Shown in pieces: positions 1-64,000 of a DNA stretch of 64,000 nucleotides. The stretch is taken from contig NW_003314326.1 in the NCBI RefSeq assembly GCF_000143415.4, positions 310,001-374,000 of the forward strand. The letters are read 5' to 3'. The stretch is from Selaginella moellendorffii (Eukaryota; Plantae; Lycopodiophyta). Position 1 is the first letter of the stretch. Every line of letters begins with the position of its first letter. Position numbers and translations under genes: made by a program. Under the pieces are notes generated by a model. It was not told the DNA's origin. It made no database searches and saw nothing but the letters and a program-made list of their open reading frames with translations.

Positions 1-336
1 CTTAAATTCCTTCTTGAATCCATATCAAACTTCATCTCAGACTTCATCTTAAATTCCTTCTCGGACTCCATCTCAAACTCCATTTTGAACTCGTTTTTAA
101 CACGTCACGACACTTGCTATATATCAGTCCTTCTTGTGACCCTTTTTAGAGACTTATTCACTGATTGCTTTATGCTTATTCCTTGAGCACTTTGTTCGAA
201 GTTCCACTCCCACTCTCAAATTTCTAAGTCAAAACTTTTGGTCCAAACATGTTACGTTTGTTGAACTTCTTCTTTGGCCACTACTATGTGGCCCCCTTTC
301 TACTCCACTTTGGGGCTCAAGGATTTATGTCTCACA
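1..336. mobile_element. Decayed, window-truncated copy of the right end of the solo-LTR family at 30634-32472
   Basis: Aligns by eye to about 32140-32472 (gttccactcc..ctctcaa, ggccactac, terminal gtctcaca) with many C>T/G>A changes. Confidence 0.85.
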
Positions 337-3300
337 AGTTCCTTACATAGTAGTGGAAGTAGAGGCTTTTATTGGTTCATTGGGTCTTGTAGACAAGCAT
401 TTAAGTCTATTCTACGGTGTAGTTTGTTTCCCCACCTATTTCTCTTAACTTCTAGCAGCTTGGTTTGCCATATTTCCTGGTGTGTTGTCTTTGAGAGTTC
501 TAGTTTTCACATGATTTAGCTAGTGGTTTTAGAGAGCTCTTCATCATAGATTGTGGCCAACATTCTTCTTGACTAAGCATTGGTATTTTTATGCTTTAAG
601 GCATTCATCTTTCCACCAATTTCCCTCCATTATCACATTTTTTCACACTTTCCACTATTGGGTAATACACTTCCATTCCATGGCAAAACTTAAAGGGAAA
701 TTTAGGGTACTTCTTGGAGGTTTGAGAACTTTAAAGGTTGTAATTTAGGTTTGAGTCTTAACTTGGGTTATTTTTCTATCTTTCTCTTCCTTCTTCTCTT
801 TTCTTTATGTTTCTTTACATTTTTCTAGCTTTTTCTTTCACTTTCTTCTTCTTTTTCATGCTGGACCAAGGGTCTAGTTTGACTACAAAGTTTTGCACTA
901 GGTTTTCCCTCTATTTTTAAACTTCACACTTTTCACTCTCTTTCTACAGTTACCTCTATTTGGCATTTATTTTCTCTTTGGCTGCCAATTTTACAGCTGC
1001 AGATCATGGGTTCTCTTCATATTAGGGGGTTCTTGATCCACCTAGAGCACAAATATTCTCTAAATATTCCCTTTAGGGAATATTCTAAGTATGGGAGAGA
1101 ATATTCTATATGGGAGGGTATATACCTTTCTTCTCTGTGACTTTTAACAATGATAAGGGCATGATGTATTGATTTTTTTGGCTATAGAAGATTTTGAGTG
1201 TGTTTGAGAGCGAGATGATGTGTAAAACACACACCACTTGAAGTACTCTTCTTGTGTTATAGTTCCTTCAGACTTGGTGCACTCACTCACACTCCATCTC
1301 ATTTCCTTGAAGCTACCTTAGAGTTGAATCAATCATCGTCCTTGCATTGATCAATTAGAAGAATGCCCTTGTAGTTTGCATATCACTATCGCAAGTGAGA
1401 TTATGAGATCCTTAGTCTGTTTACCATCAACCTTGGATCTCCAGGGAGAAGGATAGTTTTAAAAATCTAAACCCCAAATTGAGATGTGGATTATGCAAAT
1501 GCCCCAAGGGGAACACCATGGATTGCAATCTTCAAACCACCCCACTTCCTTTGACTTTTTGTTAAATCTCATTATTTAAGCTTATGTGGCAAAAGAGAGA
1601 AGAAAACATGATAGGGCAGGGAAATAGCCAAATGCTCATATGTGCTAGCTGTGCTTCTTGGCCTAAAGTATTAGCCACTTTCAAGAAGTAGAATTTTCGA
1701 AGTGTAAAAGGCTCAGTTGACTTTTGCCCTTAGGGCTCATACGGCTAGCAAATTTGAGTAAATAATCATTTAAAAAGGCTAAAAGTTGTAGCAAGCAATT
1801 ATGGATATGAGAATTTTAGAGAAAAATACCTATAATCATAGTCAAAGATATTGATTAGACTCTTGAAATCATTATCACTTTTACTTTAATGAGTTTGTAG
1901 CTACTTGGAATTCTAGTATTGAAATTGAAATTAATAAGAAGTGAGATAAATCAATTTTTTGGACATCAAATAAGAAGAAACAAAACATATCATGATGTTT
2001 AATTTTCAATGCCTCGAAGCCACTGCATATCCCACCTAAGCTTGTGTTACTAGATCTTATAGACAGTTCAAATGTTAACTAAATGCCTTCGTAGATATTA
2101 GGTTAAAACATGAATATACTTAATATCCATTCATATGTCGGCATATTTATTTTTATGCTTTGATTTGAATTTTTGATGTGCAATGATTATGATGATGATA
2201 AACTAAATTTTCCATGCTATAATTACCTATAAGCTAGTTTTCCTTCTAAGGATATGAATCTCTTGTCTTTATACTTTCAACCTTAAGATTGTTAAGTTTT
2301 ATATAAATTGTGAAAAATTATAGCATATGTCCTTTACCCTATAGTGATTTACCATAAAATAATCATGTAATGGAACATACACCCTTGGCCACGTGTCTAA
2401 AGGCAACAGAGTGAACCCAAATTTCAGAGCCTTGAACCATTAAACAAAGCAAAACTTCTAAGCATTCAGCCAATAAATAAAGGAATTAAAGCATGGAACA
2501 ACTCTCAAGTGTTCGGCCCAAGGAGTGGAGGGATAGGAGCATAGAATATAGTCTTAGAGCATTCAACATCTTAATGCCAAAACTAGCATACAAAATAGAA
2601 TCAAATGAAATTTAGCACAATTTCAACATATCAATGGCCTAACATGAAGATATAAATATTTCATTAACTAACATAGTATAGAATTTGAGGTTAGACCCAA
2701 GTTTGAGACAGAACAAAAACAGGTACATAAACAAGGAGCTAAATTATGCCTCAAGCTGGTTAGCCATGCTAAACCTACTCACTATCCCTATTATATATTC
2801 CACAGAAATAAGAAACACTTAAGTTTTTATTTAGTTGTTGATAGATCTTAATATTGATGTATTTTTTATAATTTAGGAAAAAAATGATGGATAGAGGATC
2901 ATGTGGACAACATTACTATAGCAATATATCGTAAATATTACATTACCTTTTTTATAAATAGAAAGATCTACTGAAAACTAAAGTGTTATATAACACTTTA
3001 TTTACAAGGGAGGCCACTTTATTATGCTTGTTGCCAAATTGTCAAATTGACCCATAATGTTTGTAGAATATCCTGAATTTGCCATATGGCCTATGTGGAA
3101 ATGTTCCTCTAAGAATGCAAAAGTGGCTTAGGTAGAGGCTAGATGCTACTAAATTCACTTGTTAGCTAGAAAGATCAAGTGATTGAATTAGAAGCCTTAT
3201 TCCATGTTGCAAAAGAGGAATTTTGCATGAAAGAGGATACTCATTCTAGCTCTAAAATTCTCTCCTACCCCAAGAGAACACTCTAAAAATTTAACAAAAA

Positions 3301-3480
3301 CACTTTTTAAATTCAAAGCTACTTTATTGCCACTATTTAATGATAGAGATGCTTACACATACGCTCAGGGCCACCATGTTGCCATTGGTAGGCTATGTGA
3401 TTTCTCACTTATTCTACCAATGTTGTTAAACATTATTAAACACTTTAAATGCTTCAACAAAGACCCTTCTCAGTGAGGTA
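337..3480. mobile_element. AT-rich block of heavily decayed LTR-retrotransposon remnants
   Basis: CpG-depleted and without long ORFs. Possible traces of a zinc knuckle (about 600-680, -) and RNase H (about 3050-3420, -). Hosts a solo LTR. Confidence 0.5.
2319..2804 (-). mobile_element. Decayed solo LTR, reverse-strand homologue of 28795-29349
   Basis: The reverse complement aligns with 28795-29349 end to end. Ends are TATAGC (decayed TGTAGC) and CCACA. Flanks AAAAT/GAAAT resemble a 5-bp TSD with one G>A. Confidence 0.8.
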
Positions 3481-4046
3481 GTTCACTGATGGGATCACTA
3501 CTGCTCCAGCCTTGGGTTTGAAACTTCTATTAGAGAGACTTTGAAAGTTTGGTATGTACCTATGGTTTGCCTTGCAGTTTTTTTATCTTGCTCAAAATCT
3601 CTGCAGAAACGATTTTTTCACCTTCGTGGTCTCGTCCGGTCATGATATTTTCTTGCACGTTGTGTAGTTTCTTTTGGCTATGGCTGCTGGAGCTCCAAGA
3701 GATGAGGTCAAGCCTCTGCTCCATTATGGGAGCAACAAAAATCATTCATGGATCGTTTCAAGAAAGCGCTTGTCCTTGCTGCTCAATTTCGCAGTTCCTG
3801 GCTTTCGCAGTCACACTAGTCTCTCGAAGATTTCAAAACACTCTCGCCCGGAAGAACTCTAATCACGTCCACCGACGGCAATCAGCCACGAGTCTTCCTG
3901 GCTGTAACAAGTGCTTTGCGGCACAGGGAGCAAACATCTACCAGGGTCATGATCGTAGTACTAACGAGAATTTGATCGTCACCTAGCTCGCAAATGAGCT
4001 CTCTTTTATTTTTATGGCTCCACAACTCGTTAATGCCACGAACTTT

Positions 4047-6201
4047 CTAGTCCATATCCATGTCTTCAAGATCTTGACGCTTGGCTTTGAGATCAGTAAG
4101 CATCTGCAGGTTGGTAGAATTAGCAGGAAGCTTGTAGATCTTGCACAGGGCCACGAGTCGACTTCGGTAGCCCTTTGTATCCTCGAGCATGCAAATCTCG
4201 TCGAGCTCTTGTAACGCATCAAGGAACTTACCCTCATACACCAGCTTGCGCTTACCCAACTGAATCTTCTCTTCCGTAAGATGTACTTCCGGACCATCGT
4301 CCTCACCTTGAGCTGGCCCGACACAGCCCAAGGCATCCTCCCAAGTTTCCGGCCGGTCCAAATCCACAGGAACAACACCCGCCAACTTCCTAGGGTTGAG
4401 CTGCGTAACATAAGGACTACCTTGCACTGGAACGGCCACCTTGCACTGCAGAACACCTACAAAACGAAAGAAAAAACTAGATTCTTTCAGACTCTAGCAG
4501 CACAAAGCTCACCTTCCACGGCTTTCTGAGAAACCTTTCCAGACACTCGGTATGGCTGAAACTGGAAGCCCGAGAAAGTGTCCGGCGGCACGAAAAACAA
4601 GAGGATGGTGTCGTCCTTCTCAGTATAGCCGGGGTCGTATTCCTGCCTCCAACGTCTCAGGGCCTGCATTGCCTGTACCAGATGCTTGACTGCCGGTTTG
4701 TGATCACGAGAAACCGTGGCCTGGCCCAAAGTGCGTGGCAACAGAACGAAGCCAAAGACTGCATTGTTCTTTTTCAGTGGTCTCCACAGGTACTTGGCAG
4801 CATCCATACCTGAAAACACAACAAATAACTATTCCGAGAACGAAGAGCTCACCAGCCGCAAGTAACGCATCTTCGAGATCTCCTTCATAGTAACGCAGTA
4901 AGAGACCGCCAGGGGATACAGATTCTACCCCGGGAGCACCGTGGCAGCGTCCACAGCGAAACTTTGGGGTATATATAACGTCCACCCGTACGCACTTGGT
5001 ATGATACCAGCTTAGACAAACCCCGCATTGGATCCTCTGAGCTTTCCCGCGCTCGTTCTTCTGGTGGCAAGCTCCACAGTAGGCGGAATCAATCTGCAAG
5101 CACAACTAAGTGACAAGCCTGAGACTTGAAAAGCTTTACCATCGGCAAGGCCATAAGGTTGTGCTGCAAAGCCTGACCAATTGCATACTGCTCGAAGACG
5201 AAACCCCGCAAGCTTGCGTATTCCTTGAACGGCTGAGTGGCCTCGAGAAAGCTTCTGATCTTATCCACGTTCCTAGTACACAGGTACTGCGCATACATGT
5301 TGGCCACCTTATCCGAGCAGAATGTGTAGTAGAAGCGTCTGAAGGATCCGGGCTTCAACGCGAAGTGAAATAGCCTCCACGACACGTTCTGCGTGGTTGC
5401 GGAGTTTTGCAGGATGGCTGTCACATTCTTGAGCTTCGTGTTGGCAAGGCACTTGCAAACGTCGGAAGAAAAATCCTCCTCGGTGAGGTTTTCAGCCTCG
5501 CGATCCCACAGAAACCGAGGAACGCCTCCAAACCAGTCGTATGCTAAGTCGGCAGCATCTACTCTTCGGTATATGTGCTCCGCTTTCACCGACAGGTTCC
5601 CATCCGGCCGAGGCATCAAATCGGCTCTCCTTTTCCAGCTTTGCACAAGAGCGTCGAACTCTTGCTTGTCCCAAACCGGGAGGTATCTAGTGTAAGTCAT
5701 GCGCAGCTTCCTCGCGGCCTTTGTGTTGCCCTCTTCTGGAGAGGCCGCAACCACAGCTCGAACTCCAAGCGTCCTGCCAGGTGCGATCTTCTGATCGATC
5801 AGGTGGTAGTCGACCTCGGTCGACTCGATTTGTTCAAGAGGGTAGTCTTTCTTGTCGATGACCCTGAGAGAGGAGCCATTGAAGTCCCAAATGTAGGTCT
5901 CCGATTCGTACAGGATGCGCGAGCCCCGCTTGTCGATGCCCGTCCTGATGATGAAGTACCACAAGAAGGCCGATTTGCCAACACCGGAGTTGCCATTCAA
6001 GTGGCACAGAGAGCAGTCCTCGATCGCCAGAGTTGCGACGATATCCTTGTAGAGGGCATCGAACACCTTCCGCACATAGAGCGTCTCAATACTCCTGTGC
6101 AAAGAATACCTGTAAACTCCTGCTTCCGGTAGCTCCAGAAAATTCCCGGCCGCGTAAGACTCACGCCCTCCAAGGAGCGCCCGCGCCCACCATTCCTCCA
6201 T
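4047..6201 (-). CDS. Crinkler/RHS-type P-loop NTPase + PHD finger + REase-like domain + SAP-like tail (4 exons, 669 aa)
   Basis: Exons 6201-5140, 5093-4853, 4809-4513 and 4456-4047 join in frame through GT-AG introns of 46, 43 and 56 nt. Motifs: LYVRK, Walker A GNSGVGKS, Walker B YHLID, VVAASP, YLPVW, FGGVPRF, GFVFE, C4HC3 PHD, QATVSRDH. Confidence 0.8.
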
Positions 6202-6687
6202 CGCCAGGGAAAAAAGCTTACGGCTTAAACCCTAAACCACACATTTTGTCAAAACGGAAGTTAGATTAACAAACTTCTATGGCTACATGAGCGCGGCTAT
6301 TTGAGGCTCAAAGCACGCAGGTGCCACATCCATGACCTAAATAGATATCCTTAATTGCGATCATGCTGTAATTTGCTGTGAAGTTATCAAAACTCATAAG
6401 CGAGTTGCCTGTATCGCACAAACTTTAGTAGAATTGCTTTCATGAAATGGAATTTGTCACCTGCTCAAGCATCTGATCCTGTACTAGTGGTGGAATGGTA
6501 ATTGAGGGAACTGGTACCGGCAATGGCCCCATGTAGAGCTTCAACTCAGTGCATGGAAGTCGAGGAGAAGCTGGTGTATGTGGCCTCATCCAGTGGAATC
6601 ACAAAGGAAAGTTTAATTCAACAAAAGGATGGAGTGAAGGGTTTCGAATGTATAATAAGGATAATAGATATAAATTTAATTTGATGA

Positions 6688-6690
<3 letters not shown>

Positions 6691-6752
<62 letters not shown>
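6691..6752. repeat. (AT)n microsatellite, about 31 units
   Basis: Directly visible. Confidence 0.98.
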
Positions 6753-6754
<2 letters not shown>

Positions 6755-6999
6755 CCTAATGACTCACAAAGGCTAAACAACATTGAAGGCACACTCTACT
6801 CTGACAAAGTGATATTTAATTGAATTCAATTTTACAGCATTACATAATCTCATAGGATAAATTTTAATAATATTTTTTGTTATACTGAAAAGTTCTTAAC
6901 AAAGGTTTTCTTTAGTTTAAGAGTGTCTAGAGCTTTTTAAATTAGCATATTCATGGAGCAATTTCAGGAGCTCCAGCTCCAAGAAGCTTTTCAAGCAGG

Positions 7000-8538
7000 T
7001 GTATGAAAGATGTGGCAGGCTTGTCTGTACCCTGGAGGTGTTTTGAGCACTATGATCTTCTCTTGAAACAACATGATCCAAGCATATGCTGAGATTGGCT
7101 ATCAAGATTCCGATCACATGCACAGAGAGATACTGTTGCGTGGATGGCTTATGCGCTGAAGGGTTATGGGAGACGTGAGGAAGGTTTTTTCGGACATGCC
7201 CGAGAGGAACGTGGTTGTGTGGAATGCAATGTGTCAAGATGATGCTGCGAATGGGTACCTTGAGGAGGCAAAGATGGTGTGGAGAAGACTCCTCAGACGG
7301 ACTTTGTGACTTGGACAATGCTTATTACTGTTTATGCACAGAATGGCGAGATAGGAGAGGCAAAGTTGGGGTTTGATGCAATGCCGGAGCGCAACGAGGT
7401 GTCATGGAACGCAATGGTGAACGCAAATGCCCAGAACGGACGTATCGATGCCACTAAGCTGCTCGTAGAGAAAATGATCTCATTGTATGGAACACAATCA
7501 TTCAAGGCCCCGAAGTTTGTGATGCGGAGAATTGTTTCCTTGGAATGCCCGAGAAGGATGTCATATCTTGGACTCTCATGGTTCCTAGATACGCAAAGAG
7601 CAGGTATAGGCGAAAGAAACCTTTGATGCTATGGCAGAGAGAAACCATGTATCGTGGAACGCGTTGCTCCAAGGCTATCGAGCGGCCGGGCATGGCACCG
7701 AATTGAGGATGACGTTTGAGAAGATGCCCCTCAAAACAATGTCGAGTGTCACGGTGGTGATGGAGTTCGAGTCGAAAATGGGAGAGATGGTGGAGGCTAA
7801 GCAAGTGTTTGACGATAATGGGATTGGTGGATCAAGCGTGGTTTCGTGGACAACCATGGTGGTGGCTTACGCTCACCAGGGCATGGTTGCCTGGAACACC
7901 ATGGTCCACCAATATGCCCAGCACGGCCATTACATGCTCGAGGCCAAAACCATCCCCCGGCGTGATGTAGTTTCGTGGAACACCGAACAATGGCGATCTC
8001 GCCGCAGCTCTCAAAGTTTTCCACACCATGCCAATGAGACACACGGTTTCCTGGAACGCCACGGTGACCATCTACGCATCCAGTGGATTCACGGAAGAAG
8101 CTCTCGAGATCTTCGAGCAAACTCCCGGCAGCAACAACACCATAACCTGGGGACGTGATGCTCGAGGCCTACACCGCGCGGGGCCTGGGAGAAGAAGTTC
8201 TGGAGCTCTTCCGTCCCGAAGAGGTGGCGTTCGTGAACATCTTAAACTCGTGTAGCCACCTCGGGCTCCTGGCGGAAGCTCGGCTCCAATTCCAGTCCAA
8301 GACCACAGCCTGGCTCCTGCGAGGGAGCTGCGTGGTGGACATTCTGGGCCGGGCTGGCCGGATGGGCGACGCGGAAGAGCTTTTAAAAGCCATGCCTTTC
8401 GTCCCGGACGAGGTGGTGTGGGCCTCCTTCCTCAACTCGTGCAGGATCCACAGTGATTTGGAGCGCGGGGGCCGAGCTGCCAAGCTCAGGTCCAATGACC
8501 CCAGCCACTATCTTCTCTTGGCAACCACCATATCCTGA
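7000..8538 (+). pseudogene. Frameshifted PLS-class PPR pseudogene
   Basis: PPR motifs (MPERNEVSWNAMV, CVVDILGRAGRMGDAEELL..MPF.PD) are split across ORFs 7279-7626, 7631-8158, 8028-8255 and 8155-8538. Confidence 0.85.
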
Positions 8539-8601
8539 TCTGAGCACCACCACCATTTCGAGTGTGTTGAGAGAGCTCCTCGAAGCTTGGAAGGCGAGCA
8601 A

Positions 8602-8674
8602 GGGGATGTAGCTCAGATGGTAGAGCGATCGCTTCGCATGCGATAGGTAAGGGGATCGATGCCCCTCATCTCCA
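8602..8674 (+). tRNA. tRNA-Ala (anticodon CGC)
   Basis: Acceptor stem GGGGATG/CATCTCC, anticodon arm ATCGC-TTCGCAT-GCGAT, T-arm GGGGATCGATGCCCC, and a Pol III terminator TTTTTT at 8681-8686. Confidence 0.95.
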
Positions 8675-11600
8675 CGCACATTTTTTGTCACTCCATACTT
8701 TTTTTTTTCGTCTTCAGCGTAGCATAGCATCTGCCAAACAAACGAGCCAGTTCATGAGTAGCCAAAGAAAAAGAAAAAGAAGACAATGGTTCTTCCATGT
8801 TGAAGTACTCAATGTTTGTTGCCAGACAAGAGAGAGAGAGAGAGATCGCCCTGGCGTCGATCATCTTACTGGGGCGAATTGGCCGAGGACGACGCCCGAT
8901 CCATCTTCACGCTCCGGCCCACACCAGAAACCCATGAGAACCTCACTCGGCCTCTCCACAAGGTAATCCGGTGAAGAAGAAGACGAATGATGGAGCTTCC
9001 ACCGACCCAGTTTATGAGGAAAATGATCTCTGCTCGTCACCACACCACGAGGAGGATTGCAAATGCAGCAAAGCCAATCCAATCCTTCTTACCTCAGCAC
9101 AGATTTCCCTGCCCTAAGCTCTCGCTGCTGCCGAACGAATCCCCCGACCGAGTGCCTCCGAAAGCCGGCGCCTACCCACGGGCACTTGATCCTGCAAGGC
9201 GGCGGCTGCCAGGAAATCGCAATCGCAATCGCCATCGTCATCGCTCAAGGACGAAGAACCCTAAAGCGCGCCAAATGCCGCCAAGAACCCTAAAACAGGG
9301 GAACCACTCCATTGCGCATTGATGAACGAAGCAGCGCATGAATTTGGCGCTGCCGCAGTCGATGACGATGGATGCGATGATGAGAGAGCGAATACGAATT
9401 GTTTATCGCGCAGCAGCCAGCTCTCTGGAGTCCAATTGAATGGAACAGAGCTTTCAGAGCCATCATCCACACATATATAAAAGCTTCCTCTGCCGCTGCC
9501 AATCTCTGCTTAACTGTTTTCCAATTTGTCACCATCACAACCATCAAGCTGCTGCCGCTACCACTGTGTGGAGTGGATTGCATTGCTGCCATTGCCAGCG
9601 GCATTACCTATATGGGCTAGATCAGCTCGCAAGCGATTGGAAATTGGATTGGAGCGGACCAATAGCAGTAGCAATTGACAATTTCGCTCAATTCAATGGC
9701 GCTTTCCACATCAATCTAAGTTTTGATTAGGGTTCTTCGTTGTCACCAACAAACAAGTTTCACGGTCAAAGATTTGAGAGGCATCCGTACGCCCCGGGGG
9801 TGTGACAGGGATGGGCAACGAACCCTGGCCGTCCATCGAGCTGGCCCTGGAAGGAATCGAACACGCGATCGGGCAAAATAATGTTGTCTGGAAAGAGATG
9901 TTTGATTTCTTTCTGGTGTCATGGTTCCTACACACCTGGCGCACTCACTCACACTCCATCTCGTTTCCTTGAAGCTACCTTGGAGTTGGATCGATCATCG
10001 TCCTCGCATTGATCGAATTGGAAGAATGCTCGATTGATCCTTGTAGTTCGCGCATCGCTACCGCGAGTGGAATTACACGAGATCACGAGATCCCTCGTTC
10101 GTTTGTCACCAACTTGGATCTCTGGGGGAGAATGCCATGGATTGCGATCTCCAAACCACCCCACTTCCTTTGTTCCTTTTTGTTTCGTCGAGTGGAAGAG
10201 AAGAGACGATGATCGCGTGCGTACGGAGGGCGAGCCGTTAATGCCGGTTTGTGGCCATGGTGGCTCAACACTCGCCCAGGAGAGTTTGTCCGCCACGTGT
10301 CGCGCATGTGACAGCCAGTACACAACGCACGTGGCCGCTTTCTTACCGCCGGCTTTTTTACCAAAGGTTTTTAATTTCCCCTTGTTAACGCTCCTCGTAC
10401 TTTTCTTACCGTAGAGCTCTTTCTTTTTCACCCTGCCAGTGTGAACGCAAGCAAGCGTAAACCTTCTTCTTCCTTCTTCCTTCTTTCTCTGGCTATGGCG
10501 GATCGCCTTCTCTCTCTTCTCCAACAAGTACTCTTTTCTCCTCGCGATTCGCGACGAAGAATTTAAAACAGAGCCGAGGGTTTTGTCACCGCATTGTTGT
10601 CGTTTGATCCAGCGGATCGACTTCCCCGAAGCGCTAAAAAGAGAGAGCGCACCGAGAGATCGATCGAGCTGGTTCTTCTACTACTCAGAGGAGAAAAGCT
10701 TTGGATTCTTGTGAGCGAGCGAGCGAGCCGAGGTCCCAGAGTTCTTGGTTTGTCGCATGATGGTCAGCATCCGAGGAGTTTATGGCAGGTCCCAATCCAA
10801 GGCTTGACTGCGAACACTAAATGCTTGCATCCAGGTTGATGATCCTTACGCTCTTGCTGTTCATCCATCGCTTTCTGGTTTGCTCCGCCTTCTCTCCTCC
10901 ATCTCGATCCTAGCAGCCGCAGGCAGCAGCAGCAGCAGCAAAACCTAGCAGCAGAGAGCCCTGGAGCTCTTTTTCTTTCTTCCCTGCCACCACTGCTTCT
11001 TCTCTCTGCGGATCATCCAGAGGTATAAATGCTCGCTATTCTTGCTTTCTCCGCGAGCAGCAGCAGGGTACTTGTCTCGGACTCTCTCAATTTCGCATTG
11101 CTCGGGCGGACGATGAGACTGTCACTAAATCGTAATACCGGTCACTAGGAAGAGCTCTCCTCCTCTCCATATCTCCATTTCTTCCTCGGCCGTATCTCGT
11201 TCGTTTCGCTGGTGCTGGTGATCGTCCAAGCTGTGGTGGTGTCTCTCTCACTCTCATCAATCACTCCTCCATCATCCGGCAGCTCCCAAACAAACCACAT
11301 TTGTGTGCGTGATTGGTACACTCCACTCTCTCCTCTGTGCAGCGCGAGCGCGCTTTTGACTGGCCGGGGCGGGCCGCGATCCATCTCAGCTCTCCGCGTG
11401 TCTGCTCCGGGCTGCCAAAAACACCAAAGTTTCTTTCTTGCTGGATCGATAGCTACCACTCCACGCCTCTCCTCTCATCGCCAAGATCACTGAGCTTTTG
11501 GATCGATCCAGTTTTCCATCATCCATCTATCCATCCATCCATAGCGCCGCGAGGACACGAGTCCAGGACTCTCTTTCTCTGATCATCCCTGTCACACCTT

Positions 11601-11849
11601 GTTGTCACGTCCCAGGAGAGAGTAGCCATTCTCACTCGCTCGCATTCTCTGCTACTGCTGCCTGCGTGTGCGCGCGTTGTCCAAGAGATCTATCATCCTC
11701 TCTCTCACCCAATCCATCGATCGCTCCCTCTTATCCTCTCCTCCCTGCCCTCCCTGCCACAAACGAACGAATCCTATCGCCCAAGATGGTGATTTGACAC
11801 TAGCCCAAGATCGGGCCTTGGATCGTCAACACATCCTCGAGCAAGCTCC

Positions 11850-13678
11850 ATGGCCGAGCAGCAGCAATCCAGCCACAAGCACAGGTCGTGGCAGCGCGGA
11901 ATCTCCCCGGGCAGAGGGCTGCGGCGACTGGAGAGCAAGCTCAAGGATTTGTTCCTCCTCCGCCCGGGGAGCTCGTCCAGGAAGCAGCAGCAGCAACAGC
12001 AGCGCTCGGGATCGCCGGATTTCATCCTCCAGCAGGCAGCGGCGCTGTCGTCGCAGCAAATCCACATGGTTCGCAGCGGCAGCTTGATCAGACCTCACGA
12101 GACGCTGGCGCCGGTCCGCGAGGGCCCGGATGCCGATGCCGATGGAGGCGGCGGCAACGGATCCCTTGGCGGCGGTGGCAGCGGCGGCGGCGGCGGCGCC
12201 ACCAAGCGGCAGGGATCCTTCCGGAGCTGGATGATGGAGCAGATCGAGAAGACAACGCTGCCACTGCTGGGCTACAAGCACTCGGACGTGCGGCTGCTGC
12301 TGGGCGTGCTGGGAGCTCCACTCGCACCCATCGCCGCTAGCAGCGCCCATTGCCTCTACGCTCGCGTCTCGCCCAGGGATGGCCCCATTGTAAGTGCGTG
12401 GTGTTCTTGGCCGAGTGTTCTTGGGTGTTTTCTTCCTTGGATCGACACTGATGTGCGTGGCTTCTTCGATCTGGCAGGAGTCGACGTCCGCGCAGTACAT
12501 CCTCCACCAGTACATGGCAGCATCCGGGGGCTCCAAATTCCTGGCCTCGATCCACAACTCGTACGCGGCGGGCAAGATCCGGATGTCTCTGTCGGAATTC
12601 GAGACCGTGAATCGCGTGGTGCGCACCAAGAACCCATTCCGCCCCGCCGAGGCGGGATGCTTCGTGCTGTGGCAGATGAAGCCCGACATGTGGTACGTGG
12701 AGCTGGTGCTGGGCGGAGGATCCAGCAAAGTCCATGCCGGATGCGATGGCAAGCTCGTCTGGAGGCAAAACCCCTGGATGGGTCCTCACGCCGCCAAGGG
12801 ACCCGTGCGCCCACTTCGTCGCGTCCTCCAGGTATGGATGGTACCATCGCTCGCTCGCATTCTCTCTTCCGCGATTGCTCGATCACGAATCCAAAAGATT
12901 GGAATCGGAATGTCAAGATCTCATGGCGCTTTTGTCTTTGCAACAGGGATTGGATCCGTTGACGACTGCCACCATCTTTTCTGGCGCGGTTTGCGTGGGC
13001 GAGAAGCGGCTGGGTGGCGAGGATTGCTTCGTGCTCAAGCTCGCCGCCGACCCGTACACGCTGGGCGCCCGCAGCGACGGCCCCGCCGAGATCATCCGCC
13101 ACGTACTCTTCGGCTACTTCAGCCAGAGGACCGGACTGCTCGTCCGGATCGAGGACTCGCACCTAACCCGCATCCAGGCGTCGGCGGGCGAGGTCGTCTA
13201 CTGGGAGACGAGCATCGAGTCGACGCTGGACGACTACCGCAGCGTCGACGGCCTGGTGATCGCCCACTCGGGGCATTCGTGCGTGACGCTGTTTAGATTC
13301 GGGGAGGTGGCCATGGGTCACACCAGGACGAGGATGGAGGAGGACTGGACGATCGAGGAGGTGGCGCTCAACGTTCCGGGGCTCTCGGAGGATTGCTTCA
13401 TCCCTCCGGCGGACATCCGGAAGAAGAACAGCGCTGGCGGCGCCGCTGGGCTGGTCAATCACAGCGGGCGGAAAGGATTGAGGAATGGGATCACTGCCGC
13501 CACTGCCGCCGCCGCCGCCGAGACTAATTTGTCCTCGGCAGTGGCAGTGGAGCGCGACAGCCTCGGAGACACCAAGAACAGCAGCCATCCGCAAGAACAG
13601 CAACAATACACGGCGCGGGTCAAAGCGACCGCGCGCGAGGCCCAATCCAACAATGCCATGTGGAGGGTCGAGGGCTGA
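11850..13678 (+). CDS. Plant DUF620 family protein (3 exons)
   Basis: Exons about 11850-12389, 12478-12831 and 12947-13678. Motifs SDVRLLLGVLGAPLAP, AQYILHQY.AASGG, FVLWQM.PDMWYVELV, HAAKGPVRPLRR, IEDSHLTRIQ. Confidence 0.92.
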
Positions 13679-13902
13679 CCATTGACTTATCCTATTACTG
13701 TTTTGTAAAAAAAGTAACTAAATATTAACTTGATTAGGGCACCGTGGACTAAACTACCCGTCAACATGCAAACGGATTGTCCTGGGAATGTTCTTATCCG
13801 ATGAGATATTTACCGGTATATCCTTCTGGCATCTTACAAATATTTTTTCGCCTGAGAGGGGGTAGGGCTCCGCTATTGAGAGAGGAGCGGCACAGCGCAG
13901 CG

Positions 13903-16428
<2,526 letters not shown>

Positions 16429-16525
16429 AAAAATCATATATTTTTTTCACTGACTTGGTAAATAACAATGTGCTGTGATATTGAAAATAATTCTGAGGCC
16501 ATTCTATTCCATTCCATGAATTCTC

Positions 16526-16995
16526 TCAGCTTGTGTTTTGCTTCTTTGGGATGTGGTTGCCTCCACTAGCAAGCTTGTACGCGTAGAACAAGCTCATGAT
16601 AACACTGCGAAAACAAAAACTTCTCTCGTGAGCTCCACCTCTAAAAATTTGATTTTTACCTGATCGCGGCGACCATTCCAGCAGGCATCACTTTACCAGT
16701 GTCGAGAAATCTCTCCCCCATCACCCACGACACAGACAACGCGATCACTGCAAATCCAAATCGTGAGTGAAACCAAACGAGCTATCGATCTGTCACCTGT
16801 CTGGAGGATTTGCGAGAGCAGCGAATTGCTACCCTTGTGGTAAGCCGAGAGGCTGATCTTACCGGCGACAAGGAGCAAGATCCCAGCTCCAACGCCGCCA
16901 TAGAGCGATGCCAAGCTCCCCCGCCGGAGAAAACCCACAAGTCCGCCACACAAGAGCACGATCCCATACGGGTACGTGAAGCAAAAGTCGTGCAT
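16526..16995 (-). CDS. TMEM14 / fatty-acid-export (FAX)-like small membrane protein
   Basis: MHDFCFTYPYG...GSLASLYGG at the N-terminus and a spliced C-terminus ending GGNHIPKKQNTS. Confidence 0.88.
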
Positions 16996-17118
16996 CCTTC
17001 GTCTCTCTCCTCTCGATCACGGACGACCAAAAACAACTTCCAGTACAAATGTGATCCCAAGTTTTTATTTGCCGGAATATGCTCCTTTACAGTGGAACAT
17101 TCCGTCCCACAGTTTAGC

Positions 17119-19633
17119 TTAATCGTCCGCCCATTTAACCCCGTGCTTAGCGCCCAAGTAGTAAGCACCGACTGGGCCTCTTCCGCCAAACGTGTAGAGC
17201 TCGGGGGCCACTTTGTGTGTTTCGATCTCTTCCAGCAGCGGCGAGATGATCTCCCAGGTCTGTGCGAGCTCGTCGCTCCGTATGAACAAGTGGCTGTCGC
17301 CGTCAATCACGTCCAAGATCAATCGCTCGTACGAGTCTGGGATCTCCGTGTTGTATCTGGTGTTATGAGCAAAAACTTAGCTTCCTCCGTTCTAGTTAAC
17401 ATTTGAAGAAACGAGTGAGCTTACTTGTCCCTGTAGAGAAGATTGAGCTCCGAGGAGTCCAGCTGCAATCCCAGGCCTGGAACTTTGTTGTTGATCTTGA
17501 GATTGATGGCCTCGTCCGGATGAACTCTGAGCACCAGCTCGTTGGTGGCCAGGTCGATGTTGAAACCAAACTTATCGCGGTACAAGTTCCCAGGGACGCC
17601 TCGGAATTGAATACGAATCTCTTGCCTGTGGAAGTATAGTCAGAAAAACAAGTGGAGTGTGGAGTAAAACTCTCAGCTCACTTGTGCTTGATGAGGCCGT
17701 GACCGGCTTTGATGAGGAACGGAACACCATCCCAGCGCCCGTTGTCGATGTACAAAACTGACGCTATAAATGTGGGAGTGAGGCTGTCGGCTGGAACGTC
17801 TTGCTCGCTCAAGTATCCCGGAACTCTGGAGCTGCCACCCTTTGACACGCTTTCCTTGTACTGACCAAGAACAACGTCGTCCAGAGCTGGCTTGCGCATT
17901 GATCGCAGCACTTTCACCTGATCAATCAACTCGATTCATGATCCATTCAATTCATGAAAGACCTGCTTGCCTTTTCGTTGCGAATATCTTCTCCTTCCAG
18001 GCTTACTGGGGGCTCCATTGCAAGGAGACCAATCGTCTGGAACAAATGGCTCTGGACAATGTCACGTATTATTCCCTGCTCGTCAAAATACCTGGAACCG
18101 GCAAAATAAAGCTCAAATTAAAGCTTGACAAAAGAAAACTGGTTACCTTCCTCTGCCTTCCACTCCCCAGTCCTCGGCAAACAATATCTAAATGAAAGGC
18201 ACACGCAGTCGAGTCTTGGAAATAGCACTCGGGCTTACTTGAATGTTTCGTATGTATGTGCGGTTCCACAGAGGCTCGAAGATTAGATTTGAAAACCGCA
18301 AGACTGTCAAGTTTTCAATGAGATCTCTGCCAAGTAGATGATCGATTCTGTAAAAAGAGCAACAAAGCATGTTTTGTTTACTCTCTTTGATTGAAACAAT
18401 CGGTATCGTACCTGTATATCTGGTCTTCGGTGAACTTTGAAAGCAATCCCTCGGTCATCTTCTTCGAGGTGTGCACGTCGTTGCCAAATGGCTTCTCGAT
18501 TATAATCCTCGTGTGGCCACTCCTGCTTTGAGCATTGGTGCCAACACACTGCGCAACTTCAACGACTACTTCGTGAGGAACCGACAGGTAGAAAATCCGA
18601 TTTGCACAACAACTTCCCTACAAAACTTGTCAGTTTCTTTTCTCTACTATGCCAAAGCAAAAGCTAGAAATAATACCTCTAGTTTCTTCAAGCGCTTGTC
18701 CAGAATCACCATACCATCGCATGTATCGTATCCGCCGTGCTCATAGTATACATTTTTTAGAAAGCTCTCCATCTTTTCTTCACATCCTTCTCTGCATGCC
18801 AAGTTCTCTTTGAGATCCAAATATGCCAAACGAGTATTAGAACCTGTGATCCAGCCTGCACGTTAAGTTTCCCATGATGAGCCTCCGGAGGTCTTCATCT
18901 TGGAGCTCACTTCTGGAATAGCCAAAGATCGCGATTTTCTGCACATCAAAAAATTTAAAATCTTGGGAAAGAAGATAAAGACTACCTCTGGAAGGTAACC
19001 GGTGTAGTAAAGTGCAAACAAGGCTGGAAAGATTTTGTTCTTGGCGAGATCACCCGTGGCACCTAAAACGATGATTGACAAGCTCGTCGTAGCTGCAGAC
19101 ACGGAACTCTCTCCTTCTTTTTGATCTTTGAATAGTTCAGCTCCAGAGGAAGAGGCAACCGGTTGTTCTGTGAGGGTTTGATCTGCAAAAGTTGTAACAA
19201 AACTTTAGAAGGTTTCCAGGAAACGAACAGGCGCTTTTTCACCTTGATCCTTCGGAGGAGCTGAGACGTCGATATCGGTGCTTGAGCAGCGAATGCCATG
19301 ATCAGTAGCGAGAATCTTTAATGTACACATGAACCATAACTTCAGGCAGTCAAAAAGATTGGTAGCATGCTTAAAGACTGAGCCACAAAGAATGAAGCTG
19401 CTCCTCACGCTCTACTAGCCAGCCAGCAATCCAGCAGCCAAATCGAAAAGCAAAATCCTATGCATCGTTTAACGAAAAAGTATGACATCGTCGTCTCATA
19501 CCTTTGCCCTTCTCGAGATCATAGCAGTGGATCGCAATTGGGTTGACAATCCAGCCCTGTGATGCTCAGCTCCCGCGAAAGAAACCATCTTGGGTGCTTT
19601 GATCGCCGGCATTCCAATCGCGGCTGTCGCCAT
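17119..19633 (-). CDS. G6PD4: Plastid glucose-6-phosphate dehydrogenase, G6PD4/P0-like and probably non-catalytic
   Basis: [50 protein letters not shown]. The first exon is transit-peptide-like. The start position is inferred. Confidence 0.85.
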
Positions 19634-19711
19634 AGCTGCGCCTCAATCAGTCACCAAGCGACAAAACAAGAAAAAAATAGTATAGGAAGGGTTAACCTTT
19701 AAGTACCTTCT

Positions 19712-20464
19712 CTATGAGAGGAGATGGCTGCGCGAGCTTGGGAAGAGCTCCTCGTTACTCTCATGGGGCGACCAAGGATCAACCGAGCTCACCACCTCTT
19801 TGATGCTAAACTCCGGCCTCACGCCTCGCATCGCTTCCAGACCAAGCCGGTAAATCTCCTCCGAGTTGCTCGACTCGTGGAGATACTCGTCTCCATTCCA
19901 CTGAAGCGACTCCAGCGCTTGCACCAACGTCTTGGAGCTCGAGGAGGATTCGATCGACTTGAGGAGGAGACCGAGCGCGCGGACGAGATTGTTGGCGATC
20001 CTGGCCTTGAAAACGTTGCCACCTTTGCAAAGCTTTCCCTCCTCGTCATACAGCCGCCTCTTGTGATAGATCTTCACCAGGTTCCTCTCCTCTCCCATGG
20101 CCGAGTTCCTGCCAGTGTCGTCGATCAAAATGGCCCTCTCCAGATCCAGTCCTTCCCTCAGGCCATGGAGCGGCTTCTTCTTCCCTGGCCTGACGCTGAA
20201 TACCTCGATTTCCTGCGAAATCTTGTAGCCCAGACGATCCTCGAGGCCGGCGGAGAGCGCTTGCAAGAGATTGGCGTTGCGCAGCGCCTTTCCACAGCTG
20301 TAGAAGCCGATCCTCACGCCAGGAATCCTGTCGAGAGCTGCCAGAAACTCGAGCGCGCCGTGAGCGAAGCAGAAGGAGCCGACCAGGCATGGGAACTTGA
20401 TGTCGCCGCCAGTGGAGACGAGCGTGTTGTTGAGATCCACAAGAACATCGATCAAGCCAGCCAT
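19712..20464 (-). CDS. Intronless HAD-superfamily (NIF/FCP1-like) phosphatase
   Basis: Motif I-like VLVDLNNTLV, motif II-like GFYS, motif IV AILIDD. 250-aa ORF with a telo-box-like AACCCTAA upstream. Confidence 0.65.
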   Translation of the reverse strand: MAGLIDVLVDLNNTLVSTGGDIKFPCLVGSFCFAHGALEFLAALDRIPGVRIGFYSCGKALRNANLLQALSAGLEDRLGYKISQEIEVFSVRPGKKKPLHGLREGLDLERAILIDDTGRNSAMGEERNLVKIYHKRRLYDEEGKLCKGGNVFKARIANNLVRALGLLLKSIESSSSSKTLVQALESLQWNGDEYLHESSNSEEIYRLGLEAMRGVRPEFSIKEVVSSVDPWSPHESNEELFPSSRSHLLS

Positions 20465-20591
20465 ACCTCGCGGAAGAACCCTAATTTTTAACCTCTTTAG
20501 AGCCGTTAGATTAACGAATATCCTAGAATATCCTCGGATATACTAAAACTTCGAAAGTCTTTCGTGCAAAACTTTGATAGAGGTGAGAACT

Positions 20592-22044
20592 TTAGCCGAT
20601 GATCACGCGAGACCATTCGCTGTGCGTGTGACCATAGTGGATATCCATCAGTGCTCGCACGAGGAGACCACAGAGGTTGAAGCCTGGGCGATTGACGTGC
20701 TCCTTCTCCAGCTCCAAACTTCCCGGAGCTGCCGCTACCGCATCGTTTGCGGCCTTGGAATCAAACGGGACTTCGATCATCACTCCGCTTTCCTTGAGAA
20801 GCCCGGACACTGGCTGGATCAAGCACGCTGTTCCTGTTCCAAATGCTTCCACCAGCCTGCCTTGTCCAGCGGCCGCCTCGATCTGAAAGCCAGTGTCAAT
20901 CGAAGATCAAGGAGACCAACTTTTCACCTCGGAGAATCGAAGAGACCTTTCGGAGACTTCCAGTCCTTGTATCTTGGTCGCGAGCTTCAGCACGCTGTCT
21001 CTCGTCACGCCAGGAAGAATGGTGCCGTCCAAAGCCGGTGTCACAAGCTCCAGTGTGTCCTGTCCAGAGCGAAGCAGGAAGAAGATGTTCATGGTTCCAG
21101 CTTCTCCCACGAATCCTCCATACTTGTCGTCCATGACAAACAGCGGCTGCGAGCATCCCAGCTTTGCTGCCTCGAGCAGCGGGACGATGGTCGGGGCGTA
21201 GTTTGATCCCAGCTTCCGGTCCCCAGCTCCTCCCGGGAACGCTCTCGTGTTTTGCGTGTCGACCCGGAGCTTGATCGGGGCCAGCCGAGACGTCGACAAG
21301 GCGGAGAAGAAGGATGATCCAGCCGGAGACAAAACCACGAAAAGCAATGCCTCCCGTGACTGCTGGACTCCCAGCGATGGCTGGGTAGCGATCACCGTGG
21401 GACGGATGTAAACGGAGAATCCTTCGACGTCGGAAATCCAGTCCCGCTCCACGCGAAGGAGCTCCTCGATGCATCTCAGTAAAGCCTCCTACAAAGTTTG
21501 GTATCATGACGAAAGGAAAGAATCCATGGAGTTGTTACCTTGTCGAAGCTGGGAAGCGCGAGGCGAGCGACTGATCTGGCGAGGCGATTCATATGCATGT
21601 CGGGGCGGAAGAGGCGAATGCGTCCCTCTTTGTCTTTGTAAGCTTTCATGCCCTCGAAGCACTCGGTGGCGTAGTGTAGAACCTGGATTCATGCAACGAG
21701 CAGTGTGATTCCAATCCGGAAAAGTCATGGAAAGAAAGAATATCACAAACCTGAGCGCAAGGGTGGAGCGAGAGTGGCTCAAGCGGGACGATCTTGGGAG
21801 GCATCCAGCCCAGCTCCTCCTTCCACACGATCTGGAGCATATGATCCGTGGTGTGAGCTCCAAACTTGAGCACGGTGCCATCGGCCTTGTTGGGCTTTTC
21901 CTGCATTGATGGAACGAATCAGCCAGACCGCGAGAAACCAACAGCGCCACCCACCTTGAGCTGCGCCGCCTTGTGGACGATGAGATGTTGGAAGACAATG
22001 TCGGACGGTGGAAAAGCGGGCTGATGCTCCTCAAGGCTCCCCAT
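20592..22044 (-). CDS. BCAT: Branched-chain amino-acid aminotransferase (class IV PLP enzyme, multi-exon)
   Basis: [27 protein letters not shown]-lysine region [37 protein letters not shown]. Confidence 0.9.
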
Positions 22045-22639
22045 GGCGCTCGACCTCAATCGGGCTTCTTTTTTATCACCACTGGAATATTCGAGAAGCA
22101 GCGTTTTCTCATTGTCTGTACCAGACTTGCGTAGAGTCGACGATGTCATGGTGGTCGGCTTTAAACAGCGCAAGGAACTCGTTTGTCGAACTCGAGCCAG
22201 GCCTCCATACTTTGCTTTGGATAGCACCAAACAGTTCAGAGCCAAAAAAGGAGATGAAAAGAACTTACACTTGTTCGGTCTTCGACACTGTTGCAGCGGC
22301 CTTGAACGTACATATAAATCTGCGACTTTTCTCTGGTTTGTTGGTGTTCCAGCTCAAAAGATTTTTATTCTCCTGCTACTTCAGCAGCTCCTCCATCAAT
22401 CATCCTATGCCTTGTTGCACCGAAAATAAATGTCTTTATATTCCAAACTATCTAGTAGGTTGGGACTAACCCAAACTGCTTGTATCTCTAGAACCATCCG
22501 ATTCCCTTAATAATGTCCCAACTGTACTTTGTCATCGTCGCCGCTGAAAAACACCGTCCTTACTTAGTTCTAAGAAAAAACTATGCAACTTTAACTTACT
22601 AGCCCCTTTATCAACTGTGTCGTGCTCGTCTTCGCTCTC

Positions 22640-24900
22640 CTATAAGGAATCATCAGCGTCAACCTGAGCATAAGCCCCTGGCCCTGTTGTTTCATCATCA
22701 AATTCGGCACCAGTCTGCTTAGCCACGGATTTGTCAATGGACTGCTGCCGTTTCCTCCACAGACGAGAGTTCTGGTAGATATTCACGAGCTTTTGGATGC
22801 GCTCTGGATTCAACGTAGCACGTTTTGTTAGTATCCAGCAGGAAAATTCAATTCAATTCAATCAACTCACTTATTCCGTTTGAGAGTCAAAACGTTTCCA
22901 TATGCCTTGATGTTACGCTCTGCAGCACAATTAGAAGAAGCAAGGCCAAGACGTTGCATGCAAACCTCCAAAGCAAAGGTACGTGCAAATCCATTTCTCG
23001 GCAGCTTGCCCACGCCTTCCAGGGATCGGCTACTGCTGCTGGATCTTCGAACAAACGCGCAGCCAGTCCGGAGCTTGTAGGATCAAAAGGTCCGGTTTGC
23101 ATTCGCGAGCAAACCGCATGAAGTCTTCGTTGTCTGGATAAAACCGCTTGACTGCTGGCCACTGGTCGATGTCTTATTACATATCTGTACCGTGGGTTCA
23201 GACACCAGGCCGCACCAAACAGATCACAATCTTTGAGGTAACGCTCCTCCCGATGTGCAAGCACAGCCATCACAAGTTCCTTCTCCCCTGCTGGCAAAGG
23301 TGTTGGAATGTTGTGTCGGCTATGTATTTCCAAGCTTGCCAGACGAATCCCATAGTTGGTGTGCATATGTCAAAAAACTTGATGGCTCGTACCACTGGCT
23401 CCATCAAGAAAAGAATCTTGTCCACCTGCTGCCAAAACTGAACCGCAACCTGCTTGTTCTTATGAAAGAGGTCCTGAACTTGCTGAGCATCACTGCCCTT
23501 CGGCTGCTGCTTGAGCCACGCTTTAAAGTTCCCACTAAGGAAGATTACTCTCAAAGAGTCGCAAACTTCTCGCAGCCGTTCCAGCATGTAGTATTACTAG
23601 CCAAGCCTGAAGTTAAAATCATCAACAAGAAAACGAAGTTCGTTAGAAAGCTGAAACTAGAAAGTGAACCTTGAATACAAACCTCGTTGATACAGCCTCC
23701 TTTGCTCCCTGCTGCCTGAACAGATGTGTTGGATCTTCGCTTACATGAACAATGGCCATCCCTTTTCCAATGCAATCCTTGATGAAGTCCAGAGTGCCTG
23801 ACGATCTGAGTACGAGGTTCAGTGCCTGGCACTGACAGGGAACACTCCACATTCCCCAGCGCGTCTCAGGCATCTGTCCGGCTAGCCACATGTTGGAAGC
23901 ATTATCCATCACCACGGCAATAACACCCCGCTTCCGCTTCACTCTTTCAAGTTGACGCATTTCTGCCTCTGATGTATCAAAAAGACCGACTTGGCTCTCC
24001 CAGGATGTTCCAGTCCCTAAGCAATCTTGTTTCTGCCCCAAGCTTCTTGAAAATTTTATCAGCTAGGAAGAAGAGACACGGTGTTAGATACAAAACTCTC
24101 TAGAGCATCGTCCATACCTTACACCTTACGAGTCTGTGCTTTCAAAGGAAGCATAGAAGATTCTTCATTCTTCGTTGCATCAGCCCAATGTGTGTATCCT
24201 TTCAGAGTCGAATATCGCAGATAGCAGGCGAGGAGTGACTTGTTCGGCCACCTGCTCAATCTTCGATTTTCTCCACGAAATCTGCGTAACCTTCGTCCAG
24301 CAAGTCCTTCTGCAAAGCAGCCATGGTCGGGAGAGGTTAGCAATAGGCCAGCTGCGCATTTTCACTGAGCGCAACACGGAACAGCACAGCATCGCTGTAA
24401 ACTCCCAATGCAAACCTTTTGTGCTCCACCTTGAGTTCTCCGGGTGTCCAACTCCGACCTCCTGTGCCTTGGCCACCTAGACTTCGACGCCCTTGGCCTT
24501 GCGTTAGCATCGGCTTGCTACAATCGGGACGACTTAGGCTGCCAAGCTCAGCTCGGCCCTGCTGAAGAGCCTCAACTTCGCAATCCCCAAGAATGTGGGC
24601 TATCCGTTGCCAGCCACCCAGTGGTATGTTCTTCCCACTAGATCCGCCTGTTGGATGCCGGTGTGTTTGGGCATCCCACACTCGCCGCATCTTGTCCACC
24701 CTCTGAAGACTCATCCTTCATGGTGAAGTTTACTCGCCTGATCGGTCCAACTGCAACTCCTGCTAGGAGATCCTGACTAGCTGCTCGCATCACCTCATCC
24801 ACGAAGAACCATCCTATGGCGAGGATCTTCTCGGCGGCAAGGTGAGATCGCCCGGGAATCACCAGCAGCATCACGGCGTCGCCAAACCCTTAGGGCGCTG
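22640..24900 (-). mobile_element. hAT-family (DUF659-type) transposase pseudogene
   Basis: VVMDNASNM...PCQCQALNLVL, AAWCLNPRY, and a C-terminal KRATLNPERIQKLV dimerisation-like motif. Multiple frameshifts and stops, and no TIRs seen. Confidence 0.75.
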
Positions 24901-25088
24901 AGAAGCCAGTGCGCTGGGGGCGATGCTAGCTACGAACAAACCCTAGCCTCAGAGCGGGAGAAATAAAAATGACCATGGTGACGTGGCACAGCAGATGTCG
25001 TGTCATGCCTCACCACCACGCTGGCGATGAGGTGGCGATGTCCTTTCTCTATATAGGATTGGGGCACTTAACGATAAGGGTTGGGAGG

Positions 25089-26030
25089 ATGACGAAGAAG
25101 TTATTCAGTTCCGGGGACTCTCTTCCAGATGATGTCTGGCTTACGGTGCTGAGCAAGTTCCACTGGATAGAAGATTTATCAAGAATTTCACTTGTGTCAA
25201 AAACATGGAATCGTCTTTCCAAACAAGTGCCCAAGGTTAAGATAGACGTACCAGAGCAGTATATGGACCATAAGTATGAAACGTTTCTTATGAACGCTTT
25301 GGCAGGTCGATCTGGACTTGAGGAGGTGAAACTGATCCTTGAGTATGAGGTATGCAAAGAAGAGCTACTGCAAAAGCTCCTAGTTCCCTATGCTTCCACC
25401 TTGAAGAGGTTGTCATTGACTCAAGTTAGTTTACATACAGGCTCTTGCCTCATATCAAACTTCCCAAGGCTGACATGCTTGGAGTTACACGATTCCTTAA
25501 CTATAGATGAGCCCCCAGCAAACACAATCTTCAGCAGCCTCCACACGCTTGTTCTTGCTTACTCTGACAAGGTTTACCATTCACAGGAAGACATGAATGA
25601 TGTATTGATTGGCATATTGAAGGCTTGCCCAAATCTTAGGAAGCTCAAGCTCTCTAATTGCAATGGGAGTCAGTCAGTGCCTACAACGGGGAGCCATCCT
25701 ATTATTCTGTCCAGTCAGAGTTTGGAAGATTTTACGAAAGATGGTTCTTTGGCTCTAACTTTATCACTAGGTGCTCTTCCTAATCTAGCCAAGCTAGAAT
25801 TATGGAGCTGCCAGCTGATATGGGATAATGGCTTATTCAACAACTTGAGAGAGTGTCTACTGTTTAATATGCACAACAAAACAACAAGAGAACAGCTAAT
25901 GAAGAAGTGCCCTCACCTTGCAGAATTTAAATGGATTGAATATCAATATGATAGCTATGATGACTACTTCTCTGACTACGATGATGATTATTCTCTTCCT
26001 CCAACAACAGCAACACCACCTACTTTGTGA
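25089..26030 (+). CDS. Intronless F-box/LRR (RNI-like) protein
   Basis: DSLPDDVWLTVLSKF...SLVSKTWNRL F-box followed by LRR-like repeats (ACPNLRKLKL). The ORF is open from 24969 and the ATG at 25089 is preferred. Confidence 0.85.
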   Translation: MTKKLFSSGDSLPDDVWLTVLSKFHWIEDLSRISLVSKTWNRLSKQVPKVKIDVPEQYMDHKYETFLMNALAGRSGLEEVKLILEYEVCKEELLQKLLVPYASTLKRLSLTQVSLHTGSCLISNFPRLTCLELHDSLTIDEPPANTIFSSLHTLVLAYSDKVYHSQEDMNDVLIGILKACPNLRKLKLSNCNGSQSVPTTGSHPIILSSQSLEDFTKDGSLALTLSLGALPNLAKLELWSCQLIWDNGLFNNLRECLLFNMHNKTTREQLMKKCPHLAEFKWIEYQYDSYDDYFSDYDDDYSLPPTTATPPTL

Positions 26031-26299
26031 GTACCTCACTACCACCACAAACCTGTACGATGATACCATCTTTGAACTTGCATGTCCCCAACTCCACACC
26101 AACAGTGGATAGGATGGTTTAATGCCCTTTGTGGGTCCTCATGACTTGAAATAGCTGTTATTATTATTATTATTATTCTTAGCCAACCTTGCTTGGTGGA
26201 GGGGGAGAAGTTGGTTTGCTGGATAGTGATGCTAGTTGGTGGTTACATCTTAATATACTTGGTGTTTAGGTGTATAGTTATAATGTGGACATTAGTTTT

Positions 26300-27614
26300 C
26301 AATTTAGACCATCAAATTAAGATTTTTGGGCTAATTAAATATATATAGTTTTGTATTCCATTCACTTGTACTGGTGGAGTTGAGGGGCAACTTTAATTAT
26401 CCCTGATGAGTGTTAAATTTTATTTTTTCTTAATTTAAATCTAACTTTTACATTGTCTAAATTTGTCTTGTTTTTATAGCTTTTCCATTTCTTTCTTCTT
26501 TTTGTTTTTTTTCATCTCATCTCCATGTTAGAGCATTATACTCCTCAACACCTTCCTCTTCCTCCTTTGACTCTAGAGTAATAATTGGTGTAATTGCTTA
26601 ATATTATTTAGTTGTAGGTAATAATCAAATTTAATTGATAGCAATGTAACACTTCTTGCTCTTGATGTGCATTTGACTGTGTTTCTTCTATATGAATCTT
26701 AAGAATAATATGTATTATTGATTCAATTACTTTATAATAATTATCACCTCTCATTCTTAGGAAGATGCCCAATATCTAAATGAGTTTCTCATATGTTTTC
26801 AAATGATAGTGTTGCAATTATATAATGGTTTGAGTGTAACCACTCGTGAAAATTAGAGCCTTATCTTGGATATCTCATTTTGACATGTTAACAATTGTGT
26901 TAATGTATATAGAAATTATATTATCTTTGTCAGGGATCATATTCAGTTATGCAATTTAATATTCACTTTTGGAGCCTTTTGTTTCATGCAAAGCTGAATA
27001 TATTAAATTGGATCAAGTTGAGTCAAGATCTTATAAGACTTATGTATGCACTTGCCCCTGATGACACTCTTCCACTAGCATAATATTATAAGATATCACT
27101 TCTCCCACTTATAAATGTATGTACTTCAACATTACTTATATAATCTTGTTTTGATGGAGGTTAATATTGTTATTGTTTATATTCAAGGATAAAGATGAGG
27201 ACGTGGTTATAGCTATGATATTCACTACTAGGTGTGTAATGAGGTTAGATGACATTGTCAACATTTCCCAAATTGGAAGGAGGCCTTAGCTTCAATAATG
27301 TAATATTGATGCTGCTATTGTGAAATGTCTTGATATAATGATTTTTTGAGGAAATAAGGAGTTGTATAGATAATACATGAATAAGTTAATAACCACTTTA
27401 TTTTATTTTTAAGAGTATCATCAAGTGGTTCACTTGACACTAGTTTATCCAATATTGACTTTCTTAAGCTTGTTTTTATAATAATAAGTAGCAAAACCAT
27501 TTTCAATATCTATGGGAATGGCTACAAATATGGGTGATCTTGAGATTGAATTTCAGTTGTGCTAAGTCGTTAAGGCAATGGCCGTGGTGTAGGGATGAAT
27601 CTAGAAATCTCATC
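26300..27614 (-). mobile_element. Very old retroelement remnant, possibly gypsy pol
   Basis: AT-rich and CpG-depleted, with only faint RT-like traces. Confidence 0.35.
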
Positions 27615-28191
27615 TATCACAACTATGACTTCAAGTATCAAAAGATAATTATCAATTAGTCTTTATGAACATTGTTTCCTTACTATATTGTTGATTCCCT
27701 TTATTCCTCCACTTAAGCTAATTTAGTTTACACTTTACCAGATGATGAGCATAAAGACAAAATTTATAAATGCTGTTAGTTAAGCATATTTAGTTCAATT
27801 AAAGAAATTTATTTATTAACTAACACTTGCTAGTGTTGATATGGATCCTAGTGTTATATAATAGCTTATTGTGTATACCACTCTTGCTATTATACCCCTT
27901 GTATTAATTCTATTTCAATCTTATGTATTTTATATGGTAAGTGTTTAGATGTATATCTACAAAATGTAGAGTGTTTTAAACATCATAATATTGTTCCTAT
28001 ATCTTAATTTCTAGTCTAATGCCATTCCATATTAATAATTTTTCAAACTTATCCTAAAGAGTTAACTCTTGGGATTGGGGTGAAAGCCCAAAGTATACTT
28101 TTATATAACCAAATTGTATTAAATATTGTTTGACACCATTTTGTTTATAAGAGCTAGATATAAAGAGTTGGTGCTTATAAAGGATTGTACT

Positions 28192-29349
28192 TGTCGCGAA
28201 TATGACTTCGGGTATCGAAAGTTACCTATCGGCTAGTCCTTACATACACTCTTACTTTACTGCCACGATGGCAGGAGGTCGGTACTACTGGTTCCCTTTA
28301 TTAGCCCCTCTTGTTCAAGTGTTAGTAAACTGGACTTTGCATCTGTACTTGGCCGGATGAGCATAAGGAAGGAATTCCTAAGTGTCTATTGAGCTAAGCA
28401 TACTTGGCCCGGCTTGTTAGTTCTCTTTTGCTCTGTCTTGCACTGGCTTGACAAGAACCCTCGCGTATTGAGATTGGTCCCTCAATATCGCTACATGATA
28501 GCTTACTGTGTCTGCCAAACACCCTCGCTATCATGCCCTTTGTGTTAGTCTCATTTCGGTCCCAAATGCTATTTATGGAAAGTGTCCAGATTCGCTCATT
28601 TGGCATATCTACGAAATGTAGAGATCGTTCTGAACACAATGGTGTTCGTCCCATGTCCAAATTCGCAATCTAGGGACATTCCATATTTAGTAAGTTTCGA
28701 GCTTGTCCCAGAGACTAACTCCTGATACTAAGGGAGGCTTGGGGTGAAAGCCCAAAGCGTGTGTTCCTCAAGGGGGGGGGGGGGGGGGGGGGGCTGTGGG
28801 GGGTTCCAAATGTATAGTAGGGATAGTGGGTAGGTCGGGCATGGCTGACCAACCTGAGGCATAGTCTAGCTCCCGCTTGCATGCCTGTCCTTGTTCTGCG
28901 TCCGGCTTGGGTCTAAGCCCAAGCTCCATTCCATGCTAGTTGGTGGAGTACCCATGTCCTCGCGTTAGGCCACCGGTATGCCGAAATAGCGCCAGACTCC
29001 ATTTGGCTCCGTTTTGAGTGCTGGTCCTGGCATTGGGATGCTGGTTGCTCCAGGACTGTTCCAAGTCGCTCCGGGCTCCTGTCCCTTCGCTCCTTGGGCT
29101 TTATGCTTGGGAGTTGTTCCGTGGTTTGGTACCGTCACTCCTTGGCTTTGTGCTTGGGAGTTTGGCACCGTTCCTTCGTTCAGTGGCCCCAGGCTCTGAA
29201 CCTCGGGTTCCTATGGACACGTGGCATGGACACATGGCATGTGACACGTGGCATCTGTCATGTGGCACAAAGAGGGTTAGGTTCCGCTTCGTGGTGTTAT
29301 CCTATGGTAAATCACCATAGGATAAAGGGTCAAAACCACGTGCGCTACA
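28192..29349 (+). mobile_element. Young solo LTR-like insertion (1158 bp) with a GTACT target-site duplication
   Basis: Termini TGTCGCG...CGCTACA. GTACT lies at 28187-28191 and 29350-29354. GC and CpG content are retained relative to the flanks. Confidence 0.92.
28772..28793 (+). repeat. Poly-G tract (22 nt), resembling a polypurine tract
   Basis: Directly visible. It is followed after 1 nt by TGTGG, the start of the LTR unit. Confidence 0.9.
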
Positions 29350-29416
29350 GTACTACACCCTTATTTTGTAGTACAATAGGCTTGGAGTTTAACTCTTAAT
29401 TCAATTGTGCTACATT

Positions 29417-29427
29417 TGGTATTAGAG
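29417..29427 (+). other. Primer-binding site (tRNA-iMet type), decayed
   Basis: TGGTATTAGAG versus canonical TGGTATCAGAG, 2 nt after the LTR end. Confidence 0.8.
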
Positions 29428-30633
29428 AATTGTTTTAGTTTCTGTATAGTTTAAGATATTGAGATTAAGAGTTTATAAAAGGAAGTTTATAAATTAAAGA
29501 AGGAGAACAATAAAAGAAAAAAATATGTTAAAGCATCAAAAACAATTAAACTTAAGCAATTAAACTCCTCTTTAAGTTCTGAAAATATAAAGTTTTACAA
29601 TTACCCTTAGTTCCACAAGTTTCAAAGTTCAAACCCCTAAAACTACCAAATTTTAAAGACATGTGGGACTATCAAATTTTAGAAGATTGGGTCTACAATA
29701 TGAAAACTATTTTATAGTGGCAAACATAGATAATTGTATAAGAGTTGTATGCATGAAGTCTTTTTTCACCAATCATACCAAAACTTAATGGTGGTAGATA
29801 TGCACTGAAAAAGGGGCAAACTAGAAATTAGATTAAAATATAGTCTCATATTTATAAGGAATACTTGCCAAATGATTTTGGTTTAAGACTTCATGCAAAG
29901 CTATAATAGTTAAAGTAGTGTGGGGACCTTATATATTATATTAATATATTTGTTTTGAAACGTATTATGATTATAAATATAAGTGATGAAGATGTTCAAA
30001 GTTATTTTCTAAAAAATTTAAGTTCATCTTCTTGTAATAAGATTTTGGAGTTTAAGTTAAAGATATATATAAAGTGTAAGGAGGTAGCATAATAAATTGT
30101 CTTTCATCACTCACTCATGGAACAATATTAGTAGTTATATGCTTATATCTTGGATAGAAATAAGAACTCTATTCCAGAGGCTAAGTAACAATTAACAAAA
30201 GTGGTAGTTGGCAACTACTAATAATTTTTTTTGGTTCTCAACCCTTTGTTCTTCTTCTTCTTGGTGGGTATAAATAATAACAACTTGTACTAATAGAATA
30301 GGTAGTATGGGTTATTTTGTCCATTATGAAGAGGTAACATATATAAATCCTTAAAATATTCTAGCAAGCATAAATTGAAATTTTATATCAATGTCATAAA
30401 TGAAGACAATGGTGGTGGAATTGAAAGGGTTGATGAATTGGTTAATGTGGATTGAGAAAGAGAAGATAAGTTATTTTCTCCAAGCTTTTCTTCCAATTAA
30501 TGCAAATATTGATTTGTTGAACTACTTGAGAAACGATCCATATGAGTTCAAATATAAAATATAAGGGCCTATGAATAAAAGTACACCTTTTTTTTTTAAT
30601 TGGTTAAGGGTCTTCAAATACTTGAGGTTAAGC

Positions 30634-32472
30634 TGTAAGCGACTAATTTTTCCATTCTACTTTAGTCACTTAACCACGCCTCCTACCACTTGGAGGAGTC
30701 TCATTCACAACCTCCATCAGTCCAACTCAGGACTTGGGGCTTGCTAGCCCCGAGAATGGCATCCATGCCACTCAACCTTAGCACTTGGTCCAAGTGCTCC
30801 ACGTGTCCGATCCCATGATCGACACCCCAAGGTACCACTGACGTATCGGCCCGTTACGCTAAGGCCATGCCCAACTACCTTGGTCACACTGGTGGTCCAA
30901 CACCACCTGCATTCCAATCCCGTCTCTCAAAGACTGGGTCATCCGTCCATGAGGGATCCTCCCAGATCCACTCCTTAACATCCTTAGGATGCCTACAGAC
31001 ATGGGGAATAGCCTTCCCCAATATCTCTGTTCTGGTCCCCACCAAGTCCCTTTCTGTCCTTGGCTGTGTTCGCCAACACTGCCACTGGATCAAGGCCCAC
31101 CGGCCCGACCACTAAGTCCCACTATCCTCGAGGACTTCCTCACTGTGTGACTGTGTCCTTGGTCACCCCACCAGAGGGCTACCCCTCTTCCTTTCCACAG
31201 TTTGGGACTTTGGGACACCATTTCGGAACACCGTGGCCTTACGCGAGCCACCTGGGTACTCTCCCCACCTTTCGCCTTTAGGTGCTCTAGCCATGGGCTT
31301 AGAGCGAGGTTCCGTTGAGCCACGCCTGGTATCCAAGTAGGTAGTGCCACCCACACTTGGACTGGGAGCATCGGCCAGTCGATCTCCCGGGGGAACTAGA
31401 GCCGGCTCTTGAACACTTCACCAAGCTACCCCACTTGTCGGTCCGTGTTCACTCTAGTTTTGGACTTCCCAGTGGGCAGCTCATCACCCAACACTGGGTC
31501 CGGCCTTCCTGGGCCAAACTGGCCTTTCCTGGCCAAACTGGCTCCACTGCAGTCCTCCCCCTACTATACTTTTGGAGCTCACCAAACCCCCCAGGGTCTG
31601 GGAGACGAACGCTTTGGGCTTTCACCCTCTCAGGCTCCGGACTCGGACTCGGACTCGGACTCGGACTCGGACTCGGACTCGGACTCGGACTCGGATTCGG
31701 ACTCGAACTCGGACTTGGGCTCGGCCTCGGTCTCGGTCTCGGTCCCGATCTCGGTCTCGGTCTCGGTCTCGGTCCCGGTCTCGGTCTTGGTCCCAGTCTC
31801 GACTTTGGACTCCATCTCGGGTCCATCTCGGACTCCAGCTCGGACTCCATCTCGGACTCCATCTCGGGTCCATCTCGGGTCCATCTCGGACTCCATCTCG
31901 AACTCCACCTCGGACTCCATCTCGGGTCCACCTCGGACTCCATCTCGGGTCCATCTCAGGTCCCATCTCAGGTCCATCTCGGGTCCATCTCGGACTCCAT
32001 CTCGGACTCCATCTCGGGTCCATCTCGGACTCCATCTCGGACTCCATTTCGGGTCCATCTCGGGTCCACCTCGGACTCCACCTCGGACTCCATCTCGGGT
32101 CCATCTCGGGTCCACCTCGGACTCCACCTCGGACTCCACCTCGGACTCCACCTCGGACTCCACCTTGGACTCCATCTCGGACTCCATCTCGGACTCCATC
32201 TCGGACTCCACTTCGGACTCCAACTCGGGTCCATCTCGGACACTTCCACGTGTCATGTGTTGGTCCCTTTGGGTCCCTTTTTGGAGCCTCGCTTATTGCT
32301 CGCTTTGTGCTCGTTCCTCGAACACTTTGTTGGGAGTTCCACTCCCGCTCTCAACCTTTCAAGTCGGAGCTTTTAGTCCAAACGTTTTACGCTCGTTTGG
32401 CTTTCGCTTCGGCCACTACCACGTGGCACCCCTCCAGCTCCACTCTGGGGCCTAGGGACTTTGTGTCTCACA
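30634..32472. mobile_element. Young solo LTR (1839 bp) with a TAAGC target-site duplication
   Basis: TGT...ACA termini. TAAGC lies at 30629-30633 and 32473-32477. A decayed relative is at 1-336. Confidence 0.92.
31638..32240. repeat. Minisatellite inside the LTR: (GGACTC)n, (GGTCTC)n, then 11/12-bp units GGACTCCATCTC, GGGTCCATCTC and GGACTCCACCTC
   Basis: Directly visible. It explains the low-complexity ORFs in all frames. Confidence 0.97.
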
Positions 32473-35400
32473 TAAGCATCCTAGCTCAAGTTGATATTGT
32501 TGTCCATTGGCTAGCATTGTGGCAGCAACCTGTGTAAGTGTCTGTCCCCGTTACCATCGTACACTGCTAGCCAGATGCTAGTCACAGGGTTTGAATAATA
32601 TTAAGTTGGATGACTTCCTGGAAAGTTTAAATTCATTCGGGTCCAACTCTATTAGTTGGTTAAGAGAATCACATTATATATTAATTGACATTTAGCAAGT
32701 TTAATTTGCTCTAGCTGGGCTCAATCCGATGGGTAGGGTGTTGCGAAAACAATATTAACAATCAAAGAAAACAACTTGAGAAACGACCCATAATTGTTCA
32801 AATATATAGAAAAAGAGCCCATGAATAAAAGTGCACCCCTTTTTTCAATTGGTTAAGGGTTTTAGGATACTTAGGGTTAAGCGTTCTTGGGTTTGAATAA
32901 TACTAAACTGGATAACCTTCCAGGTTAGTACTAGATAACCTTCCAGGAAGTTCAAATTTATGAGCTTACATATATTTTATAAGCTTTGTCCATGGACATT
33001 GAACATAAAAGCTATGTACAGTGTGATATTCAAAAAATTAAATTAAGCTGTTAAGATTGAAAATTGAACAAACATTACTCATACACTTTTGATTTGCAAA
33101 AGGTGCGCAAGTAATTAGAAAGTTTATAAATGATGTTTCTATAAAGATATTAGAAAAATTAGATTTAATAGTATTGAGATACTACATTTTTAAATGGTGT
33201 TTGGTATGGATTTTTTCAATAAGTATATCTAAGGGATATATAGTGCTAGATAAAGTTACACCATGTTGAGGTTAGAAGGTTGTCTTGATATATCCTTTCA
33301 ATTACAAAAACATTCTTCAAGGGATTGAGATGTTATGTTTTTAACTATGAGAATAACTTTAAAAGTAGTTAAAAAAGGATGTTAAACCTTTTGGAATCAC
33401 ATGATGGAAGCCGAGAGTGATGATAATCAAGTTTAAATTAGTGAAAATTTTGGAGTTACTGGTATATTTTCCTGAAAGATTTACCACTAGAGCTATCTCT
33501 TAGCCTTAAGATTGATCATTATATTAAATTTATTCCAGATTTTAAATTGCCCATAAAAGCTTTATACCATTTGAACATCAAGAAATGAATGAACTCAAAA
33601 AGTAATTTATAAAGCTTTTTGACAAAGGTTATATCCAACCAAATAAATGACTTTATGAAGTGTTGGTCCTTTTTGTTATGAAAAAAGATGGTATCATATA
33701 TCAATGCTCACAACAATTAGAAATAGTTATCCATTATCTCACATTAATGACTTTCTTGACTAGCTTTTAAAGGCTAAGTATTTTACATAACTTGATTTGT
33801 GATTTGGGTATTATCAAATATGAATGGTAAATTAATATATGAAGAAGACAAACTTTAAAACTAGTTATAGATTTTATGAGTTTATGGTTATGTTTTTTGG
33901 GCTATGTAATGCTTTGGCTACATTTAATATAATGATAAATAGAATATTTAGAGATTATTTTAACACATTTTGTTGTCTTATATATTGACAATGTTCTAAT
34001 CTTTAATGAAATGTTAAAGGATCATTTGAACACTTAGAATAAGTGTTTTAGAAGTTGCAAGAAAATAAATTATATGTTAAAGAGAGTAAATGTGCTTTTG
34101 GTCAATTGCATATGAGTTTTTTTAAGCATATAGTTAATGGTGGTGTAATCAAGATGAATCCAAAAGAAATTAAAAATGGTGAAGTCCTAAGAAGTCCTAA
34201 CCCTATATTAAATATTTGTTCCTTTCATGGTTTGTTGGAATATTATTACAAGTTTGTTCGCAGTTTTGTAAGTTTTGCAAATTTTGTTTTTCCATTTACT
34301 AAGAGTAATATACCATTTTATTGGACACTAATTTGTCAATGTGCTTTTATATAATTAAAAGATAGTTTATGTTCCCAAGATTCTAAATCTTAATAAACCC
34401 TTTGAAGTGCATTGTGATGTCTTTAGATATGTTATAAGTGTTGTGTTGTAACAAGATTGTGACAATGCAATTAATATTATGCTAACGTGATGCAATTGTC
34501 CTGTTATGTTTTACTCCAAAAAATTGGATGAAACCTCACAAAGATAGTTTACACATATAATGTCAATATTAGAATATTAATAATCTAATTGCTTGTTTGT
34601 GGAAAGTGTTTAAATTTATTAATGAAGTATATCTATAAAATGTAAAGATTATCAACAATGGTATTGCCAAACTTATAATTTAGCACCATTCCATATTAAG
34701 TAAATTATCATAAAGATTGGGACAGGGATGAAGGAATGTATAATAGAGGTACAGGATAAGTTGGGTATGGAGAGAGTGGTGGCAGACAAAAGTGTGCAAA
34801 GGCCATCAGTTTTTGCAAGCACAAAAGACAGCCATTGCTCTTCCAGGCAGGTGTCTGTGATAGATGCTAAACTTCGAGATTTGAGTTGACGAGACAGTCT
34901 ATGGTGGTCGATAAAAGTCATGGATTGATTGCCAAACTTCTCATTGATGACAACATTGTTCAGTCTCGTCAGCTTGCATCATGTGTCCAAGTTTGTTCGC
35001 AGTTTTGTAAGTTTTGCAAGTTTTGTTTGGCATCTATCATCCCCTGGCCCCAATACCCAACACTCGTCCAGGTTTGGAGATGCTTGGCGCTTCTTGCCAT
35101 TGCGCTTTCAGGCGAGTGTGGAAAATTTTAATGTTCTGGGGGCACTGCGCCACGAATTTCCTCACCTTGTACTGCTGGAACCGGGTTTTTTTTTTCAAAT
35201 GGAAATCAAATTTGATCTCAGTGGAACAATCGAATATGATGTTTCGCGCGTTTTGCACTCACACACACAGAAGGGAACTAGCTACACAAGTAACGAGCAC
35301 ATATCCCAGAGAGAAGCGTGCCCCAATGTTTTGTGAGCCCATCGAGCCCAAATTCCATGCCAACCAATCGAGCTTCCATAAGATCATTCCAAGCGAAGCT

Positions 35401-35585
35401 GGTGAAGAACGATCGATCGGTCCAGCTCCCTGCTGACTGCTAGGAGATCCTGACTAGCTGCGGCATCACCTCATCCACGAAGAACCCTCTGGGAACCCAT
35501 CACAATCGCATGTTGAGGATCTTTAATATTCTCGCAGGACTTTGAGCGTTGGATTCTTTATAAACCAGAGCATCGAGATAATAAA

Positions 35586-37462
35586 CTAAAGATTGGAAGG
35601 CTTGAAAACGTTGAAATCGCTGAAGGATGTCGAGACAATCGTTCCTAGGAGCTGGGGATGCCAGTGAAGTTCCTTCAAGTCCCTTTGGCCCTGGCACAGG
35701 AAAGAGAAGAGAAGAGATACATTCACTTCAGCTACATCAGAATAAAAAACACTACCTGGTGAACGAACAACAAGCTTTCTGGCAAGCCTTTCGGAGCAGC
35801 CACTGATTGCTTCACTTGTGCTTCTTCTTCTGGATCGGCTTCCACAGAAAAATCCCACACACTGCTCATAACAAGGATAGAATATGAGCTAAACTGAAAA
35901 AAAGAGAGACGCGGCGACATACCTTAACTGGTTGTCAGCCGAGGTTGCCGCCAGCATTGAACTGTCATGAGGAGACCATTCGATGGAAGTTATTGGGGCG
36001 GAATGGTAGTTTGTCATCCATATGGGACCGTCCTACAAAAACTTAGATATCAGGAATACTATTGACGCACAGAAGCATACCTTCAAATGCTTCAAATTCC
36101 ATAAGTAGATGATACCGTCGTCACCGCCAGAGGCAAGCACCGAATCTGATCTGCCAAGACAAGGAAATGTTGGAACAGTTGTGACTTATTAGGAAGTACA
36201 AACCTCCAAGATATCACGTTAACGTCCGCGTCGTGGATCTTCCACATCGCTGTGCAAGTACAAGTTGGCACATCCCACAGCCTGAGTGTTCCATCAGAAG
36301 AGCAAGATGCAAGCCGAAAGGGATCCAACGTCGGACACCACTGATAGACAGACATAAACATTTAGACACGAAATGAAGGTGAAAGCTTGCCTGCAAATCT
36401 TCGACGCTGGACGAATGTCCAACAAGAGCTCGACCTCCAACGATCCATTCGCGTCGATTTGGTTGCCAGACATGGATCACTCCGTTGTTATCGCCTGGAG
36501 ACAAACAAGAACGCTTTTAAGCAAGACATGAAATCTCTCGAGTTCATGTAATCAATCAGACCAGATGCAAGCCATCCTTGGTGCGCTAGACTCCAGTCGA
36601 GAGCAAATCCTTCCACCTCGTGACCAGAAAAGACTTGGAGGGGTGCCTGGTGTGCAATGCGAGAAGAGCTTCCGGCGTTGCCGGAAGAGAGCTCTTGCAA
36701 GAGGCTTTTGACGTCCCAAATCTGAACCAGATACCTGAGAGCATCGTAAAACCATGGCAGACTTGACTTTCAGACCTGGACGACGCCGGTCTCCGACCAT
36801 GTTGCGATGATGTTTGGTTCTTGTGGCATGGAACGAATACGATTGATGCATCCATGGTGAGCTATCATCCGGACCTGGTCGATCGAGAAAACAAACGCCT
36901 TAGAGAAAAGGTGTAGCGTGGATGCTGCCAACCTCAAGCTTGGGAGTTTTGTCGCTCATTTCTTCGTCGTCACTCTCGTCGCTGCTGCTGCTGCTAGAGT
37001 CGCCATCGTCACTAGCAGCCAACTCCACGCCTCTTTTCTTCCCGCTGATGTTGGTCAGCTTAGCAACGATGAGCCGATTATCTGCAGGCTTTGCAGCCTA
37101 GAAACCATGAGGAAAAGTGTTTAAAACGTTTGAGATTCCAAGGCTTGTTGAGACTGGAGACTCACCTGCGTTCCAGCAGTACAGAACAAGGTGAGAGGAA
37201 ACTCGTGTCGCAGCGCCCCCAGTTCGTCTCGCAGAATATCAAAGCTTTCCACACTCGATCACAACAATGCCCCTACACTTGTAAGTTACCTCAGACACGG
37301 CCAGCCCAATCGAAACGCATGGATGGTGTCATAGGCGGATGGCTCGTATTGGAGCTCCTCGCCTTCGTCGAGTGGATCAACCCCCGGCCGCCACACCTCC
37401 AGCTTTGGAGATGCTCCCCGGCGCTGCTTGGAGCTCTTTTTCTTCCTCCCTGACCGCGCCAT
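35586..37462 (-). CDS. GRWD1: WD40 protein, GRWD1/RRB1-like ribosome-assembly factor (multi-exon)
   Basis: VWRPGVDPLDEGEELQY, WPCL|SFDIL, GHEVEGFALDWS, GHSSSVEDLQW, HDADVNVISW, LLFVHQ|GQRDLKELHWHPQ, FNVFKPSNL. Confidence 0.9.
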
Positions 37463-37467
37463 TGGGG

Positions 37468-37476
37468 TTAGGGTTT
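37468..37476 (-). promoter_or_regulatory. Telo-box (AAACCCTAA) just upstream of the GRWD1-like start
   Basis: TTAGGGTTT on the + strand. Telo-boxes are typical of plant ribosome-biogenesis gene promoters. Confidence 0.6.
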
Positions 37477-38508
37477 AAGATATTCGTTTGAAATTGAGTT
37501 GTTAGTCAATGGTAGTCAACAATATTTGACTTTTGACTTGATTGACTTTTCTGTAATGCTAGTTAGCCATTTAGAGAAGGAGCTTCAACGGAAGCCAGAT
37601 CTAGAGGGAAGTTGTGAGCGTTAGTCAATATCAAATATTTGACTTCTGACACGATTGACATTATTTGACTATCATTGACCTTTTTGAGCTCGTGAGGACA
37701 CTATGCAGTCTGCTCCTTCTACACGACCAACCCAAACAAGCAATGCTCTCGCCGTGATCTCCAAATTTGCGTAAACCCTTTGCTACTGTAGATGCTCGTC
37801 GTGACTGACGAAGAGCTCGACGGCTTTTGTTAACGCTTTGGGTGGACTGGCGGTTGAGCTGATCTCCCAGCTGCCTGGAAGAGCAATGGCTCCGTGTTGG
37901 AACCAGTTGCTTCTGCGCACGTTTGTCCGCCGCCACTCTCTTCTGGTGGTCTGCGTGGAAAGTTACACTGGGCCACATTCCTCGAGGACCTTTTGGCTTT
38001 CCAAAAGATCTCGAGTCGCTAAACAAGTGAATGAATCGAAGTGAAGTGAGTAAAACATCATCAACCAAGACACTCAACCTGCTCAGGTGAAGACACTCCT
38101 ACACAAATTACAGGTGTGGGCTTTCATGACTAACCTGTAATGTAATGTTCTCGTGTTCTTCGAGTTCACGACTTTGCTCATGGCTTGATGGTGAAATACT
38201 GTCCTCTTGTTTGCTTGTGAGGCTTCTAGAGCTCCAAATTTCTTGTATAATAGGATACAAACCACGTATACGTGGTCCACTTTGGAGAGATTCCAGATCT
38301 GTGGCCTATCGTTCAGATTCTCTCTACTGGGCGCTAGAACATACTCGCAAGTGTCAGACGGACAAAACTGCTAGCATTCCACTTTTAGTGCCAAAAAAAA
38401 AAAATATCTCTGCTTTGCAGCAAAAGCGGCAGCAGCTGACGATTGGGTTACGAGATCTCTCCCCAGTAGAAATAAAAAAGAAGAAAAAAAACGGTGCTAC
38501 GGAGAGCT

Positions 38509-39822
38509 CTACGTCTGTGCTTTCTTGCGTAGATTCATCACTCTCTCCAGTTCTTCCGAGCCTCCCACTTCTTCGAGCTCCTGCAAATCAGGAACCAAAT
38601 TAGTCATACAACCGTTCTTTTTCTCTTTTCGTTGCGTACCTTTGGGCCCAAGAAAAGCCCGTATGGAACACCTTGAAACAAATCAGCGTGATGGAGCTAC
38701 AAGAAGAAAGTCTCGAGTCGATCAGTCAGAAGAAGGAAAGAAAAACTGAGTTTTTACTTTGTGTGCTGCTGCTACTTTCTGGAAGTAAGGAACGTTTGCG
38801 ATGGGTCCAACCGGGAATCGACGATGAACTAAGCCGTCATGCACGAACATATAAGCCATTCCAAACACTGTGATCCCCAAGCCCTGCGCAAAGATCCATC
38901 CATTCATCGCTCAAGATCGATCAGAGTCAAGGCGATGAGAGGGGCAACTTACCGCTCCAAAGCACAAGCCCGGGAAGAGACCTTTGTTGAAGAAACCATA
39001 CGCGAGGAGCGCGATCGCTGGCACCGCATTCACGATGGCGAAAACGTCGTTGAGCTCGAATGGACCTTCGCGGGGCCGATGGTGTGACTGGATAGGAGCA
39101 CGAATTTTCAAAGCTTAGAGAGAACTTGGGAGAACTTGGAAGAAACTTGCAAAGGTTCCAGATCTTTACCTCGTGCATATCCCAGAGAGAAGCGTGCCAC
39201 AATGCTTTGTGAGCCCATCGAGCCCAGAACTCCATGCCAACCTGACCAATCGAGCTTCCATAAGATCATCCAAGACGAGAGAGAAAGAAGAAGAAGAAGA
39301 GGAACTCACCGCTGCTCCAAACGCCAAGGAGAAAGTTCCAAACATCTCTAGCACTGGCACCTCGCCACTTCCCTGCAAAATGCCACCTCGAGGCATCAGA
39401 CCGAGCAAGAGGAGAGACAAAGTTCGCGAGCTTCACACCTGCATTTGCCACACGAATCTATAGTACACTGACGCAGCTGCCAGCGTCGTGATTCCCACCG
39501 TGGAGGCCACCGCCGCAAACAAGTAGGTACTCCTCTCCGCCTTGATCCTAGAGCTGGAAGAACTAGCCACTTCTCTCAAAGAACTCCTCGGCTCCTTCAC
39601 AATCTCCGACTTGGGCAGCGCCAATTGCTCGCCGGCATTGCCGCCCTGCTCGCGCCCCGCGGCAGCGAGCACGAATCTGCGAGCCCTGGCAGCGCGACTG
39701 GAGCTGGCGCCACAATTGGACGAAGACATCATCACCGAGTGTAGCGATGGTAGCAGCGATCGCTCTAGGCCGCCCAGGATCCGGAGCTTGTAGGGGACCG
39801 TGAGCATCGAATACGCGCCCAT
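38509..39822 (-). CDS. CHYB: Beta-carotene 3-hydroxylase (non-heme di-iron), plastid
   Basis: MEFWARWAHKALWHASLW.MHE|SHHRPREGPFELNDVFAI, AYMFVHDGLVHRRFPVGPIA, GVPYGLFLGPKE. Confidence 0.95.
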
Positions 39823-40348
39823 GGAGAAGCTTGCCTCCAGCGCCCACTGGAGTGCCTCATTTCAAGCCTCACATGGCACCACATGTGGAGAGATAATGGC
39901 ATATTCGCAGGAATCTCTCGGGTGGGAATATCCCTCCGCATCGTGGCCGTTAAACGCTGTTTTGGGCTAAGTGTTTTGCCGCAGTGGACCAATGGCGCGC
40001 CGCCCGAGTGAAGCAAGCCACAGTGTCCATGACACTCTTTCTTTTATAATGTTTCCACGGGGAGAAAGATAAAGTCTCCTTGCATTAACGACTTTGTAAA
40101 GATGACGCTCAATCAAACAAACAAACCACGATGATCGTGATCTTATCTTTCCTCGTCTGGAATATCTCTTGCGCTTTTTCTAAACTTGTTGAAAATCCGG
40201 TCTAAAGTGAGCTTCCACTCCACATCGATCGGCCAAAGAAAGAGCGCCAAAGAGCGCCACCACCACTTCGCTGCAGCTTTCTCGATTCTATTGCTTGACA
40301 CGGCACTAGATCTCAGAGGACCGACACGCAGCCGGGGAATCGTGTCGC

Positions 40349-42563
40349 TTAAGTTGCAAGCACGCTCACGAATGGGGCGTTGAGGTGGAACACGTAACTC
40401 CCTGCCACAGTTCCGCGAATAAACTCGTTAGAAGTGATCGAGGATCGTCACTGTGACTTACCGAGCGTGGGCATCAGCGCGAAGAGCAGCAGTATGCCGA
40501 CTAACTTGAGAAGGAATCCCGTGAGAACCATGTCCGGCATTCGTACGTGCCCGGTCGAGAACGCCACGGCCATCGGCGGCGTGGAGACTGGCAGCATGAA
40601 CGCAAAGGAGGCGGCGATGGTGCCCGTGATCATGAGCAGCAGCGGGTGGATGTTGTTGGAGGTGGCGGCGTTGGCGAGCAGCGGGAGGAAGATGGTGGCG
40701 GTGGCGTTGTTGGACGTAAACTCGGTGGTGGCGCTCACGAACACCGCCACCACTGGAGCGAGTAGCAAGTACGGAGCGTTGTCTAGGAAGTTCAAGTGTT
40801 GTGTCACCCACGCGGACAGTCCGCTAGCTTTGAATCCAGCGGCCAGTGCGAATCCTGGTGGAAAGTTTGTGGTCTTCTCGATCCATTCAAGAACAAGAGA
40901 GTACCTCCACCGAAGAGAAGAACGATGTCCCATGGAAGCTTTTTACAGTGAGACCAATCGAGCAGCCTCTCTCCAGGTACTAGCCTGTTTGGAATGACAA
41001 AGAGGAACACTGCCATCACCACCTGGAAGAAAACGATTGAGAGAAAAGCTATGGCATGTTTGCCACTGAAGAGAAAGATTCTTCCATTTGGAGCCACTTA
41101 CACTGACAGTCCCATCGTCCACATAGCCATGGAAGAATCGCCCCCAGCCAAAGGATGTTCCCAGGGATCGTGTCAACCATAGCACAGCGAGCACCTAGAA
41201 AGAAAAAAATAAAAGAATCAAATCGCTTGGAACAATCCATCCAAAGATCGAGGATTTTCTTTTGGTTTTTTTAAACTTACAACGAAGAGAGTAAGCACAG
41301 TGGTCTCCGCGAAGCTGATTGATCCTGGAGTAAGAACAAATCGATTTAGAAAATCCATTTTTTCTGGATAGAACAGTGAGAAAAAATCGTACCGAGAGAC
41401 TTGAGCTCCTCCTCGATGCTGGAGCGATTGAGCCTGGAAGAGATGGTGGGAGTGGCCGAGCGAGGGCAGTAGCAAACGCACAGCATGATCCAGCAGAACA
41501 AAACCATGGCGACGCCCAGCGGGAACGCGAACATGAACCACTGGAGGTAGCTCACAGCGGCAGCGCTGGGGAAGCAGCTGTTCCAGATCCCCAAGAACAC
41601 CAGATTCGTGCCCGTGCCCGTGAGCGTCGTCAATCCGCCAATGCTCACCGAGAATCCAATCCCCAGCACGATCGCCCGCGCGTACTGCCGCGCGTGGAAT
41701 GCCGTCGCGCCATTGATGCCGCTCCCCTGTTCTAGGGTTCTTCCATCTAGGGTTGTGAGGGCCTTGGAGGAGATGCGTCGCAAAAGCTCCCGGATTTCCT
41801 GCCGGCTCTCCGGATCGTCGCCAGCAGATGCCACGGCCTGCGCCGCCTGTGGATCCACATCGACGACATGGATGGATTCGAGCGAGGGAGTGTCCGGCTC
41901 GAGCAAGCGCTTGATCACTCCCGCGGACATGGGCACCATCATGATCGCGGTGGCGCTGTTGGAGATCCACATGCTGATGAATGCCGGGCCGACGCAGAAC
42001 CCCAGCAGCAGCATTCGCGGCGCCATGGATCGCCCGCCAAAGAGGAGGAGCGTCTTGAGCGCCAAGCGCTTGTGCGCCTGGTAGCGCTCCACGCCCAGCG
42101 CCAGGATGAAGGAGCCGATGAAGAGCGTGATGGTGTCGTTCATGTAGGCTCGCGCGATCTCGTCGGCCTGGATGATCTGGAAGAGCGGCAGGAGGACCAG
42201 CGGGAGCATGGACGTGATCCCGACTGGAATCGCCTCGGTGATCCACCAGATGCACACCCACGCCAGGATCGCCAGCATGGGCGCGATCTTGCTCTCCCCG
42301 GCGCTGACATTGGATGATTCTTCGTGGGCGCCATCGATCCGCACGAATGCCAGGATGAGCAGCGCGCACAGAGGCCCCAGCGCGATCGCGATGTCCTTTC
42401 TGTGCCCGTGGAGAAAGCCCACGATTGATCTGCTCGTCTTGCTCTTCCCAGGATCGAGATCATCGTCCAGCTCTCGCCGTGGAGGATCATGGATGAGGAG
42501 CGCCACTGTAGCAGCAGTACCGTCTAGATTCGTCATGCGCGGCTGGGAGAGCTCGTCCTCCAA
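40349..42563 (-). CDS. TDT: Tonoplast dicarboxylate transporter (SLC13/DASS family)
   Basis: WWITEAIPVGITS, HKRLAL, SMWISNSATA, GGLTTLTGTGTN, TEFTSNNATA, SFAFMLPVSTPP. The likely ATG is at 42536. Confidence 0.92.
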
Positions 42564-42649
42564 TATGAGGCAGTGGTGGAAGCGCGATTATCGGCAATAA
42601 GATCGAGAGATTGGACACGCAAGCTCCAAGACAATCTCTAGCGTCTTGA

Positions 42650-44899
42650 ATGACCCCATGGACGTGGAGCTCCAATCGCGACATATCTCCAGCTCCACGG
42701 CATGGCCCCCCTGCGATTGCGATTGCGATTGTTCATCCTCCCATCGCGCCCATGGACACGGTGCGGGAGTGCGTACGGCACATCGAGGCTTGCAAAACGC
42801 TGGCGCAAGCCAAGGCCGTGCATGGACGAGTTCGCGAGAAGAAGCTGGACATCAATGGCTATGTGGCCAACCATCTGGTCCAGATGTACGGCAGGATTGG
42901 GCGCGTGGAGGAGGCCAGGGGTGTGTTTGATGCCATTTACCCCAAGGGGGCATATTCCTGGAACTTGATGCTCGTGGCATATGCCCAAAACGGGCATCTG
43001 GAGGATGCCAAGGGGTTGTTTAGCGTCATGCCTGATCCGGATCTTCTGTCTTGGAATGTTATGCTCAGTGCGTACTCGAAACGTGGGAGACTTAAGCATT
43101 GCCAAGGTGTGTTCGACGCCATGCCAAGGAAGGATTTGGTTTCCTGGAACACTTTGCTTACTGCATATGCCCAAAATGGGAATCTTGCAGAAGCGAAAGC
43201 CGTGTATGCGAGAATGCCGGAGATGGGTCTCATGTCGTGCAACATTATGCTTGCGGCACATACGCAGAGCAAGTCTTTGGACGAGGCGAAAGATCTTTTC
43301 AACCAGATGCCGGAGAAGAATCTCGTAACGTTGAACTCGATGCTAACTGCATATGCCCAAAATGGGTATCTTGATGAAGCGAGGCAAGTGTTCCTTGACA
43401 TGCCCAGCCGCGATCTCGTGTCCTGGAACGCCATGCTCGCTGCATTTGCCGCAAACGATAAGCTCGAAGAAGCAAAGAGATGTTACGACGTTATGCCGGA
43501 GCGGAATCTTATCTCTGCAAACACAATACTGATTGCGAACTCCAAACAGGGCATTGTCGAAGACGCGCAAGAGGTCTTTGATTCGATGCCCGCCAAAGAT
43601 CTTGCTTCGTGGACTGCACTACTTTGCGTGTTTGCTCACGGAGAGTTTTTCGATGAAGCGAGGAGTGTGTTCGATCGAATGCCCGAGAGGGACTTGGTCG
43701 CATGGACAGTGATGCTCGAGGCCTATGCCCGGAGCGGGCATATCCACGACGCTATCACCGCGTTCGAGCGCTTGCCGGAGCTCGATCTCGTGTCCCTCAC
43801 AACAATGCTGGACGCGTACGGCCAGAGTGGAAACGTGGTGGATGCCGTGCGCCTCTTTCGTACGTCGCCGTACCAAGATCTCGTCTCGTGGAACGCATTG
43901 CTATCAGCCTACGTAAGGAACGGGCATCTCAAAGAATCTAGAGAGCTCTTTGAAAGGATGCCTTTGAGAAACTTGGTGTCCTGGAACGCCTTGTTAGTGG
44001 TTTTTGCCGAGACGGGGCATTTTGAGGATGCTAGGAGAGTGTTTGAGGAGATGCCGGACAAGGACGTGGTATCTTGGAATGCCATGCTCTCTGCGTATTC
44101 TCAAGGTGGCTCCTTCGATCGGGCGAAAGCCACCTTTGAGTTGATGCCGAAGAGAGACCAGATCTCGTGGAATGCCATGCTTTCGATCTATGCTCAAAAC
44201 GGGTACCTCGAAGAGGCCGCGAGCATCTTCACTGGCATGCCCGAGTGGAACTCGGTGTCGTGGAACGCACTTCTTGCCGCTTATGCTCAAAACGGGCATC
44301 TAAAACAAGCAAAGTTCTTGTTCTACGAGATGCCCGTCCAGAACCAAGTCTCATGGAACGCAATGCTCTCCGCGTACTCCCGAAACGGGCACATCAGCGA
44401 CGCAAAGCGCCTGTTCGATGCTACTCCGGAGCTCAACCTCATCTCCTACAACGCAGTACTCACCATGTACGCTCACACCGTAGAGCCTGGAATCGCTCTG
44501 GAGCTGTTTGGGGCGATGATCCTCGATGGCATCAAACCCGACGAGGTCTCCTTCACCTCCGTCCTCTTGGGCTGCAACCACGCTGGAGTTTTCAAGTCTG
44601 GTTGGTCATACTTTTGCTCTCTGGTGGCCGACTACGGCCTGAGGCCAGCAAAACAGCATTTTGGATGCATGATCGATCTGCTGGGCCGCTCCGGTCGCGT
44701 GCACGATGCCGAAGATCTCCTCGCAAACATGCCATTCATCCCGGATGTTATCGAGTGGAGAAGCCTGCTCAGAGGCATGAAAAGCCATAGCGGTCGAGCT
44801 AGAGCAGCGTCGGACTCCGTTTTGGCGCTCAAGCCGCAAACTTCCGGATCTTTCGTTTTGATGGCCAATGTGTATGAAAGCAATGCGATGGCTCCATGA
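42650..44899 (+). CDS. PLS-class PPR protein with tandem about-31-aa repeats and an E-type end, no DYW
   Basis: 749-aa intronless ORF with repeated MPxxDLVSWNAMLxAYAQNG and HFGCMIDLLGRSG. The likely ATG is near 42752. Confidence 0.93.
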   Translation: MTPWTWSSNRDISPAPRHGPPAIAIAIVHPPIAPMDTVRECVRHIEACKTLAQAKAVHGRVREKKLDINGYVANHLVQMYGRIGRVEEARGVFDAIYPKGAYSWNLMLVAYAQNGHLEDAKGLFSVMPDPDLLSWNVMLSAYSKRGRLKHCQGVFDAMPRKDLVSWNTLLTAYAQNGNLAEAKAVYARMPEMGLMSCNIMLAAHTQSKSLDEAKDLFNQMPEKNLVTLNSMLTAYAQNGYLDEARQVFLDMPSRDLVSWNAMLAAFAANDKLEEAKRCYDVMPERNLISANTILIANSKQGIVEDAQEVFDSMPAKDLASWTALLCVFAHGEFFDEARSVFDRMPERDLVAWTVMLEAYARSGHIHDAITAFERLPELDLVSLTTMLDAYGQSGNVVDAVRLFRTSPYQDLVSWNALLSAYVRNGHLKESRELFERMPLRNLVSWNALLVVFAETGHFEDARRVFEEMPDKDVVSWNAMLSAYSQGGSFDRAKATFELMPKRDQISWNAMLSIYAQNGYLEEAASIFTGMPEWNSVSWNALLAAYAQNGHLKQAKFLFYEMPVQNQVSWNAMLSAYSRNGHISDAKRLFDATPELNLISYNAVLTMYAHTVEPGIALELFGAMILDGIKPDEVSFTSVLLGCNHAGVFKSGWSYFCSLVADYGLRPAKQHFGCMIDLLGRSGRVHDAEDLLANMPFIPDVIEWRSLLRGMKSHSGRARAASDSVLALKPQTSGSFVLMANVYESNAMAP

Positions 44900-44954
44900 T
44901 GTGTATATATATAGACGAGCTTGAATTGGTTGCCTAGGCCAAAAAGCTGCGAGC

Positions 44955-46271
44955 ATGGCGTTGGCGCATCGTTCCTGGTCGAAGGTGGCGGCGGGAAAGC
45001 TCAAGCGTCCGCCACTGGAGCTGTACCATCGCAAGGAGGAGCTCAAGAGGCTGGACTCCGCGCTACGTCCTTGCCGCGATGGCGAGCCGGCTGCGCTGCT
45101 CCTCCTCTTGGGTCCCAAGGAGTCGGGTAAGACGACGCTGGTTCAAGAGTATCGCAAGCGCCAGGAGCTGGGGGAGTTCGAGGGCATGTCACTCTACGTG
45201 GACATGCATCGCAAGGTCAACTCGGGGGAGCGCTTCGCCAGGACGATGTGGGAGAGCTTGGGATCTTCTCTCAAGCTCACCTCTTGGGGGGCGACGGTGG
45301 AACAGCGTGAGTTTTCGTGGCACCCCGTCCTCGAGATCCCCAGCTTGGAACGCTGGAAAGCCAAAGGTGACGAGTGCTCCCTGGGCCAGGTGATGCAGGG
45401 ACTGGAGGTGTTTTGCGAGAAGTGGAAGAACTTGAAAGGTGGCGGACGCCCGACCATCTTCGTGGACGAGGCCAACTCGCTCGCGCAGTGGAACGAGTGC
45501 CACTATACGCGCGGCGATAACGATGTGGTTGAAGTGCTGCGGGGTTTCGTGAGGATGAGCTTGGAGGGGTGGGCGAATGTGGTGCTCGTCTCCTCGGACG
45601 ATCTCTTCAAGCGCTGGCTCGCCAGGCAGGAGCCCATGTCTGGGAGGCATCTCGAGGTGGCCAACCTCACCCCTCTCTCGGCGAAGGACGCCAGGGAGTT
45701 CCTGTTTGGGATGCTGGACGAGAAGATCAAGGGAGAGACGAAGAGGATGTGGAGCGACATCTATGCTCACTATGGCGGCGAGACGCTCAAGCTTCTCAAG
45801 CTCCAGCGCGCGCTCAACTCGGCAGGACCCAAGGGGATCCGTGAGACGTGGAACCGATTGAAGGAGAGCGAACTGGCGGATGCGAGGGAGGCCATCGCGA
45901 ATCCCCCGACGAACTGGGTTGCGGCGTGGAAGACCGTTGTCAAGGAGCTCGGGAAAGCTAGAGATGGCATCGTCTCGTACAGTGACTTGGTGGGCAAGGT
46001 TGGCGTGACTTCCTTGGATGCGATCATATCCAGTGGCCTCGTCCACTATAGATCTTGCGGGCAGTGGGGGCACGCTGATCTTGGCTCCAGTGACCGCGAG
46101 TGGCCCATCGTTATGCCGAAGAACAAGGCAATGCATCTGGTAATGAAAGAAATGGACGCCAACGAGGAGGAGGAAGAAGCGAGTGACGATTCTAGCATTG
46201 ATGGGTCTTCTTCTTCTTCGAGCGATTCTTTTAGTTGCTCGAGTGATGCTAGCGATTGCGATTCCTCTTAA
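44955..46271 (+). CDS. Intronless P-loop NTPase (archaeal-ATPase/STAND-like) with an acidic/Ser tail
   Basis: LYHRKEELKRL, Walker A GPKESGKT, Walker B IFVDEAN, VVLVSSD, YGG motif. Confidence 0.8.
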   Translation: MALAHRSWSKVAAGKLKRPPLELYHRKEELKRLDSALRPCRDGEPAALLLLLGPKESGKTTLVQEYRKRQELGEFEGMSLYVDMHRKVNSGERFARTMWESLGSSLKLTSWGATVEQREFSWHPVLEIPSLERWKAKGDECSLGQVMQGLEVFCEKWKNLKGGGRPTIFVDEANSLAQWNECHYTRGDNDVVEVLRGFVRMSLEGWANVVLVSSDDLFKRWLARQEPMSGRHLEVANLTPLSAKDAREFLFGMLDEKIKGETKRMWSDIYAHYGGETLKLLKLQRALNSAGPKGIRETWNRLKESELADAREAIANPPTNWVAAWKTVVKELGKARDGIVSYSDLVGKVGVTSLDAIISSGLVHYRSCGQWGHADLGSSDREWPIVMPKNKAMHLVMKEMDANEEEEEASDDSSIDGSSSSSSDSFSCSSDASDCDSS

Positions 46272-46372
46272 TTGTTGTTAATTCTTGTTAGTTCTTCTTT
46301 TCCTTGAGGAAAAAAAAAAGAAAAGTTTTTAGTGTAGGAAAAAGATGGATCCTCTTTTTTCTTTCTAGGGCA

Positions 46373-46909
46373 ATGGCTAGCATCTACAATCTCTTCATCA
46401 TCAACAAGTCTGGAGGACTCATCTACTACAAGGTGGGAAGAACAAGTGGTATGAGGAGTAATTCTCTCCTCCTTGCGTGTGATCTAGGACTATGGATCCA
46501 CATCCAAGCTCGACACCAACGACAGCTTGAGGCTAGCGAGTCTCTGGCATTCGATGCACGCCATCTCCAAGCAGCTCTCCCCAACTCCTGGATGCACGGG
46601 AATCGAGCTCCTCCAAGCCACCGCCTTCGACTTACATTGCTTCCAATCTCTCACAGGTACTTTTCTGCGATGGAAAAACTCTTTTTTTATTTATTGTCGA
46701 GATGGATTTCTTGGCCAGAGACCAAGTTCTTCGTTGTAGCGGAATCAGGAGCCATCGGGATCGAGGCTCTCTTGAAAACCATCTACGAGCTCTACACCGA
46801 CTACGTCCTCAAGAATCCCTTCTACGAGGTGGAGATGCCGATCAGGTGTGAGCTCTTCGATCTTCATCTCGCGCGGCTCATCTTGCGAGACAAGTCTGTG
46901 CTCGTCTGA
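46373..46909 (+). CDS. TRAPPC4: TRAPP complex subunit 4 (synbindin/TRS23)
   Basis: [12 protein letters not shown]|[47 protein letters not shown]. Two short introns. Confidence 0.94.
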
Positions 46910-46964
46910 CTCTTAGCTTAGGCTGTCACCTCGTTCTACCAAAACCATCTGTTAGGAGAGAGAT

Positions 46965-49082
46965 CTAATCTTGTTCTTGTACCTTTTCTGTCAATGACGA
47001 TACAAGCGAATTCAAGGTGCGAATTTCCTCGTTCATCTTGTAGATGATTCGCTTCCTGGGATCGTTCCCGACGGTGAGGACGCTCTGTATCCTGTTTGCT
47101 TTTGAGGCATAGCGAAGCGTGCTCACACTCTCTTGAAAGTCCTGGAACAAAGAAAGAATGAATGAAAAAAGAGTGATTTTCATTCATCCAATCCAGATAA
47201 TTTTACCTGCTCGGCTGGGGAGATGTTTGCGACCAGGAAGGTCTTGCTGTTTCCACCCAGAGAGTCTCTTAGCAACCAAGTGAGTGCCGAGTTTCTATAC
47301 GATACGAAACTCCTCCTCGACAGGTTGAGGATGACCTGCTTGAAAAAGCAAGCTCGTGAGAGATACAAGCATTCCTCTTTCTTACTTCGTTGAGCAGCGA
47401 GAGAGAACGATTGATGTGCCTTGACTCCTCCCGTCTCTCAATTGGTATGCATTGCAATTTCTCGCTGCCTGAATGGAACAAGGATCAGACAGAGTTATAG
47501 CTGCTAACTCAGTGGACAAACCTGCTAGATCGACGAGGTTGATGTAGCACACAGAATGACCGGGCATTCCCTCCACGCTCTCGGGGTTTCTCTGCACGTA
47601 AGAAACTCATTAGACACAAGGGAGCAACAGCCAGGAGATGAACTTCTCACCCTGATGATCTTGATTGTAAAGAGCGTGTGACTGCGGCTAGAGTTTTTGT
47701 AGAGCTGCGTATCACCTGTGATGCGGTTCAAGGAGCCAATCCTGAGACACTTCTCCATGTCTGACCACGTTGTAACTTCTTTCCACAGGAGCCCCTCTAC
47801 ATACGGTCCCGTGACGGGGTGCTCCCTCACTCGAAGAAACTCCGTCCTTGCTGCACACGGGGAGGGAGCATTGAAAGAGAAGGACGAGAACTGATACGGT
47901 GCTCCCGGCGGCCTTTGCATAGCCATCCTTCTGTATGTTTCCATCCCTCCACCACCACAGCCCCCGCTCTCTCTTGTGTCCGTCTCTGATATCTCAGAGT
48001 CACTCGTGGACAAGTCATCGGCTCTTTCATAGTACCTCAGAGGAGCCGCACGAAGGCACATAGAGTCCACCAAGGTCGGTGGCTTAACTGTCGAGGCTAG
48101 AAGGTCCCGGACTTTTTCTTGATAAATCTCGAGATAGCTCACCTGTAAAACGTGTTCTATGTGATTGTCTGCCTTCGAAAATCATGGAAAGTGAAGAGTA
48201 CCTCGATCGAACAAAAGCCATTCTTCAATTCCCAGCTTAGTTTGCTCATCAGAGCGCTGGCAAGTCTCGGGACCTGGCAGACGAAAAGTGAGCTTGTTCA
48301 TCCTTGATGAAAACTAAAACAATCTGGAAAGCAGACTTACAAGTCCTCTACCTTCAGGAGTCCCGTCGCCAGTCATGCTGTACGTTTTCCCGGATCCCAT
48401 TTGTCCGTAGGCCAGAATCTGCATCAACGCAGAACCAGGGGTTAGTCGCCACCATTCCGCAGCAGCACAGCAGCCAGCTAAAGCAGAAGAATTCCTTTCC
48501 ATTAGACTTGAAGAGGTCTCGGCAATACAGTTGAGTTGAAGCCTTCAAGCGCGTTGTCGATGGTTGGAACCCCGCAAACTTCAAACATCTTCTTCTGCGA
48601 CTCATCTTTCTTGTCCTTTACATGCGCTTGGAGGAAACTATCGTCCTGCACGTAGTCCACCTTAAACTGGAGATGTCCATTCTCTTGGCATTTCGGCCAC
48701 TGAGGATGGACGTGTTCTTTCACAATCACCCTGTTCCCCAGAACGCACAGCACCTGTCAAGTGCCTATACCTCATCAGCTTCCGGAAAACTAAGAAGGAA
48801 AGCTACAAACTCTTACTTGTTTCAGCGGGCAAATCTTCTCGTGTTCGTGGAATGGTCGCATTCTCACGCAAACTTTCACCTGGATGGACACACAAAGCTT
48901 GAGAAACAAATGCAAGCAGAGAAAGAAAAAATGACAAAGATCATACATACTTTCTCTTTGAGGCTGCCATCGCCGGAGCTGTTACTACTTCTAGCTGCTT
49001 GCGAGCCGCCAGAGGAGCCAGGAGTAGTACTCCCCGAATTCGAAGAGTTTGGAGTGCCTGTTCTAGGTGGCGGCGACGCCAT
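46965..49082 (-). CDS. Kinesin motor protein with kinesin-3-like signatures (multi-exon)
   Basis: [53 protein letters not shown]|[23 protein letters not shown]. Confidence 0.88.
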
Positions 49083-49419
49083 TGAGCTCCAAACCCCAGC
49101 GGCGCCTTCGGTTGCCGCCGCCGGATGATCCGTCTCAAATCTCACAGTCCCAGGCACATTCTTCTTAAACTCGAAGATCTGAGGCGCCGAGAGCAGTGAA
49201 TCCAGCTGGGTGATCGCAAGATTACCGTCATCCAGCGGCGCAGCCTCCACTTCCAGCTCCAGCGCCGCGCTCCTCCAAGAAACGGTTAAACGGCCCCCGA
49301 ATAACCACCAACCCTAAACCTACGCGCCCTGGTTTCTAGGGTTAGGGCTCCTTTAAAATTTAAATTTGAATGTGATGTGAGTTTCTTCTTCTTCCAGCGA
49401 ACGAATGAACGAAAGAATG

Positions 49420-51489
49420 CTAGCATTGCATGGAATCGAACAATCGAGTCAGTGTTTGCTCCACCTCGGCGGCGCTAAATCTCACACTGGAGGCCTCAAT
49501 GAGAGCGCCATAGCTCTGGAGATAGCTCCGATAGGCCGGGACGATGTTGTGGACGACGGCGGCCTTGGTCGCGTCTCGCAGCTCCTGGTCGGGGATCCCC
49601 ACGCCCCGGTGCTTGACGCATGTCTCCTCCAGCGCGGCAGTGAAGCCATCCAGTCGCTGCTTCACCAGCTGCCGTGCCGCCTCCGCCCCCGACACGAGGA
49701 ACAATCCCTGTCGGGAGAGCTGGCCCAGAACTTTGCCCCATCCTTCCTTCTGGTAGGCCAACGCGTGCTCCTGGACCTTGGATCGCCGGTCCTTGAGCCA
49801 CGAATCCGTGAGCGCTAGCTGCCGGATCGTGTCGCCGCCACCGCCGCCACTCTTTGGCGGCTGGATCTTGAGCTTCTTGACGCGAGTGAAGACGTAGTAG
49901 GCGTTGTTCATGAGGAAGATGCGCTGGTGGACGAGATCCTTGTACCACTTCCGGCTCTTGGCCGCCAGCGCGTCCTCCAAGCTTGCGATCATCTCCACGA
50001 TTGCCTGCTCCAGGATGAGCCGCCGCTGCTGCTGGAATTCCCTGGGCTTGGCCGAGTTGATCAGCGGATTCGAGTCTTTCCAGCTCTGCTCGATCTGGAG
50101 GACCTGCTCCATGGTCTGGACGTAGCAGTCGGAGGTGACGGCCTTGACGTAGTTGACGACGTAGCTGCTAAGCTTGTCTACGCCCGCGTCTTGGGGAGCG
50201 CGGAGATCCACCATGTAGTGCTGAGTTTGGTGTGATCGGATTAGCTGGTTCTTGAATCCCCAGAAGAGCTTGGACGCCGAATCCACCGCCAACTTGTGGA
50301 GCTCCCTCGCCCGGATCCTCACCTGGGTGGAGCACTCCCCTTTGCCGGCGAAGAGCTGCTGCGAGATTGTCACTCCAAGTTGCTGTAGCGTCGAGTACAT
50401 GTCAAGCAGCTGGAAGATCTTGTCCGGCCTCTGGAAAGTTTGGTGTTGCTGCTGCCGGTCCCATCGCACGAAACTCTCGCCAAACTCGAGCAGCGTGTGC
50501 ATTCCGGATGGTCCTGCGATCCTTGCGAAGCACTCGTTCACCTCCCACGGCTCTAGCACGTCTCCGAAAACCTTGGAGCACAAGTCAATCTCGGCAGTGT
50601 AGACGATGGTGATGGCGGTCTCCAGGTGACCGTTCCACTCGAGGATCAAATCCTCCGACTGTAGCTGTTGCTCGTTGTCATGTTGTGGAGATTTCTTCCC
50701 GTAGCTGCGGGTGATCCAGTCCACCAGTGACGAGCTCTGCCGAAGTTTCTTCACACGTTCTTGCTGGTAGACCCTTACACACCTCTCCAAGCCTCCCGCT
50801 ACCAACACCACCATCTTCTTCAAGATCATCTGGAGCTTGTCCAGCGTTTGATGATCGCCCTCCAATGCCACCACCGCCAATGCCTGCTCGCCCTTCCTCC
50901 TCCTCCTGGACGAATTCCTCCCCATCCTAGGACTCTTGCCCCCCTCGCTAGCGGAGCTGCAAGGATTGTAGTCGCAAACGCTAGAGCTTTCCCTTACCAG
51001 CCTTTGAAACTCCCCTTCCAGCTTGTCCGCCGCGATCTCCACCAGCCGCTGCTCGTCCTCGCCGCGGCAACCAGCAGCATTGCCCTGCAATTCCTCCAGC
51101 GCCGCCACCGCCGAGAGGTAGCCGGCAATGTCGAGCTGGGGATCCCCGCCCTCGATAGCCCTCTCCAGCCAGCGCAATCGCTCCAATCTCTCGAGCGCCA
51201 GCCGCGCGGCCGCTACCGCGGCATCGATGTGGCGATCTGCCCTGCTAGCCTGCTCTGACCTCTCTTGCAGCGGCGCGATCCTGGCGCGCAATGCGGGCAG
51301 CTTGCTCTCCATCCGCCCCAGCTGCGATTGGAGCGCCTCGAGGCCCGAGGCGAGATCTACAGCCTCGGCCATGGAGCGCGACAGCAGCTGGCTCCAAGAG
51401 ATCAGCTGCTCCCGGTGACGATCTACATTCCTCCCCAACCAATCATCCATTCCGCGAGTGCTAGAACAAGAACACGCATACCACGCCAC
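49420..51489 (-). CDS. EXO70: Exocyst subunit EXO70 family protein (intronless)
   Basis: PDKIFQLLDMY, PQDAGVDKLSSYVVNYVK, IFLMNNAYYV, IPDQELR...IVPAYRSYL. Confidence 0.9.
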   Translation of the reverse strand: MAWYACSCSSTRGMDDWLGRNVDRHREQLISWSQLLSRSMAEAVDLASGLEALQSQLGRMESKLPALRARIAPLQERSEQASRADRHIDAAVAAARLALERLERLRWLERAIEGGDPQLDIAGYLSAVAALEELQGNAAGCRGEDEQRLVEIAADKLEGEFQRLVRESSSVCDYNPCSSASEGGKSPRMGRNSSRRRRKGEQALAVVALEGDHQTLDKLQMILKKMVVLVAGGLERCVRVYQQERVKKLRQSSSLVDWITRSYGKKSPQHDNEQQLQSEDLILEWNGHLETAITIVYTAEIDLCSKVFGDVLEPWEVNECFARIAGPSGMHTLLEFGESFVRWDRQQQHQTFQRPDKIFQLLDMYSTLQQLGVTISQQLFAGKGECSTQVRIRARELHKLAVDSASKLFWGFKNQLIRSHQTQHYMVDLRAPQDAGVDKLSSYVVNYVKAVTSDCYVQTMEQVLQIEQSWKDSNPLINSAKPREFQQQRRLILEQAIVEMIASLEDALAAKSRKWYKDLVHQRIFLMNNAYYVFTRVKKLKIQPPKSGGGGGDTIRQLALTDSWLKDRRSKVQEHALAYQKEGWGKVLGQLSRQGLFLVSGAEAARQLVKQRLDGFTAALEETCVKHRGVGIPDQELRDATKAAVVHNIVPAYRSYLQSYGALIEASSVRFSAAEVEQTLTRLFDSMQC

Positions 51490-51640
51490 GCTCGCTTAGT
51501 CCTCGACCTAAATTCAACAACCACCTCTCGTCTAGTCGCGCAGTCAACTCTCCCCAGTAAAGGCGTAGTAGATAATGCAATTTACCATTTTAGTAAAACT
51601 TGCTAAAGGAATTTTGTAAAATCAGATAGCGAATATGCTA

Positions 51641-52169
51641 CTACTCGCGGATCTCGGGGCATATTCGTTCTTCGTCAAGAACAGGGGACCCCTTCTCTCC
51701 GGGAGGGAATGCGAGCGAGAGGTCCGATCCTTTCCCTCTGGGGGAGAAATCAAGCGTGAGGTCCGTTCGAGGGGGATTTCTCACGTAGACATTGAGCGAT
51801 CGATCGTCCAGGCGAATAATTCCGGACGTGTAGCCATATTCGATGCAGAGGACCCAGATATCCTGGATGGCTTCCATGAAATCGTAGAATGTGTGCGCGG
51901 TGACGCGAGGGACGCCCAGCATCACCACCACCGTCCCAAATCTGCCCTGGTACACATTTGGGGCATTTGGATGATCGAAGAGGAGGGCTTCCCAGGCGTA
52001 GGAGGCGGCGTAGCACATCTCGGACTGGCCCAGGCGATGGCCTTGCTCGTGGCGAAAGCACTGCAAGCGGGCGACTGAGGAGTATGCTGTGGCTGCGTGA
52101 TGGTAGCGGTGCGTGAGCGTGATTCATCACCCCGGCGATCAGAGCGACAACGAACAAGAGCTTTGACAT
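51641..52169 (-). pseudogene. Small secreted Cys-containing protein with an apparent single frameshift
   Basis: Signal-peptide-like MSKLLFVVALIAGVMNHAHA in one frame, and the globular-looking body (ORF 51641-52066) in another. Confidence 0.45.
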
Positions 52170-52339
52170 GATCTTGTTGGGCACTTGATTTTCATCCAGG
52201 CTCTTAAACAACTGGGCGTGGGTTTGTCAACAAAGAAGCGGGAGAATCGATGGAGGCCGTGAAAGGACAAATTGCCCAGTGTTTTCTTTGCAAGGAGCAC
52301 ATATGCCCGAAAAGGGCATAGATTTTGTCCATAGCATAG

Positions 52340-52875
52340 CATGTTTTTGCCAAGACTGTCATGTTGATATCGTACTCAACCTGGACTTATCGATCAGGAT
52401 CGAATTCTGCATATGCCCAAATCGGGTATTTATATGAAGTCAAACTTTTAGCGAGATGGCCGAGCCGGATGCTGTTTTGTAGAATACCATTTTCTTGGCT
52501 TAGACGCAAAGCGGGTAAATAGACCAAGCAATGATCGCCCTTACAAGATTCTCCTCAGGACGCTGGCCGCAAATACCCAAACTGGTCATGTTGATGAAGT
52601 TCCAGATAATGTCCCAGCACAATTCAGTCTCATACATTGCCATTTTTTCATCTTATTCACAGACTAAGCATATTATTGAAGCGAAGGGAGTGTTTGATTT
52701 AATGCCCAAGAAGAACTTTTGTTTTCTTACAACAATGCTTCCGCATACGCCCAAAATGGGCATCTTGAGAAAACTTTTTGATCGCACGACCCTGTCTCAT
52801 GAGACGCTAGACATGCACGGAAGAATTGTAGATTCCGAGAGATTGTTTGGCAGTAACAGGAATGGAGTGATGTGA
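52340..52875 (+). pseudogene. Deletion-riddled partial duplicate of the PPR gene at 53662-55419
   Basis: Colinear with about 53975-54630, with many short deletions and stops. Confidence 0.85.
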
Positions 52876-53307
52876 TGTGGTACAATATTGTTGATTATTT
52901 AGTCAGAATCACTTAATGTCTAAAGTCTCAATCTCGGGCAAGTTGGTGGACCTTGGCTATTTTATCTCTGTCTCAACGCTTCTTCTTTGTGCCATAGCCT
53001 CCTGAAGAAACAGCTGCTAGTTTCTACCTCAAAAGTCTCTTTGCTCCAACCCAAAATCTAGAGCTCAGTGAACACCTCTTACCTTCCCAGATGCGCGGGA
53101 AGGAATTAATGAATATGCTACGCGAATATTTTGGAAGCTAGGGATACAATTCTACTCCATGGCTTCATGGAATGCGGGCAGCAGTGCGCTCAAATCATGC
53201 TCGCCCCCGCTGCCTCGAGCGAGAATTCCCCCGGGCGTGAGAATGCCAGGTGAGAGAAGATTCTTGCTTGCTTTGATTGATCGTGTCCTTGTCCTTGCAC
53301 AGCAGTC

Positions 53308-53626
53308 ATGGTGGCGGCTATGGCGATGAGGACTTGTCGCAATTGTAAGAAGCAATTCGATCCTCTTGCCAACAGCTCAGGAGCTTGCCGATTCCACACA
53401 GCACACTACGGTGGTAAGTTCTTCCTCGAGCTACTTCTCTCTCTTTCTCTTTGTAATCTTCCCTGATCAAGGCGAGACCAAGAGGAAATTCGAGAGCGTG
53501 TACAAGGGAGGCACCATGAACACATCGGGCGCTGGTGAGATCTCTCACTACTGGCACTGCTGCGGCAGCCCAGACCCCTTCGATGCTGGCTGCCAATCCT
53601 CTCCCCATCTCTCGTATGACGATTGA
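53308..53626 (+). CDS. Small conserved-looking Cys/His protein (about 86 aa, 2 exons), putative zinc-binding
   Basis: CRNCKKQFDP...CRFHTAHYG|GETKRKFESVY...YWHCCGSPDPFDAGC. GT-AG intron at about 53414-53471. Confidence 0.8.
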
Positions 53627-53661
53627 TCGATCTCGATCTCCATCGATCTAGACTCGCATGA

Positions 53662-55419
53662 ATGGAACCGGCACTTGTCCTGGATCGCCAGGAATGCATC
53701 CGTCAGCTCAATTCGTGCAGGACTCTGGCCTCGGTGCGGCAAATCCATGCTCAGATTCTCGAATCCCAGATCGCCACCGATGATACCTTCGTCTTCAACA
53801 AGCTCATCGAGGTCTACGGCAAGTGTGGGGGTATCAAGCATGCCGAGGAGGTGTTCCAAAGCATGGATTATTCGCGCGACTCCATCTCCTGGGATTTCAT
53901 GCTCACTGCCTACTCGAGGAACGGGAACCTGGAAGAGTCGAAGCAGCTCTTTGATAGGATGCCTCGTAAAGGAGTCATTGCCTGGACTGTTATGCTGAGA
54001 TCGTATGCTCAATCTGGGCTTATCGATCAGGCAAGAGAGATGCTGGATCGAATGCCAGAGCATGACGCCACATCCTTTAACACGATGATTTCTGCATATG
54101 CCCAAAACGGGTATTTTGATGAAGCCGAGCTTTTGTTTAGTGAGATGCCTGAACCGGATCTTGTTTCGTGGAACACCATTCTCTCCGCTTACACACAAAG
54201 CGGCCGAATAGACCACACAAAGATAGTGTTTTTCAAGATTCCACTCAGGACGCTAGTTTCCTGGAACACTTTCTTGTCTGCAAATACCCAAGCTGGTAAT
54301 ATCAATGAAGTGTTGCTTGTGTTCCAGATTATGCCCGAGCACAATTCAGTCTCCTACACTGCTCTCTTGTCATCTCTTGCGCAAACCGGGCATCTGAGTG
54401 AAGCAAAGAGAGTCTTTGATTCAATGCCCGAGCAGAGCTTCGTTTCCTTTACAGCAATGCTTTCGGCATACGCCCAAAATGGGCATCTTGAGGGTGCGAG
54501 GGAGCTCTTTGATCGCATGCCGGAGCACGACTCCGTCTCGTGGAACGCTATGCTCTCTGCATATGCACAAAACGGAAGGATGGTAGACTCCGAGAGGCTG
54601 TTTGGCAGTATGGCTCACAAGGATATAGTGATGTTGAATGCAATGTTGTGTGCGTATGCTCAAAACGGGCATACTGATAAAACTCAAGAAATCTTCAACG
54701 AGATGCATCACCATAGCTTGGTCTCGTTGAATGCAATGCTTGTCGCCTATGCTTCTGCTGGAAGAGTCAGTGATGCAGTAGCGCTGTTCGAACAGATGCC
54801 GGAGCGGAACGTCGGATCTTGGAATGCCATGCTTGCTGCATTTGGATGTGGACGAATAGAGGAAGCCAAGCATCAGTTTGACACAATGCCGGTGAGGAGC
54901 ATGGGGTCGTGGACGTCGATGCTGGCTGCCTATGCCCAAAACGGGCATATAATGGAAACCAAGAAGATGTTTGACGAGATGCCTCAACACGATCTAGCCG
55001 CCTGGAATTCACTCCTCCTTGCCGCAGCCCAAGACGACGATCGAGAGCTCCTCAGTCGGGTTTTCATGGCAATGCCCCAGCGCGATACCAAATCCTGGGA
55101 CATCTTCCTAGCAGCCCATTGTAGATCGATCGATCACGCCAACACGGCCTTGAAGATCTTCGAAAGGATGCCCGAGAGAGGTAGAGTTTCATGGAGCACA
55201 GCGCTGACCGCGTGTGCCCACGCCAAGCTTGCGGCGGTCAACCTATTCAACGCCATGAAGACCGTGGAGTCTCCGTGCGAGAAAGATTTCCTGATCGCAT
55301 TGTTCAATGCCCAAGATCTAGACGCTGCCCGGCAAATTTTCGTGTCGATTGCTTTTGACTATGGGCAAGAACCGACCACGCAACACTATCTAGCCATGGT
55401 CGAGAGAAAGTTTGACTAA
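53662..55419 (+). CDS. PLS-class PPR protein, C-terminally short
   Basis: 585-aa intronless ORF with tandem about-31-aa PPR repeats. Confidence 0.9.
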   Translation: MEPALVLDRQECIRQLNSCRTLASVRQIHAQILESQIATDDTFVFNKLIEVYGKCGGIKHAEEVFQSMDYSRDSISWDFMLTAYSRNGNLEESKQLFDRMPRKGVIAWTVMLRSYAQSGLIDQAREMLDRMPEHDATSFNTMISAYAQNGYFDEAELLFSEMPEPDLVSWNTILSAYTQSGRIDHTKIVFFKIPLRTLVSWNTFLSANTQAGNINEVLLVFQIMPEHNSVSYTALLSSLAQTGHLSEAKRVFDSMPEQSFVSFTAMLSAYAQNGHLEGARELFDRMPEHDSVSWNAMLSAYAQNGRMVDSERLFGSMAHKDIVMLNAMLCAYAQNGHTDKTQEIFNEMHHHSLVSLNAMLVAYASAGRVSDAVALFEQMPERNVGSWNAMLAAFGCGRIEEAKHQFDTMPVRSMGSWTSMLAAYAQNGHIMETKKMFDEMPQHDLAAWNSLLLAAAQDDDRELLSRVFMAMPQRDTKSWDIFLAAHCRSIDHANTALKIFERMPERGRVSWSTALTACAHAKLAAVNLFNAMKTVESPCEKDFLIALFNAQDLDAARQIFVSIAFDYGQEPTTQHYLAMVERKFD

Positions 55420-55616
55420 ATAGGGTCATTCTTTTCGAATGGTTTGACCAGAAAAAATGGGTCAAAGAAAGGAAAAAAAACAGACAAAAAGGGGCAAAAA
55501 AAAAAAAGTCGTAGGCTCGGCGCTATTTGGGCAGGCTCGGTACCGAGGCTCGAGCCAATGGCTGGCCTTTGCCAGAGCGAGCTCATAGGGTTGTCCGCTA
55601 ATTGCGCGGAAAGGAA

Positions 55617-57320
55617 ATGGCATCTCCCTCCAGCTATGGGTGCTCGCTGTCCAGCAGCCGGGCGCTCTCCACTAGCACGCGGATCCTCGCGCTCAATCCA
55701 CGCAGGCAAAATGTGAGTGCGAATGCGCAGGGTTTTAGATGCGTTCTAGTCACCACCGTCAAGGAGCCCAGCGAGCCCAGAGCTGCTAAAAGGTTTGCAT
55801 GGATGTGGATCAATCGCTGCCTAGATTTCTCTTGATCGCGATCTCTGTTGCTCCTCCAGGCGTGTTGGAAGCGGCACGAAGCTAATCGGCTGTGGCTCGG
55901 CGGTGCCCAAGCAAGTGATCCACAACGATGACTTGTCTAAGTTCCTGGACACCTCCAACGAGTGGATCCTCCCTCGGACTGGGATCGAACAGCGCCGCGT
56001 CCTCTCAGGCAAGAGTTTTGCTCCTTAGTTTCTTGTTTGAGCTTAGAAAGCTCGAGCTTTAGAGCTCGAGAGAGAGGGCTAGAGCTAAATCGCTCGAGCA
56101 CGCGCAGGTGAGGAGACTCTCAAGGGCCTGGCTGTGGATGCATGCAAGAGGGCTCTGGAAATGGCGAAAGTAGAGCCTGAAGATCTCGATCTCATCCTGT
56201 TTTGCACATCCTCTGCGGAAGATACGTTCGGTGGTGCTCCCGAGGTATCGATCAAACTCCCGGCTTTCCATCTTTTTCATTGATTCTCTCGTTTCCTCCC
56301 GCAAGATCCAGCGCGAGCTCAGCTGCTCCAACGCGCTCGCCTTCGACTTAACTGCGGCATGTAGCGGCTTCGTCGTGGGCCTCGTTACTGCTACACGATA
56401 TATCAAAGGTGGTCAATCGATCGAGAGAAGCAAAAGCGCTCCTTTTATCTTTTCTCTTTCCATCTCACAAACTCGAGCTCTTTCTTGCAGGAGGTGGATA
56501 CAAGACGGCTCTCGTGGTTGGCGCCGATGCACTGTCGAGATATGTCGACTGGAGCGATCGATCGACGTGTATTCTTTTCGGGGACGGCGCTGGAGCTGTG
56601 GTTTTACAGGTACTGTAACGAGAAAAGACGAACTTTTCGTGTTTGTTTGTGGATGAGCTTGCGATGATTTCCAGGCGTGCAGCGAGGACGAGGACAGTTT
56701 GCTTGGCTTTGATATGCACACCGATGGAAGCGGACAAAAGTAAGATCCTGATTTTATTCATTGCTTTGCAGGACGCTGGATTTGCTCCTTTTTTTTATCC
56801 AGACACCTCCACGCAAGGATCGAGCCAGCGGAGGACGCAAAGATCCTCCACAATGGAAATGGATCCACAACCATCAGCACTCCTGCGAGACCACCATCGT
56901 ATCAATGCGTCCAGATGAACGGGAGAGAGGTGTTTCGATTTGCTGTACGCTCGGTTCCTCAAGTTGTGGAGGCCGCGTTGCAAGAGGCCGGTCTCGAGAA
57001 TCACCACATCGATTGGCTTCTACTCCACCAGGTTCGTCGTGATTCTAAGTTCTTCTTGGAGCGGCGCTATCATTTTCTTTTTTTTTTTGTTCTTCCAGGC
57101 AAACCAAAGAATCATAGACGCAGTGTCCGAGAGATTGGCGATATCGCAGGAAAGAGTGTTATCCAACTTGGTAAACTATGGCAACACGAGTGCCGCGTCC
57201 ATTCCTCTGGCGCTGGACGAGGCGGTCCGGAGTGGCAAAGTGAAGCGCGGCGACGTGATCGCCTCCGCGGGTTTTGGAGCTGGTCTTACGTGGGCGAGCG
57301 CCATTTTCAAGTGGGGATAG
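55617..57320 (+). CDS. fabH: Plastid 3-oxoacyl-ACP synthase III (KAS III)
   Basis: [18 protein letters not shown] (catalytic Cys), [26 protein letters not shown]|[27 protein letters not shown]. Confidence 0.95.
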
Positions 57321-57398
57321 ATGATAGCTAGATAATCGCGTAGCTATTCTTTATTTCTCTGGAAATAATACTATTCTTTTTGGAATGCGTCCATCTCC

Positions 57399-58916
57399 AT
57401 GGCGGCGGCGAGGAGCGCGGAGGTGTTGAGCGTGGACGAATGCATCCATCTTCTCAAGGTTTGCAGGAGCAAGGTGGAAGCGGAGAAAATGGATGCGTTG
57501 ATCCAGCAGGAGAGTTTCCTTCCGGATCACAGGGTCTACCTTTCGAATCTCCTCGTCCAGGCGTACGGGCGGTGTGGGAGCGTGGAAAACGCCCGCCGGA
57601 TCTTCGATTCCATCTCGCCCAGGAGCGTTTTCACTTGGAACTTGATGCTCGCTGCATATGCCCACAATGGGCATATGTCCGACTGTAGAGCCTTCTTTCA
57701 AAAGATGCCCACTTACGACGTAGTGTCTTACAACACTATGCTGGCTGCTCACTCGCAGTATGGGGATCTGGAGATGGCCAAAGCACTGTTTGTGGCGATG
57801 CCCGTTCGAGACACAGTCTCCTGGAACGCTATGCTTTCTGCATATGCCCAAAACGGGCATGTGTTGGACGCGAAGAAAGTATTCGACGGGACTCCCGAGT
57901 GGAGTTTTGTCTCCTGGAATGCCATGCTGTCTGCATACACACAATCCGGGGATATAAGAAAAGCCCGAATGCTGTTTGCAAAGATCCCGTTTTGCGACCA
58001 CACGTCGTATAACATACTTCTTTCTGCGTGTGCCAAGTGCGGGCATTTGCGGGAGGCAAAGGATCTGTTCGATCAAATGCCGTGCAAGGATCTCGTGTCG
58101 TGTACGGCTCTGGTTTCGGCTTATGCCCAGCACGGCTATCTCGAGGACGCGAAAGTAATATTCGATTGGATGCCTGATCGAAACCTTGTCTCTTGGAAGT
58201 CAATGCTCGTGGCCTACACCACAAATGGGCATTTGGATGATGCGAAGGCGTTGTTTAAGGAGATGCCAGATCGTGATACTTGCTCTTGGAACGTGATGCT
58301 AGCGGCGAGCTCCGAGAGCTGCAATCTCATCGAGGTGATTGACTTGTTTTATTTGATTCCTGATCGTAATGTGATATCTTGGAGTGTGATGCTGGCGGTG
58401 ACTGGAGTGCGTGGTGCAAAGAAGTGGTTTGATCGAATGCCAGAGCATGATACAGTGGCATGGAATGTGATCTTATCTCTCGTGTCCTTCCAGAAGACTG
58501 GATCTGGTTATGCGCTGCAGCTCTTGAGCGAGATGATGGTCACGGGGTTTAGACCCAACGACGCTTCTTTTGTGTGCGCACTCGTGTCCTCAAGCCATGC
58601 TGGTAACACGCGGTCCGGAATCCATTACTGCAAATCCATCTCCTTTGATCATGGATTGCATCTGTCCAAGCAGCAATTTGGATGCATGGTTGATCTTCTT
58701 GGAAGGGCGGGATTTGCTAGAGAGGCTGAGGATCTGATCAGGAACATGCCATACAGTGCAGATGCCATTGATTGGAAATCCTTGCTGAGTGCGTGTAAGA
58801 GTCACAAGGAATTGGAACTTGGGCTTGGGCTACGGATTGGACAGAGTATCCGCTGTGACCCCGCAGCACTTCTATTGCTCGAGAACCTGTCCAAAATGCC
58901 AAGCACAAACACGTAA
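57399..58916 (+). CDS. PLS-class PPR protein with an E-type end
   Basis: 505-aa intronless ORF with PPR repeats and FGCMVDLLGRAG. Confidence 0.92.
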   Translation: MAAARSAEVLSVDECIHLLKVCRSKVEAEKMDALIQQESFLPDHRVYLSNLLVQAYGRCGSVENARRIFDSISPRSVFTWNLMLAAYAHNGHMSDCRAFFQKMPTYDVVSYNTMLAAHSQYGDLEMAKALFVAMPVRDTVSWNAMLSAYAQNGHVLDAKKVFDGTPEWSFVSWNAMLSAYTQSGDIRKARMLFAKIPFCDHTSYNILLSACAKCGHLREAKDLFDQMPCKDLVSCTALVSAYAQHGYLEDAKVIFDWMPDRNLVSWKSMLVAYTTNGHLDDAKALFKEMPDRDTCSWNVMLAASSESCNLIEVIDLFYLIPDRNVISWSVMLAVTGVRGAKKWFDRMPEHDTVAWNVILSLVSFQKTGSGYALQLLSEMMVTGFRPNDASFVCALVSSSHAGNTRSGIHYCKSISFDHGLHLSKQQFGCMVDLLGRAGFAREAEDLIRNMPYSADAIDWKSLLSACKSHKELELGLGLRIGQSIRCDPAALLLLENLSKMPSTNT

Positions 58917-59019
58917 AGATTTAATTGCTTACATCATTTATAAATCACCACAAATGAATGCAAAGGTGGGCATATAGCTTTTGCAATGAGGAGAACAAAG
59001 TTACTATCGTGTACTTAAA

Positions 59020-59434
59020 GAGAGAGAATTCAAACACGAGAACGTAGTGAGAGCTCGTATGGTTTTCTCTGCAACATCAAGAGCTTGTATCTCAAAAGGG
59101 ACGAGCAAGTGCATTTCTCTCCAATCAAAGAAATCATGCGGCAACTCTTGGTGGGCTTGGCAAGCTTGCCCGAACGCGATCTTGTGGACCAGGATGTTCA
59201 GCCTGCGACAGCAACTTTTTGGTGAAACTGGGGGATTTCCAAAGCTCAAGAGGGCTTTCAACTCCACCAAAGCCAGAAGTTACTAGATCATTGGGAAACA
59301 GGGCTCTGGAAGTTATTTCCGGGGAGGCCGAAAAGATGGTGTGGGGCGCTGGAGTTGTATTTGCACTGATGCTTTTGGGAGAAAACCCTTTTGACTTGAG
59401 CTGGGATAAGTGGAGAGCGATTGGTATACGCTGA
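59020..59434 (+). pseudogene. Degenerate CMGC-like protein kinase fragment
   Basis: FKHENVV, IKEIMRQLLVGLA, DQDVQP (HRDxKP-like), VKLGDFQ, RALEVI, VWGAGVVFALMLLG..PF, spread over shifted frames. Confidence 0.6.
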
Positions 59435-59699
59435 TTGATTTGAGGAGAGATTTACCGTGCAACAAGCTTTGAGTTCAGTGTATTTTACAGTACAATCACA
59501 AGACATCGAGGATGTTATCAAAGAAGGAAAGGTGAACGATTCTAGTTATGTGCACTCCTATACTCAGTTAGCATTCGGTTTCATGATATGCTTGTGCCGG
59601 AGTATGAGGCAGCAAGGTGGCAATGTAAAGTCAAGTTAATGATGCAACAACGAGTCATGAAGAATGAAAAAATCTGTGTTGTTGTGGCTCAGCCTGATC

Positions 59700-60944
59700 T
59701 AGTTGAGCAAAAATTCCCCAGTAGCAACCACTTTAGAGATTTTGCCAATCACTTCTTTTGTTCTGCCAATGCAGCATTGATGTCGTCCGTCGTCAGTTTG
59801 CCACCTGCGCCCCCACTGTGATCTTCAACAGTGCCTCAAAGAACCTCCTGTGATCCAGAGTAGCGGCACCACCACTTGCTGAGACATTTGGCATGGAATA
59901 ACACTGGAAACAGAGGTAATGTCAACAAAGAGCTTCGATCGAGAAGAGCTTCACAGTACCTGAGTGTTGAGGTACTCTTTGGGGTAACCAGCACCATTTC
60001 TACTGTTCCACTTGTGTCGATTTTGGAGTTTCGCTTCGAGTTTGGCTCATATTTATGCGTAAACATCGAGCACCCCATATTTCCAGTGGAATGCTGACCA
60101 CTGCATGACGTGAATGGGTTCTACGCAACCTTTGCTGAGGTTGGCGAGACCTTCTTTGCAGGCATACTTGAGGACTTGATACAAACCATCCTCGCTCAAA
60201 GGCTGAAAGAGTTGGAAGTATAAATCAGCACTAGAGAACGACAAAGTTTAAGAAAATACCTCTTTCCCCTCCACAACCAGCCTTGTGACCCAAGCCTTAT
60301 ATCCCGCGCTCCATACCTTGACGGAAAAGTCCTCCTGTGAGAACTTAGAGCTTGCTTGCTTGAGATCCGATTCCTCGGAGGTTTCCTCTTCCATTCTCGT
60401 ATTCTTCTTGCGATTCAGACTGATACGAAGACGATGTATAGTGTGAGCTTCACAAAATAGAAAAATCTCCTGGATTACCATGCAAACTTCGTCTACGAAC
60501 GTCAGAGTTTCGGTCCATATTATCGGACAGTCTGATCAGCCAGGGATCATCTTCCTCTTCCCCGTCTTCCTTCTCGTGGACGTGTTCGTCTTGCAGTCCC
60601 CAAGGTCTGGAGAAGGCCAGCACCCAGCCAGGAAACTCCAATGACAAGATTCGTTCCTTCTTGATTTGAAAACTCTGCTATAGCTCTTAAATCTTTTATT
60701 GTTCTTAAACTTACCAATTGCACCTGCGTGTAGCAACAAGGAAAATTTAGTGTGATAAGACACTCAATTCTCTTACCTTGTTCACAGAAGGAGAAGTTGA
60801 CACAAAGAAGAGGAACGGCTCATTGATCATTAGAACATCCTTGCTGTACTGGCTGCCACTTTTGCGCTTCTTGATGCGAGCTTCATCCTCTCTAACAAGA
60901 TCATCCATTCTTCTTGCCACTTGAATTAGCTCCTCCATCGACAA
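59700..60944 (-). other. Fragmented coding-like sequence of unknown family, probably a spliced gene relic
   Basis: A chain of short minus-strand ORFs with plausible splice sites and no recognised motif. Confidence 0.25.
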
Positions 60945-61163
60945 ACAAAAATTTATTTTATTTTATTTTTTAAAAAAAATTTTAAAAAAAATCAAAGGAA
61001 AGTGAATTTTTCTTCCTCGTTATTACGTTCATGAATTTTTTCTTGAACATCGTTTTGTTCTCTAACTGTATATTAACAGCATGAGAAATTAGACAGATAA
61101 AAGTTGATGTGTGTTTGATACGGAGTCTTTCCTTTTCTTTTGAAGAGAGAGCAGGATTTATTT

Positions 61164-63395
61164 CTAATTTGACTTGTCGTATTGAGCATACATGTTTGAG
61201 AGCAAAAGGTACGAGGCTTGGGTTGGGTTGAGCTCAGCAACTCGCAAGGCTCTCTCAAAGTCACCGCAAATTTTGTAAGCACTGAGCAGGCAATTCCAGG
61301 TAGCAGCACTGGGCTTGCACGGCATGCCCAGCATCAAATCCTCCGCTTCATTCACGAGCCCAAGCCTCCCAAGAAGATCAATCACACACGAGAAATGGTC
61401 CACTCCCGGTTCTAGTCCATAGTCCCTGGAGATAGAAACGAACTCGTCCACAGCAGCATCGAGTAGCCCCGCATGGCAGCACATTGTAAGCAGGCTGAGG
61501 AACGTCACAGCGTCGGGCTCCACACCTTCCAAGCCCATCACTCTCCACAGGCCAAAGGCTTGCTCCTCCTGCTTGTGAAAGACATAGACGCCCAGCATCG
61601 CACTCCACAGGACGACGTTCCTCTGATCCATTCCCTCGAACACTTTCCTCGCGTCTTGGGGACTTCCACACTTGCCGAACATGTCTACGATGGCACAGCC
61701 CAGCCTCACGTCCGCCTCCACCTCGATCTGCAGCTCGATCACCATCGAGTAGATGCTTTCACCGAGAGCCAGCGAGTTCATCAAGGAGCAAGCGTGGAGC
61801 AAGACCACGAAAGTTGCAGCGTCGGGCTGTATGCCATCCATGTCCATCACCGGAAGTAAATCGAGAGAGAGCTTCGCATAGCCGGCCTGAGAGTAGGCCG
61901 AGACCATAGAGTTCCAGGCGACCACGTCCTTGGCTGGCATCTCATGAAAGATAGCTTCGGCAATCTCAAGCTGACCATCTTGAGCGTGAGCAGCTAGAAG
62001 GATTGTTCCACTCACTACGTCCTTTACTGCCATCTTTGCGTGGAGCTCCCTGGCATTTTGGAGGCAGCCATTCTCGACAAATGCCGTGACCAGTGCCGAA
62101 GCTAGCAGTGCGTCCGTAGGAAACTTATCAAACACGGACTTTGCATCGTTGATCCGTCCCAGTCTGCCGTAGTTTCGAACCAGAGCGAGAGCAAAACCAG
62201 CGTCCACTTCCGAGTATCTCCAAAGGAAATTCTCGTGGACGCTCTTGACGTCCATCGCAGTCGAGCAAACATTAAGAGCAACCGCGAGAGTGCTACAGCT
62301 CGGCCTTGCGCCATCCAGATTCATCACCTGGTAATACTTCCACGCATCTCGCGGCCGCTGAGCGTGGTTAAATGCCGTGATCATCGTGCTCCAGGAGATA
62401 GCATTCTTCTGAGGCATGTCACGGAAGAAGCTTTCCGCTTCGCTGAGACGTCTGTTCTGGCAGTAAGTTCCAAGCATGGCGTTCCAGCACATAATCTCCT
62501 TCTCCTTTTCCTTCTCCGGAACCGCATCAAACGTCCTCCTGGCTTGGTCAACTCGGCCTCCCTCGCCATAAGCCGTGATCATCACAATCCACGAAATTGT
62601 GCTTCGCTCGGGCATACTTTCGAACCGCTCGATAGCTCTTTCCATACGTCCGGATTGAGCATACGCTGCGACGACGATGTTCCACGATGCAACGCTCCAC
62701 TCGGGCATTTTGTGAAAGAGCTCCGCTGCGTAGTCGCTACACCCGCACTGGCTATACATGAAGAGTAGCGCGTTCCTCGCCAACAGGCCTGTGACACCCG
62801 GCCTCTCATCTATATGAAACGCAACCTTCTCGCCATCTTCCAGGGACTGTAGCTTCGCACAGGCATCTAAGGAGCTGACGAAAGTAGCATTCGTAGGCTC
62901 AAGGCCATCCAGGCACATTTTCCTGTACTGCTGGAGAGCGTCCCTGTAGTGCCCGTTCTGGACGTAACCGGAGATCATGGCGTTCCAGGAAACTGTGTCT
63001 CTCTCCGGCATCTCGTCGAAAAAGAGCTTGGCTTCAGTCACGTACTCGTTCTGTGCGTATCCAGTAAGCATGCTATTCCACAGCACGATGTTGTGACTCG
63101 GGCTCTTGTCAAAAGTCTTCCTTGCGAGACTTATATGCCCGTTCTGGGCATACGCCACCATCATGATATTCCAGGTGAAAACACTACGCTGCCTCGTCCG
63201 GTCGAATGCCTGGCATGATTCCTCCAATCTCCCACAGCTTCCATACGTTCGCACCAACAGGCCCCCGATAAGCGACTCCTTCTCGCATCCAAGCCTGGCA
63301 AGCTCGCAATGTAGCTGCTTTCCATGAGCAAGGGCCTTCTCGTTTCCGTGCCGACGGAGAAGATTTGCAAGCCTGCCGAGTTTACCATCTCTCAT
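61164..63395 (-). CDS. PLS-class PPR protein with an E-type end
   Basis: 743-aa intronless ORF with HFSCVIDLLGRLG and YLLLSNMYA. Confidence 0.93.
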   Translation of the reverse strand: MRDGKLGRLANLLRRHGNEKALAHGKQLHCELARLGCEKESLIGGLLVRTYGSCGRLEESCQAFDRTRQRSVFTWNIMMVAYAQNGHISLARKTFDKSPSHNIVLWNSMLTGYAQNEYVTEAKLFFDEMPERDTVSWNAMISGYVQNGHYRDALQQYRKMCLDGLEPTNATFVSSLDACAKLQSLEDGEKVAFHIDERPGVTGLLARNALLFMYSQCGCSDYAAELFHKMPEWSVASWNIVVAAYAQSGRMERAIERFESMPERSTISWIVMITAYGEGGRVDQARRTFDAVPEKEKEKEIMCWNAMLGTYCQNRRLSEAESFFRDMPQKNAISWSTMITAFNHAQRPRDAWKYYQVMNLDGARPSCSTLAVALNVCSTAMDVKSVHENFLWRYSEVDAGFALALVRNYGRLGRINDAKSVFDKFPTDALLASALVTAFVENGCLQNARELHAKMAVKDVVSGTILLAAHAQDGQLEIAEAIFHEMPAKDVVAWNSMVSAYSQAGYAKLSLDLLPVMDMDGIQPDAATFVVLLHACSLMNSLALGESIYSMVIELQIEVEADVRLGCAIVDMFGKCGSPQDARKVFEGMDQRNVVLWSAMLGVYVFHKQEEQAFGLWRVMGLEGVEPDAVTFLSLLTMCCHAGLLDAAVDEFVSISRDYGLEPGVDHFSCVIDLLGRLGLVNEAEDLMLGMPCKPSAATWNCLLSAYKICGDFERALRVAELNPTQASYLLLSNMYAQYDKSN

Positions 63396-63417
63396 GCTCT
63401 GCTGATACTCATCTCAG

Positions 63418-64000
63418 TCAGCTCGCGCTCACGGAAGCCTCGAGCTTGGAGCTGAGCTCGTGGTTGAGCTTAAACCCGGTGTCCACCATCGACTTCGAAA
63501 CCTCTGCTAGCAGATCCTTGTAGCTCTTTTTGTCGACAAGGTGGCCGACCAGGGTGGTGTACGTTGCGTTGTCGGGCTCGCAACCACACTGTCTCATCAC
63601 CTCAAACAAGTCGACTGCGTCTTCTGTCAGAGACGCATCGCAAAACCCCTTGAGCAGTGTGTTGTACGTGACAGTGTCGGGAACCAGTCCAGCTCTCAGC
63701 ATTGTCTCCAGCAATTCACCAGCTTGGCGAAGCCTTCCACGCTTGGACAGCCAGTCGATGAAGATGCTGAAAGTCACCACGTCCGGATACGAGCCTTTGC
63801 TGAGCAGGAGCTGGAGGATCTCCAAGGCCTTGTCCAGGTTTCCAGTCTTGCAGAAGCCATCGATGAGCGTCCCGTAAGTTATCGCGCCTGGATCGAATCC
63901 ATTCTTGAGCATGAGCTCCAGGACGTTGTTTGCTTCGTCCATGAAGCGCCACTTGCAGAGGCTGGAGATGACGATGCTGTAGGTGACATCGTCCGGAGCT
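63418..64000 (-). CDS. P-class PPR protein, 3' part (runs off the window)
   Basis: 35-aa repeats such as PDTVTYNTLLKGFC and PDVVTFSIFID. Confidence 0.92.
   Translation of the reverse strand, partial: APDDVTYSIVISSLCKWRFMDEANNVLELMLKNGFDPGAITYGTLIDGFCKTGNLDKALEILQLLLSKGSYPDVVTFSIFIDWLSKRGRLRQAGELLETMLRAGLVPDTVTYNTLLKGFCDASLTEDAVDLFEVMRQCGCEPDNATYTTLVGHLVDKKSYKDLLAEVSKSMVDTGFKLNHELSSKLEASVSAS

Follow-up and report, generated by a model that had tools for sequence, protein, structure and literature searches.

A spliced four-exon gene with an alternatively retained intron

The locus lies in a 64,000-nt stretch of the Selaginella moellendorffii genome (the window, from whose first letter all positions are counted). 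Its minus strand carries a four-exon gene corresponding to SELMODRAFT_446106 (P0012), a deposited S. moellendorffii protein of 669 aa whose only database name is "PHD-type domain-containing protein". Its features, listed in the direction of transcription, are as follows.

3976–6228, minus strand: transcribed unit with approximate mRNA ends, from RNA contigs of four runs; flanking depth is zero
5140–6201, minus strand: exon 1, codons 1–354; P-loop NTPase, winged-helix-like linker, and first REase-like helix and strand (conserved E337)
5971–5994, minus strand: Walker A GNSGVGKS, residues 70–77; G70, G73, G75 and K76 invariant across 54 aligned sequences
5794–5796, minus strand: Walker B Asp136 (HLID); D in 53 of 54 aligned sequences
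5094–5139, minus strand: intron 1, 46 nt, GT..AG, phase 0; spliced in 4/4 RNA runs, position kept in paralogs
4853–5093, minus strand: exon 2, codons 355–435; PHD finger, then the conserved strand LLLRYYEGD
4944–5078, minus strand: C4HC3 PHD finger of Alfin-like type, residues 360–404; Pfam PF00628, 25.2 bits
4810–4852, minus strand: intron 2, 43 nt, GT..AG, phase 1; alternatively retained in RNA contigs, position kept in paralogs
4704–4706, minus strand: premature stop if intron 2 is retained (ORF 4704–5105), with retention seen in RNA contigs
4513–4809, minus strand: exon 3, codons 436–533; strands of the REase-like core
4751–4753, minus strand: Gly454 codon (GGC), where the family has a near-invariant Asp; D in 46/47 aligned homologs, G here alone
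4715–4723, minus strand: Q464-A-T466 of the REase-like core, in its conserved QxT strand; Q and T each in 44/46 homologs
4457–4512, minus strand: intron 3, 56 nt, GT..AG, phase 1; spliced in 4/4 RNA runs
4047–4456, minus strand: exon 4, codons 535–669 and stop; last REase-like strand, disordered linker (546–610) and helical tail
4062–4175, minus strand: predicted helix-loop-helix, residues 628–665, a candidate HeH/SAP-like element; block-mean pLDDT about 60–87

Joining the exons (6201–5140, 5093–4853, 4809–4513 and 4456–4047) yielded 2010 nt, or 669 codons, with no internal stop, and the GC content of the three introns was 0.38–0.43 compared with 0.53 in the exons. The four predicted pieces were 100% identical to P0012 at residues 1–354, 355–434, 436–533 and 535–669; the spliced model drawn up in the first-pass annotation therefore equals the deposited protein residue for residue. 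Expression of the gene was found in many RNA runs, and contigs covering it came from four runs of four different studies. The introns skipped in these contigs, which are themselves directionless, have minus-strand GT..AG ends (CT..AC on the plus strand). The annotation had expected transcripts to cross all three junctions, and this held throughout for introns 1 and 3. Intron 2 was retained in the long contigs of runs X1, X5 and X9 (3/4 runs, the dominant form among assembled contigs) and spliced in one X6 contig, where the short side of the joint measures 30 letters; its junction is thus used, but alternatively. Retention predicts either a truncated NTPase and PHD product lacking the REase-like core or a substrate of NMD. 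In paralogs down to 33% identity, each of the three introns keeps its position and phase.

An antisense ORF within exon 1 (5575–6132) was dismissed as spurious, the minus-strand frame being conserved in many homologs and the skipped introns having their GT..AG ends on that strand. Contamination was likewise rejected: the gene sits on a 1.13-Mb scaffold among PPR, DUF620 and tRNA-Ala genes, has short introns of the Selaginella type, and exists as a second haplotype allele (P0011), with the ORF intact in both alleles.

A header-less member of the Crinkler/RHS family

NTPase–nuclease modules of the Crinkler/RHS type are best known from pathogen effectors and trypanosome subtelomeric genes. We aligned P0012 with 53 homologs and found that it carries Walker A (GxxGxGK[ST]), Walker B (hhhhD), SSP, PxW..E and GGxPR motifs, which are near-invariant across the 54 sequences; every motif listed beforehand was present. 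A phmmer search with exon 1 returned 125 matches at E<1e-3. They comprise, among others, proteins of Physarum and chytrids, a Chlamydomonas protein annotated 'Crinkler (CRN) family protein' and a Diversispora protein bearing the Crinkler N-terminal domain; E values were 1e-8 to 1e-12 for matches among which proteins with that N-terminal domain and proteins named as 'Crinkler (CRN) family' occur. By sequence, exon 1 accordingly has Crinkler-family relatives in fungi, algae and slime moulds. Pfam RHSP was matched by 11 and nSTAND3 by 21 of the 54 aligned sequences; RHSP (PF07999) gave no match at E<=1 in P0012 and nine paralogs, only more distant homologs matching, and P0012 had no nSTAND3 match of its own in the Pfam scan. 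Taken singly, exons 1, 3 and 4 had no match in sequence searches of Pfam and PDB.

Structural comparison placed the protein in the same family. The full-length AlphaFold model (pLDDT 79) matched Phytophthora infestans CRN16 (Q2M3Z7) at E 1.6e-21 and CRN15 (Q2M3Z8) at 4.7e-21 over residues 4–554, which superpose on residues 168–615 of CRN16 with TM scores of 0.49/0.52, and the next matches reached only about 1e-5. For the REase-like domain model (pLDDT 85.6, pTM 0.82), Crinkler-family C-terminal domains were matched at 4e-10, and atlas clusters of RHSP/Crinkler type at TM 0.56–0.64 (0.63 for Crinkler C-terminal domains). With the NTPase-HTH-REase C-terminus of CRN16 and CRN15, the protein has in common the family series of Walker A/B, SSP, PxW, GGxPR, the FE helix and D...QxT...H. 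Unlike these Crinklers, P0012 lacks both a signal peptide, its N-terminus having no hydrophobic stretch, and the ubiquitin-like LFLAK/DWL header: PF20147 was absent from P0012 and from the nine Selaginella paralogs scanned with it, and the alignment to CRN16 begins only at CRN16 residue 168. It differs further from these pathogen effectors in being a plant nuclear gene with an inserted PHD finger, an added helical tail and the Asp-to-Gly change.

Other known systems were compared as well. As regards the trypanosomatid RHS proteins, clusters annotated RHSP are among those closest to P0012 by protein-language-model features (0.95–0.96) and by shape (TM 0.56), but P0012 has no RHS_N domain, and organism and genomic context differ. 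Its NTPase weakly matches the STAND/AAA+ switch NTPases NRC2, NOD2, RPP1, Apaf-1, CED-4 and AVAST5 (E 2e-5 to 5e-4); unlike the STAND NTPases (NLRs, Apaf-1/CED-4, nSTAND3), with which TM is only about 0.2, it has no repeat sensor domain. A further parallel is AACRNL, a teleost Crinkler-like 'epigenetic parasite' that PMC12957317 describes as header-degenerate and acting on chromatin in a free-living eukaryote; in that account it differs from P0012 in having an ADP-ribosyltransferase effector, adjoining hAT elements and lacking a PHD finger. As PMC5289972 cites it, the study of Zhang et al. (2016) reported Crinkler-like proteins from land plants, and its title and thesis derive the Crinkler/RHS family from transposons. 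Collectively, the motifs, the phmmer matches and the structural match to CRN16 and CRN15 bear out the NTPase and REase-like layout that had been read from the DNA, and the absence of a signal peptide and header also agrees with that first reading. SELMODRAFT_446106 belongs to the Crinkler/RHS-type family as a host-resident member that has no header.

A PHD finger inserted in the REase-like domain

Plant Alfin-like PHD fingers read H3K4me3/me2. The PHD finger of P0012, with all eight C4HC3 zinc ligands present, scored 25.2 bits against PF00628 on the exon piece (Pfam cutoff 24) and 20.8 within the whole protein, and the family profile matched the BPTF PHD at 6e-7. The nearest solved PHD fingers were those of Arabidopsis PHD-finger proteins and ALFIN-LIKE 3. 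Alfin-like PHDs (ALFIN-LIKE 1/3 and the Arabidopsis PHD protein 1we9) have the signature CGAC...C..C..W(F/Y)H.KCV in common with P0012 and gave the best PDB matches both by sequence (E 0.0012–0.016) and by fold (AL3, AL1). In contrast to Alfin-like proteins, P0012 carries this finger within a nuclease-fold domain, has no Alfin N-terminal domain, and has a variable Tyr359.

The finger, an insert of about 55 residues, interrupts a hairpin on the REase-like domain's N-terminal edge, and a separate exon encodes it in every paralog examined. Spacing between E337 and P445 was 109–115 residues in 6 of 7 aligned PHD-bearing Selaginella proteins; the exception is P0010 with 80, in whose model the PHD exon is shortened. 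Elsewhere in the alignment it was mostly 52–60, with a maximum of 81. Together with the Pfam score and the profile match, this spacing supports the first proposal that a PHD finger lies inside the REase-like region, and the alignment indicates a lineage-specific insertion, found only in Selaginella among the aligned homologs. A putative aromatic cage is formed in the P0012 allele by Y359, before the first Cys, and W383, before the His ligand. At position 359 the other allele has Cys and three paralogs have His; given this lack of conservation of a cage residue, reading of methyl-lysine, and with it H3K4me3-type recognition by this finger, is uncertain.

At the other end of the protein, the helical tail had been likened to a SAP/HeH fold. 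This likeness was not confirmed: HMM searches made in three ways (Pfam or PDB profile) gave no SAP/HeH match to the tail, and what was found is the predicted helix-loop-helix together with sub-threshold language-model neighbours (SAP, Rho_N and HeH at 0.71–0.78; SAP 25/100).

Loss of a near-invariant aspartate in the REase-like core

The C-terminal domain moderately resembles restriction-endonuclease folds. In the model, its order of secondary-structure elements fits alpha-beta-beta-beta-alpha-beta, and the VIA matches that span the whole domain were mostly PD-(D/E)xK nucleases (McrC, R.BspD6I, SdaI, NucS, FokI, SgrAI, NgoMIV, Cfr10I, HamA, Can2 and NucC), at Z scores of only 4–6 against the tool's caution level of 8. 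Foldseek against the PDB gave no significant non-PHD match, with weak XPF/Hef matches only, and the domain profile had no PDB match by sequence.

Within this domain, Gly replaces Asp at position 454 in P0012 and likewise in P0011, P0010 and P0001, proteins that form one derived clade (support 100/99); Asp is present in P0014–P0018, P0020 and P0024 and in every aligned homolog outside P0012's own subclade. The loss of this near-invariant residue in P0012 and its three closest paralogs is a new observation. P0012 retains the remaining conserved core residues E337, Q464, T466 and H471, while its sister paralogs P0010 and P0001 lack Q464 and P0010 also lacks H471. The replacement of the conserved Asp makes nuclease activity doubtful in P0012 and its nearest paralogs. 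The initial description of the protein as an NTPase–nuclease is therefore questionable for this copy.

An old, constrained paralog family among host genes

The first-pass annotation could name no described plant protein of this architecture; databases do hold it, as a deposited gene model. The gene has at least eight full-length Selaginella paralogs besides fragments, and at least eight paralogs bear the name 'PHD-type domain-containing protein'. dN/dS was 0.14–0.35, the REase-like half and tail included. The value of 0.35 comes from comparison with a paralog at dS 0.5 and was similar in every domain; for the REase-like half against P0010, omega was 0.36. Between the P0012 allele and the RNA contigs we counted 10 non-synonymous and 5 synonymous differences, which hints at relaxed constraint. 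With dS from 0.5 to saturation, the paralogs are old; they have kept their introns and lie among different host genes, and a decayed tandem copy (L001:8314–9710) attests to birth and death in the family.

The left flank of the gene (1–3500) is AT-rich and almost ORF-free. The 64-kb window holds no second copy of the gene, a search around the gene turned up neither terminal inverted nor direct repeats of 25 nt or more, and the five paralog loci share no flanks beyond 31 nt of 3'UTR.

Discussion

We favour, at a probability of about 0.6, the reading that SELMODRAFT_446106 encodes a Crinkler-type NTPase, header-less and domesticated, that is aimed at chromatin. The family would have expanded in the Selaginella lineage and gained a plant Alfin-like PHD finger as a separate exon. 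The protein would work in the nucleus, where the PHD finger, and possibly the helical tail too, may tether it to chromatin, most likely through H3K4 tails, methylated or unmodified. With its NTPase intact, it would switch in a nucleotide-dependent way, like related STAND-like conflict NTPases. Since the Asp is lost and purifying selection has continued, the nuclease-fold domain is more probably a DNA-binding or assembly module than a cutting enzyme. Output might be tuned further by retention of the 43-nt intron 2, through the truncated NTPase–PHD product or NMD. The biological role may lie in genome conflict, defence or chromatin regulation.

Three other explanations draw on the same observations. 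The protein could still be an active, NTP-regulated nuclease serving as a chromatin-targeted conflict or defence effector, with Gly454 tolerated or compensated by another acidic residue. Such activity would fit the retained E337, Q464, T466 and H471, the intact NTPase motifs and the purifying selection on the REase-like half. We nevertheless consider it unlikely, because Asp is kept in every aligned homolog outside the subclade and the further losses in P0010 and P0001 fit progressive loss of the catalytic site within the clade. The missing Asp could also mark a decaying, functionally dispensable paralog that is turning into a pseudogene, and the frequent retention of intron 2 with its premature stop, the 10:5 count of non-synonymous to synonymous differences and the turnover of the family point the same way; yet the ORF is intact in both alleles, expression is found in many runs, constraint is similar across domains, and the NTPase and PHD ligand residues are all kept, so that this outcome appears very unlikely.

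That the gene belongs to a currently mobile Crinkler/RHS-type transposon, with the PHD finger choosing insertion sites, is the least probable explanation. The transposon origin proposed for the family (Zhang et al. 2016, cited in PMC5289972), its multiple copies in the genome and the AT-rich, ORF-poor left flank would suit it. We rejected it because the window contains a single copy, the paralog loci share no flanks and no flanking repeats were found; the age of the paralogs, their kept introns and differing host-gene surroundings, and purifying selection likewise argue against the mobile-element alternative.

A more ambitious reading we hold to be quite unlikely as it stands: the Selaginella family may form a chromatin-guided conflict system, in which a PHD exon captured from a host Alfin-like gene aims an NTP switch and a nuclease-fold effector at H3K4-marked chromatin, the Gly454 clade supplies catalytically dead regulators or decoys, and retention of intron 2 switches between forms. 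If true, members of the Gly454 clade, P0012 included, would partner Asp-bearing paralogs, and intron 2 would toggle between the full-length and the NTPase–PHD-only form; the system might be either domesticated immunity against transposons or viruses or a selfish 'epigenetic parasite'.

The gene is a clean example of a conflict-system gene that captured a host PHD finger as an exon. Its family offers a tractable setting outside pathogens in which to ask what the Crinkler/RHS module does on chromatin, and its paralogs provide a natural pair, active-like and dead-like, for comparison. A plant lineage has here kept the header-less module under purifying selection, expanded it, and set a histone-reader exon into its nuclease fold.

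Gene model and locus identity

The studied Selaginella moellendorffii gene lies on the minus strand, and the translations of its four exons are 100% identical to the corresponding residues of the deposited 669-aa protein P0012 (SELMODRAFT_446106).

6201-5140, minus strand: exon 1, residues 1-354, 100% identical
5093-4853, minus strand: exon 2, residues 355-434, 100% identical
4809-4513, minus strand: exon 3, residues 436-533, 100% identical
4456-4047, minus strand: exon 4, residues 535-669, 100% identical

The three introns (46, 43 and 56 nt) each begin with GT and end with AG, and have a GC content of 0.38-0.43 compared to 0.53 in the exons. Joined across them, the frame comprises 669 codons with zero internal stops, bearing out the four-exon spliced model of the first-pass annotation. 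The gene is single-copy within the window, and an allele, P0011 (LOC9639910, 669 aa, 98-99% identical), lies on the other haplotype scaffold. The locus is thus a pre-existing, uncharacterised gene model, which UniProt names only "PHD-type domain-containing protein".

Transcription and alternative retention of intron 2

RNA contig coverage from four runs of four studies (X1, X5, X6 and X9) was confined to approximately 3976-6228, and the zero depth in both flanks argues against contamination of the RNA data with genomic DNA. These contigs differed from the window at 15 positions (10 non-synonymous and 5 synonymous), mostly matching the P0011 allele. Separately, RNA reads appear cut at a (TA)n microsatellite (6688-6753) about 0.5 kb upstream of the gene start, and short X6 and X9 contigs at 6909-7000, whose loose ends lie at 6936 and 6966, may represent an exon of a neighbouring transcript.

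Of the three junctions proposed in the first-pass annotation, those of introns 1 and 3 were used in every run. Intron 2 (4810-4852) was retained in long contigs of X1, X5 and X9 and skipped in one X6 contig only, where the short arm of the joint spans 30 letters and an unspliced X6 contig lies alongside. Since assembled contigs demonstrate the presence of a splice form and not its absence, we state only that both intron 2 forms exist and that the retained one is abundant. Two independent lines of evidence support use of the spliced frame: paralogs as distant as 33% identity keep all three introns at the same positions and in the same phases, and exons 3 and 4 in this frame show dN/dS of 0.17-0.39. 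When intron 2 is retained, translation would run out of frame into a stop at 4704-4706, which predicts an NTPase-PHD product lacking the nuclease-fold core; as the last exon junction follows some 190 nt downstream of this stop, the retained transcript could be a substrate of NMD.

Crinkler/RHS-type architecture

Exon 1 alone gave zero Pfam or PDB sequence matches. An exhaustive phmmer search with it yielded 125 matches at E<1e-3, which beyond the Selaginella paralogs included a hornwort transcript, chytrid, Physarum and metagenomic proteins, a Diversispora protein with a Crinkler N-terminal domain and a Chlamydomonas "Crinkler (CRN) family protein". Among 54 aligned sequences (the query and 53 homologs), Pfam assigned nSTAND3 to 21, RHSP to 11 and a Crinkler header to one. 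The family has in common an NTPase motif series (GNPGIGKS, hhhhD, SSP, MPxW..E, GGIPR), followed by LRGxLFE and then Y..P...N....D........FQxTVS..H; P0012 keeps all of the NTPase motifs, its Walker A reading GNSGVGKS.

The full AlphaFold model, built from a 62-sequence alignment (pLDDT 79, pTM 0.65), resolved the following units.

First unit of P0012: NTPase
About residues 278-321: winged-helix-like small unit
Residues 326-545: alpha/beta domain, interrupted by a less confident insert at 355-415
Residues 546-610: disordered linker, followed by terminal helices

Over residues 4-554, its best two matches among Swiss-Prot models were P. infestans CRN16 (E 1.6e-21) and CRN15 (E 4.7e-21), with NLR, STAND or AAA+ proteins following some 15 orders of magnitude weaker. 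Together with the Crinkler proteins reached from exon 1, these matches uphold the proposed Crinkler/RHS-type layout. The CRN16 alignment begins at its residue 168, past the effector header; in P0012 itself, as first annotated, neither a signal peptide nor a Crinkler header was found, and we therefore reject a secreted effector.

A separate model of residues 322-545 (pLDDT 85.6, pTM 0.82) matched Crinkler-family C-terminal domains with E down to 4e-10. It also aligned, across nearly all non-PHD residues, with atlas clusters of Crinkler and of RHSP proteins (TM 0.56-0.64). Against solved structures, Foldseek returned PHD fingers and weak XPF/Hef matches only. In a Foldseek-independent search, the domain-spanning matches were mostly PD-(D/E)xK nucleases (McrC, R.BspD6I, SdaI, NucS, FokI, SgrAI, NgoMIV, Cfr10I, HamA, Can2, NucC and EcoRV); this enrichment supports a restriction-endonuclease-like (REase) fold which, at Z scores of 3.5-6, below the tool's caution level, we consider probable but not proven.

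In the C-terminal tail, a candidate SAP-like unit in the first-pass annotation, a helix-loop-helix is predicted at residues 628-665. Language-model neighbours of residues 586-669 included many SAP, Rho_N and HeH clusters, at scores (0.71-0.78) in the tool's "leads only" range, and six family tails gave no relevant match in profile searches of Pfam and PDB.

A lineage-specific PHD finger

Exon 2 matched Pfam PHD at 25.2 bits (cutoff 24) with all eight zinc ligands present, confirming the annotated PHD finger, which is an insert within the alpha/beta domain. The family profile matched the BPTF PHD at 6e-7, as well as Alfin-like, TAF3 and PHF2/8 PHDs, and among solved structures the single sequence came closest to Arabidopsis PHD-finger proteins (1we9, 1wee) and ALFIN-LIKE 3, all of them bearing its CGAC...W(F/Y)H.KCV signature. 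The Glu337-Pro445 spacing is 109-115 residues in six of seven aligned PHD-bearing Selaginella proteins and 80 in the paralog P0010, whose gene model has a shortened PHD exon, versus mostly 52-60 (maximum 81) in the non-Selaginella homologs aligned there, hornwort included. Searches with the PHD-containing region matched S. moellendorffii proteins only. Together, the longer spacing and these restricted matches show the PHD to be an insertion specific to this lineage, about 55 residues long and on its own exon, and the resemblance to host plant PHDs suggests exon capture. Methyl-lysine reading is putative, as Tyr359, one of two cage-type aromatics, is replaced by Cys in the other allele and by His in three paralogs. 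The model of another paralog, P0018 (SELMODRAFT_409910), is without the PHD exon and carries Gln at the Glu337 position, which could reflect either genuine loss or faulty annotation.

Loss of a conserved aspartate

Position 454, Asp in 46 of 47 aligned homologs, is Gly in P0012, P0011, P0010 and P0001; Asp is kept in P0014-P0018, P0020 and the hornwort protein. In a tree, the Selaginella proteins make up a monophyletic group (support 99/99) within which those with Gly454 form one nested clade (100/99), indicating a single derived event. P0012 keeps E337, Q464, T466 and H471; Gln464 is additionally lost in P0010 and P0001, and His471 also in P0010. The dN/dS of the nuclease-fold domain versus P0010 is 0.36, not above that of other domains. 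Of the NTPase-nuclease originally proposed, the NTPase motifs are intact but nuclease activity is made doubtful for this copy by Gly454, and the simplest reading is that this domain may be kept for a non-catalytic role.

Genomic setting and family history

The first-pass annotation had left open a mobile element or a domesticated factor. The neighbours on the 5' side of the gene are as follows.

7631-8155, plus strand: PPR-repeat ORF, ordinary plant gene
8602-8675, plus strand: tRNA-Ala, anticodon CGC (Rfam 60 bits), 2.4 kb from the gene's 5' end
12734-13675, plus strand: DUF620 ORF (E 3.5e-74), ordinary plant gene

The stretch at positions 1-4000, the putative "decayed TE DNA", is AT-rich (GC 0.36), with a single ORF of at least 70 aa in 1-3500.

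Apart from the TA microsatellite, no direct or inverted repeats of at least 25 nt flank the gene, and five family loci compared had nothing in common beyond 31 nt of 3'UTR. Paralogs sit beside different host genes (eIF4E; alliinase and a kinase; lipoxygenase; UFL1 with RING genes), at dS from 0.5 to saturation and dN/dS of 0.14-0.35. Unshared flanks, missing repeats, differing neighbours and this divergence do not fit an active transposon; host-gene surroundings and constraint favour the domesticated option, the pattern being that of an old gene family of the host that undergoes birth and death. Directly downstream of P0014, an unannotated, frame-broken family copy (L001:8314-9710, plus strand; sharing about 29% identity with residues 33-550 of P0012, with no obvious PHD) looks like a decayed tandem duplicate. 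Other family members or fragments carry neighbouring gene numbers (409318/409319/409321, 428583/428586 and 424597/424599), each set on one S. moellendorffii scaffold; these may represent clustered copies or single genes split between models.

Crinkler-like proteins in land plants were reported by Zhang et al. 2016, as cited in PMC5289972; our literature search, which did not cover that paper itself, found no publication linking Selaginella, Crinkler and PHD. New in the present analysis are the identification of the locus, the finding that intron 2 is alternatively retained, the conservation of the exon structure, the Alfin-like affinity of the PHD and the clade-specific loss of a conserved Asp.
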